Positions 1 through 64,000 of a stretch of 64,000 nucleotides of DNA are shown here, piece after piece. Numbering within the stretch: position 1 is the first letter of the stretch; every line of letters begins with the position of its first letter. This DNA is from Octopus sinensis (Eukaryota): contig NC_042999.1 in the NCBI RefSeq assembly GCF_006345805.1, positions 9,114,001 through 9,178,000 of the forward strand, written 5' to 3'. Position numbers and translations under genes: made by a program. Under the pieces are notes generated by a model that was given only the letters and a program-made list of their open reading frames with translations, was not told the origin of the DNA and made no database searches.

Positions 1-365
1 AATGCTTTCTAATTACCAGCAGACGACAACGAGTCTCGAAAAGTAATGGAGAAACTTTCAAAATACAAAGACCTGGAAATAGAGGTAACCAGAATGTGGA
101 ATCTAAAAACAGAAACAATTCCTATCATAGTAGGCGCATTAGGCATGATAAGAAAAATATTCGGGCAAATGTATAACAAAAACACCAGGACTTACAAGTG
201 TATATAACATACAGAAAATTGCACTACTGGGCGCTGCACACATCCTACGCAGAACACTTTCAATACAGTAACCATCAGAGCATCACAACAAATCACAGCA
301 CATACCTAAGGCACACAGAGCTGTTCTCGGTAGTGAAGTGAAAGTACGTTATAAAAATAAAACTA

Positions 366-435
<70 letters not shown>
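1..435 (+). mobile_element. 3' end of R4/Dong-type non-LTR retrotransposon (RLE C-terminus, 3'UTR, (AAT)n tail)
   Basis: Translates EKLSKYKDLEIEVTRMWNLKTETIPIIVGALG..IQKIALLGAAHILRRTLSIQ* (with a frameshift), then a short UTR and (AAT)n. Confidence 0.8.
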
Positions 436-644
436 CTGATGATAATAATACCAATCCTTTCTACTATAGGCGCAAGGGCTGAAATTTGGGGATGGGGGAT
501 AGTCGATTACAGAATGGATGAAAGGCAAAGTCAACCTCGGCAGAATATGAACTCACAACGTAAATACGGTCGAAATGCTTCTAAAGTATTTTTCCGGCGT
601 GCTAACGATTCTGCCAGCTCCCCGCCCTCAGCAATAATAAAATA

Positions 645-752
645 GAAGAAGAAGAAGAAGAAGAAGAAGAAGAAGAAGAAGAAGAAGAAGAAGAAGAAGA
701 ATATTATCATTACCATCATCATCATCGCCATCATTAACATTATCATCATCAC

Positions 753-802
<50 letters not shown>

Positions 803-829
803 AATCATTATCGATAATGATAATTATTA

Positions 830-889
<60 letters not shown>

Positions 890-907
890 TATTATTATTA
901 TTATTAT
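645..907. repeat. Compound microsatellite (GAA)n/(CAT)n/(ATT)n
   Basis: Seen directly. Confidence 0.95.
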
Positions 908-1362
908 TAGTGAGTGACAGAGATATGCGTACCATCAAGTTCACACTGGGGTAAGATATACGAAACCTAGTATACCCGTCTGATACGAGTACCCCAGGCA
1001 TATGCATCACAACTACATGTGCGCAACATAGCGATCTCATAAACCTTGCAGGTGGGGCCCAGTTAGATTTTTCTTCAGGTCGAGTAGCCCATCCCGCTCA
1101 CGAGGTCCTTGAATAAGGTTTGTTTAAGGATGATATGCAAAACACCCATGTTTCCAAAGGTGAATCATCCAAACCCCAAACAATTCCTCTCAACACATGC
1201 AAGGCCATGCACTGTTTATGAATCGCTATGTTGCGCACATGTGGTTGTGATGCATGTGCCTGGTGCACCCGTATCAGACGGGTAGTCATGACGGGTATAT
1301 TAGGCTTCGTATATCTTACCCCAGTGTGAACTTGATGGTATGCACTTCTCTGTCACTCACTA
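908..1362. mobile_element. Two partial copies of the (AAT)n-associated non-coding element, head-to-head
   Basis: 908-1199 is the reverse complement of the 3' part of 34727-35262, and 1198-1362 is a forward copy of its 3' end. Confidence 0.75.
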
Positions 1363-1365
1363 AAA

Positions 1366-1582
1366 ATAATGATGATGATGATGATGCTGATGACGATGAT
1401 GATGATGATGGTGATGATGATGATGAAGATGGTGGTGGTGGTGGTGATGATGATGATGTTGGTGGTGGTGATGATGATGATGGTGGTGGTGGTGGTGGTG
1501 GTGATGGTGATGATGATGATAATGATGATGATGATGGTGGTGGTGGTTGTGGTGGTGGTGGTGGTGGTGGTGATGATGATGA

Positions 1583-1613
<31 letters not shown>

Positions 1614-1677
1614 GGTGGTGGTAGTGGTGATGATGATGATGATGGTGGTGGTGGTTGTGGTGGTGGTGGTGGTGATG

Positions 1678-1709
<32 letters not shown>

Positions 1710-1741
1710 GATGATGAAGATGGTGATGGTGGTGGTGAATG

Positions 1742-1772
<31 letters not shown>

Positions 1773-1820
1773 GGTGAATGTGATGATGATGATGATGATG
1801 ATGCTGGTGGTGGTGGTGAA
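1366..1820. repeat. Compound (GAT)n/(GGT)n trinucleotide tract
   Basis: Seen directly. It explains the poly-D/G, poly-H and poly-M ORFs. Confidence 0.95.
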
Positions 1821-2395
1821 AATATTGATAATGATCACAACAACACGAACAAAAAAAAAACTGTTTTCTGCCGATAAGGAATCTGACAAATACAAAAACG
1901 AAGTCCATAGCACCTAAGAAATATGAAGAAAAAGAAAAAAACAAATAAAAACTATAAAAGAACTGAAATCCAAACGAAAACCGGAGCAACATGGTATCAT
2001 GATGAAACGATGTCAAGAAAAGCCCTTTCGTGGTAAACATTAGAATAAGCGAAAAAGAAAAGAAATATAGAAAGTAAAATCCCAATCAATGGCTGAGAAG
2101 CTCAGGAGTCAAAGCAGGGTTTTTAAAAGATGGCCTGCAGCAAATATTCTGCTCAAAACCACAGATTTGCTTGTCAGTTGTTTGACCTTCACCAGTTGAG
2201 CATGTTCCTTAGTGGTTGGCAATATTTTTCAGCCTCTTAGCTTGGACAGAATTTAGAATATTCTGTTTTGAATTTGGTTTCCAGGATATTTTGTGTGAAC
2301 GTGTGTGTATCAGAATCAGTGCGCGAGTTATTATTGGCAGAATGACCCTCTCGAAATAAGACAAAGTACGTTTTTTTTATCACCCCCCCCCCCCA

Positions 2396-2587
2396 TGTTG
2401 ATTCGCTAGCTTCTGCACGCATTTTTTTTCTCTCCGTGTTTCTTTTCTGTGTATCTTTCTGTTGAAGAGCGTAGGCTCGAAACGTAAAAGACTTTTTCTA
2501 TTTCTATTCCTGAGCGCCATACTAATACATTTGTTTGTTTGTACTCCACCTGCCTTCGTCTTTTGTTTATTTTCATAAAGCTTCCCG

Positions 2588-2631
<44 letters not shown>
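2396..2631 (+). mobile_element. ~200-bp hammerhead-bearing repeat (family H1) ending in (TA)n
   Basis: Homologous to 13077-13265(-), 32335-32540(-) and 60979-61180(+). Contains tcttt-CTGTTGA-a-gagc gtag gctc-GAAA-cg-TA-aaaga. Confidence 0.7.
2454..2491 (+). ncRNA. Minimal type-I hammerhead ribozyme-like motif (A6U core variant)
   Basis: Stem I TCTTT/AAAGA, core CTGTTGA, stem II GAGC/GCTC, GAAA, self-complementary ACGT stem III, GUA site. Confidence 0.55.
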
Positions 2632-2636
<5 letters not shown>

Positions 2637-3327
2637 CGTGTGTGTGTGTCGTGGGTGTAGAATGCTTGAAGTGATATAGAGATATTGTATACTATGAAAA
2701 TGGGTGGCAATCAGGATTTTCGATAATTGTATATTGATTACGGGCAGAAGTAGTGGGTGAGCATCGTAGGCATGTGTTGAGAGGAATTCGTTGCGATTTT
2801 GATAATTCACCTCTGGAAACTCTTTCGTTCGTTATCATTCTTCATCCTCGCTCGATGACGGAGTGGTAATACTGGAAACCAATGGCGCAATCAAGACGAA
2901 ATTGGAAGTGCATTGTGAACGGCGGTGTATAACTGCATCTGATGCTCTTGTCGATACTTTGATACAGCGATTTATATACATATTTACAAATACATATATG
3001 TGTATTATGCAAGTATATATGTCTGTATGTATGTAATATATAAGTATATATATGTATGGGCGTGTATGTGTATGTGCGTATTTGTGCGCGCACGTGACAG
3101 AGAAAGAGAGTATATGCATATATGTGTTCGTCAAATAGTGAACCGAGTTGCGTCTTTTTCATCAACCTATTTTTAACCATTCGATAAAAAATTATCGATG
3201 TATTAATACGAGGCTTAAGTCCTCTGATCAATATGATTGACAAATCCCTTGAAGACAATACCCCCAGCACGTACCTGAGTTCAATGAAACTACAACTACA
3301 AATAAAGTAAAATGAATTTATGCATAT

Positions 3328-3486
3328 GTAGTGGCTGTGTGGTAAGTAGCTTGCTAAACAACCACATGGTTCCGGGTTCTGTCCCACTGCGTGGCATCTT
3401 GGGCAAGTGTCTTCTGCCATAGCCCCGGTTTGACCAGTGCCTTGTGAGTGGATTTGGCAGACGGAAACTGAAAGAAGCCTGTCCTA

Positions 3487-3540
<54 letters not shown>

Positions 3541-3750
3541 TGTGTGTGTTTGTGTGTCTGTGTTTGTCCCCCTAGCATTGCTTGACTACCGATGCTGGTG
3601 TGTTTATGTCCCCGTCACTTAGCGGTTCGGCAAAAGAGACCGATAGAATAAGTACTGGGCTTACAAAAGAATAAGTCCCGGGGTCGAGTTGCTCGATTAA
3701 AGGCGGTGCTCCAGCATGGCCGCAGTCAAATGACTGAAACAAGTAAAAGA
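3328..3750 (+). mobile_element. SINE family A (tRNA-like head, CORE-like cttgggcaagt, internal TA/TG microsatellite)
   Basis: Near-identical to copies at 5487, 10346, 13752, 48548 and 61769. Confidence 0.85.
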
Positions 3751-3966
3751 GAAAAGAGAGAAAGAGAGTATGCAAAACACACACACACACATTCCTATCT
3801 CTATTATTTTGTACTTCGTTCTCCACAGTTTCTTTAATTTCTCTCAAAATCGTCTTTTTCTTTTTCATTCTTTACATATAGAAATGCGCTTGTGCATGTC
3901 ACATGCATACACATTTACTTGCAAACACATACATACAAACACACATAACCTCACACTCACACCCAC

Positions 3967-4000
<34 letters not shown>

Positions 4001-5486
4001 GAAGATATAGAGTGTTACTCTGGTGCTGTTGGCTTATACAGCTTTATTAAATGTCTACTGGAAAACTAAAGAATGCCAGACTATGATAATGAAGCATTAC
4101 TGTGTATCCATAGTAACCAGAAAATTGCTAAGCTTCTTGTTTCTATCTGCATTGTCACTAGCATTTGGAATATCTTCTCATTTGTTCGCAGATTTCATGA
4201 TAACAAAAAAATGAAGAAATCCTTGTTGCTCTCTTTCTTATTAATTACTATTATCACGATTGTATTTCATTTCTTTCGGAATATTAGTCACGTTAAGCTA
4301 AAATATACAACAATTGTAATCTTTTTTTTTTTTTTGTCATATTAATCTGCTTCATCTCTCTGTCTCTCTGCCTTTCGTTAATATTGTTATTCGACGTGTT
4401 TGTTCGCTCAGAATTGCTTTTTCACTATTTACATCAAACAACAACTGACAGATATAGTGATTTAATTTCATTTTGACAATTACAAGAGAAAACGGTCTAT
4501 AAAGAGAAGTTCATTAAATATTAATAGAGCAATTCATATCATTTCGCTTACTAAACCCTGCGACACACGAATTCTTATCATAAATTGTAGTCATAATAGT
4601 ACTTAGCTTTATCAAACTACTTGAAGAGAAAACGTTCTTTAGGTAAATAAGGAAACTCTTCAAGGACTCAAAATGGCATTTGGAAGCAATTTCTTAATTT
4701 CGCTTAACACGAAACACATGGAATAAGCATAAATTTTGCATGTCTACCAAGGCTGTTCCTATCAAAGTTAACATTTACAGATGAAGCGTACGTACTCCCA
4801 GCAGTTAACAAAGCTAATACAAGGCATTAATAAACGCCATCGAAACACACACCACCATTGAATATAAATTTATAAACGATTTGCGAAGAGTCTATTAACT
4901 TATCCAGCCATTTGCAATATTCAGTCACGCGTGACAATTATATTTTCATGAATGTAGAGCGGTGAATTAATGAGTAAATATATTATTATCGGTAAATCAT
5001 TATTACGCCATCATGCATATGATATAGATTAGATAATGTAAAATATGATGGTTATATATTTTCTGGGGGCGTTTATTACTTACTCTGGAACTAAAATTGT
5101 CACTGTTTCAGTTTCCCAAGATTTTAATTCTACATTTGAACACACGTCATTAGTAACAACCATAATGTAATGCCAAAAAATGTTGCTGTTAATAGTCAGC
5201 TGACCTATTAGAATAATCAGCTAAATGCATTCAAAGCTACAAGCTTAAGAAGAACATATGTTGGTAATATAGTCTTAAAAATACACAAAGATGGCATCGT
5301 CATTGCCGGATTGTCTTTGCGTATAGCTCAGTCTATTCAGAGCTTAGTTACAGATAAACAAAATTATAATGATAATAATAATTTTGGATATGAACCCCTC
5401 CCACACACACACACACACACATACATACATATACATATATACATACGTATGTGTGTGGGGGTGTAGAATGTTTGAAATGATGTACA

Positions 5487-5888
5487 GGCGCAGGAGTGGC
5501 TGTGTGGTAAGTAGCTTCCTTATCAACCACATGGTTCCGGGTTCAGTCCCACTGCGTGGCATCTTGGGCAAGTGTCTTCTACTATAGCCTCGGGCCGACC
5601 AAAGCCTTGTGAGTGGATTTGGTAGATGGAAACTGAAAGAAGCCCATCGTATATATGTATATATATATATATATATATGTGTGTGTGCGTGTATGTTTGT
5701 GTTCGTCCCCTAGCATTGTTTGACAACCGATGCTGGTGTGTTTATGTCCCCGTCACTTAGCGGTTCGGCAAAAAAGACCGATAGAATAAGTACTGGGCTT
5801 ACAAAAGAAGAAGTCCCGGGGTCGAGTTGCTCGATTAAAGGCGGTGCTCCAGCATGGCCGCAGTCAAATGACTGAAACAAGTAAAAGA
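5487..5888 (+). mobile_element. SINE family A
   Basis: Full copy ggcgcaggagtggctgtgtgg...gactgaaacaagtaaaaga. Confidence 0.85.
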
Positions 5889-6379
5889 GTAGAAAGAGAG
5901 AGTAAGATGACTGCCGTTTTGTGATGTTTATATTGAACTTTTTAATATGAAGGCATTGCAAGACGCGAGTGTATATCGAAACCCTAACAATACAATTCAG
6001 TTGTACTTTACCTTTTACTTTCTGTCACTTTCGAATATTTCGTTTGTGCATTTCGTTTGCGAGATTCTTGATGTGAACTCATGTGTTGAAACGTATTTTG
6101 TTTTATCTCGTGTGGGTCATCCTGCCAATAATAAACTTGTGTACTGATTCTAATGCACACACGTTTACACAAAATATCCTGGAAACCAAAATTCAAAACA
6201 GAATATTCTAAATTCTAACCCAAGCTCAGAGGCTGAAAAATATTATGTTCTGCTGTATCAAGATCAGGCTAATAACCCGATCTAGAAGACGTGGTATGGA
6301 AATAGTGCGTGTATTTTATTATTGAAATAATACCCTCTTCTCAGGATGCACCAAAAATATTTTCGAATAATTTTACAGC

Positions 6380-6764
6380 TGGAAGCACTCCGTCGGTAAC
6401 GACGATGAGGGTTCCGGTTGATCCGAATCAACGGAACAGCCTGCTCGTGAAATTAACGTGTAAGTGGCTGAGCACTCCACAGACACGTGTACCCTTAAGG
6501 TAGTTCTCGGGGATATTCAGCGTGACATAGAGAGTGACAAGGTCGGCCCTTTGAAATACAGGTACAACAGAAACAGGAAGTAAGAGTGAGAGAAAGTTGT
6601 GGTGAAAGAGTACAGCAGGGATCACTACCATCCCCTGCCGGAGCCTCGTGGAGCTTTAGGTGTTTTCGCTCAATAAACACTCACAACGCCCGGTCTGGGA
6701 ATCGAAACCGCGATCCTATGGCCGCGTGTCCGCTGCCCTAACCACTGGGCCATTGCGCCTCCAC
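6380..6764 (-). mobile_element. SINE family B (tRNA-Arg-like head)
   Basis: Reverse complement of 18290-18671. TSD ttttacagc at 6371-6379 and 6768-6776. Confidence 0.9.
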
Positions 6765-7724
6765 TAGTTTTACAGCACCAAGCTGGTAGAATTATTAGTG
6801 TCGGAAAAAATGCTTTGCGACATATGATTCGAATCTTGACGCTGAATTCGAATCAAATTTTGCCTTCCTTCCGGGATTGATAAAATACTACCAGTCATCT
6901 ACCAGGGTTGATGATATTGATTAGACCCCTAACCTCAATTTAATGACCATGTGCCTAACTTTTAAAAAAAAACACATTATTCAAATAGCTACATGCTTTA
7001 AGTTTCGAATGTAGAAATATTTTTATCTTGACTTCTTTGAATCTCCAAAGAATTACTTTAGCATATCAATTAATTAAGTTTAATCACTATATTTAAAACT
7101 AACAGGTGAGAGTTATTTAGAAGTAAACCGTAACGATTTTATGCTGGCTGCGGTCTGAGAAAAATGCAATTATTTCCAGTCTTTAACTGAACTAATTGCA
7201 TACTTTTACCTCTCACCAAAATAATAAAACATGGAAAGTAAAATGTTTAATTTTTATTGTTCCTAATTAAATAATCTTATTTATTTGGTAGTTGTTGTTG
7301 TTGTTTAATTATAACTGTATAAGGAATTTTCTGTAGCCGAAGGAAATTGATCTCAATCAGGTCCAATCATATTGGTGTTCTCTCATCAGAACATGCTTTT
7401 CTCACAATAGTTATTCCCCGCCAAAGTTGTGGTTTTAATAAAGCAATAAATCTTTTAATATATTGCATATCTTTAACATTCGACCATAAATCTATACACG
7501 AGAAGTTAATTAATTAACCATTTTCTATAAGAAAAGTAGAAATCTTTAAAATATTCATGCTTTTAGCATGGACTTCAGTGTTCGTGTGACAGCTGATGTA
7601 TTATAAATATATGCTAAATCACGCCTTTCCAGCCGAGGTATTATAAAGTTGAAATCATTGAGACAAGCGCATCACATCATAATTTTGATAACATATCTTT
7701 GAATTTCAATGTCTTTGGAATACT

Positions 7725-8165
7725 GCTTTCAAATTTTGGCAGAGGGCCAGTTATTACAGGGAATGGACTAAGACTATTACACCGACACTAGTGATCAACT
7801 ATTACATATTTTATGAAAACCAAACGAACGAAAAGTAAAGTCGATCTCGGCGGAATTTGAACTCAGAAAATAACGGCAGACGAAATACGGCTACGCATTT
7901 CGCCCGGCGTGCTAACGTTTCTGCCAGCTCACCGCCTTGGCCTTATATATCTTTGGAATATTAATCTAAGAATCGGGCGGCCAGCTGGTGGAATCGTTAA
8001 CAAGCCGGACAGAATGCTTAGCGGCATTGCGTCTGTTTTTACATGTTTTGCTCAAATTCCACCGAGGTCGACAAAATAAGTACCAGTTGAGGGCTGGGGG
8101 TAGAATTAATTCGAATTAATTCCTACCTCGAAATTGCTGGCCTTGTACCAAAATTTGAAGCCAGT
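7725..8165. mobile_element. Two SINE family C copies head-to-head
   Basis: 7725-7938(-) and ~7975-8165(+) both match the ggcgagctggcagaa..gaggtcgac family. Confidence 0.7.
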
Positions 8166-8416
8166 ATTAACCGTGGGAATATTTCTATATACGCATTGAA
8201 TTCCTGTAACGTCTTCATTATTTAAATCTCATTGGAACTTACCTCTCCTCTGGCTATCTTTTATCGAATTTCTGAAAATAGAACGATGTAATTTACGAAA
8301 GATAAAATAACATTTCTATATAGATCGACAAAATATTTGAATTTTGAGTAGTTTTCAAACAATGTTATTTCTATAATCTCAATCCTCTTAATATATATTT
8401 TTTCTTTTGTCCACAG

Positions 8417-8648
8417 GATGTTCCGCTCCGAACCTTATTTGAAAGAAATGTTCAAGGAGTTTCGAAACCTTGTAACAGACGATGAAATGCGCGAAAATGT
8501 GGCCCTGGAGAAACATGCCACAATGGTAATGAATTTGCTTGATGAAGCCATCAACAACATCGATAATGTTGACCTTTTGTTGGATTTACTACACAGAGTT
8601 GGGAAGAATCATTTGCGATTTGAAGGCTTTGATGTCAGTTACTTTTGG
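8417..8648 (+). CDS. Globin (globin X-like / neuroglobin-like), internal coding exon, helices B12-G6
   Basis: Polypyrimidine tract ending ccacAG (8415-8416), donor GTGAGT at 8649. Translation MFRSEPYLKEMF..LEKHATMVMNLLDEAI..VGKNHLRFEGFDVSYFW shows Pro C2, Phe CD1, distal His E7, proximal His F8 and Phe G5. The phase-2 start matches B12.2 and the phase-0 end matches G7.0. Confidence 0.93.
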
Positions 8649-8986
8649 GTGAGTATACCGTCGCCTGCGACATACGACATACGTCTTGCAATGGTGTAAC
8701 TTTAAAAATATTATCAGGAATAAAGAGAAGACAAACAAAAAAAAGCGTTACTACTTGCTACAAGGAACAAGGAACAACCGATTAATATACGGAATCGGAT
8801 CTAGAATGGCTTAAAACTATGCAGTTCTTTCTTCCAAGACTGATTCAGCAGTCATCTATGTTCCGTAGCGAAACCTAATATAGAAACAAAAGTTAGCTTC
8901 GCTCTCGGTACTCTAGCACTGAGTTAATCACATAATAAATATGTGCATAACTGCTAGGTCAAAACCATATATATACATATATATAC

Positions 8987-9087
<101 letters not shown>

Positions 9088-9260
9088 GAGAGAGGGGGAG
9101 GGAGAGAGAGATAATATATATATAGTACGTTTAAATATTTTATTGGCTAAACTGGCAAAATGACACTTCCGAAATATAACAATAATATATATATACTTAT
9201 TCATATATACATATATTTATATATATGTAACATATAGTATACATATCTATACGTATATAG

Positions 9261-9305
<45 letters not shown>

Positions 9306-9850
9306 ATATTGACTGTATAGCTATGTATGATTCTTTTGTGTATGCGTTTGTTATCAACTGTGACTGATAACCAGTGTTGGTTTGTTTACGCTATTGTGGT
9401 TCGGCAAAAGAGATAAATAGAATATGTGCCAGGCTTACAAAATAACTACTGTGATCGATTTATTCGGCGAGGCCCTTCAAGGCGGTGTTCCATCATGGCC
9501 ACGATCCAATAACTGAAACATGTAAAAACGAAAATTGTAAGATATGTGCGTGTGTGCATGTGTGTGCATATGTATGTGTGTTTTTGTGTGTGTGTGTGTG
9601 TACCGGTGTGCATGTGTGTATTTATATCGCAGTATCGTAATCTGAAGGTCAACTTACCTTAAAGAATCGTGTGTATAATGAATGCACAACGCCAGAAAAG
9701 TATTGACGTCCTCCTTAGACAAATATGTACATCATTGATTTTATTCTCATGGTTAATTGTTAAAAATAATAAATATTCCATACATATTAATTTAAAACTG
9801 TTTTATAGGTATTGAGGAAAAGTTAATAGTTTACATTTTTCATGCTTGTG

Positions 9851-10078
9851 TAACCTGTTAAGTCCCAGAGTACTTAAAATTCTGAATATTACGTTTAAAG
9901 TTTTACAGATGGTTGAAAATAGGTTAAAATGAAAAAATAATTATTAAAACTCTTTTACTTTAAGTACAAATGGAAATACTTGGTGTCCTATAAACAGGAC
10001 ACTGAGGCAATGTGATATAGCTTTTTTAATGCTCGCATTTAGTGTACTATTTATAGGACAGTGGGACTTAATGGGTTA
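9851..10078. mobile_element. MITE with ~17-bp terminal inverted repeats (piggyBac-like ends)
   Basis: taacctgttaagtccca ... tgggacttaatgggtta. Confidence 0.5.
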
Positions 10079-10104
10079 TAAAATATAAGCTCTAATTGTA
10101 ACTG

Positions 10105-11108
10105 GATGCAGACAATTCGTCGACAGACAATTCGCCGACAGGCAATTCGCCCATTGGACAATTGGCTGGCTGGACAATAAGTCGACATGCGGAAGTATCG
10201 ATTATGGAGTTCATCAAAACGGAACGAGGAGGGAGAAAGCTTCTATACAAAGAGTACACCTATATAATTGATAGAACCAGTAAAGAAAAGACTTATGGGA
10301 GATGCACAAATCGTAAACTGTGCAGCGCTAAACTGACAACGATTGCTCTTTGCTCTTTTGCTTGTTTCAGTCATTTGACTGCGGCCATGCCGGAGCACCG
10401 CCTTTAATCGAGCAAATCGACCCCGGGACTTATTCTTTGTAAGCCCAGTACTTATTCTATCGGTTTCTTTCTGCCGAACCGCTAAGTGACGGGGACGTAA
10501 ACACACCAGCATCGGTTGTCAAACAATGCTAGGGGGACAAACACCGACACACAAACACACACACACACACATACATATATATACATATTCACGACAGGCT
10601 TCTTTCAGTTTCCGTCTACCAAATCCACTCACAAGGCATTGGTCGGCTCGGGGCTATAGCAGAAGACACTTGCCCAAGATGCCACGCAGTGGGACTGAAC
10701 CCGGAACCATGTGGTTGGTTAGCAAGCTACTTACCACACAGCCACTCCTGCGCCTATTGATGACAAAATTAGCAAAACTCCTTCTGAACCCATACATCCA
10801 CCTACGCCGATTGAAAATCCCACTGCAAAAGTTAAGGAAAAATTAAAGCAGCGATAAAGAACATTAAAAAAAATTTCTATTTCCAAGACTAACAAAACTT
10901 TTTGTGCTTTTTTTTATTTCAGCCTATTGTACGTAATATCTTTTTTAAAAATAAGTTGTTTTATTTGTAAGTTTAAAAAACCTTTTTCGTAATTTGTACC
11001 TTGTTTTTAAAAATGTCGAAATATTGCCCTTTCGGCAAATTGTCCAATCGGTCAATTGTCCTGTCTGTAAGTGTCTGCCGGCCAACTGTCTGTCGACGAA
11101 TTGTCCCT
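10105..11108 (+). mobile_element. Mutator-like (FLYWCH) DNA transposon relic with tandem 15-bp subterminal inverted repeats, interrupted by a SINE
   Basis: Left end has cagacaattcgtcga-like units and the right end has inverse units ending ctgtcgacgaattgtc. Translation MEFIKTERGGRKLLYKEYTY..YGRC...C.AKLTT resumes after the SINE as IDDKISKTPSEPIHPP. Confidence 0.65.
10346..10755 (-). mobile_element. SINE family A inserted into the FLYWCH coding region
   Basis: Reverse-complement full copy, with attg on both flanks. Confidence 0.85.
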
Positions 11109-13009
11109 TTACCAATAGTAACAGATTCTTATAGTACTCAACATGCTAAACACATTAGATTTCGCTTCTATACGGGACAAAACACAAGTGACTTAGATTA
11201 AATGAAATTATCACAGGGCACCGCGTGTACGTATGAGATTGTCCTTACAATTACAGACATAAACTTAACAGATTTATTCTCTCCCCGCCGCCAACTACTG
11301 GTATAATTTATTGTACGAACTCGTTCGCTGCATGCTGTCGTGTACGTTACCATAATTTCATGCAAATTTCTTATTGAATTCACAACACATATCTGCTCAT
11401 GACTGAGATGGAATACAAACACAATAACTCTTTGTTGATTTACATAATTTTGTTAAAGAATTCCAACAGAAAGCACTTGGATTCGTATAAAACAATTATT
11501 CAAAGAATCTTGTACACAAATAAATCTATAATTTCACTTCATATCTTCGATATTCATATGACTGTTTAAGAGAATAGAAAACTGCACAGATCACATGCTG
11601 GGTTGTATATATTATATTAACGGATGAAATAAAATCTGTTTTTACTATTGACAAACCATGTTTTGTGAGATTACAAACAGTTCAAAATAGAGAAATGCTC
11701 TTTCATCATGTCGGTACAGTTTTCATTGGAAATAATATTTCAGCAACTCGTTTCACATGTATCAAAACATATATTCCTTTAGCTTTTGTACCATTTTCAG
11801 GTTGTTAACTCAACTGGGAAATAAATAAAAAAATATTTACTATTGATATGCATGTGATTCGTTAGATTTACAGAAGTGATATTAATATTTGAGTAGTATA
11901 ACCTATGCAAATAGGAAACACAATCTAGTTCTTCTACATAATGGTCAAATTAATTAAATAGGAACAAAAACTAAAGAAAATATTTCAAAATGGAGGAACT
12001 ATCGAAAGATAGAGATGCAACTTATGAGGATGGAATGCTTGATAATTCAATCATTAAACAAGATATTGTAAACATTATAATATTTGTAATTATATGTTGC
12101 TAAATTGTTTTCAAGATGAAATATTTACAAATGTTCTAAAACATCTAGAATAATATATTAATGTTTAGCATAAGCGCTAGTGGTATTATTTGATAGTTTT
12201 GTGAATTCCTCTTTACAAATCACGATTCACTCTAATAATAAGATTTTGGAGAGTATCACTTGATTTTAAGTGCCTTAGTATATAACTCCATAGATTTATA
12301 AAAGAATGAAAATACTGTGGTGGAAATACTGTGGGAATTACACGTAACACAAATGAATTAGTAAAGAATTTGGATAAAAGAATTTGGAGATTTTGTTTTG
12401 CCTTTTATAATAGAGAGTAATGAACAAATTTGCGATTACCAAATTCATTCAAGATATATCAACTGAATGTATTTAGGTATATATGGTTCGATATGTGTGT
12501 GTGTGAGTGTGTGTGTGCGTGTGTGCGTGTGTGCGTGTGTGCGTGCTCACGTGCTTGTGTGTGTTTGTTTGTGTGTATGTATGTATGTATCTATATGTAT
12601 GTAGAAGTATGTGTGTGTGTGTGACATCCTGATTGGATTTTGTGTTAAGCTCTACCTCCTTACGACGATGTAAACTTTCATTTAATCAAGATAACCTTGG
12701 CCTGAAGAGTAGCCAGCGGTATACACCTCGCTCGGATATTTACCACTTCTGAGGTTCCGCTCGCTTTGAAACATATGTAACCTGGATCTTATCTACACCA
12801 TTCCTTAACTCTTGTATTACTATTCACACACCCGGCAACCCTGGTTGCCTACCGGGAAATATAAAGGAACTTTTCTTCAATCTATCGTAGTTCGATATCA
12901 AATAAATTCCTCAGCCTTCCGTCTCAACAAAACACTATTTTCCCTGAAAGTCTTTTTTATATTTTCGTATTGCTTCAGTCTAACTTTCTGCCTACACCTC
13001 GATCCATGG

Positions 13010-13076
<67 letters not shown>

Positions 13077-13079
<3 letters not shown>

Positions 13080-13265
13080 AGAGTTTACGAAAAATCAAAA
13101 TACAAAGGCAGGTTGTGTACAAAAGAAACAAATGTTTTAGTATAACGCTCAGGAATAGAAAAAGTCTTTTACGTTTCGAGCCTACGCTCTTCTACATAAA
13201 GGTACACAGAAAAAACAAGGGAGAAACAAGGAGAGAAAAAAATGTGTGTAGTGGCTAACGATCTA
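13077..13265 (-). mobile_element. Hammerhead-bearing repeat family H1
   Basis: Reverse complement reads ccttt-ATGTAGA-a-gagcgtaggctc-GAAACGTA-aaag and abuts (TA)n. Confidence 0.7.
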
Positions 13266-13519
13266 AGAACGTAGATGGATTAAAGAGACACTACAACTGT
13301 TTCAAACACATTTTTATTGATGACTCGTTCGATTATATCACGAAAATACCCTATACATCCATACATGCATGTATGGATGTATTTGTATGTAGTATATAAC
13401 ACTCATGTGTTATAATCAAACAATTCCTGATACGCTGAATGTTAAAATACCTTGATTCAAACGAATACAACAATAAATTCATGATTATGTGTGTGTGTGT
13501 GCGCATGTTTTTTTAACTA

Positions 13520-13750
13520 AACGTGGGTTCTTAGCGATTTTTTCCTCCTTCTTTTTCTTTTGGACTTTCCTATGTCTCCTGTTTCCGAAGTCGAGCTTAG
13601 CTCGAAATGTTAAACAACCACTCTTTCTTTCCTTCTCTCATCGTCTTATTAATACTTTGCATGTACCATGTCCTCGCGTTGTTGTTTTCTTTTTGTTGTC
13701 TTTTTTCTCCGTTTTCTTTATATCAATTATATATATATATATATATATAA
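13520..13750 (+). mobile_element. Hammerhead-bearing repeat family H2 (degenerate core)
   Basis: Homologous to 63390-63592. Motif gttt-ccgaagt-c-gagc tta gctc-gaaatgtt-aaac at 13581-13615. Confidence 0.55.
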
Positions 13751-13751
13751 T

Positions 13752-14161
13752 TGGCTGTGTGGTAAGTAGGAGTGGCTGTGTGGTAAGTAACTTGCTTACC
13801 AACCACATGGTTCCGGGTTCAGTCCCACTGCGTGACACCTTGGGCAAGTGTCTTCTACTATAGCCTCGGGCCGACCAAAGTCTTGTGAGTGGATTTGGTA
13901 GACGGAAACTGAAAGAATCCCGTCGTATATATGTATATATATATGTTTGTGCGTGTGTGTTTGTGTGTCTGTGTTTGTCCCCCTAGCATTGCTTGACAAC
14001 CGATACTGGTGTGTTTATGTCCCTGTCACTTAGTGGTTCGGCAAAAGAGACCGATAGAATAAGTACTGGACTTACAAAGAATAAGTCCCGGGGTCGAGTT
14101 GCTCGACTAAAGGCGGTGCTCCAGCATGGCCGCAGTCAAATGACTGAAACAAGTAAAAGAG
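13752..14161 (+). mobile_element. SINE family A
   Basis: Full copy with a duplicated 5' ggctgtgtggtaagta. Confidence 0.85.
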
Positions 14162-14234
14162 TAATAGAGAGAGTATATATCAAAACACAAAGAGAAAACA
14201 ACGCCAGGACGTGGAACAAGTATAGTGTTATTTG

Positions 14235-14274
<40 letters not shown>

Positions 14275-14329
14275 TATATATATATAGATACATATACATA
14301 TACATATAGATTGACAGATATATAGATAG

Positions 14330-14444
14330 ATAGTCAGACAGACAGACAGGCAGACAGGCAGATAGACTGACAAACAGGAAGACAGAGACAGATAGACAGA
14401 CACACAGATAGATAAATAGATAGATAGATAGATAGATAGATAGG

Positions 14445-14514
<70 letters not shown>

Positions 14515-14515
14515 T
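14330..14515. repeat. (GACA)n/(GATA)n tetranucleotide repeat
   Basis: Seen directly. Confidence 0.95.
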
Positions 14516-14879
14516 ACAAGTAATGCTAGAAAGAGGAGTTAAAACCCTCCAAAGCCACGCATCTCTCAGTGTATGTAAACAGACATGCAGAATGCATCAA
14601 ATATACTAAAAACAAAACAATCGTCCCCATTTGTGAAACTACAAAGAGGAGGGTAGATCTGCCAGCTTCAATTGATTTCGCTTTCTGTTCCGGATGGCAC
14701 TTAAAGCTCATCAGCTAGGCTTTCTACATAAACTATTTCTAAGAATAGATTTACCATTTCATGCGAGTCTGTTCAGCTAGGCCTCGTAACTTCCCAACGA
14801 ACATAAACGAACAAGTATAAATTCAAAATTCAAATAAATTATCATTATCTTTAGAAAATCTTCTAATTATATATATATA

Positions 14880-14943
<64 letters not shown>

Positions 14944-17384
14944 TATATATATATGTTGATAATTAGAGTATATATATATATATACTCTAATTATCAACAT
15001 GTATCTGTTTGACAATACATTATATGTTTCTGACAGCTTCAGTTCTTTATCCATTAAATCGCTATCTCTATATCTGATGGCAGCTATGTTGTTTAAATTC
15101 ATGCATAGCATTCAACGAGCAACCATTAGCACGGCAATTATCGTAGATTTGTATATGAGTATAAATATTAATGCAAAAGAGAAAGATCCGCGTGAACAGC
15201 TACCACATAGAAAAATGATTGGAAAAAACCAAAGCCGAATAAACGGCATATAAATTCTTGTATAATGTCTCCTTCGTCGAAAATAGATGTCGTCTCTCTA
15301 TTTTATCGTATATGAGTTTAGAATAGACTATTTTATCGAAACTTCTCTTAATTCCGTTTTATAAAGGTCTTAAATTGGATTTCGGCTATTCTTTCCTCAG
15401 CTGGCATTGAAAACGTTTTTGTTAACATCATACGGTTTGTTTGTTGGTTGAGCTACTTAAATTGCGCTGAACATGCTAGACTTGTGTCAGTTAAGAGAGA
15501 GAAAAAAGTATATAAACCAAAATAGGCATTTAAAATAAAATAATGATATCGACTTAACCATTTGTCAAAAGCTTATAAAACATATGCCATTAATAAAACG
15601 CATCTAACATTACAGTAATATAATTTTAGTGCAAAAGTTAAATTCAGACATAAACGTTTGTGCGATTTTATCAACGGATGAGTTCATATGTTTTATCAAG
15701 TGATCCTTCCGTGGTTAGACGTGCCTGGCCTATCTTTGTGTTATAAATTCTACATGCTTATTAGACAAAACTTGAAATTCTCTCATATAGAATTAAATAA
15801 TTTATTTTACTCAATGTTTTATAATAAATCACTATAAACTTTAATAATTTACGAGGTTATAAATTATATGATTAAATCTTAAACTTATGCCTGATAGTAA
15901 AGGCAATCTCAAGATATTTAGATTTTCGAGAACTCCATTTACTTTTAGCTTTTTATGTATTTTCTATTATTTATTACTTGTCATAATATTCCCCATATAA
16001 ATTGGAATATATTTTGAATGTTTCAATATAGCAAAAATTTACAGAGCAAATACAATTTTATGATAATAGATATTCTTAATTTAAATCTTTTATTTGCAAT
16101 GGGTCTCTGTTATGCATTTTTGTAAATTATAAGTGATAAACTTCATCACTGACGCAACCGGGATATCGATTTTCAATATTGTCAGGAAGTTACAAATGGT
16201 AGTAAATTCTTCTGTATTTGAACCGTTTAGATTCATGACAGGAAATCATTTAACATAGTTTATTAAACGTGTCTTATGTACTACAGTAGCACTAACATAT
16301 CCTCTTCTATTTTGAATTTCAGAAAATTATGGCTAAAAATAAATTATGAGGTGATTTTATCAAATACTTTGGACAATGCTTTTCTATCATAATAAAATAG
16401 CCATCAGTGCTGGAATCTGTGAAGAAATTTCCCCCTTAAATATATGAGAATTTGAATGTATTGTTCGTAGGAGGTGGCTACTTTTCATATAAAGATTTGA
16501 GGATGTTTTAGTTTATTGTATTTAAATATATAAAATAAATAATGTTTTCTAATTTCATCATCATGTATCAAATTCGTAGCGATGAGGTATGGTTTACAGT
16601 TGAGTCAATTTCCAGTTTATAACTGATATTTAAGTTACCGGAATAAGCATATAACTGATTTATACATATTTCGAATATATATCGCTGCTACTATGCAAAA
16701 GTGTCGTAAGTCCAAACCGTTGCTTCTTCAGAAAACGAAAAAAATAGTTTCACCATTCCATTTCTTTTTACATTAGCAACAGTTTCAGCTTAACAAAATA
16801 CTTTGTTGGGTGGATAAAATCGTAACTCCATGCATGTATGATATTTCGAGTCAGAAATATTTTTGCAAAACATCGTATGTAGATCTTACGGGATTTGTGA
16901 CAGATGCTAAACCGTTGTACCACACTTTGGCAATTTTCATAATCTTGGCATCTGAAGCAGCTGGAGATACGATTGTTTGAACAAAAGAACCTGCTATTGC
17001 AAGCAAAACTAAATATGGAAAACCAAAACGCACTTGACCAAATTTGGACATAGGAGAGTTTAACATAATAGCAACGATATATTTGGGGAGGGGAAAAGTT
17101 ATGGGTTAAGGTCGAAGTATTAAAGAATTCTTCAAAGCAGTCTTGAAATATGCAATTTATTCAGTTTCTGTCCAAGAAAAGGATAAATATTCGAATCTGA
17201 ATTGATGTTTGAGAAGTTGCTTTATGACCCATCCTATTTAAATAATACGTGAGAACTATCAGTTTTATTATAATGATAGAGGTTGTAGGACTGTTGTATC
17301 TATATCGGTATGTGCTTGGAGATTTGGGTGTATGTGTGTGCGGTCGTGTCGTATTCGAATGCTGTATACATGCTTACATTATGC

Positions 17385-17424
17385 ATGTATATATACATAC
17401 ATACACATATATATATATATATTC

Positions 17425-17483
<59 letters not shown>

Positions 17484-17645
17484 CATATATATATACATAT
17501 GTGTACATATATATATATATATGTACACATATATGTATATATTTATATGTATATATATATATGTATATATTTATATGTATATATATATATGTATATATAT
17601 ATATATACATATATGTGTACATTTATATATATATCTACACATATA

Positions 17646-17686
<41 letters not shown>

Positions 17687-17690
17687 TGTG

Positions 17691-17721
<31 letters not shown>

Positions 17722-17725
17722 GTAG
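17385..17725. repeat. Degenerate (TA)n tract
   Basis: Seen directly. Confidence 0.95.
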
Positions 17726-17875
17726 GTCCCGGGTTGATTCGGGGTTAACCACAGTAAATAAGGTACTCAATACATAGCAGAGTAAAATTAATTTCTTCTA
17801 TATATATGTATATATATATATAAATATACATTATATATATATATTATATATAGAGAGAGAGAGAGAAAGATGTAT

Positions 17876-17914
<39 letters not shown>

Positions 17915-18289
17915 AGAAGAAATGAGGTAATCATTATATATATATATATATTAGAAGAAATGAGGTATATATATATATATATATGATCATATATAATTCC
18001 ATCATCTTACTATCAGGAACTGAATTCATTAGTTTCTGTAGCTTAACACTTAAAGTGTCCGTGAGCTGTAAATATTAATTCCGTTGCTAACACGTCACCT
18101 TCTCTTTGCTTTAATTTAGGATATTGTTAAGGGCGGTGCTCGAGCATGGCCGCAGTCAAAGGACTAAGAATGAAAGACTAAAAGTATACAATCTACCACA
18201 TTTAACTAATTAATAAGCTTAGATAACTTTGGTGATTTTACATTCTGGTTAATGTAACTTCTCTGTGTACAGCTTTGTAGATGAAATAT

Positions 18290-18671
18290 GTGGAGGCGCA
18301 ATGGCCCAGTGGTTAGGGCAGCCGACTCGCGGTCATAGGATCGCGGTTTCGACTCCCAGACCGGGCGTTGTGAGTGTTTATTGAGCGAAAATACCTAAAG
18401 CTCCACGAGGCTCCGGCAGGGGATGGTGGTGATCCCTGCTGTACTCTTTCACCACAACTTTCTCTCACTCTTACTTCCTGTTTCTGTTGTACCTGTATTT
18501 CAAGGGGCCGGCCTTGTCACTCTCTGTGTCACGCTGAATATCCCCGAGAACTACGTTAAGGGTACACGTGTCTGTGGAGTGCTCAGCCACTTACACGTTA
18601 ATTTCACGAGCAGGCTGTTCCGTTGATCGGATCAACCGGAACCCTCGTCGTCGTAACCGACGGAGTGCTTC
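18290..18671 (+). mobile_element. SINE family B (tRNA-Arg-like head)
   Basis: A box tggcccagtgg, TCG anticodon-like loop, B box gtttcgactcc. 12-bp TSD tagatgaaatat at 18278-18289 and 18677-18688. Confidence 0.9.
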
Positions 18672-19556
18672 AGAGTTAGATGAAATATAAATACCATCTC
18701 GATTATTCCTCACAAAATATAAATGAATTAATTAATGAATTTTCTGGGAGCCAACCAGAATGATGCTATAATGATGTGTGCTATATGGCAGTCACATTCA
18801 GAATAGAAATTAATACAATGCATGAACACTGATGTGTTGAGTGATCATAAATTATAACAATGTAATTTGATATAAGAACCAAAGATCGTATCCTGCATTC
18901 TAATAAGTTGTCATGTTATTAGAAACACATTACTCTTGAATTTTGCTTCGGTCTACAGCCAAATTTTAAGACAAACTGAAAATAAGGATATTGTCTCAGA
19001 ATATTTCATAAAAATCGCTAAACTAAAAACAGCAAAAAATCGTAAAAATTTGTATTTTGACAGTTAAAAACTGCTTTATTTTAATGCAAAACATTTCTCC
19101 CAATTTCAGTAAAATATGAGCAAAAATGCAAAAATGGAGCAGTAAATATATAAATTATCGAAATATGACGTTTTGTAATCATGATTTTTAATAGCTTTTG
19201 TTCAGATTTTGTTTTATAAATTTCATGTGTTTCAGTGATGTTTGACACACTCCATGAATTCACAAATAAAATATTTTTTTATTTCGCTGTAAAATATGGC
19301 CGACAACGTCCATAATTACATTAAATGCTTCTGTTATTTATGATTACAATATAGTTTGTTGTAGCATAGAAACTCTCTACCTCACGTCTGTTGTGGAAAC
19401 AACGTTAGATGCAATAATCAACATAACTGCGGTTTATGTCCCATATACTGAAATAATTTAAGTAAATATGACACACAAAAATACGAAACAGAACTGTTCT
19501 CATGGGAGTTTTAATTTGATTGTTATGCAGAAGTGTGCTATACTAAACAAATATTG

Positions 19557-19790
19557 AAGGCGGAAAGATGGCAGAACCGTTAGCACGCCGGGCGAAATGC
19601 GTAGCCGTATTTCATCTGCTGTTACGTTCTGAGTTCAAATTCCGCCGAGGTCGACTTTGCCTTTCATCCTTTCGGGGTCGATTAAATTAAGTACCAGTTA
19701 CGCACTGGGGTCGATGTAATCGACTTAATCCGTTTGTCTGTCCTTGTTTGTCCTCTCTGTGTTTAGCCCCTTGTGAGTAGTAAAGAAATA
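19557..19790 (+). mobile_element. SINE family C (Meta/MESC-like central domain)
   Basis: Contains gtcgactttgcctttcatcctttcggggtcgat..gtaccag and is flanked by a repeated aaacaaatat. Confidence 0.85.
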
Positions 19791-22700
19791 TATATCAAAC
19801 AAATATAATCTTTATCCAACTCAATCAATTATAATAATCTTTATAGTAAACATTTACAGAGAACTTGGAACACTTTAATCAACAAAATGCAATTTTTTAG
19901 TTTGTAAACAATAATAAAAAATAGTAATAATGTGTTTTGAATGGCACAACAATGCACTGTAATAACAACTCATTTTTTAGTTGTTTCTAATAGTTTACAA
20001 AAGATAGGTTTAGTCCTAGAAATTAGGAAATTTCGAACAACACAAAAGATTAAACATTTTTATCGATTCTTTTTCCTTTTGTTATCTTCTGTTTGCATCT
20101 CTTTAATTTTTCTTATTATTCATGTATTTTGGTAAAGATTAGTACCTGTCCAAACCCCAGCTTCACACGCAGATATCTAAAAACCGTTACTGGAATGGTG
20201 AATCCCAAAATCTTAAATCCCCGTGAGGCACTTGTAGCAACAATTATTTTCATCTGTTTCGTCAGTAGACAACTTTGTTTTTCATGTTACAGGTATTTGT
20301 ATGCAAATTGTAAAAGTAAATGTTAGGCTGGGAAAGGTTGTTTCCGAATTTATCGCCAGTTACCTCCCCTCCCCTCCATTCAGTCTGCGCTTCTTTCGTA
20401 TGGCTCTTTTGTGCACCTTTCTTCGCTACTCTTCTGCCTTCTTAATTTTCCAACATAAAGAAACATCGTTTAATTTTAGGAAAATAGATGCTATCAGGTT
20501 TTCCACGCGTTAGGAAGTTATCTTGATAGGAATATACACAGACGGGTGAAAAGTAATTATCAAAACAACAGACGACGACGATGACGACGACGGTGAAGAT
20601 GCTTTCTTTAAATTCTCACCATAAAGATACGAAGGGGAGAATTTTTTTTCTTTTAAATCGTAAGTTTGGGCATTAAACTCAGAAAAACCGAAAGGAGAGA
20701 ACCATGAAAGGCAAATATAGATTAAAGGAAAACGGCGGTGATGAAGTGCGTTTCTTATATAGAAGCCTATCTATCTAGGATCAGATATCCAAGATTAGCC
20801 CATACTCCAAGGCTAAGTATCATCACAACTGCCCTCCTCAGACTTACAAGATTCTTCTTACAATGCTTCCACTTATTCTTGCGTTTTTACCATTTTTCTC
20901 ACACTCATTTTTCAATAAATTCTGTTGAGGACAGCACTTCCCACTTCACCGTCCCTTCTTTCAAAATATCGTTGAGGTCTCTAACAATGAGCAAGACAAA
21001 AGCTCCAAAACCTTTCATCATATTACTAATTCATTTGTGATACGAATAATTCCCACAGTATTTCCATAACAGCAAGACCTTGAGCTTTCCCGAGAACCTC
21101 ATAACATTTCTCAATCACCTGCCTTCTGTAGCTTGCACTCTTGTTTCTCAACTAGTAGAATACAGTGAGCGCCACCTAGCGATATTCTACGTGTCAGGCC
21201 TACTCTCTTGGTTTTTGCTTGAGCTATGACTGCAGTTTGGCAAACAATATGATGTACGAAAAGATATACGTGTCAAACGGCATCTGCACTCTAGAAATCT
21301 GTGAAGGCGGTACAGTATTAGCGCAAGCTTCCTTATCATCTTGTGGTTAAAGTTTACATACAGAGAGTGCTGTCAGCCGATGGTTTGACCAATGAAATGT
21401 GACCTTTCTACAAGAGATTGAAAAGTAGACTCTCCAATTTGAACAGACGGAAATCAGAGCCAGGCATAACGTTCATGCGGTCAACGATAACGGAAACCGT
21501 GGAGAAATCCACCGCTTCTGTCTGACCTTTCGGAGACTGTGGGCTCTCGGCAAAATTTTGGTTAAGACTGGCTACATTGCACCTCACATCTTCTCACTCT
21601 GACGGATGACTGAAATTTCTGGAAGATTTAAAACACAATATACTCTTTTTACAAAATAAATTACAGTGGTATAGAATTAGCGAAAGTGTTTATTTTTTTA
21701 AATATCGCGTTTAGAAACTTTCTAAAAGAATTCTGAAAGGCAATACGCAGTAACAACACTGAAGCTGTTAAGATACCCTCTGAAGACCCGTTAGAAATAA
21801 TTTGGAAGATATGTATAAGGAAAGAAATATCTACTGAGAAGGATACGGATAAATTTATCCATATCCAGTGTTGATGGCATGCTATTGTGTCATGCGTAAG
21901 TTGTATCTGCTTTCCCACCCGGGGTGGATTTATATATCAAATCCAGACATAGTTTTCTCTACCTATATGCACCATTGCTTTCTACAAGAAGCACAACATC
22001 TGAAATTTTGGTAGAGGAGGCTTTTCGATTTCATCGACCCCAGTGCGCATCTGGTGCTTATCTGGTACTTATTTTATCTACCCCAAAAGGCTGAAATGTA
22101 CAACCGGCCTCGGCGGAATTCAAACTCAGAAAGTAAAACCGGAAGAAATGCCGTTAAATATTTTGTCCGGTATGCTAACGCTTTTGCTAACTCCCCCCTC
22201 TGTATGGCGAATCACGTTCAAGAAATATTCATGGAATAAAAATGGTGATGAATTTTATGCTTGTTCATAACTTGCTATCGGTGTATATGTGACTGCCGCT
22301 TCTTTAGATTCCGCTTCAGTAAACTGGATTTAGAAGAATGTTGCTGTTGTGAATATGATTGGTTAGCAACTATTTTTATCATATTCAACAAGGATATTTT
22401 ACAAGACTTTGAGTGATTTGGAAATTTAGTAGACAATCTTCCTGACTGTTTTTTTTTCTATGGTTCCCTGACATCCAATAGTTTTAGACCATCTTTTACT
22501 GAAGGGACATTCGCTTGTTCGGTGACATACTTATTGCAGTATTTTTTTCGTATATTTCTCTAGCTGTATTTGTCTAATTCTGTCAGATTTAAAACCGATT
22601 CTACAGAAAGATATGAAATGGCTGAAGTTGTTAATCTGTTAATGACATAGGCAATGTCCTTACACATAGGAAGAGCTTTGAATATGTTTCCTGTTGGACT

Positions 22701-22893
22701 CCTCAACTACACAAAATAATTTCGTCTCATTTTCTCTCAACAAAATATTATGAAACAGATTCTCCCGCCTTTTATATCGTTATTTTTCGTTCCTAGGTTG
22801 TGACTCATTTTGCACAACATTGAAAGCATTTTCGTCAGAGAAAATGATTTCACATTTATTTTTCGAGCTTCATAATAATAATAATAAGGATAA

Positions 22894-22966
<73 letters not shown>

Positions 22967-22967
22967 A

Positions 22968-23485
22968 GGGCCTCTTAAATGATTGGAAGTGTTGACATGT
23001 ACATCGTATTGTCTTGGTATAAAAGATGGGCTACAGCAAATATTCTGCACAATGCCGCAGATTTGCTTGTCAGTTGTTTGACCTTAACTAGTTGACCATA
23101 TCCCTTAGTGGCTGACAATATGTGCATCTCTGATCACGAGTAGAAGTAGTGGGGGAGCATCATAGCCGTGTGTTGAGAGGGATTCTTTGGGGTTTAAATA
23201 ATTCACCTTTGGAAACATGGGTTTTTCGTTCAACATCCTTAAACAATCCTTATTCAGGATCTTTTTAAGCGGGGTGGTCTACTCAACCTGAAGAAAATTC
23301 TTACTGGGCCCCACCTGCAAAGTCATGCGCTGTTTACCTTAATATGAGATCACCATGTCGCGTACATATGGTCCTGATGCATGTGCCTGGTGTACCCTTA
23401 TCAGACGGGTAGTCGTGATGAGGATACTAGGCTTCGTATATTTTACCCCAGTGTCACTTCGATGGCATGCGCTGCTTTCTGACGC

Positions 23486-23486
<1 letters not shown>
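22968..23486 (+). mobile_element. ~520-bp non-coding element between (AAT)n tracts (family D)
   Basis: Homologous to 34727-35262 along its length. Confidence 0.8.
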
Positions 23487-23522
<36 letters not shown>

Positions 23523-23706
23523 TAATAATAATAAAGATGGTTTCTGATTTTGACCCAGGGTTAGCCATTTAGAGGGCAGGGTAGGTGGTCGATAATAAGG
23601 ATTAACCCCTCCCTTCCAATTTACTTGGGCCTATATCTTCTTACTGTCAAAAATGTTCGCTTTAGTTTCACCAGTTTTAGAATGGTAGCAAACCAAAATG
23701 GAATTA

Positions 23707-24640
23707 CTAGTTAGTTAGTTAGTTAATTTGGCTCAAAAGCAAATAGCAAGGCCATGTAGGGGGACATGGAGTTAAGTACAGGGTGGTGTTCATGTAAAGA
23801 GTTCAGGCCACTTGAGGTCAAGGGAGGCTTTGAACAAAGCGGTCGTCGGCATCTTCACCATCTCGTCTGGCAGCTTGTTCCACGGATCCGCAACCCGGAC
23901 GGAGAAAGCTCCTCTCCTTCGATTGAGATGAAATCGTCGCAGGTAGAGCTTTTCGGAATGACCCCGCAGCCGACGCTCTGGAGCAGGAGTGAAGAACAGC
24001 TCTTTCGAGAGGTTACACTTTCCGCTTATGATGTTGTGGGCGAGAATGAGATCACCACGGCGGCGGCGTTTTTCAAGAGAATAAAGGTCGAGCGTCCTCA
24101 GCCTTTCTTCGTAGGACAAATTTTTGAGGCCATGAACCATGCGGGTAGCCAGCTTCTGGACTCTTTCGAGATGCTGTATGTCTTTGAGGAGATAAGGAGA
24201 AGAGGCTTGAATCCCGTACTCCAATATGGGTCTCACCAGCGTGACATAGAGTGGTAGGAATATGGCTGCTGTGAGCATTCCGAATGACCGTCGAATCAAG
24301 AACAGAATTCCGCGTGCTTTGTTGGCAGCATGGACGCACTGGACCGAAGGCGAAAAGGAGGAATCCCCCAAGATACCCAGGTCCTTTACCTGATCGGTCC
24401 TCTCCAGCAGCAGACGACCCGGCTCGAACTCAAGTTGAGTTGCAGGAGGAGAGCCAACAGGCAGATGACAGCACTTTGTCACGTTCAGACACAGGTCCCA
24501 TTTGTTAGACTACTTCCAAATTTGATGGAGGCATCGACGAAGATCCTCTATATCACCGCGAGGAGCGACCAGTTTGATATCGTCGGCAAATAGAAAGGTG
24601 TGTTGCGTGAGGTCGTTGGGCAAGTCATTTATGAAGACTA
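23707..24640 (-). mobile_element. 5'-truncated CR1/L2-group LINE (RT C-terminus, 3'UTR, (AACT)n tail)
   Basis: Minus strand gives VFINDLP..FLFADDIKL (one stop follows), then ORF 23790-24482 with KDLGI, LYVTLVRPILEY, LERVQKLATR, LEKRRRRGDLI, RLRGH, FSVRV..WNKLP. Tail ttagttagttag. Confidence 0.9.
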
Positions 24641-25442
24641 GAACATAGAGAGAAAATTCCTCTAAGATAATTGATATCCCTGTGATGATATGGGCGTTGA
24701 AATTTTAATTTAGGAAAATGAATTAAATATGGATTCATTTGGAATTTTTCTCTGCCGTACATTTAGTTACTAACAGGAATGAAAACAAACATTTTTAAAA
24801 GATACCTTGTGTAAAAAACGCAAAGAGAAACAAGCCCGACATTCTGGTCAATCAAAATTGGATAAATATAGAATGTAATGGCGAGTTTGACCTTTACGTC
24901 TCCTCTAACAATTGCGGACATGTTTTTATTTTGTTGGACCACGTCAGTCAAGTATTGTCAGCAGTTACTGCAAATCTGAACTGACAACGGAAATATTAGA
25001 GGAGGGTCGTCGATGAAAAGAGATTGGCGATGTAAATTAAAAGAATGTCTTGTGAAAATTCTCGGAAACAAATGCGTCATGAATATTTATAATATTAAAT
25101 TGGACGCTGTTCTTGCTGGTGAGAGCTATAATTTTAAGTAACTAATTCTAGGAAAAACAAAAAGGCTGATGAGGGATAAAACTCTGAAATTTTAATTAAG
25201 GAAAATGGATTAAATATGAATTGAGTTGGAGCTGTTTTCTGCCATGCTCTGTTGCATTCTAATACAAATACATTTTTAATTGTTCTTTCTTTTGCGTTTT
25301 TGGTTCTTTTCGGGAATAAATATTCAGAAGCACTTTGTAATCATATCATATTTATAGGTGCGATTACTTTATCATCATCATCGTCATCGTCACCATCATC
25401 ATCATCACCATCATCATTATCATCGTCGTCGTCGTCGTCATC

Positions 25443-25484
<42 letters not shown>

Positions 25485-25569
25485 GGCACCATCTTTAATA
25501 CTCTAACCCAATGGTTCCCAACCTGTAATCCGCAAAGTTAGAACTGGAGGTCCGTGAACAAAATTCAAA

Positions 25570-25706
<137 letters not shown>

Positions 25707-26796
25707 CGTAAGGATAAGCATCTTCCTTTTTACTCTAAGCACAGGGCCCGAAAATTTGGAGGAGGGAGCCATTCGATTAGATCGACTCCAATACGCAACT
25801 TGTACTTAATTTATCGACCCCGAAAGGATGAAAGGCAAAGTCGACCTCGGCTGAATTTGATAAAGATAAGCGTATTAAAAGGGGTCCGTGGGAAATCTCA
25901 TTTCAATAAAACGGTTGGGAACCATTGCTCTAACCAATTCCAGCAGCTGCCTCTTAGTTATTCTCATTGTTAAGCACATTTTCGTTACTCTCTGTCTCTC
26001 CCGTTCTCTCTCTTTTTTCTCCCCTCTCCTTTTCTCTCCTCTTGTCTCTCTCTCTTCCCCCCTCTCTCAATAGATTTAGAGCTTTAGTAAACATTATTAT
26101 ATTTCCCCGTGCACATAATCCCTAATCAACAGAGAAAACTTAGTTTATTTGTTCAATTTAAACTTGCCAATCCAATTCTCATGTTTTGCTTCCAGAAGAT
26201 TCTTAATATTTCTTTCTATCTTCCTTTTCCAGGTTACTTTTTTTCTTTTTCCTGGTAATTCTTTAAAGTTTAGTTTGTTTTTTATTGTTCATATTCCTTA
26301 TTTAATTGAAATTCCAAACAATCCTGACCAGGAGCATTGACATTTATTCACCGAATGGATGCAGAATTCTAACGATTTTTTTTTTTGTAACATTTTCCTG
26401 AAACATTTCAAGATTGCAAAGAATGATGTAACAACATTGGAAACTTACATTAGAAAACCATTTCTGTTATTCACATCGATGCCATTTTTTCAAATAGATA
26501 TGAATTAAATTTCAATGATTTGCATATTTCTTGTCAATATATTCTGCCTGATTCGAACAGGAATATGCTGATTGTTCATTATTTACAAAACTATTGAAAA
26601 GGTTGCAAGATGCAACAAAAGTTTTAGGAAAATAAAAAAAAATAAGAAAAAAGTGGAAATTATACCGGTGAGTGTGTTACATTATAAGGCACAAAAAGAA
26701 AATGACTCCCCCCAGACACAACAGAATAAGCTTCAACACACGAACTCATATAAAGAATCTAGCAAACCAAATCCCCAAACAAAACATTATTTACAA

Positions 26797-27045
26797 TATT
26801 TACATTATTTACATTTGACAGATATTTGTCCTCATCTTGTTTGTTGTTAACACAACGTTTCGGTTGATATACCCTCCAGCCTCCATCAGGTATCTAGGGG
26901 AAATTTCGAACCTTAGCAATGAGAACCAAGGTTCGAAATTTTCCCAAGACACCTGATGAAGGTTGGGGTATATATCAGCCGAAACGTTGTGTAAACAACA
27001 AACAAGATGAGGGCAAGTATCCGTCAAATATAAATAATGTAAATA
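26797..27045. repeat. ~250-bp palindrome of two inverted hammerhead-bearing repeat copies (family H3)
   Basis: Arms ~118 bp (26797-26914 and 26928-27045) with a 13-nt spacer. Fragments of the same family occur at ~45243 and ~45724. Confidence 0.85.
26949..26992 (+). ncRNA. Minimal type-I hammerhead ribozyme, canonical core
   Basis: ACAC-CTGATGA-a-GGTTGG ggtatata TCAGCC-GAAA-CG-TT-GTGT: stem I ACAC/GTGT, 6-bp stem II with G.U pairs, palindromic AACGTT, GUU site after 26988. Confidence 0.7.
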
Positions 27046-27282
27046 ACGTACATAATTCCTCATCTCTTAGATAAAGAAATACTGATCGTTGTTGTATTTC
27101 GTCACCGGAGAACAGCTTCTATTTTCACGACGAATATATGGTCATAATACATTCCATTTGTTAGTACAAGGGACTTTAGAACATTTTGTGTTTCAGCATC
27201 ATTAGGTCCCGTCAACCAGAAGCAATCCCGGCAAATGAATTAACAAGGGCTGAAATTATTGTTTATAACTTTAGCGAAGAAA

Positions 27283-27873
27283 TGTAGCTGTGTGGTAAGA
27301 AGCTTCAATCCTAACCACATGGTTCTGGGTTCAGTCTCACTGTGTGGTACCTTGGGCAAGTGTCTTCTACTATAACCTCGGGCTGACCAAAGCCTTGTGA
27401 GTGGATTTGGTAGACGGAAACTGAGATAAACCCGTCCCACACACACGTGTGTATGTGTGTGTTTGTGTGTGTGTGTGTGGTAAGACCATAGCGGATCTAT
27501 TTCTTGCATAAGGGTTGTCCACATAGTGGTCATCCCTCTCATATGTATATAATACAATTTACTGAACCATCGGATTTTAATATGCTAGACCACTGTTGTT
27601 AAATTGACGTTAATTGAATTAATATCCAATTTCTCACCCTCATTTTATATATATATATATATATAGTTGTGTGTGCGAGTGTTTGTCCACCTCCACATCA
27701 TCGCTTCCCTACCAATGCCGGTGTGTTTATGTCACCGTAGCCTAGCGGTTCGGCAAATGAGGCCGATAGAATAAGTACTAGGCTTACAAAGAATAACTCT
27801 TGGGGTCGATTTGTTCGAATAACGGCTGTACTCCAGCATGGCCGCAGTGAAATGACTGAAACAAGTAAAAGAA
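27283..27873 (+). mobile_element. SINE family A split by a ~170-bp insertion in its internal microsatellite
   Basis: 5' half 27283-27440, 3' half ~27700-27873, unrelated sequence at ~27481-27648. Confidence 0.7.
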
Positions 27874-28695
27874 TAAAACAAAAACCTCTTTCGTGTCTCA
27901 TCCTCAACCAAATTCGCAGACATGATTCCAATACCATTTTCTGCTCTTTCATATTCATTCACCATTTATGCCTCTGGCGAATATATTCCGATAACACGAT
28001 ATCATGTTTTTTTGTTGAATGAATGTTTACTTTCTAAAAATTTCAATAGTGTACTCATAAGTTAAGCCGGAAAATACCGAAAGGCTTGATTTTATTTTAA
28101 TTAAATACCAAATTTAAATATCATTTGAATATCAAATTGTAGTTTAAAATAACATGAAGAAATTAGTTTTAATATTTAAAAAAATCAACAATACTTGAGA
28201 ATATTCAACGATATAGGTGTAAGTTCACGAATATTTGTAAAAGCTGAGCTGTAGTACTATTCTGAAGAAATATATATATGAAATTGATATAATTCTTTTC
28301 CACAAATGATAATCTTTTCTACTCTAGGCACAAGGCCTGAAATTCTGGGCTAGGTTGTTATATGGACGCCTGGGCTCAAATAGTGCTTACTTCTTCGACC
28401 ACGAAAAAAAAGATAGACAAAGTCGACCTCAGCAGAATTTGAAATCAGAACGTAAAGACGGGCGTAAATGTTGCTAAACATTATTTCCCGGCTTGCAACC
28501 TATTCGGCCAACTCGCCACAATAATAATAATCCTTTCTACACTATTTAGAAGTCTTGAAATTTGGGGGAGGGGGTCGAGTGAATTACATTGACCTCAGTA
28601 TTCCACTGGCACATAATTAATAAACTCCGGCAGGATGAAGAGCAAAGTCGACCTCGGCGAAATTTGAGCTCAGAACTTAAAGACGGACAACTTAC

Positions 28696-28696
<1 letters not shown>

Positions 28697-28756
<60 letters not shown>

Positions 28757-28788
28757 GTAATAATAATATAATAATAATAATAATAATA

Positions 28789-28830
<42 letters not shown>

Positions 28831-28923
28831 GTAATAATAATAATAATATAATAATAATAATAATAATAATAATATAATAATAATAATAATAAAATAATAA
28901 TAGTAATAATAATAATAGTAATA

Positions 28924-28970
<47 letters not shown>
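28697..28970. repeat. (AAT)n microsatellite
   Basis: Seen directly. Confidence 0.95.
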
Positions 28971-28971
<1 letters not shown>

Positions 28972-29052
28972 GACAGGTACATATGTGAATATATATGGTG
29001 TGTGTGTGTTATAAGTATGTGTATGCATGCATACATACACGCACACATATGA

Positions 29053-29094
<42 letters not shown>

Positions 29095-29953
29095 ATATAT
29101 ATAGATATATATATATATGCTCCACTAAACAAGTTAGTAGTGCTTCAGAACAATCGCGAGACACTAATATTAATAAAACTTAACGTTGAATTCTAAATTC
29201 CTTTCGCCATCACTGGCAAATGAGTACAAACTATGATGTGTACGGAGGATCGTGACACTAATACAGCAACGGGGTTGCGAGCAGGCGTAGATATCCTCTA
29301 ACCCATGAGGAATGATGTGAAGTCTTGAAAGAGAATCTGCTTTTCTAACACTCAACAAATAATCTTTGTGATCATGTTGGCTGAAGTCGCAACGTAAAAC
29401 GAAGGGCGTTGTTAGATATGACAGAGCGATATCCAGTGCAGGAATCGAAATCGCAATCTTATGATCGGATCGCTTACCCACAATGTTCATCGCGAAAACT
29501 AAACAAGTAAAATGCTGTTTCCTCTTCCTTAGTTATGGGACCTCATCGTTATTGTCACCGCCATCAACACTATCGCCATCGTTACCATTTCCATCATAAT
29601 AAAAACATCTGTTCTTGAACATTATCATTAAGATACTTCTAACTTGCTCTCTTGTAGCTTGTTGCAATACAATTCCAACTATATATATTATTTGTGTGTG
29701 TGTGTGTGTGTTATTTGTAGCGTACTCTGTTATTAATATACCAAGTTTAATTGCCTCAATTCCACACGGAATTTATAAATAGTACCTGTTACGAGAAAGT
29801 ATAACAATTTATACGGATTGTCGTATTAATGACTGGACAATTTAGTTAACCGGATTCAGTTTCTGTAGAATGCTTAAAGAGGAATTCGTTTAGATTTATT
29901 TAAACTCTCTTTTCCTTCATATAAATTTGTATATGTATCAATATATGCGTGTA

Positions 29954-30018
<65 letters not shown>

Positions 30019-30278
30019 GTCTGTCTGTCTCTGTCTATTTAGCTCTCTCTCTCTCTCTCTTTGTATATATATGAATTGAATTTAACTAATTTCGGCTCAC
30101 GAGCTATGGCTATGCTGGGGCACCGCCATTTGGTGCACGGGGGCGTTTGACGGCACTGCCCTCATTTGCACTTCCTACTGTGAAGTTGGTTCATCTGGGA
30201 CACTTGACAGTAAGAAACCTAGTTTCATTTGAGAACACATCCACCACCTGCAGGTCTCTAATATTTATGTATATACAT

Positions 30279-30320
<42 letters not shown>

Positions 30321-30555
30321 ATATATATCTATATATATAAAGCTAGATTTATATATTCTAGATTTGCAGAAGAGCTTGTTGTTGGGGTAGTTTAGCTTAA
30401 TGGTAAAGCACTTGAAGCATAATCACAGGGATGTGCGTTCCAGTCTCATTGCTGGCCGCCGACAGGTTTTTCTGCAAAATATGGATAGTTTATCCTGTTC
30501 ACGGTATATTATTAGCATTATCCTACGTTTGAGAATAGAATTATTTCCTTTACTG

Positions 30556-30623
<68 letters not shown>

Positions 30624-31392
30624 GAACACACAGTGGTTTGTGCGATTCATCTTTACCGCATCAAATCGCAGCCTACCAGTAAAGAAGTCCTGTTAGTGCA
30701 CTAAGTATGTGTGTTCGATAATGTTTAGAAGACTAGCGCTGCTTATAATTCCTACTTGAAATTATTCCTTCGTATGCAGCCTTGGGGCATTTAGTAGGTG
30801 GCCATTACACTATTTTACATAGAGTCATTTAAAGCTGATTTAGTTCCCCTCCAATTCGGTTCAGGTACGTGATGCTGATAAGCCACAAAAATGACGAAAC
30901 ATCGATACCTATCATTTCTGAATGGGATTTGCAAGAGAATTGTGTTACCTGTCAATGACTTTCAAGTGTTTCTACATCCGGCGCTTTAAGAGTGTCATCT
31001 CCATATCGTCAAATCACAGCCTGGCAGTGAACAAGCGCCGTGGTATGTTGTATATGTGTGTTTGACCAGGTTTACAACACTACCATATATGAATAATATT
31101 AGTATATGAAATATACACGGAGAGAAAACCACCATGTGGAGTTCTTACATGCTAAAAATGGCAGTGAACGCCCCAAAGCACGAAAAACGATGTTTTTCGT
31201 GGTTTTTTTATGTGTTTTCGTTGTTTTGTGCTTTGACTGTTATTATTTCATTTAATTTTTCCACAAGTTAATAGTTTTTTATGCTTTACTCTAAGTTGAA
31301 AAGTTGAAAAGTTGAAAAGGTCAGAGAGACTGAAACCGGTACTGAAATGTTCTTCATGATAAAATTATTTTAGCATTTTCTACCTTGTCTTA

Positions 31393-31428
<36 letters not shown>

Positions 31429-31470
31429 TGTATGTATGTATTATGTATGTATGTATGTATGCATGTATAT

Positions 31471-31528
<58 letters not shown>

Positions 31529-32090
31529 GGGGTGAGTATATGTATGTGTTTGTGTGTGTTATCGCGTAGGAGAAAAGCTTAGCAGCGTTTCTTCAGTTTC
31601 ATTGTAGTAACTTCTAAGTCCATGTGATGGTCACGGACAGAAAATATTTCGTTAATATTGATTTCACCCTGAAAAATCAAAACACATCAACGATTTTAAT
31701 AGGCCGTGGTGTTGCTATTTAAGAAGTCATTATACCCAGTAATCAATATTACTTCCACGATGAACTCACTCCTGGAAACGTGATCTCCAAATGCTGCTCA
31801 TTATTTCATACGCATGCGCTCTCATTAGAGATTTTAAACTGTCTTGAATCAAACAACGAAACAAAGATTATTCGTATCAAACGATGTCTACAGATTTGTG
31901 CAAACCCAATTGGTTTATCGATTTTAACCGACTAAGAATGTGTGCGTCCACGTCTTTCTGAAGAGAATTAGTGACGGGAATGACAATGTCAAACAAAACG
32001 ACTACAGCACGGATTGAGATAAATGGCAGGACAAACCACCAAAGAAATAAATCGTAGGCTATAGTAGTTACTTCTGACAAATGGTAGAAT

Positions 32091-32121
<31 letters not shown>

Positions 32122-32334
32122 TGTATATAAATATATATTCTGTAAATTATAGTGTAAAAAATTCGTGTGCCATTATCGGAGTGACTTTAAAATTATTGAG
32201 TATGTATATATACATATATATAAATATAAACTGAAAGAAGCCTGTTGTATATATATATATAAAACACCTTTTTGATGAAATTTTTTCTGTATAAAAAACT
32301 TCCTCCTATATTAGTAGTAGTATATATATATATA

Positions 32335-32540
32335 ACGGGAAGCTTTATGAAAATAGACAAAAGACGAAGGCAGGTGGAAAACAAACAAACAATTGTATTA
32401 GTATGGCGCTCAGGAAATATAAATAAAACAAGTCTTTAATGTTTCGAGCCTACGCACTTCAACAGAAAGATACACAGAGAGAAAAAAACACAGAAAGAAG
32501 GAGAGAAAAAAATGCGTGCAGTAACTAACGAACCAACATA
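32335..32540 (-). mobile_element. Hammerhead-bearing repeat family H1
   Basis: Reverse complement reads tcttt-CTGTTGA-a-gtgcgtaggctc-GAAACATT-aaaga and abuts (TA)n. Confidence 0.7.
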
Positions 32541-32639
32541 TACAACGGGCTTTTTTCAGTTTCTGCCTATCAGTTCCACTCACAAGGTTTGGGTCGCCTT
32601 GTGACTATAGTACACAAACACACACATGCACACATATAA

Positions 32640-32671
<32 letters not shown>

Positions 32672-33329
32672 TCCGCCTAAAACTTTAAAGCAACGTGAAA
32701 TTAACACTGTTATATTCACTGTGAACATCTCTTTGAATTTCATTCTTTTTCATTCCTTCATCCGTTTCCTGTTTGCCTGTACATTTATAAGTGTCTGCGC
32801 GTGCGCGTGCGTGTGTGTGTGTGTGTTTGTAGATAGAAAGGCAGCGTAAGAATGGTAGATCCACATGTCCGCGTATGTTTAGTAAATATTTAAAATAATG
32901 CGACCATATTGAAGATTCTTTTGTAAACCTTTTGTGTTCATATTTAGGTGTAGTGTGAGACAAAGGCGCTCCAAGAGAAATGGAATATCCAAAAATTGCA
33001 GGTTTATCCTGAAATGTTATTGAAACAGGTACAATGCCACAAATGGTCATATATATATAATTGATAAAAGTGTTGTCACATTCTTTCGTTCAAAGCCTTG
33101 AAATGCCAATGGTTATAGAAGTGCTGTGCTGTCAAATATAAATCAGAAAGAGAAATAATGAAATATATCTCAGCTCGATGCAATCCCAATAAAACCTGGT
33201 TCACCAGTCAGCAATCATTAGGCTGGGGCTGGCAAAATGGAATAAGGACTTTATTTGGCATATTCAAAACGTTTTCCGTAAACAAATTTAAAAGGTATAT
33301 GAATATAATGCATATATTCTGTATATGTA

Positions 33330-34008
33330 TAGAGAGGAGGAGGAAGAGAAGGAAGGAAGAAGAAGAGGAGGAGGAGGAGGAACGAAGGATGGGGAACGGA
33401 GAGGACGGAATAAGGAGGAGTGTGAGGGAATACTGGATGTGGAAAGACTAAGAACATCGTCGATGAGACTGGCGGCTGATGGAGTAACCACAAGAGAATG
33501 AAATAATTTGGAAACCAAGGCATGGTCGGATCAGGAGGAGTAGGTGAAGGACGGGAAGAAGGATGTGGAGGAAGAAGAGGAGGAGGTGGAAGTGAATACG
33601 AATAAGGAAGGGTAGCCTTGAGGGGATATGAAGTAGAAGTAGGTGGAAGAGGAGGAGGGGGAGAAGAAGGAGAAGAAGAAGAAGGAGTAGGAGGAGGAGG
33701 AGAAGGAGAAGAAGAAGAAGGAGTAGGAGGAGGAGGAGAAGAGGAAGGAAGGACAAGAAAAGGAGAGAAGAAGTTGAAGAAAAAGAGAAGGAAGGAAGAA
33801 GAAGAAGAAGAAGAAGAAGAAGAAGAAGAAGAAGGAGAAGAGGAACAAGAAGAAAAACAAGAACAAGAAGAAAAGCAAAAGGAAGAAAAAGGAAAAGGAA
33901 GAAAAAGGAAAAGGAAGAGGAGGGAGAAGAGGAAGGAAGCAAGGACAAGAAAAAGAGAGAAGAAGAAGAAGAGGAAAAGGAAGAAGACGAAAAATAATAA
34001 TAATATAA

Positions 34009-34039
<31 letters not shown>

Positions 34040-34065
34040 AAGAAGAAAGAAGAAGAAGAAAGAGG
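33330..34065. repeat. Long purine-rich (GAA/GGA) low-complexity tract
   Basis: Seen directly. Confidence 0.9.
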
Positions 34066-34658
34066 TGTGAATGAAATTGAAATTGAAATTAGCGAGGAAT
34101 TTTCTCGCCGATTATTAAATAGCATCTTTGATAGAAATAACGTCTGCTCAAACTTGGTTTCTTCTCCAGCCACGTTTTTCTGCTGGTTCTCTTGAAGATA
34201 GTTCAAAGAATTTTCTTAAAAGATTAAGAAAATGAGGACAGAACTATAATGATATCACTTCAGACATCGTCCGCCATTTTCAAGTGGCCAGGCGGAGGGG
34301 GAGGAGGAAGAAGAGGAGAAGAAGCAGGAGAAGAAGAGAGTGGAAATGATTACAGATGACAAAGTATGCAGACGTCATACTTCAAACGGATGCTGCTTGA
34401 TTGCAAACGGTCTTTGGAACAAGTAGATGAGGTAGACGTGTCCTCCTCGAAGTTTAATAAACTGTTTACTAGCGCAGGTGTGCCTGCTTCCTAAACACAT
34501 GGTTCCGGGTTCAGTCCTGCTACACGGCGCTTTCGACAAGCGTCTTCTACATTAGGCTACGCGCGCCGACCAAAGCCTTGTGAGTAAACTTCGCAAACAG
34601 AAACTAAAAAGAGCTGGTCATAATAATAATAATAATGATAATAATAATAATAATAATA

Positions 34659-34703
<45 letters not shown>

Positions 34704-34726
34704 TAATAATAATAATAACAATAAGG

Positions 34727-35262
34727 TTGTGGCTCTCATGGCTTCTGATCCTAACTGATTGGAAGTGTTATCAGGTACATTGATTTATCTTGGTATAAAA
34801 GATGGGCTACAGAAAATATTCTGCTCAATACCAGAGATTTGCTTGTCAGTTGTTTGACCTTAACCAGTTGAGCATGTCCCTTAGTGGCTGACGATATGTG
34901 CATCTCTGATCATGAGCAGAAGTAGTGGGGGAGCATCATAGCCATGTGTTGAGAGGGATTCTTTGAGGTTTGAATAATTCACCTCTGGAAACATGGGTGG
35001 TTCTTTCAACATCCTTAAACAACCCTTATTCAGAGACCTTTTGAGCGGGATGGGCTACTCAACCTGAAGAAAATTCTAACTGGGCCCCACCTGCAAGGTC
35101 ATGTGCTGTTTATCTTGATATGAGATCACCATGTCGCGCACATATGGTTGTGATGCATGTGCCTGGTGTACCTTTATCAGACGGGTAGTCATGATGGGTA
35201 TATTGGGCTTCGTATATTTTACCCCAGTGTCACTTTGATGGCATGCAATGCTCTCTCACTCA
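34727..35262 (+). mobile_element. Family D non-coding element between (AAT)n tracts
   Basis: Longest copy. It ends ctctctcactc(aat)n. Confidence 0.8.
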
Positions 35263-35305
35263 ATAATAATAATAATAATAATAATGATAATAATAATGAT
35301 AATAA

Positions 35306-35496
35306 TACAGGACTTACAAACACATATAACATACAGAAAATTGCACTACTAGGCACCGCACACATCCTACGCAGAAGACTTTCCATACAATAACCATCAG
35401 AGCATCACAACAAACCACAGCACATACCTAAGGCCCACAGAGCTGCGCTCGGTAGTGAAGTGAAAGCACGCTATAAAAATAAAGCTACTGAATAAA

Positions 35497-35568
<72 letters not shown>
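35306..35568 (+). mobile_element. Short 3' fragment of R4/Dong-type element with (AAT)n tail
   Basis: GLTNTYNIQKIALLGTAHILRRRLSIQ* plus a UTR nearly identical to 187-370. Confidence 0.85.
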
Positions 35569-35974
35569 TCGACACCGCTAGTTTCTGCTGGTTGCAGTTT
35601 CCTCTAGATCCGGTCACGTGATATGATACTCTCTGTCGTGCATTTTTCGGTGTTCCTCTCTTTCTCTTCCCCTCAGGTGATCCCCATGTAGATCTGTTCT
35701 GCAATGGGGTTGTTCATGTAGCCAAATATATTAAATTCTGTCGGAGCAAACCGTTGACGTTTCTCTACAATCATTGTACAGTCCGCGACTTGTGAAGCTG
35801 TGTGTTTCTTCTTCTCTCACCGTGTGAATGTGTGCTGGGAAACCCTATTCCGGAACGGGGCAGATTTATATCCTTCAACCGGTGCACGAACAAAACTACT
35901 CTGGAATTTGAACATTTGGTTTGCTTTACTTCCGGCCAAACGACCCTTTCGAAATTGCTTACATTAATGATTAA

Positions 35975-35991
35975 TGATGGTGGTGGTGATG

Positions 35992-36025
<34 letters not shown>

Positions 36026-36029
36026 AAGC

Positions 36030-36088
<59 letters not shown>

Positions 36089-36155
36089 CAGTAGTAGTGG
36101 TGGTGGTGGTGGTATTAGTGGTGGTGGTGGTGGTGGTGGTAGTGGTGGTAGTAGC

Positions 36156-36200
<45 letters not shown>
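35975..36200. repeat. (GGT)n/(AGT)n microsatellite
   Basis: Seen directly. Confidence 0.95.
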
Positions 36201-36799
36201 TTGCTTTAACTACAATAATAATTGAAAAAGTGCGGCGGTCAGCCAATTGCTCAACCGTCGATCGACGCATGGTGGTGTAGGTATTTGATCGATTTCGGAA
36301 ACGCTGAATAATAAATATAACTAATTACTTCGGAGACTGGATTAATAATCGAGGAATATGGAACCAAGTATTGTAATGCAACCATCCATAGAAATATAAT
36401 TGAAACAAAAAAAAAAAAAAGCAAAAATGCCTCCATTCCCAAGACTTTAAGAAACTACCTAATTATTGTCCATAATTCCAATAACTTAAAACTGATTCCG
36501 AGCGTCCGCAAGGAAGTAGTTGCCTTATCTCTTGTGTCTTTCTTCCGTCTTATAATAAACCAGGACGGATTTGGGAAAGCCAGGTTTAAGAGACTTGCTC
36601 TTCTTCTATGTGTTTAAGCAACAATTAATATTCCCACATGAGATGTAAACGCTGCGGCTCGGAAACGGACCGCCCACGCAGACCCTAACTATTTTCTCTC
36701 CTACATCTTTCGCTGTTCTGTGTTTGAAGAATACACTTATAGCCTCTCTTCGCTCCGCAACACCGGCAAATCGGCTAAGCTCGATGATTAGCTAATAAA

Positions 36800-36885
36800 T
36801 ATCCCATCTTTCATTCTCTGCACGAATGACCTTCTCGCTGACATTTCTAACAACATTCATTCCTACACAGGTGACATCATTCTTC
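36800..36885 (+). mobile_element. Degraded LINE reverse-transcriptase fragment
   Basis: PSFILCTNDLLADISNNIHSYTGDII resembles the P.LF..YINDL...YADD motif. Confidence 0.4.
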
Positions 36886-36961
36886 GGTTTTCTTTAGATT
36901 TTTTTTCCACACGCCTTGGCTCGCCGTGCAAAATATACATGCTTCTATAACAAATGCTGCC

Positions 36962-36996
<35 letters not shown>

Positions 36997-37059
36997 CTCA
37001 CAACACACGCACACACACATAGATAATTGATTTCACATAGATAATAGGTAATTGATTTC

Positions 37060-38211
37060 ATATTTTGACACAGGGCCAGCAAGTTCATCGGAAGCGATAA
37101 GTCGATTACGGCTGGTACTTATTTTATCGATCGCGAAAAGACCAAAGGCAAAATCGACTTCGGTGGAATTTGATCTCGGAATGTAAATACGGACAAAATA
37201 CCTATTTCTTTACTACCCACAAGGGGCTAAACACAGAGGGGACAAACAAGGACAGACAAACGGATTAAGTCGATTACATCGACCCCAGTGCGTAACTGGT
37301 ACTTATTTAATCGACCCCGAAAGGATGAAAGGCAAAGTCGACCTCAGCGGAATTTGAACTCAGAATGTAGCGGCAGACAAAATACCTATTTCTTTATTAC
37401 CCACAAGGGGCTAAACACAAAGGGGACAAACAAGGACAGACATAGGTATTAAGTCGATTACATCGACCCCAGTGCGTAACTGGTACTTAATTTATCGACC
37501 CCGAAAGGATGAAAGGCAAAGTCGACCTCGGCGGAATTTGAATTCACAACGTAACGCAGACAAAATACCGCTAAGCATTTCATCCGGCGAGCTAACGATT
37601 CTTTTCTACTCTAGGCACAAGGCCCGAAATTTTGGAGGAGCGTGCCAGTCGATTCGATCGACCCCAGTACGCAACTGGTACTTAATTTATCGACCCCGAA
37701 AGGATGAAAGGCAAAGTCGACCTCGGCGGAATTTGAACTCAGAACCTAAAGACAAACGAAATACTGCTAAGCATTTCGCCCGGCGTGCGAACGTTTCTTA
37801 TTTCTTTACTACCCACAAGGGGCTAAACATAGAGGGGACAAACAAGGACAGACAAACGGATTGAGTCGATTGTATCGACCCCAGTGCGTAACTGGTACTT
37901 ATTTAATCGACCCCGAAAGGATGAAAGGCAAAGTCAACCTCGACGGAATTTGAACTCAGAAGGAAAACAGACGAAATAATTATTTCTTTACTGCCCACAA
38001 GGGGCTACAAACAGAGGGGACAAACAAGGACAGACAAATGGACTAAGTCGATTAGATCGATCCCAGTGTGTAACTGGTACTTAATTTATCGACCCTGAAA
38101 GGATGAAAGGCAAAGTCGACCTCGGTGGAATTTGAACTCAGAACATAACGCAGGTGAAATACCGCTAAGCATTTCGCCCGGCGGGCTAACGTTTCTGCCA
38201 GCTCGCCGCCT
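37060..38211 (-). mobile_element. Cluster of SINE family C multimers
   Basis: About six Meta-like core units (cgaccccgaaaggatgaaaggcaaagtcgacctc) at roughly 180-bp spacing. Confidence 0.85.
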
Positions 38212-39226
38212 TACATAAGTATATATTATCACCGTTATCAGTCTAGGGTTGCTTATAAAAAATATGTACATAAAATCGCCGGCAAAACGTATCGTAATCT
38301 GACAAAGTAATAAACAGTAAACCATTTATTGTGGTTCGTCACAGATCTAAAAATAACTTTTTCAAGTCTAGTGAAAACAAATAAGACTTATGTTCTTCAT
38401 TCATTCCAAATGTTCCTAACCATTGTCTGCATAAGACGCCCATTGAACAATTTCCATCTTGAAATTGGTTACCTAATAATAAAACTCAACGAAATGGTTA
38501 ATAAAAAAACAATAAGACAACTTACATTTTTTTTTCTTTTGTCGGAGTTTAAAGCAAACTAGAAGAAGAAAGAACAGATGTCGCTTAAGTATGGATAAAA
38601 GACGAGTGAGAGAGTGAGTGAGAGAGAGAGAAAAGAGAGAGTGAAAATAACAAACTGGAACGTCTAAAAGAACTTATCGTTAAGTTAGACGAACAGAGAT
38701 TCGTATTACAGGAAAGGAAGGTTTGTTGTTTTTTTAGATGTGAGTATATGAATGCGGAAACAGATCCTTCGTTAGATCGGACGGTCAATTGAATTGGGAA
38801 ATTTCCTGAATGATATCTAGATTAATATGTCTACCAACTTGCAGATAGCATTTTAATGATATACATGATGGTATATGTAAAAATCTAAGAAATTGGTTGA
38901 AATATATTCCAGAGTGACCAAACTACTGTCGGTGACACCTTGAAACTGGGATCAATGATTTGCTTACGCTGACTTCTCTTGAAGTAACAGGAAACGTTCG
39001 CGAAAGAGTGATTAATAAAATATGCAGCACAATACTGCATCCTCCAACAACCACGCAATACAGACCCTAAACAACATCAGCAGATATTATCCAGGTCCCT
39101 TCGAAGAATGACACTTTTACCGATAGACCCAATTTAAGGAGCAAAGTTACACACTGGCCAGTACAACTGCCTCAACTAGCAGGACGAAGTTTCTAACTTT
39201 TCTTCAATTCCTCTAAGAATACCAAC

Positions 39227-39257
<31 letters not shown>

Positions 39258-39629
39258 TATTATATATATATAGAGAGAGCGAGAGAGAGAGAGAGAGAGA
39301 GATAGAAAGAGAGAGAGAGAGAAACACATAGACAGACAGGGAGGCAGGTAGATAGATAGAGGGAGAGAGAAAGGGAGAGCTCAGGTAAAATTGTGTCTAA
39401 TGACGTAATGTAGTATTTACATAAATCCATGTATTGAACTTTTGCTATTACATTTATTCCTTGGTTACGATCGTTTCGACAATACGTGGTAGCTTTTGGT
39501 TTTAGTTTTCATATGATTAAAAATATAAATGATTTTGAAATTTGCAGAAAAGCTGACTGAAAATCCAGCTCGGATTAATCTGCTTGTGTTTCCTATACAT
39601 ACATATACATATACATATATATATATATA

Positions 39630-39664
<35 letters not shown>

Positions 39665-39774
39665 TATACATATATATATATATATATTAATCATAATAAT
39701 GATAATAATAATAATATGACAACAAAAGAATTAATGAGACTCGATAATGTAAATAGAGGAATTTATCTATGAAT

Positions 39775-39931
39775 ACAGGACAATCAGTAAGTTGTATAAT
39801 AATACTGAGAGTTTCAATCACCATAGTTATTAAGATAGTGTTCTTGTCTTAATAATGATGAAAAAATGCCTAGAAGCTCTCAGATATTTGAAACTCTGAG
39901 TATTATTATTACAACTTACTGATTGTCCTAT
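39775..39931. repeat. Inverted repeat with ~48-bp arms; right arm overlaps a degenerate hammerhead-like motif
   Basis: aggacaatcagtaagttgta..tactgagagtttcaa versus ttgaaactctgagta..tacaacttactgattgtcct. Confidence 0.7.
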
Positions 39932-40694
39932 ATTTTATATATATATTATATTATATATATATATATATGATATTATATATATATATAATATATAATATAT
40001 AACTTATAAATTAAACAAGGGCAAAAGAAAAAAAATTCTAATGCCAAATATGCTGAAAATAGACAAACCTTTAAAGGAATTTTTTAATATGCTGGCCATT
40101 GATAAAAGTTTTTTCGAAAAATTTATCCTGATTAGATGTATGTATATATATATATATATATATAATATATATATATATAATATATATATATATTACGCAG
40201 ATGACTTGATCTAAGATCGTGTGCTGGAACGAAAACAATTGCAGCGTGGAAGGTGCTTATAAGCCATTTAAAAACACGCAAAAACCGTCAGATTCACTTC
40301 AACATTTTAATTCAATTTGCCAGAATATTTTCGTCGCTTTGAGACCGTGAACTCTTCACCGACAAAATTCCGTGTTGTCGTTGATAAACAGGAGCATTAT
40401 TGAAAATTAATTACTGTATGAAATTTAGATCTGCATGTGTGCAAGATGCCATGTATCTCTGATTAATGAATTCAGGGTTTCGAGAATAAACAGGTAAACG
40501 CTTGCCGTGTTACTGGTCCTGTGGTTTATGGTGCCATCTAGAAATTTTGGTTAATCTACGTACGTGCGTGCGTGTGTGTGTGTGAAAGAACAAGTACATG
40601 AATGACTCTGAAGATGTTGCAAACTTTTCTCTCTTCTGGAATGACTGCCATAAATGATATTCAGTACTGACCGTTTTACTTTTTCTTTTTCCAG

Positions 40695-40835
40695 CTTGCC
40701 GAAAAACCCCTGTTGGAGGCGATAAAGATTACCCTGGGAGACCGCTATACCGAAAACATGGACATTATTTATAAACTGGTTATTAGGTTTCTGCTAACAG
40801 AAATAACGAAAGCTTGTAGAAACGATGTGTCCTGA
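40695..40835 (+). CDS. Globin terminal coding exon (helices G7-H, stop)
   Basis: Long T/C tract then ccAG (40693-40694). Phase-0 frame LAEKPLLEAIKITLGDRYTENMDIIYKLVIRFLLTEITKACRNDVS* with TGA at 40833-40835. It continues the 8417-8648 exon in frame and is absent from the supplied ORF track. Confidence 0.9.
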   Translation, partial: LAEKPLLEAIKITLGDRYTENMDIIYKLVIRFLLTEITKACRNDVS

Positions 40836-40983
40836 TGCCAGGTTTGAGCGGAATTATTGATTGGTGTGCCAAACCAAAATCTCTCACGCCAAGTAAGATT
40901 GTATAGTTTTGATCTAGTGGCCTAGATATCGTCGTCATAAGAAGAAAGAATATGCCCCTCCCCCATAACAAAATTAAAGCACA

Positions 40984-40989
40984 AATAAA
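40984..40989 (+). promoter_or_regulatory. Candidate polyadenylation signal of the globin gene
   Basis: First AATAAA about 150 nt after the stop codon. The AT-rich context makes it weak evidence. Confidence 0.3.
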
Positions 40990-41132
40990 ATTACATAAAA
41001 ACGAAAACAAAAAATTTTCAAAAAAATAATACAAAAAATAATTTTAAATCATGCCAGTTTTTAAATTCTGCAAACGAAAACTGTATCTAATGGAATCATC
41101 AGTTTTAATTGCATACTGTAATTATACTTATA

Positions 41133-41169
<37 letters not shown>

Positions 41170-41512
41170 TTTTCTTTTCAAATTTCCATTCGACTACAAC
41201 CAACTGAAGCGGAAACAAACGGTAGGGGTCTCTAATGAATAATGAAAAAACAAAAAATAAGCTGAAGACATTTTAATATAGAAACCTGCTGGAGAGGATC
41301 ACCGTTGACAGTTGGCGTTGATTTATTTATTTAGATATTTATTTCTTTATTTAATTTGTTCTTTTTGTCAGAGCCTAAGTAAGGCCCAGGTTTAATATTT
41401 TATTGTAACACACTCACCGTGAATTACTATTGTTATTATTTGTAAATCTGTTCCCCTTTTTAAAATTGTTATCATTTCTTTTACTTTTTATCGCATTATT
41501 TTGATCACTTAG

Positions 41513-41601
<89 letters not shown>

Positions 41602-41797
41602 TTCTCTTTCTCTCTCTCTCTCTTTCTCTCTCTCTCTTTCTCTGTCTCTCCGTTCTCCTCATCTGTTCTTTTGATGTCCTCTTCTCTATGTGAACGAAGC
41701 ATTTCTCTTGTTCTTTTTCAAACTATTTTGTAAATTATGCAGGAAATAAATGTTTCACAGACATTTTGTTATTTCTTGATATATAATTGTTGCTGTT

Positions 41798-42025
41798 GGT
41801 GGCGAGCTGGCCGAACCGTTAGCATGCCAGGCGATATGCATAGCCGTATTTCGTCTGCCGCTACATTCTGAGTTCAAACTCCGCCGAGGTCGACTTTGCC
41901 TTTCATCCTTTCGGGGTCGATAAATTAAGTACCAGTCACGCACTGGGGTCGATGTAATCGACTTAATCCGTTTGTCTGTCCTTGTTTGTCCTCTCTATGT
42001 TTAGTCCCTTGTGGGTAATAAAAAA
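41798..42025 (+). mobile_element. SINE family C
   Basis: Monomer with TSD atataattgttgctgt. Confidence 0.85.
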
Positions 42026-42675
42026 CAAATATAATTGTTGCTGTGTTTTAACAAATTCTGTGCAAATAAGCGTATCGTCTCCTTTCAAATGAAAAATATA
42101 TCAATTCGCAATCTCTTTCAGAAGAATCAAATATGGTGGTAAGATACTCGAAGACCAAGAGGTCGCAGAGATCGAGGAATAAGCTACTGTATTATGGTAA
42201 CGTTGCAACGGAATCACAAAGCAGGATCCATCAAATTTGGCGACAGTTTAAAGAAGCTTATAGTTTTGGTATTCGTTTCAGCTATATAGGGGAAAGAAAA
42301 CAACCAAGTCAAATCTTCATGTTATTGTTTTCAAATTTTGCTTCAAAGCCAGTAATTTCGGGGGCAAGTTGATAATCGATTACATCGACCCCAGTACTAC
42401 TAAAATGGTATTTATTCCATTGACTGCTAAATGATAACAAGCAAATTTGACCGCCGTGGAATTTGAACGCAGAAAAGAGGAAGAACTGTACTGCTACTAA
42501 TGTACTATTGAGTAAATAACTGGCACTCTGTCGGTTACGACAATCTGCGATATAGTTAATCCGATGAACGGAATAGTCTGCTCTTGAAATTAATGTACGC
42601 GTGCCTAAGCGCCCCACAGACAACCAGGGACATTCAGCCTCACAAAGTATGTGACAAAGCTTGTCGCTTTGAATT

Positions 42676-42734
<59 letters not shown>

Positions 42735-43372
42735 CACACACACTGGAGGTGAACACCTTTTTCCATGTGATCGGCTTGAAAAATTTTTAAGATGCTAGAA
42801 TATTCTCCTATACTTTCTAACATGAAACCAATGGTAGCCTTAATTCACAACTAAAGTAATTTCATATCTACCAATGTGGTGTTGAACTCTAATTTCATCG
42901 TTCGACATTTACGTATCAAAGCTTATGTGTACACGAGAACACATACACACACCCTCGCGCACACTCAGACACACACATATACATGCGTGGGTATGGACGT
43001 TCGTTCATGCGTGCGTATGTGTGTGTGAGCGCGTGAATTTATGTTTATCTTGAATAAGAAGAAGCACGAGGCTGGTGTAGATATGGAAAAAATTAAAAGG
43101 CGAACAGCTGCAAATACTATATTTAAAATAAAAATTTATATTAATTAATTTATTTATAGAAATTAATTACATAAATTGATATTAATATAAATTTATATTA
43201 ATATATTACTACAGTTACAACTCATTTTTGCTTGCTGAATGGACCGAGCCAACATGAAACAAAGTGCGTTGCTCAAGGACACAACACGCTGTCGCAAATT
43301 GAACTCATGACATTTCGTGACCTGACTACCAGAAACACTGAGCCACTCGTCATCACATTACTGCGAATGTGA

Positions 43373-43773
43373 AAGGCGGCGAGCTGGCAGAAACGTTAGC
43401 ACACCGGGCGAAATGCTTTGTGGTATTTCGTCCGCCGCTGTGTTCTGAGTTCAAATTCCGCTGAGGTCGACTTCGCCTTTCATCCTTTCGGGGTCGATAA
43501 ATTAAGCACCAGTTACGCACTGGGGTCGATATAATCGACTTAATCCGTTTGTCTGTCCTTGTTTGTCCCCTCAGTATGTAGCCCCCTGTGGGCAGTAAAG
43601 AAATAGGTATTTCATCCGTGTTTGTGTTCTGAGTTCAAATTTCGCTGAGGTCGACTTTGCCTTTCATCCTTTCAGGGTCGATAAATTAAGTACCAATTGT
43701 GTACTGGGGTCTATCCAATCGACTAGCCTCCTCCACCAAAATTTCGGGCCTTGTGCCTAGAGTAGAAAATATT
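43373..43773 (+). mobile_element. SINE family C dimer
   Basis: Head+core+tail A, then a restart at ggtatttc with core+tail B. Confidence 0.85.
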
Positions 43774-44099
43774 CCTGCGAATATGATGACGTAATAAGCA
43801 TGCGTCTCCAAAATGTTACAACACTCGTCACACACATGTGATCAGCCTGCTAGCAAATGCTGGTAAACAAAGAGGTTTCTCAATAATAAATATTACCTAA
43901 TATTAATAAAACAGCTGATGATTGTCTAACAAAAATGAAATTTAATTATTTACTAAGATTTAGTTTTATAATACTTTGATATGAGGAAAGTACCTGTGCG
44001 TGTAGGAAAACTCGCCCATTTTTAAATTAAATCATTGAGATTTGATATTCCGTTGCTCCCACAATTCATAGCACAGCGGCAAGTACTGACTGATCTCCA

Positions 44100-44132
<33 letters not shown>

Positions 44133-44135
44133 AAA

Positions 44136-44456
44136 GTGAGGGCGCGTGGCTTAGTGGTTAGGGCATTCGGCTCATGATCGTAAGGTTGTGAGTTCGATTC
44201 CCGGCGACGCGTTGTGTCCTTGAGCAAGACACTTTATTTCACGTTGCTCCAGTCCACTCAGCTGGCAAAAATGAGTTGTACTTGTATTTCAAAGGGTCAG
44301 CCTTGTCACTCTCTGTGTCACGCTGATTATCTCCGAGAACTACGTTAAGGGTACACGTGTCTGTGGAATGCTCAGCCATTTGCACGTTAATTTCACGAGC
44401 AAGCTGTTCCGTTGATCGTATCAGTTGGGACCCTCGTCGTCGTAACCGGCGGAGTC
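44136..44456 (+). mobile_element. SINE family B' (different tRNA head, same 3' half as family B)
   Basis: A box tggcttagtgg, B box gttcgattcc, gtgtccttgagcaagacactt. From tgtatttcaaaggg onward it matches family B. Confidence 0.85.
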
Positions 44457-44707
44457 TTTAATATATATATATATATATAGGTATAGATAGAGAGATAGAG
44501 AGAGAAAGAAAGAAAGAAAGAAAGAAGGAAAGAAAGAGAGAGAACAGGAGGAGAAATGTGGGATGGAGTATCGGTGAAGTGGTCACAGGAAGTGTGACGA
44601 AAGATTTTACGCAATGGCACTAAAATAAGAATAATAATAACGCTGAAGTGAAGGCCAAGTGCGTGTGGTCAACTGGCAAACATATTATCATCCAGAAATA
44701 TCACAAC

Positions 44708-44752
<45 letters not shown>

Positions 44753-44793
44753 AGTGTGTGAGTGTATATGAATATATAAAACTTAATATATTT

Positions 44794-44824
<31 letters not shown>

Positions 44825-44900
44825 AACATATATATATATATATGCGTGGGTAATTGTGTTTGCCCATGCGTGTGTGATTGTGCGCACTTGAGAGCATGTG

Positions 44901-44931
<31 letters not shown>

Positions 44932-45167
44932 TGGATATATTGAATGAGAAAAACCACGAAGCTGGAGTAGATATGAAAAAAAAAAGTAAAAAGCTGAACA
45001 TCTGCAACCATTTTATATCAATATATTTCAAACGAAAATCAAAGTGATTTCCTGTGTCACACGTTATTAAAACCCGTTATCTCAACTGTAAAACTTATGC
45101 ATTTTTAAACAAGCGTCTACCGATCATAAAATCAAATCTATCTCAATGTATGCTTTATGGCGAAATT

Positions 45168-45332
45168 AGTTAAATCAGACAGAATGGCGGTACATTTGTG
45201 GGGGTTTTTCGTTTTGTTGAAATGGTAAACTAGATTAGTCTGTACATTATTTACATTATCTATATTTGAGGGATCTTTGTCCTCATCTAGTTTGTTGTTA
45301 ACCAGGATTCCGAGTTCGATTCCAAGAAGTGG

Positions 45333-45388
<56 letters not shown>

Positions 45389-45442
45389 TAATAATAATAA
45401 TGATGATGATAATAACAATAACAGCATATATACGCGCGCGCG

Positions 45443-45476
<34 letters not shown>

Positions 45477-45785
45477 GTGTGTGTGTGTGTGCAGTAATCC
45501 CTCAACTATCGCGAGTGCTACGTTCCAAAACCCCCGCGATAGGTGAACCGCAATATGGCGAGGGATTACTGACCTGGGTATCTAAGTGCACATTAACAGG
45601 ATGGCGATAAAGTGCAAACGAATGGCTGGATGGATTCTAAGAACGTTCAGTTAAATCAGGCAGAATGGCGGTACATTTGTGGGGGTTTTTCGTTTTGTTG
45701 AAATGGTAAACTAGATTAGTCTGTACATTATTTACATTATCTATATTTGAGGTATCTTTGTCCTCATTAAGTTTGTTGTTAACCA
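45168..45785 (+). repeat. 137-bp direct duplication (45168-45304 and 45649-45785)
   Basis: The two copies differ at only a few positions. Confidence 0.9.
45492..45571. mobile_element. 80-bp MITE with pogo/Tigger-like ends
   Basis: TIR cagtaatccctc ... gagggattactg. Confidence 0.65.
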
Positions 45786-45789
45786 CTTC

Positions 45790-46160
45790 GGCATAAGGCG
45801 ACAGAAGAAGATGCAGCTTTGTTTTGAAGACACCTACATCCACAACATATAGGTCCCTTAGATATTTTGGAAGGTCCTTGAATCCCACGCTGTTGCAGTA
45901 ACTGATTCTGTATTTTTCTGGTGATGCTGGAATCTTTAACACTATGCAGTGGCGCCCCGTTCTACTGTTTGGGAAACTTTCAACATGAAAGTTTGCTACA
46001 AGGCCTTCCAGAATTTTCCAGATGTATATCACTGCATATCTATCCCACCTCTGTTCTTAGGAACAGAACTTAAGCTATTCAGTCTTCCCTAGTAGCTGAT
46101 ACGTTGCCTTGATACGATTTTCTATGTGTATCTTCGTTGGATTGCATCGAGTCCCCTCAG
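45790..46160 (-). mobile_element. Degraded CR1/L2-group LINE 3' coding fragment
   Basis: LDAIQRRYT..RWDRYAVIYIWKILEGLV..LPKYLR..FKTKL. Confidence 0.65.
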
Positions 46161-46246
46161 TGTCTCTGTTTCGCTCGTTTTGAATGTTCGAAGGATCCAT
46201 CCAGCTAGCTTTCTTCATTTTATTATCAAATTAGTGATATATACAT

Positions 46247-46281
<35 letters not shown>

Positions 46282-46286
46282 ATATA

Positions 46287-46340
<54 letters not shown>

Positions 46341-46375
46341 ATACATACATATATATATACATATATATATAACAT

Positions 46376-46430
<55 letters not shown>

Positions 46431-47431
46431 TTATGCAGAAAATAAAGTAACTCTGGAAGGCAGACTAGTGATGAAAACAGCTTAGAAAATTGGGAAATAC
46501 CCTTAGAAGGTAGAGAAAACATGTGTAGCAATCTGCTACACAGAAACGAACCCCGCACATTTCAAATTCCGTCTGGGCGATCTATACGTTTAACTTAAGA
46601 ACCCCTCACAGCAAATACCGTCTTTTTGTGACGCATGTGTTCCGGAATTCGGAATTCCTTTACTTCCTGTAGAATATCAACTCACTTGGCGCTTCTAAGT
46701 TTGTTTATAAAATGACTTCTCAGATACACACGCACACACACACACTCACACACACACATATACACATACACATCTATATATATATACATACGTACGTGTG
46801 TGTATGTGTGTGTGTGTGTGTATACTCACCCAGTATGTGCAACGGAAGCCGTATTAGGTTAAAATAGCAATCGGAGCACCGTACCAAAATTAGCTGCGGT
46901 ATTCGTCCAGAGATAATATGTCTGATGGACGCATTATATTGAATATAACATAAACATAACAGAGGCAGAGGAAAATTACCAGCAACGAAGACGGCAATGC
47001 TATTTTAATCTGATACACATTATCACAGACATATGTTACAAATATAGGAACAAAAACTGATGTCTGTGTGGCTAGATTAATGACTTCGGAAGAGTTAATT
47101 TGGAAGCCATATCTATAATCAGTCCTAGAGCATTCAAATTTTTGAGGTTCTCTATAAGGACCACGATGAAGGTTTCATTTGCGAACTCTGTTTTTATATA
47201 GAGGGACATCGATTAAACCTGATATTTGAAATTTTAGGCGAGGAAATCATGTTACTGGGCCAAAAGCTGAGGTGGAGTCAATGTTTACAAGGTTTCAACT
47301 GTATGGTGTAGAAACCCTCAAGATTCTTGGCTATTTGAAATACAGACATTTTTTATTATGATGTGCCATTTTCTGGGTGCCTCCTTCACCAATCTAAACA
47401 TAAAGCATATCGTTCTCTCGTGGGATGTAAA

Positions 47432-47850
47432 AGGTGGCGAGCTGGCAGAAACGTTAGCACGCCGGGCAAAATGCTTAGCGGTATTTCGCCTGCCGTTACG
47501 TTCTGAGTTCAAATTCCGCCGAGGTCGACTTTGCCTTACATCCTTTCGGGATAGATAAATTAAGTACCAGTTACGCACTGGGGTCGATATAATCCACTTA
47601 ATCTGTTTGTCTGTCCTTGTTTGTCTTCTCTGTGTTTAGCCCCTTGTAGGTAGTAAAGAAATAGGTATTTCGTCTGCCGATACGTTCTGAGTTCAAATTC
47701 CACCGAGGTCGACTTTGCCTTTTATCCTTTCCGGGTCGATAAATTAAGTTCCAGTTACGCACTGGGGTCGATGTAATCGACTCAATCCCTTTGTCTGTCC
47801 TTGTTTGTCCCCTCTACGTTTAGCCCCTTCTGGGTAATAATGAAATAGGA
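47432..47850 (+). mobile_element. SINE family C dimer
   Basis: Two core+tail A units, flanked by gatgtaaa. Confidence 0.85.
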
Positions 47851-48244
47851 GATGTAAACGTCACCATTGTCTACTCAATCTCCAACGAACCTGAACCCCA
47901 CTCTTTATGGAGAATAAATCGCAGAAAGAGGCATTCATGATGACTGTTGTATAATGTCATCCATGTCAGGTTGGCATCGATACTTTTGGCAGAAGTATTT
48001 GTGCTTTCAACCAATGAATAAAGTTATCGTAGCGTCACTCTGATGGCAGTTTTAACAAACTTCAATATTCTCCGTAAACATTGTTCAAGTTTAAATTAAA
48101 CACTAGTTTCTATTTGTTTAGCGTTCTCCGCTCTTCACCAAACTGAATCCAAAGGAAATTCACTTTCATCAGTAAATATGTGAGTGTGTGTGTGTGTGTA
48201 TGTGTGTGTGTGTGTGTGTGTGTGTTTGTTTGTGTGTGTGTGTG

Positions 48245-48279
<35 letters not shown>

Positions 48280-48547
48280 TGTGTGTGTGTGTGTATACAC
48301 GTCGAGGAATAAACACCGCACGAAAAAAAATTCTAACTTTAATTGTTTGAAATAAATAGAATATTTTGAATTCAGTTAAAAGTTCTAAAATCCATTTATT
48401 ATTTGATCAAATAAGAGAAATTTCCCTCTTAACTGGAAAGATTCACACCGACGTGTTCAACATTATTGAATTAAATAAGAAATTGTTCGCGTTATCGATT
48501 TAATAAATGCTTTTAAAAGCATTAATATAAGAAAAGCGAATATATAG

Positions 48548-48850
48548 GCGCAGGAGTGAATGCGTGGTAAGTAGCTTGCTTACCAACCACATGGTTCCGG
48601 CTTCAGTCCCACTGCGCGGCACCATGAGCAAGTGTCTTCTACTATAGCTTCGGGCTGACCAAAGCCTTGTGTGTTTTTGTGTTTGCGTGTGTGTGTTTTT
48701 CCCCCCAACATCGCTTGGCAACCGATGCTGGTGCATTTACGTCCCCGGTTCGGCAAAAAGAGACAGAATAAGTCCTGGGGTTTATTTGCGCGACTAAAGG
48801 CGGTGCTCCAGCATGGCTGCAGTCAAATCACTGAAACGAATAAAAGAATA
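48548..48850 (+). mobile_element. SINE family A, internally deleted
   Basis: Both family ends are present. Confidence 0.8.
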
Positions 48851-48920
48851 TAAATATCAATGCATATACAAGAAGACTATGAATTGAATGCTTGTTACAA
48901 TCTGTACGACAAAAATTATG

Positions 48921-49226
48921 ATTTCTTTACTGCCCACAAGGGGCTACACACAGAGAAGACAAACAAGGAAACACAAATGGATTAAGTCGATTACATCGCC
49001 TCCAGTGCGTAACTGGTACTTAATTTATCGACCCCGAAAGGATGAAAGGCAAAGTTGACCTCGTCGGAATTTGAACTCAGAACGTAGCGGCTGACGAAAT
49101 ACCTATTTCTTTATTACTCACAAGGGGCTAAACGTAGAGGGGACAAACAAGGACAGACATAGGTATGACGAAATACCGCTAAGCATTTCGCCTGGCGTGC
49201 TAACGTTTCTGCCAGCTCGCCGCCTT
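48921..49226 (-). mobile_element. SINE family C
   Basis: Flanked by TSD tgtacgacaaaa(a)ttatg. Confidence 0.85.
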
Positions 49227-49384
49227 TGTACGACAAAATTATGTTAGCACTTCTCCGTCATCAGGGAACGTATTCTTGCACTGAAGGATATTTTAAATAA
49301 CATATCGCCACGACCCCATAATCGCTGCTAGAACACAAACTGACGCACAAATTTGCTTACACTGCAAGAGTAATATAATTTGAA

Positions 49385-49771
49385 TGGAGGCGCAATGGTC
49401 CAGTGGTTAGGGCAGCGGACTCGCGGTCATAGGATCGCGGTTTCGATTCCCAGACCGGGCGTTGTGAGTGTTTATTGAGCGAAAACACCAAAAAGCTCCA
49501 CGAGGCTCCGGCAGGGGATGGTGGTGATCCCTGTTGTACTCTTTCACCACAACTTTCTCTCACTTTTACTTCCTGTTTCTGTTGTACCTGTATTTCAAAG
49601 GGCCGGCCTTGTCACTCTCTGTGTCACGCTGAATATCCCCGAGAACTACGTTAAGGGTGCACATGTCTGCGGATGCTCAGCCACTTACACGTTAATTTCA
49701 CGAGCAGGCTGTTCCGTTGATTCGGATCAACCGGAACACTCGTCGTCGTAACCGACGGAGTGCTTCCATCC
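49385..49771 (+). mobile_element. SINE family B
   Basis: Full copy. 12-bp TSD aatataatttga at 49372-49383 and 49772-49783. Confidence 0.9.
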
Positions 49772-51490
49772 AATATAATTTGACCAAGATTTTGGGGAAA
49801 CAACTCCCAAAAATTTCAATTACCAGCTGAATCAGATGAACATTTCACAGCATTTTACCTGACCGTTGAAGTTCCCGGCAAATCATCTGAATAGAATATT
49901 ATTTAACTTTCCTGCCTCTCAACGTCTTACTTGGACTGTGACCATGCTGGGGCACCACTGAAAGACAGATGTTTGTTTATAGAATCAGTGCAGGGTTGGT
50001 GTGTGATGTCCAGAATGCATGGATGATACATGATTTGACCAAGCTATGCATAATAATGAATGTTGTTTAATGTGATGGCAAGTATTCATTGCCGGAGGAA
50101 GACTCAGTAGATTCATCCTTAACATGATAACAAGATTTATAAATGTTTCTAAAACTGACGACTCTCTTATTAAACAGCCATGAGTTGTCAGAAGTGTTTC
50201 CAATATGATAATGGAGCCAAAAGCTGGAAGCTGGCAAAATCATTAATATGTCGGACGAAATGCTTAGCAGCATTTCGTCCGTCTTTGCCTTTTGAGTTCA
50301 AAAGCCGCCGACGTCGACTTTGCCTTCCATCCTATCGAGGTCGATAAAAAAAGTACCATTCAAGTATTGGCATCGGTGTAATCGACTTGCTCCTCCCCTC
50401 AAAACCTGAGGGGCTGGTTCTAAAACTTGAGACCAATATTTTAAGGGAGCCAGTTATGAAAGAATTAGCATACTTTACACGTTGGTCTTATACTAAACTG
50501 AGCTTTATTCTCAACTTAGAGACACTCTCAACAAATCCTACTGATTCTACTTAATACTTATTTCCTCGTTAGCGTAATATCTTGTATTTAAAAGTCACTA
50601 CTGAAACCTAATTGTTTGCCAAGTTTATATTTTTAGATCCTCCCCTGCCAATGTTTATCGTAGCCCTCATCACGTCTCTATTATTTCATTGTATAAGCTA
50701 GTTACTGGTGACTGCTCCATGGGGAATGTTGCATTGCGTAAAATGAGAAAAAGTAACCACGCGAAATATAAGAAAAAAAACCAATTACTTTCTTATCTAG
50801 TAACCTTGTTAATACCCTGTTTAAATATGATATGGCCTGCTCTTTACGGTTGCTCCTTATCTATTGCGTAAAAAGTTTCCAAATTAAGATTGGCTGAGCA
50901 GATGTACAACAAGCTACTCTGCAAAGATCTTCCACTATTGAAACGTATACTAACGAACCAAAGAAGCGGCCACCATGCGGTCTCTAACCTGCTAGAAACA
51001 ACAGCCACATGTTATTCTAAAAGACTCTACTAGCTTAAAAGCAGCAATGAATGTGCTGTTGCTGATCAATAGGAACAATCAAGAATGGAATGCATTTATT
51101 GTTTCTTCGATAAAGAGTATTTCTGGTGTTAACAACCACAACAACAACAAGAAGCGTTCGATCCTCGGTCGCATTGACTGCTGACATAAAATTATTGATG
51201 TTGTTTACACAAAGATCGCCAAACTTAAATGTGCAAATCTAGTTACAAAATATACCAACTATGGCCTTCCTTTATATTAGAGGCAGCAAAAGCTAGATTA
51301 TTCAATGTGTCTTCTCCGTTTTAAAATTGCGCTGTTTGATTCGAGAACTACCTGGCTGCTATTTTCAGCAGGTCCAGTTATATTTTGTACCTCATCAGGT
51401 CTATTTAACCCTGTAAGATGTCTCTCCTCTCGTTCGTTAAATAAAATTGATATCTTAGATTAGCACAAGGTATCAAATATGGAGGGAGGA

Positions 51491-51728
51491 AGGCGGCGAG
51501 CTGGCAGAAACGTTTAGAGCGCCGGTCAAAATGCTTAGCAGTATTTCGTCTGCCATTACGTTCTGAGTTCAAATTCCGCCGAGGTCGACTTCGCCTTTCA
51601 TCCTTTCGGAGTCGATAAATTAAGTACCAGTTACGCACTGGGGTCGATGTAATCGACTTAATCCGTTTGTCTGTCCTTGTTTGTCCCCTCTGTGTTTAGC
51701 CCCTGATGGGTAGTAAAGAAATAGGTAT
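51491..51728 (+). mobile_element. SINE family C monomer
   Basis: Direct repeat aggtatcaaatatggagggagga at 51468-51490 and 51723-51745. Confidence 0.9.
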
Positions 51729-52678
51729 CAAATATGGAGGGAGGATTGTTAGTTAATCCTTTATCCTATATATATTTATCGACTAGGTGGGGTGAGACCT
51801 AACACTGTTATCCAGGCTTAATAAGTCTATGTCTTTTTCTCTCTTGTTTTTGCAACTCTTTAGTTCTTATCTATAATATCTTACAAGTAAACATTTTGCG
51901 AAAGCAGCCCCGCATTTGACTTCTACTCGTCGATCTGAAATCAGGATACGCGTTGATCAAATTTAAAAATACCTTTATGAACATCATTTCTAATTTGGAG
52001 CAAATTTAAATACTTTGTATGTGGTCATGTTTTTGTATTCGTGAGTGCAAGAATACTGTTTTCAAATTTTGAATAAGCCTAGCAATTTCGGTGGGTATGG
52101 AATCGAATGCATCGACCCCAGTGCTGAGCTAGTTTTTTATTTCATCGACCCCGAAAGGATGAAAGGCAAAGTCGACCACGGCAGAATTTGAACTCAGAAC
52201 GTAAAGAAAATTAAATGCTGCTCTACATTTTGCCCGGCGTGCTAACGATTCTACTAACTCGCCGCCTTTGTGAGCAGGAATATCGAAGGGGACAAACAAG
52301 TAAGCAGACACAGGAGACAGTAAAACGAGGAAAACACAAACTAAAGATGGAACATTTCAATCGGAAGGTAAATATATTTTGTACATGATTTATTATGTAG
52401 AAGACCGGGAGTTGCAAATTTATGGATGATTCCATTCTCCTTGGCACCCATTGTGTCCGAGAGAAGGACAAGACGATCACTGTGAAGTCTTCGATTTAAT
52501 GTCTTACAAATTTTGGTGTGATAGCACAAAGAACCGGAACAGTTTATCGCCCGACGCTCTAAAATTCCTGCCAACCCAAGCTCTATAATAATATTTTTTT
52601 AACGATTTCGAAAAGATACCAAGGAAATCGACCTCAATTGGGTTTGAACTCATAGCACAGGGAGTTGGTATATATATA

Positions 52679-52890
52679 CAGGGTGACCCAAAGTAGGTTT
52701 ACAGTTATTTGACTTTCTCTTTCGCATTCATATATTAACTGTTTAGATCTTAATTATAAAAGAAATATGAAACCATTATTCTATGCTAATTCAGTTAATT
52801 GTAAGATAGAAATTTAAACATAATGAAATATTTTAAAAGAAGTTTAAAGTGCCTACGAGACAACTGTAAACCTACTTTTGGGCCACCCTG
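52679..52890. mobile_element. Tc1/mariner-type MITE (212 bp)
   Basis: ~28-bp TIRs cagggtgacccaaagtaggtttacagtt / aactgtaaacctacttttgggccaccctg, with TA on both flanks. Confidence 0.85.
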
Positions 52891-53504
52891 TATACACCAT
52901 AAGAAAACAGCAAGTGAATAGACTCGTTACGCACCGAGCAAATTGCATAATGGTATTTCGTTTATTCTTTTACGTTCCGAGTTCAAATTCTGTAGAGGCC
53001 GATTGCTTTTCATTCTTTCGGGATCGTTAAAAGAAGTACCAGTTGAACCCTGGGCTTGATGTAATCGAAGTACATCCTCCCCTAGCATCATAAGCCTTGT
53101 GCCAAAATTTGAAATCAATATACACCCTAAATTATTTCATTCAAAGATCTGTTGCCTCTTCCAGTTCGTCCTCTTAGGAAAGAGGTGCAATGCATTTCAT
53201 TGGTTTTGAAGGCTGTAAGTCTGAAAAAGAAAGTCAATCTGGACTGAGATTTGAATTCAGTTCATACGCAGATATACATCTCCCGCTCTTCCCAACAACG
53301 AGAATACTTATATTTTCAAACTTTAAATGAAACACTTTCAGTCTTATTTATTACATTTCTGTTTTGAGGATCAAAAATTATTTAATTATCGATTAATTTT
53401 TCATCAGTCTCGTAGAAGTGGAATCAACGGTGTGGAACGTGCAATTTTTTTCTGGAATATTAAAAGACTTAAGTACAGGTATACATTAAATAACACGAGG
53501 AAAC

Positions 53505-53513
53505 AGTGTGTGT

Positions 53514-53581
<68 letters not shown>

Positions 53582-53781
53582 GTGTGTGTATATGTATGTG
53601 TATATGTATATATATATATGTGTGTATATGTATATAATGTGTGTATATATGTATATATATGTGTGTATATGTATATATAATGTGTGTATATGTATATATA
53701 TGTGTGTATATGTATATATATGTGTGTATGTACGTATATATGTATATATATATTATATATATATCTATATATATATGTATG

Positions 53782-53818
<37 letters not shown>

Positions 53819-53854
53819 GTGTGTATATATGTATGTGTATATGTATATATAAGA

Positions 53855-53914
<60 letters not shown>

Positions 53915-54005
53915 GTGAATATATATGTGTGTGTGTGTGTGTATATATATACATGTATATATATATCCGCATATATATATGTATATACACATATCTACAT
54001 ATATT
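53505..54005. repeat. (TA)n/(TG)n compound tract
   Basis: Seen directly. Confidence 0.95.
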
Positions 54006-54422
54006 AGTAGATATCAAAAGAAAAACCAATAAACCTGTTTGATGTATTGAGTCTGATATTCCAGGTGCTTACCGCACTCATCGGTGCAGTGAAAGTATTT
54101 ATAGGCAAAGGCTATTTATAGCAAATCGGTTTAGCATTATACACGCCACAAGAGATTAATGTGTTATCGTTTTGTTAAAACCGAAAGAAAGAATTATTGG
54201 TTCAGTGAGAAATATTCTCGCAAGAGTAACTGTTAAAGACTTGTATTTAACTCGTTCACTCCTCGGAAATGGCGTTGGTAGATGTTCTTGTTGTGTTATT
54301 ATATGCAATGCTGTAATGTAATACGAAAGCTTATAGCAACAACACCAGAATAATGACAATGTGTTTTATATAAGCGTTATATATGCTTGTGTCTACCTGC
54401 GTCCATATATATTTACGCAGAA

Positions 54423-54840
54423 AAGGCGGCGAGCTGGCAGAATCGTTAGCACGCCGGGCGAAATGCGTAGCCGTATTTCGTCTGCCGTTACGTTCTGAGT
54501 TCAAAATTCCACCGAGGTTGACTTTGCCTTTCATCCTTTCGGATTCGATAAATTAAGTACCAGTTACGCCCTGGGGTCGATGTAATCGACTTAATCCGTT
54601 TGTCTGTCCTTGTTTGTCCCCTCTGTGTTTAGCCCCGTGTGGGTAGTAAAGAAATAGGTATTTCGTCTGCCATTACGTTGTGAGTTCAAATTCTGCCGAG
54701 GTCGACTTTGCCTTTCATCCTTTCGGGGTCGATTAAATAAGTACCAGTTACGCACTGTGGTTGATATAATCGACTTAATCCGTTTGTCTGTCCTTGTTTG
54801 TCCCCTCAGTGTTTAGCCCCTTGTGGGCAGTAAATAAATA
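54423..54840 (+). mobile_element. SINE family C dimer
   Basis: Two units within TSD tatatttacgca. Confidence 0.85.
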
Positions 54841-55666
54841 TATATATTTACGCATATTAAAATTATAGATGTGCGTGTATCTATAGGTACTTAGACACAC
54901 AAATGAGCATATATATAGGAATCGTAAAGTTTAGATTCTAGTGAATTATACATGGTAAAATTACTTGCCGTTGTTGATCTCAACAAATATAGAGAGAATG
55001 TAAACGTATCGAATGTTGTTCGTAGGATATATTATTTCTATCACCGTTTAATGTTATTGGATCTGTATTAAGTTTAAGTATAGAATTTGAGTGGAAGAAG
55101 GGTTAGTTAAAGAAAATTTCAAAGAAATTGGTGAGTAAAGTATTCTCTAAGGAAAATATTCTATGTAAAAGAGATTGTTAGTCTTAGGACAATAAATAAT
55201 TAAAGTTTAAAATTTGTTACAATATGGTTGAGATGACCTCGGGTAAAAAAAAATATCTTAAATAAAGATTAATTAGAAATAAATAAGAAATGAGAATAAA
55301 ATAAGAATGATATTAACATAGATAACACAAGAAAAATTACATTCAAATAAATTAAATGGTAATAGAACATTCATTAAATAATTGAAGCTAATTACAGTTT
55401 TTTTAATTAATTGAATAATCTAATTGTAGAGTTTTAGGATTTAAAAAATGCGTACAGCTGTCGTTTTTGACGTAGAATTGTTTGAAAGAAATGTTTAAAA
55501 AACCACAAAAAAAAGAACAGAAAAGGAAAAAAAGAAGAAGAAAATACTGCATGTGATTGCGATGGATACATGAATGCAATTCGAGTCCAAGAATGGAATT
55601 TGGTATGAACCACAGTGAGAACAATGATGATTTTGATTTTTGTTTTGGATTGGAAAATGTGTCTGT

Positions 55667-56020
55667 TGAAATTTGGGGGAAGGGGAAATTCGATGACATC
55701 GACCCCAGTGTTTCACTGGTATTTAATTTATCGACCCTGGATGAAAGGCAAAGTCGACCTCTGCGGTATTTGAACTTAGAAAGTAATTACAGACGAAATA
55801 CCCACAAGGGGTTACACACAGAGGGGACAAACAGGGACTGACAAACGGATTAAGTCGATTACATGGACCCCAGTCCGTAACTGGTACTTATTTCATCGAC
55901 CCCGAAAGGATGGAAGGCAAAGTCGACCTCGGCAGAATTTGAACTCAGAACGTAACGGCAGACAAAATACGGCTACGCATTTCGCCCGGCGTGCTAACGG
56001 TTCTGCCATCTCACCGCCTT
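55667..56020 (-). mobile_element. SINE family C dimer
   Basis: Reverse-complement head, core, tail A, core, partial tail B. Confidence 0.8.
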
Positions 56021-56059
56021 AATAGTTTGGGGTAAGATATGGAGTAAGCAAGAACAACA

Positions 56060-58387
56060 CAATTCTGAAGGTGAACGGCTCTGTAGCCTGAAGCAAACAG
56101 CTTCTTATGCCCAGACAAGTGCTAGCTATTTTACCGAAGACAGTATCTGAAATATGAGTGGAAGATGCGCAACTGGAAAGCAGTAGCACCTGATGATGTA
56201 CAAGGATTTTGGCCAAAAAAAAGTGTTCAGTAGGCGCCATAAATTGGTTGCAGAGCAATTTAATGCATTGATCTATGGAGAAGAAGAATTCTCGGAGAGG
56301 TTGACCAAAGGTCGAAGAGTGTTGTGCTTAAAGTATGCATGGAATGGAAATGCTGTCGATAATTACAGGCCAATTTCTTGCCTTCCATTATTGTGGATGT
56401 GACTGTTAAGAAAGATTGCAGAAGAAATGTACAAATTTTTTGATAATAGCGACAAAGGGGATGCAGGAGATACAGGGGTACCAAACACCAATTATTGACA
56501 GAGAAAATGGTAATTCAAGATTGTAAGTGAAGGCGGACAAACTAGGGAATTGCCTTGAGTGACAACTGCAAAGCTTCAGATATGATTCCACATTTGTAAA
56601 CCAACAAATGCTTAGAACTGTTTTGAATTGCAAGGAATGTAACATGTTTTCTGAAGAGAAGGATGGTAGGGTGGAAAACTGAATTGATATCCTACAGCAA
56701 CATGGGTATCAGAAGAGGGATGGATTTTCCACGGCGAGAGCTTATTTCCATTGATTTTTTTGTTCTTTGCATGGTCCCTCCAACTTTGGTGTTGAGGAAA
56801 AGGAACCTGAGATATCAGTTAAAGGGAAAATCTCAAAGACACAACCATTTCCTCTTCATTGATGATTTGAAGCTGTAAGTCAAGGATGAGGCACAAGTGA
56901 GTTCTTTGGTGAACACGGTTCACTGGTTTGGTGCTGATATGAAGATGGAATTCGGCCTCAAGAAGTGTGCTATAAGGAACCTGAAAAGAGGCAAGGCACT
57001 GTCTCTGGCAGGGATATAATTATCTAACAGAGAAGCGATTAAACAAGTGGAAAAAGAAGGCTATAAACATCTTGGTATACTAGAGTTCAAAGAAATTTTG
57101 GAGAAGAAAATGAAAGAAGAGATGAAGCAAATATTTCCCATGACTGAGATTGGTGTTGCGCTCAAAATTGACTGGATGGAATAAAATTCAAGCAATAAGT
57201 TCATGGACGATAGCATCACTTCGGAAAGGAGCTGGAATCATAAAATGGTAAAAGAAAGAACTGAAGAGCATGACTACAAAGACACGGAAAATATTGACAC
57301 TGCATGGAGCATTGCAACCAAAGAGTGACACTGATAGATTGTACTTGTCCAGAAGAAAGTGTGGGAGAGATTTGCTCAGTTGCCAGAATTATGTGGAAGC
57401 AGAGGGAAACAGCTTAGAGTGGTATGTAAATAATACAGTGGAACCATTGTTGAAACATGTTAAGAAGTCCGGTAACATCAAAATTGAGAATTGTATAAAG
57501 AAAAACTTAAAGAGGAAAGGAACATGAAAAAGAAATATCATAGAAGGAAAAAATGTTCGCTCAGTTTGCAAGAGATACGAGTGCCAAGATTGATGAGGAA
57601 GATCAGTAGTTATGGATGCAGAGGAGTGACCCGAAGATAGAAGCAAAAGCACAGCTATGCAGTGCACAAGAACAAGCGTTAAGGGCAAACTACATGAAGC
57701 GCAGAATTGACAATACAACTGAGAGAGAGAAATGCAGAATATGTGGTGAGAGGAGTAAAACGGCATGGCACATTGTTAGCGAATGCTCGAAATTGACATA
57801 ACACAATTACAAAAGACAACATGTAGCAAGAATGATCCATTGGCAACTTTGTGGAAATTATGGCCTACAAAGATCAATGACGTAGTATGACCAAATCTTT
57901 GAAGGAGTTCCTGAGAATGAAAACTACAAAATTCTGTTGGATGCAATGATTCAGTGTGGCCATGAGATCAGACATCTGGAACCGGACATTGTTGTGGTGA
58001 ACGGAAAAGGAAAAAAAAGACATGGCTGATAATCGACATAGCATGTCCCGGTGATAACAGAATCAAAGAGAAAAAGAAGAAAAACTAAACAACTATAACA
58101 ATTTGAAGTGGGAAATAGGAAAGGATGTGTGCAAGGAAGAGGGTGGACGTGATACCCGTAGAAATTGGTACGCTTGGAAATATCAGCTCTCAACTACAAG
58201 CACGGTTCAAACAGATTGGTACAAAAGTTAAAGATAGAACACCTACAAAAATTATAATTGCTTGGAACTGCAAGAGTTCTTCACAGGGATCTTGAAGAAG
58301 GAATAGTAAACCATAGAAGAAGAAGAAGAAGAAGAAGAAGAAGAAGAAGAAGAAGAAGAAGAAGAAGAAGAAGAAGAAGAAGAAGAA
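56060..58387 (+). mobile_element. Degraded R4/Dong-clade non-LTR retrotransposon (RT + CCHC + RLE) followed by (AGA)n
   Basis: Frameshifted motifs in order: WKA..PDDVQGFW, NYRPISCLP, HFLFIDDLKL, FGLKKC, YKHLG, LHGALQPKSDTDRLYLSR..GR, AQEQAL, CRICG..HIVSEC, PDIVVV, IIDIACP, LLGTARVL. Confidence 0.88.
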
Positions 58388-58580
58388 ATTCTAGTTGGTC
58401 CCCTCCTGCAAGGTCATGCACTGTTTATCTTCTTGATACGAAATCACGATGTCGCACACATATGGCTGTGATGCATGTGCCTGGTGTACCCTTATGAGAC
58501 GGGTAATCATGATGGATATATTGCGCTTCGTATATTTGTACCCCAGTGTCACTTTGATGGCATGCGTTGTCCTCTCACTC
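58388..58580 (+). mobile_element. Family D 3' fragment
   Basis: Matches 35073-35262. Confidence 0.75.
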
Positions 58581-59668
58581 AAAAAGTGAATGCGGAATCC
58601 AGGATTATGATACTCTAAAGGTGAGTAGAATCAAAGAATTAAAAGCCACAGATCTCAGTATAGACTACCGATTGTGCCTCCCAAAAATTAAAAATGATAA
58701 TAAGATTGCATTTATAATAAATAGCATGAACCTGGCTGTCAGAAAACTAATAGCCACTGAAACAAATGTCAGTATGACCAGGTTAAATTATATAACATAT
58801 GCAGCAGCCTCTGTCGTCACAAAAGAAACTGGATACCCCCTTCAGACCCACCCAAACAAGAGTGCCACCACCCAAACAAGAGTGCCACCACCCAAACAAG
58901 AGTGCCACCACCCAAAGAAACTGTGGATAAATAATATCCAGAAAAAAAAGAAAAGAAAAGAAAGGATCTATCAACCCTTAATGAAATTATTATTAGGCAG
59001 AAAACACTACTAAGCAAAAAGAAGACAAAAAATATACGCCAAAGCACAAAGAATATGCAGCAGGTAGGAGAAACGCCAACGATTCTTTGAACAAAAGAAA
59101 CAGTTCAACCCCAATCCAAAAATATTATACTTGTCGAAAATGAAATAGAGACCAATGCAATGCTAACAGGAGAAGTGGAAAATTTTTGGAACGAGTTTGG
59201 TCGGTGAAGGAACAACTTCAGAACAGTTCTATCGAAATAACAAACATAACACCTGAACAACTCTGGACTCCTACAGCAACAGAAGTCACCCAGGCACTGC
59301 AAGAACTTAGTAACTGAAGGCACCCAGGCATGACACAATCCCCAATTTCTGGGTAAAATATTTAACAGGAATACCTAAGACGCTGACTAAGAAATTCAAT
59401 GAGATACTATCAGAGCCAGACATAACGCCTGGAGGGTTCACAGAAGGGAAAACTATCCTAATTCTCAAATCCACAGAAACAGCAAACCCACAAAACTACA
59501 GACCCATAACTTGTCTTCCTACAATTTACGAAGTCGTAACTGTTATAATATCGCAAGGAATGGGCAAACAACTGGAAGACCTGTTTCCAGAAGAGCAGCA
59601 GGGATGCTGAAAGCGCTCATACAGATGCACAGATCAGTTAATCATCAATAAAGTCATAACTAAAGACA
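58581..59668 (+). mobile_element. N-terminal/RT-start fragment of a second R4/Dong-type element
   Basis: LNYITYAAA, P...W, IPNFWVKYL, GKTILI.K, NYRPITCLPTIY, FPEEQQGC, DQLIINK, with frameshifts. Confidence 0.75.
58848..58916. repeat. 20-bp tandem repeat, ~3.4 copies
   Basis: Unit ccacccaaacaagagtgcca. Confidence 0.95.
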
Positions 59669-60933
59669 TCCTTTCTGCTATAGGCACATGGGGAGGGTAT
59701 TGCCCGATTGCAGTGACCCGAATCTTCAAGTTGTAGTTATTTTATCGACCCCAAAATCTTGCGCAGTATTGAAATCACTTTATAACGACATCAGCTATAA
59801 AACCAGAAGAACAACGGAGTCTGAGACGACTAGGGACCAACTGCACCTCCGATTATTTTGCATAAGAATTTAGAAGGAAGGTCTGAAAGAGAACTCGAAG
59901 TTCTTGTCTCATACATAAAACATCCGGGACCTTAAAAGTCTGCAAGATCTTCTTAAGTTTTAAAGTACGATGGTTAAAACATGATGCGTTCCTTCACAAC
60001 CTTCAACCAAGTACGTGGGCGGTCGAAATTTACTCTCAATTAATAAAAAGAAAGCGTATATATTTACACACAAACACACCCACACACACATACTTACATA
60101 CACTCATACATACATACACACATACATACATACATGCACACATACATACATACATACATACATACATACATACATACATACATACATACATACATACATA
60201 CATACATACATACATACATTCATATGTATGTATTCGTAATTTGAGCGTGAGTGTATGTACATATTTAAAGAGATATAAACACACTTATTTGCTGATATAT
60301 TTCTCATTCTAACATTTCTAATGTAAGTATTTAATTCGTGCAACATAGAATACCTCCGAGCCATGTTCAACTAATAAGTAGTTGAGAAGATGCCCATATT
60401 TTCTCTCTAATATATTTATTTATTGGCCAATAAAAATATCAGAATAAACTCATAAAGAAATTACCCCCAGGTCACATATTTTATGTATTCTATGTTGCCT
60501 CCTATTAACAACACAGCAGCAAACTTACAACGTCTTAAATTATAGCTGGGTTTTATTTTTTATAAAATCTCTCTAATTTTGGTGAAAAAGATTTAACGAT
60601 AATTCCCAAAATTTAACAATTCAAATTTCATCTATTTATGGTGATAATATATATATATACATATTTATATATATGTTACGATGGACATTTTTCTGTTTGT
60701 TGTGTTGGTTCCAGGTGCATTTTGAGTTTTATATACTTAAACATAAATTGAAGAATAAGTATTTCAAAGAAACAACTTCAAATTAGGAAATGCCCTCAGG
60801 TATCAACAGAGATTGGATTCCAGTCGTTGTTTTACAAGAGAGATTCTGGTTTTGATTAATATTTTTTTCTATTCCAACTAATGCAGAAAAATTTATGATG
60901 CAAAAATAAATGTTCATATTGTGTGTGTATATG

Positions 60934-60978
<45 letters not shown>

Positions 60979-60979
<1 letters not shown>

Positions 60980-61180
60980 TGGTAGATCGTTAGCCACTAA
61001 ACACATTTATTTCTCTCCTTGTTTCTCTACCTGTTTTTTTCTGTGTCCCTTTCTGTAGAAAAGCGTAGGCTCGAAACGTAAAAGACTTTTTCTATTCCTG
61101 AGCGTTATATTAATACATCTGTTTGTTTTATACATCACCTTTATACGTCTTTTGTTTTTTTTTCATAAACTCTCCCTATA
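60979..61180 (+). mobile_element. Hammerhead-bearing repeat family H1 inside a (TA)n tract
   Basis: cttt-CTGTAGA-a-aagcgtaggctc-GAAACGTA-aaag, with TA repeats on both sides. Confidence 0.7.
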
Positions 61181-61187
61181 TATATAC

Positions 61188-61233
<46 letters not shown>

Positions 61234-61768
61234 CCATGCATGTACACATCTAAAAAGTTACATATATGCGTGTGGAGTCGCGTTGCATATGGGTGAGGGT
61301 GCTGTACGCACGATCGCATGATGGTGGTTCCGATTCCCCAACCAGCGCTGCATTTTGTTCATGAGGAAATCGCTTCATTTTACGTTGCTGTAAAATAGGT
61401 GACCCTGCGGAGAACAGGCGCCGTCCACAGTAGGAATGGTGGCCTGCCTGCGTCGCCAACGCGTGACGTCATTCAGATCTCTAACAAAGCGGGCAAGCGT
61501 ATTGCGACCTACGGTTTACGACCACATCTGATACTCTGATCGATGCACTAATACCACTATATGCATGTGTGTATGTGTTTGCATGTTTGTGTGTCTGTGT
61601 TTGTGTGTGTGTATGTATTTCTGTGTGTGCGTGTGTTTCTTTGTGTGTGTGCTTCTGTGTTTGTTTGTGTGTGTCTGCGTGTGTGCGTGTACGTTTGTGT
61701 GTGTGTGTGTCTCGGTATATATGTAATACTAAAAGTAGCCCTCATTGGTCGGGGAAAATATTATTAAA

Positions 61769-62170
61769 GGCAGGAGTGGTTGTGTGGTAAGTATCTTGCT
61801 AACCAACCACATGGTTCCGGGTTCAGTCCCACTGCGAGGCACCTTGGGCAAGTGTCTTCTACTATAGCCTCGGGCCGACCAATGCCTTGTGAGTGGATTT
61901 GGTAGACGGAAACTGAAAGAAGCCTGTTGTGTGTGTGTGTGTCTGTGTGTCTGTGTGTGTGTGTTTGTGTTTGTGTGTCAGCGTTTGTCCCACAACATCG
62001 CTTGACAACCGATGCTGGTGTGTTTACGTCTCCGTCACCTAGCGGTTCGGCAAAAGACACCGATAGTATAAGTACTAGGCTTACAAAGAGTAAGTCTTTG
62101 GGTCGATTTGCTCGACTAAAGGCGGTGCTCCAGCATGGCCCCAGTCAAATGACTGAAACAAGTAAACGAG
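61769..62170 (+). mobile_element. SINE family A
   Basis: Full copy. Confidence 0.85.
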
Positions 62171-62528
62171 TAAAAAGTGTAAAGAGCACCGTTCCCTTTA
62201 TAATCAGTTGCTTTTCTCCAAAATACATTTTCACATAGAAATCGTTTCAAAAAGCATTTCGAAACCAATGTAATTCAATCAAATTGCTTCAAAATACACA
62301 ATGAGATATCCTGTAATATTATATCATATACAGAATACATTACTGCACTCAACTCCTTTGATTAATACATTCGAATCGTATCAAGATGCATTATTAAATT
62401 CTTCAAAGTACATTATTGCATAAATATATAATTTAATATTCCAATGTAGATAATTACACACCAGTTTCACTTCTAGTAGGTGATAATTATTGCAATGCCT
62501 GTACGTAATGGCTAGCGATTAGACGTCA

Positions 62529-62958
62529 TCTCTCTATATATAAATGGCAGTTTGTCTGTCTGTGTGTCTGTGTGGCTGTCAGGTTGTACCCTCACCCTGA
62601 CCACGGCTTTCAACCGATTCTGATGAAACTTGACACACACATAGCCCAATGTCATAATTCAAAACTAACGCAGCGAAAATTTTGAAAAGTTCCCCCAGTT
62701 CTGAAAATACTCGATAAATTCGACATGAGGTCGAGAATCTAAGCTTTTTATATGCAACACATTTTCTGTTGTAGTTTTCGCAACTTGCAATCGGGAGACA
62801 GCTAGGAACATCGTATACATAGAAGTATTCGAGTGAAGAGAAGACATTGCAACCTACACATGCGCCTTCGTTCCCTAGAGAGGAAGAACTAGATTGGGAT
62901 TAGTCGTTGCCTACTAGGAGCTCTTACATACCCGGGCAACGCCGGGCTATGCTGCTAG
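62529..62958 (+). mobile_element. Non-autonomous Helitron
   Basis: Inserted between A and T. 5' TC(tctctatatataa), (GTCT)n near the 5' end, 3' hairpin cccgggcaacgccggg, terminal CTAG. Confidence 0.8.
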
Positions 62959-63341
62959 TTTAATATATATAGTACATCGACTGGAAGTAGCCTCGTCATA
63001 GACTAACTAGGTAATAAGCGAGGTAATATCATATACGTTAGTAGACCACAATTAGAATGTGGCAATGTACCTTGAAATACATAATCTCAAAATAATTTGA
63101 TTGCAATAATGTATTTTGGGATGACGCTTTCAATGCGATAATCTGATTTTGAATGTGTATTATTGTATTTTGAAACGATTTCATTGTAATAACTTACTTT
63201 TAACTTAATCAACTGCAATATGAAAGAAATAGTACACTTTTTTCTTTTTAATATTATTTTTTTCACACACACACTCGCTCCATCCCCACACACATGCATA
63301 CAAATATGCATACAAATATGCGTACGAAAATAGACACACAG

Positions 63342-63389
<48 letters not shown>

Positions 63390-63587
63390 CCGCGTGTGTA
63401 TCGTTGGCGATTTTTTTCCTCCGCCTTCCTTTCCTTGGACCTTTCCTTTTTCTATGTTTCTGACGAAGAGCTCCGCTCAAAACGTTAAATCCTCCTTCTT
63501 TCCTTTCTTTCCTGAGCGTCCAATAACACTATACTTATTCGACGTCCTCACGTTGTTGTGTTTTCTCTTTGTGTTTTCATGTTGGAT

Positions 63588-63592
<5 letters not shown>
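63390..63592 (+). mobile_element. Hammerhead-bearing repeat family H2 ending in (TA)n
   Basis: ttt-CTGACGA-a-gagc tcc gctc-AAAA-cg-TT-aaa at 63457-63489 (G12 mutated). Related to 13520-13750 and 14178-14235(-). Confidence 0.65.
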
Positions 63593-63646
<54 letters not shown>

Positions 63647-64000
63647 TATATATATATATATATTATATATATATATATGTATGTATGTATGTATGGATGT
63701 ATGTATGTATGTATGTATGTATGTATGTATGGATGGATGGATGGATGGAATATAGTCAGATATCATGACATCAATTTTTTATTAGTTAACTAAAATGAAA
63801 TCAATAATTCGATTATAGACAAAGTCAGTGTGTCACGTAAAAGAGAATTAAATGAGATGTTTTAGAAATGTTTGTCTCTTTGTCATTGTCACGTAGGGCA
63901 GTTGAGCTTTCATTGACTGCTTCTATAAAATGTCACAGTGATTGGCTGAAGTGTCGATGGTAAACGTTTTGTGACTTCTCTGTGCAAAGCCAAGACAGAA

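Follow-up and report, generated by a model that had tools for sequence, protein, structure and literature searches.

A hammerhead-bearing palindrome in an octopus globin intron reads as a single inverted Penelope insertion, likely formed by twin priming

The palindrome in a globin intron of Octopus sinensis probably represents one Penelope/Poseidon insertion, in which two 5'-truncated pseudo-LTR (pLTR) copies stand head to head; it likely arose by twin priming and is likely a neutral relic. We give this reading a probability of about 0.7. The palindrome lies in the window, the 64,000-nucleotide stretch of contig NC_042999.1 that we analyzed (positions 9,114,001 to 9,178,000). Two inverted arms of ~118 bp around a 13-nt spacer had been recognized there in an initial annotation, and folding agrees: 26797-26914 pairs with 26928-27045 at 104 of 118 positions (the 14 mismatches are 6 G.U, 5 A.C, and 3 others), with a minimum free energy of -164.8 kcal/mol (z -25.9) that none of 200 shuffles equaled. 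The element itself reaches beyond the 26797-27045 noted earlier and extends from 26577 to 27078. Its parts and those of the host gene are as follows.

8417-8648, plus strand: globin exon (Pfam PF00042 positions 3-80), upstream of the element-bearing intron
8649-40694, plus strand: GT-AG intron in phase 0, 32,046 bp, containing the palindromic element
26565-26576, no strand: left copy of the target-site duplication, 12 bp, matching the right copy at 10 of 12 positions
26577-26588, minus strand: true outer end of the left arm, severed by a subsequent insertion, whose duplicated target site it became
26589-26784, plus strand: younger copy (196 bp) of a different repeat family, which inserted into the element's left end
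26785-26914, minus strand: left arm, a tail-less pLTR fragment 5'-truncated about 22 nt before the hammerhead
26850-26893, minus strand: degenerate minimal hammerhead with A9G (26883) and a C.A mismatch in stem II (26864)
26910-26914, no strand: 5-nt junction microhomology, in the native ACCTT..AGGT inverted motif of the pLTR
26910-27078, plus strand: right arm, a tailed pLTR fragment whose 5' truncation lies about 40 nt before the hammerhead
26949-26992, plus strand: minimal type-I hammerhead with an intact core and the features described in excerpts of PMC4209133; predicted cut after 26988
27050-27078, plus strand: tail of the Penelope-like element (PLE), about 30 nt, on the right arm only
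27079-27090, no strand: right copy of the target-site duplication, 12 bp
40695-40835, plus strand: last coding globin exon, 46 aa and stop

Only 4 of the 63,988 12-mers in the window lie within 2 mismatches of the target-site duplication. This duplication shows that the palindrome is a single insertion event. The 12-mer at 26577-26588, which the younger insertion duplicated, occurs exactly twice in the window (at 26577 and 26785). When compared with the majority base of each family column, the right arm differs at 9 of 113 positions (8.0%) and the left arm at 5 of 113 (4.4%), and the mean of unselected arms is 6.8%; the insertion has thus undergone ordinary decay, like other copies. The repeat nested at 26589-26784 is itself abundant, with 1,474 candidates at about 91% identity, and its end is sharp. 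Several of its copies have adjoining inverted fragments, which is the anatomy of PLE ends, but we noticed no hammerhead core within its 196 bp.

Each arm could be identified as the pLTR end of an abundant Penelope/Poseidon retrotransposon. An exact 36-mer from the hammerhead region has 1,703 matches in the genome (its reversed control has 0), and per-column divergence gives a rough estimate of 43,000 arms. The Penelope origin suggested earlier is upheld by other copies, which carry RT and GIY-YIG coding sequence upstream of the arm. RVT_1 scored over the cut-off in 2 of 3 ORF pieces upstream of arms (E 1.5e-9). Upstream of an arm there is also a VYSIPCSCG..YKGET..H..H motif, which we take to be a GIY-YIG-type C-terminus; the Pfam search left this endonuclease piece itself unscored. 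Among 1,175 candidates we found 82 RT homologues, with PF01541 in 3 of the 82. They include an Anolis protein at 33%, a similarity consistent with the Penelope/Poseidon type. The family has the arrangement of EN+ PLEs, RT followed by a C-terminal GIY-YIG domain in one ORF, and the window copy is truncated. Its closest relatives (P0003-P0007) are 53-67% identical and more distant ones 29-46%. None of the copies examined is intact and full-length, the longest open frames being about 440 aa.

The copies share a common order: ORF stop, tRNA-like segment, (AAT)n, ACCT..AGGT inverted motif, hammerhead, AAATAATGT repeats, and an optional tail. One copy (L162) runs from a pLTR through the tail and the ORF to a second pLTR, and three others (L319, L325, and L326) are similar. 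In L162 and most of 19 further loci (L313-L331) the tail continues into the ORF, and the post-tail sequence of L162 matches the N-terminus of P0007, a relative of 847 aa. The right arm of the window itself reads as N-terminal codons of the PLE ORF (11 of 17 residues identical to P0007 residues 18-34, E 2e-4). Thus, the hammerhead overlaps the start of the ORF, and the family shows both a pLTR that overlaps the ORF start and partial tandems. This architecture resembles what excerpts of PMC11167929 and PMC3846280 describe for Poseidon_Ac of Anolis and Pen2a of Adineta: an RT with C-terminal GIY-YIG, a hammerhead in the pLTR, a pLTR overlapping the ORF start, an inverted 5'-truncated copy at the 5' end, a tail of 30-40 nt on one inverted pLTR, and target-site duplications of about 8-13 bp. 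The octopus pLTR, however, opens with a tRNA-like head containing A and B boxes, followed by (AAT)n, and those excerpts mention no such head. Penelope families have been catalogued in Octopus vulgaris (PMC13282606, excerpts), and the present family may be among those listed in the supplements of PMC4209133, PMC8557442, and PMC13282606. Four loci on different contigs (L321, L322, L324, and L328) have one common inverted junction (-49/+62) followed by ORF sequence; either a single structure has been re-amplified as a unit, or the loci are duplicates created in the assembly.

How do two pLTR copies come to lie head to head? Our unselected sample consisted of 97 loci from the first 100 listed matches of the 36-mer, all on a single contig (C1) and picked by one arm. 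With partners allowed up to 1.9 kb away, 55 of the 97 had an inverted partner. The tail (~33 nt) was present on both arms in 3 of these pairs, on the right arm only in 21, on the left arm only in 25, and on neither in 6. Exactly one arm therefore carried a tail in 46 of 55 pairs (Fisher p 4.6e-7), and one of the nine exceptions, L134, which has two tails, is borderline. The rule was tighter still in short palindromes, where it held in 22 of 23 (what remains of 30 loci once 6 reverse duplicates and 1 identical one are removed). Solo copies carried a tail in 22 of 42 cases. Of the 55 resolved pairs, 34 had the tail on the arm that extends less far in the 5' direction, 18 had it on the arm that extends farther, and in 3 the two arms were similar in reach. 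Flanking direct repeats of at least 7 bp were found at 47 of 78 pairs (shuffled mean 4.4, maximum 12). Paired arms also had 32 minority variants in common (null mean 9.3, maximum 23), which indicates that both arms come from one source.

The junctions were less uniform. Where one arm of a pair stops is independent of where the other does, and the two points can differ by hundreds of bases. At junctions that lack added bases, 18 of 21 showed an overlap of at least 2 nt (null 17%), a proportion in which BLAST overlaps can overstate microhomology; added bases were seen at 26 of 47 junctions, partly as an artefact of microsatellite masking. The junction of the window recurs in 12 of the 23 short palindromes, the remaining 11 use other junctions, and its exact pattern is present at only 10 loci (15 strand matches). 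The palindrome is thus a recurring outcome of insertion rather than a family of its own.

These features would be accounted for by twin priming. The GIY-YIG endonuclease would nick both strands about 12 bp apart, and each 3'-OH would prime reverse transcription on element RNA, one at a distal and one at a proximal internal start site, which would set the tail ends. Both minus-strand cDNAs would stop just upstream of the hammerhead and would then be joined via their complementary ACCTT/AAGGT ends. The hammerhead would be carried along because it lies between the start and stop points of reverse transcription. In L1 twin priming, two primers at staggered nicks yield an inverted insertion within a target-site duplication, joined by microhomology. 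The octopus insertion is likewise inverted within a target-site duplication and joined by microhomology, but here both cDNAs would copy the same RNA segment from two adjacent internal start sites, which would produce a near-perfect palindrome. According to excerpts of PMC11167929, the in vitro activity of a Poseidon protein includes nicking and extension of both strands, with reverse transcription starting at two sites that flank the tail. The same excerpts report no strand difference in the start site, so the coupling of one distal with one proximal start is something we infer. The tail counts connect this 2024 in vitro result, with both strands extended and two RT starts, to genome architecture. 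In the titles and abstract openings that we searched, no paper on PLE mechanism paired twin priming with Penelope. The family offers a genomic test of an open Penelope question, the origin of inverted pLTRs and of their one-sided tail.

The strongest competitor, which we nevertheless regard as unlikely, derives the same Penelope relic from self-priming: a single cDNA would fold back at the native ACCT..AGGT hairpin, and the endonuclease would later trim one tail. Self-priming is the published model for inverted PLE structures (PMC3846280, excerpts), and the endonuclease has been suggested to trim a symmetric hairpin (PMC8557442, excerpts). Fold-back would explain why junctions lie at native inverted motifs, with 12 of 23 short palindromes at the motif used in the window, and why paired arms share variants; combined with later trimming, it could also yield one tail per pair. 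However, copying by fold-back cannot supply a tail that the template arm lacks, and in 34 of 52 informative pairs it is the arm supposed to be the copy that bears the tail. This makes two separate minus-strand cDNAs the simpler reading. Since such cDNAs can be joined only where the RNA is locally self-complementary, twin priming also fits junctions at native inverted motifs. The independent stops of the two arms and the many junctions with added bases speak against fold-back as well, and so does the match between the tail ends and the two in vitro RT start sites (PMC11167929, excerpts). On balance, the one-tail counts fit twin priming, with its two start sites for RT, better than they fit the fold-back model in print.

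The tRNA-like head sets the family apart from the Penelope/Poseidon elements of the excerpts cited above, as judged from its sequence. An A box (TGGCGTAGTGG) and a B box (AGTTCGATTCC) stand 44 nt apart with a score of 21.7 (0 of 200 shuffles), and the head aligns to tRNAs of the same genome with z 5-7.5, in a comparison set limited to 22 distinct tRNAs from 9 types. The head falls short of a full tRNA: ARAGORN found none in 14 loci, and there was no RF00005 match. A 39-mer of the head occurs 529 times in the genome. We found no evidence that the head is an independent SINE family: a PLE arm follows within 560 nt after 24 of 30 heads, and 5 of the other 6 have inverted PLE pieces upstream. The 5' ends of the 97 central arms fall after -40 in 21 cases, in the microsatellite in 33, at -135 to -85 in 11, at -175 to -136 in 27, and beyond in 5; hence, of the 43 that reach the head, 38 end between -175 and -85 and 5 go beyond. 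This pile-up likely marks the start of the transcript, but a short native palindrome at the head could also draw junctions there.

These observations raise a possibility about the family as a whole that we advance only tentatively, because we consider it doubtful: that it is a Penelope driven by Pol III from a captured tRNA-type promoter, its sense strand of ~2.8 kb, including the ORF, kept free of TTTT, with coordinated twin priming giving rise to ~10^4 hammerhead-bearing inverted repeats. Reverse transcription that starts internally, just behind the hammerhead, would then make short SINE-like copies, two per insertion. Besides the box spacing, which is that of tRNAs, and the clustered 5' ends, a scarcity of TTTT runs points this way. 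Coding parts contain 9 against 39 expected (9 against 56 in a second count), counts taken over related copies, and no run is common to more than 3 of 11 copies. At the column level, about 2,500-2,800 aligned columns hold no shared TTTT where about 6 are expected (p about 0.003, from two alignments that partly overlap); a 6-T run of columns proved to be an artefact of flanking sequence. Among 37 relatives a single one, L197, combines A/B boxes (0 of 200 shuffles) with an AAT run behind them, and is free of TTTT from 392 to 2986, over 2.6 kb. Against this, L197 retains two TTTT near its 5' end, one match in 37 tests is modest, and relatives that have no head (L203, L215, L220, and L225) are also poor in TTTT. 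In 51 relatives there was no overall depletion (258 against 207), several individual loci being depleted. Translation of an uncapped Pol III RNA would also be hard to explain. L197 comes from a metagenome record and is 37% identical; its positions 2820-3030 hold A/B boxes, an AAT run, and a minimal hammerhead in the same order.

Known elements provide partial parallels. Penelope of D. virilis uses an Inr/DPE-type promoter (PMC2377424). According to excerpts of PMC10886601, Helenus and Cassandra are TRIMp3 elements, Helenus having a small-RNA-derived Pol III promoter inside its terminal repeat. The Sm-alpha SINE-like repeats of Schistosoma have a Pol III promoter followed by a hammerhead (PMC6765202, excerpts). 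The octopus family is like Helenus in having a Pol III-type promoter in a terminal repeat and like Sm-alpha in the order of promoter and hammerhead, the promoter being predicted in our case; unlike these two non-autonomous elements, the octopus head belongs to an element that also bears an RT-endonuclease ORF. Across titles, abstract openings, and passages, with Repbase, subscription papers, and supplements outside this coverage, no tRNA-like or Pol III pLTR was reported. If the head is a working Pol III promoter, the family would be a Penelope counterpart of TRIMp3, and it might even be a coding retrotransposon transcribed by Pol III.

We turn to the ribozymes. Excerpts of PMC4209133 describe the minimal hammerheads of metazoan PLEs as having a CUGANGA and GAAA core, an extra base between 9 and 10.1, a G10.1-C11.1 pair, a palindromic 15.2-16.2, and a short stem I. 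The right hammerhead (ACAC-CUGAUGA-A-GGUUG..CAGCC-GAAA-CG-UU-GUGU) has all of these, including the extra A after A9, the palindromic (ACGU) stem III, and an NUH site; stem I has 4 bp, a fifth pair having been lost, and stem II has 5 bp with one G.U. A complete minimal type-I hammerhead at 26949-26992, and an opposite-strand counterpart with A9G in the left arm, had both been proposed, and their motif features agree; the left one lacks the required A9, has the additional C.A break in stem II at 26864, and is broken to judge by these changes. A check with covariance models did not come out as envisaged: no Rfam hammerhead model matched at gathering or E-value thresholds, solo arms included, and Rfam returned no tRNA and only generic hairpins, all under the gathering score. 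The Rfam models evidently miss the present minimal form, and the assignment rests on the published features for that reason. These features also bear out the proposed dimer-type identity, with cleavage itself predicted, and the hammerhead is best explained as the Penelope element's own dimer-type ribozyme. Related PLEs of other animals keep the same core with a differing stem II (e.g., L195, L197, L203, L206, and L232), and some (L251 and L256) also bear hammerheads as opposite-strand pairs. Dual minimal hammerheads on opposite strands, 100-700 bp apart, are described for Schistosoma (PMC4209133, excerpts); in the window, ~60 bp separate the cores, one of which is dead, and both sit within an intron of the host. 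Both opposite-strand hammerhead pairs (PMC4209133, excerpts) and inverted pLTRs are thus already in print.

Within the genome, the core is not measurably better kept than its surroundings: 21 of 481 cells are variant in the core (4.4%) and 280 of 4,778 in the flanks (5.9%; p 0.22), and 19 of 36 unselected arms retain an intact core. Family-wide, the catalytic G12 is part of a CpG (26980-26981 in the window), and it is altered in 15 of 49 unselected arms, so that genomic copies quickly lose the ribozyme. In folding predictions, the hammerhead stems form with a probability of 0.91-0.98 when the 46-mer is folded by itself; this falls to at most 0.012 in the context of the right arm and to 0 in the full palindrome. 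The predicted long hairpin of the globin pre-mRNA would thus bury the hammerhead, and the suggestion that the hairpin masks the ribozyme stands as a folding prediction only (stem I/II pair probability 0). Because the hammerhead fold is already predicted to be rare in the right arm by itself (P about 0.01), the antisense arm would be unnecessary for silencing.

That the palindrome lies in a globin intron, as had been stated, is confirmed by the plus-strand exons at 8417-8648 and 40695-40835 and the GT-AG intron between them; the product of the first exon is 93% identical to an Octopus bimaculoides protein named neuroglobin. Whether the insertion matters to this gene is another question. We consider it highly improbable that the host has retained it as an RNA switch, in which the hairpin masks the ribozyme and tunes the globin gene by recruiting ADAR or Dicer. 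The predicted hairpin is very stable and lies on the sense strand of a real intron, the right core is intact, and inverted repeats are the main A-to-I targets of ADAR in animals (PMC9989829, excerpts). Yet both arms have diverged like any copy, mismatches on the globin strand are not skewed toward G.U (6 G.U against 5 A.C), and about half of unselected arms (19 of 36) have an intact core anyway. The right hammerhead has lost its fifth stem I pair and is predicted to fold rarely even without the antisense arm; in addition, single minimal hammerheads gave no cleavage in vitro (PMC4209133, excerpts), and cleavage by the Poseidon hammerhead required the element's protein (PMC11167929, excerpts). 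The left end has also been struck by another insertion. The importance for the globin gene claimed in the initial annotation is therefore not borne out: this is one of thousands of decaying inverted insertions. By its sequence this is an unremarkable inverted Penelope insertion in decay, a likely neutral relic that sits in the intron of the globin gene. By analogy, action of ADAR or Dicer on the hairpin is plausible, as for any such inverted repeat, and incidental A-to-I editing of the predicted hairpin in the globin pre-mRNA is likely. Genomic copies showed no excess of A>G over T>C on the element's sense strand (0.019 against 0.017), the trace ADAR would be expected to leave. Reads of 4 runs (2 of them guessed to be RNA) were swamped by other copies, and none of those listed spans the element or bridges an end by 31 letters. 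The family is in any case a large source of long intronic hairpins in an animal that edits heavily.

Least probable of all is a self-amplifying palindromic family, MITE-like or retrozyme-like, that moves as a 250-bp unit: the best 40 of 5,781 candidates in a genome search were all full palindromes, but they were chosen by a query that was itself palindromic, the exact junction is restricted to 10 loci while the arm has 1,703 exact matches, junctions vary, the tail is on either side, and no tandem head-to-tail units were seen. We rejected a MITE because junctions are variable and ends unequal where a fixed interior and fixed ends are required. A non-LTR retrozyme was rejected likewise, as animal retrozymes are defined by tandem head-to-tail units, each with a hammerhead (bioRxiv paper), and the locus is a head-to-head pair without a tandem array.

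The globin intron and its surroundings hold further repeats. Another inverted pair in the intron, 10534-10749 and 13768-13983 (216 nt, 88%), means that the palindrome is not the sole possible dsRNA there. An open frame of 239 aa at 23790-24509 on the minus strand resembles, by eye, the C-terminal RT region of a LINE. A second globin exon is found on contig C3 (9359142-9359381, minus strand), ~237 kb from the globin gene studied here, and two small contigs (C8702 and C8845) give uninterrupted full-length globin matches and may be bacterial contamination. Downstream of the globin stop, two diverged 60-bp fragments from the tail side of the same PLE as the palindrome (45241-45302 and 45722-45783) lie within a local duplication of ~130 bp.
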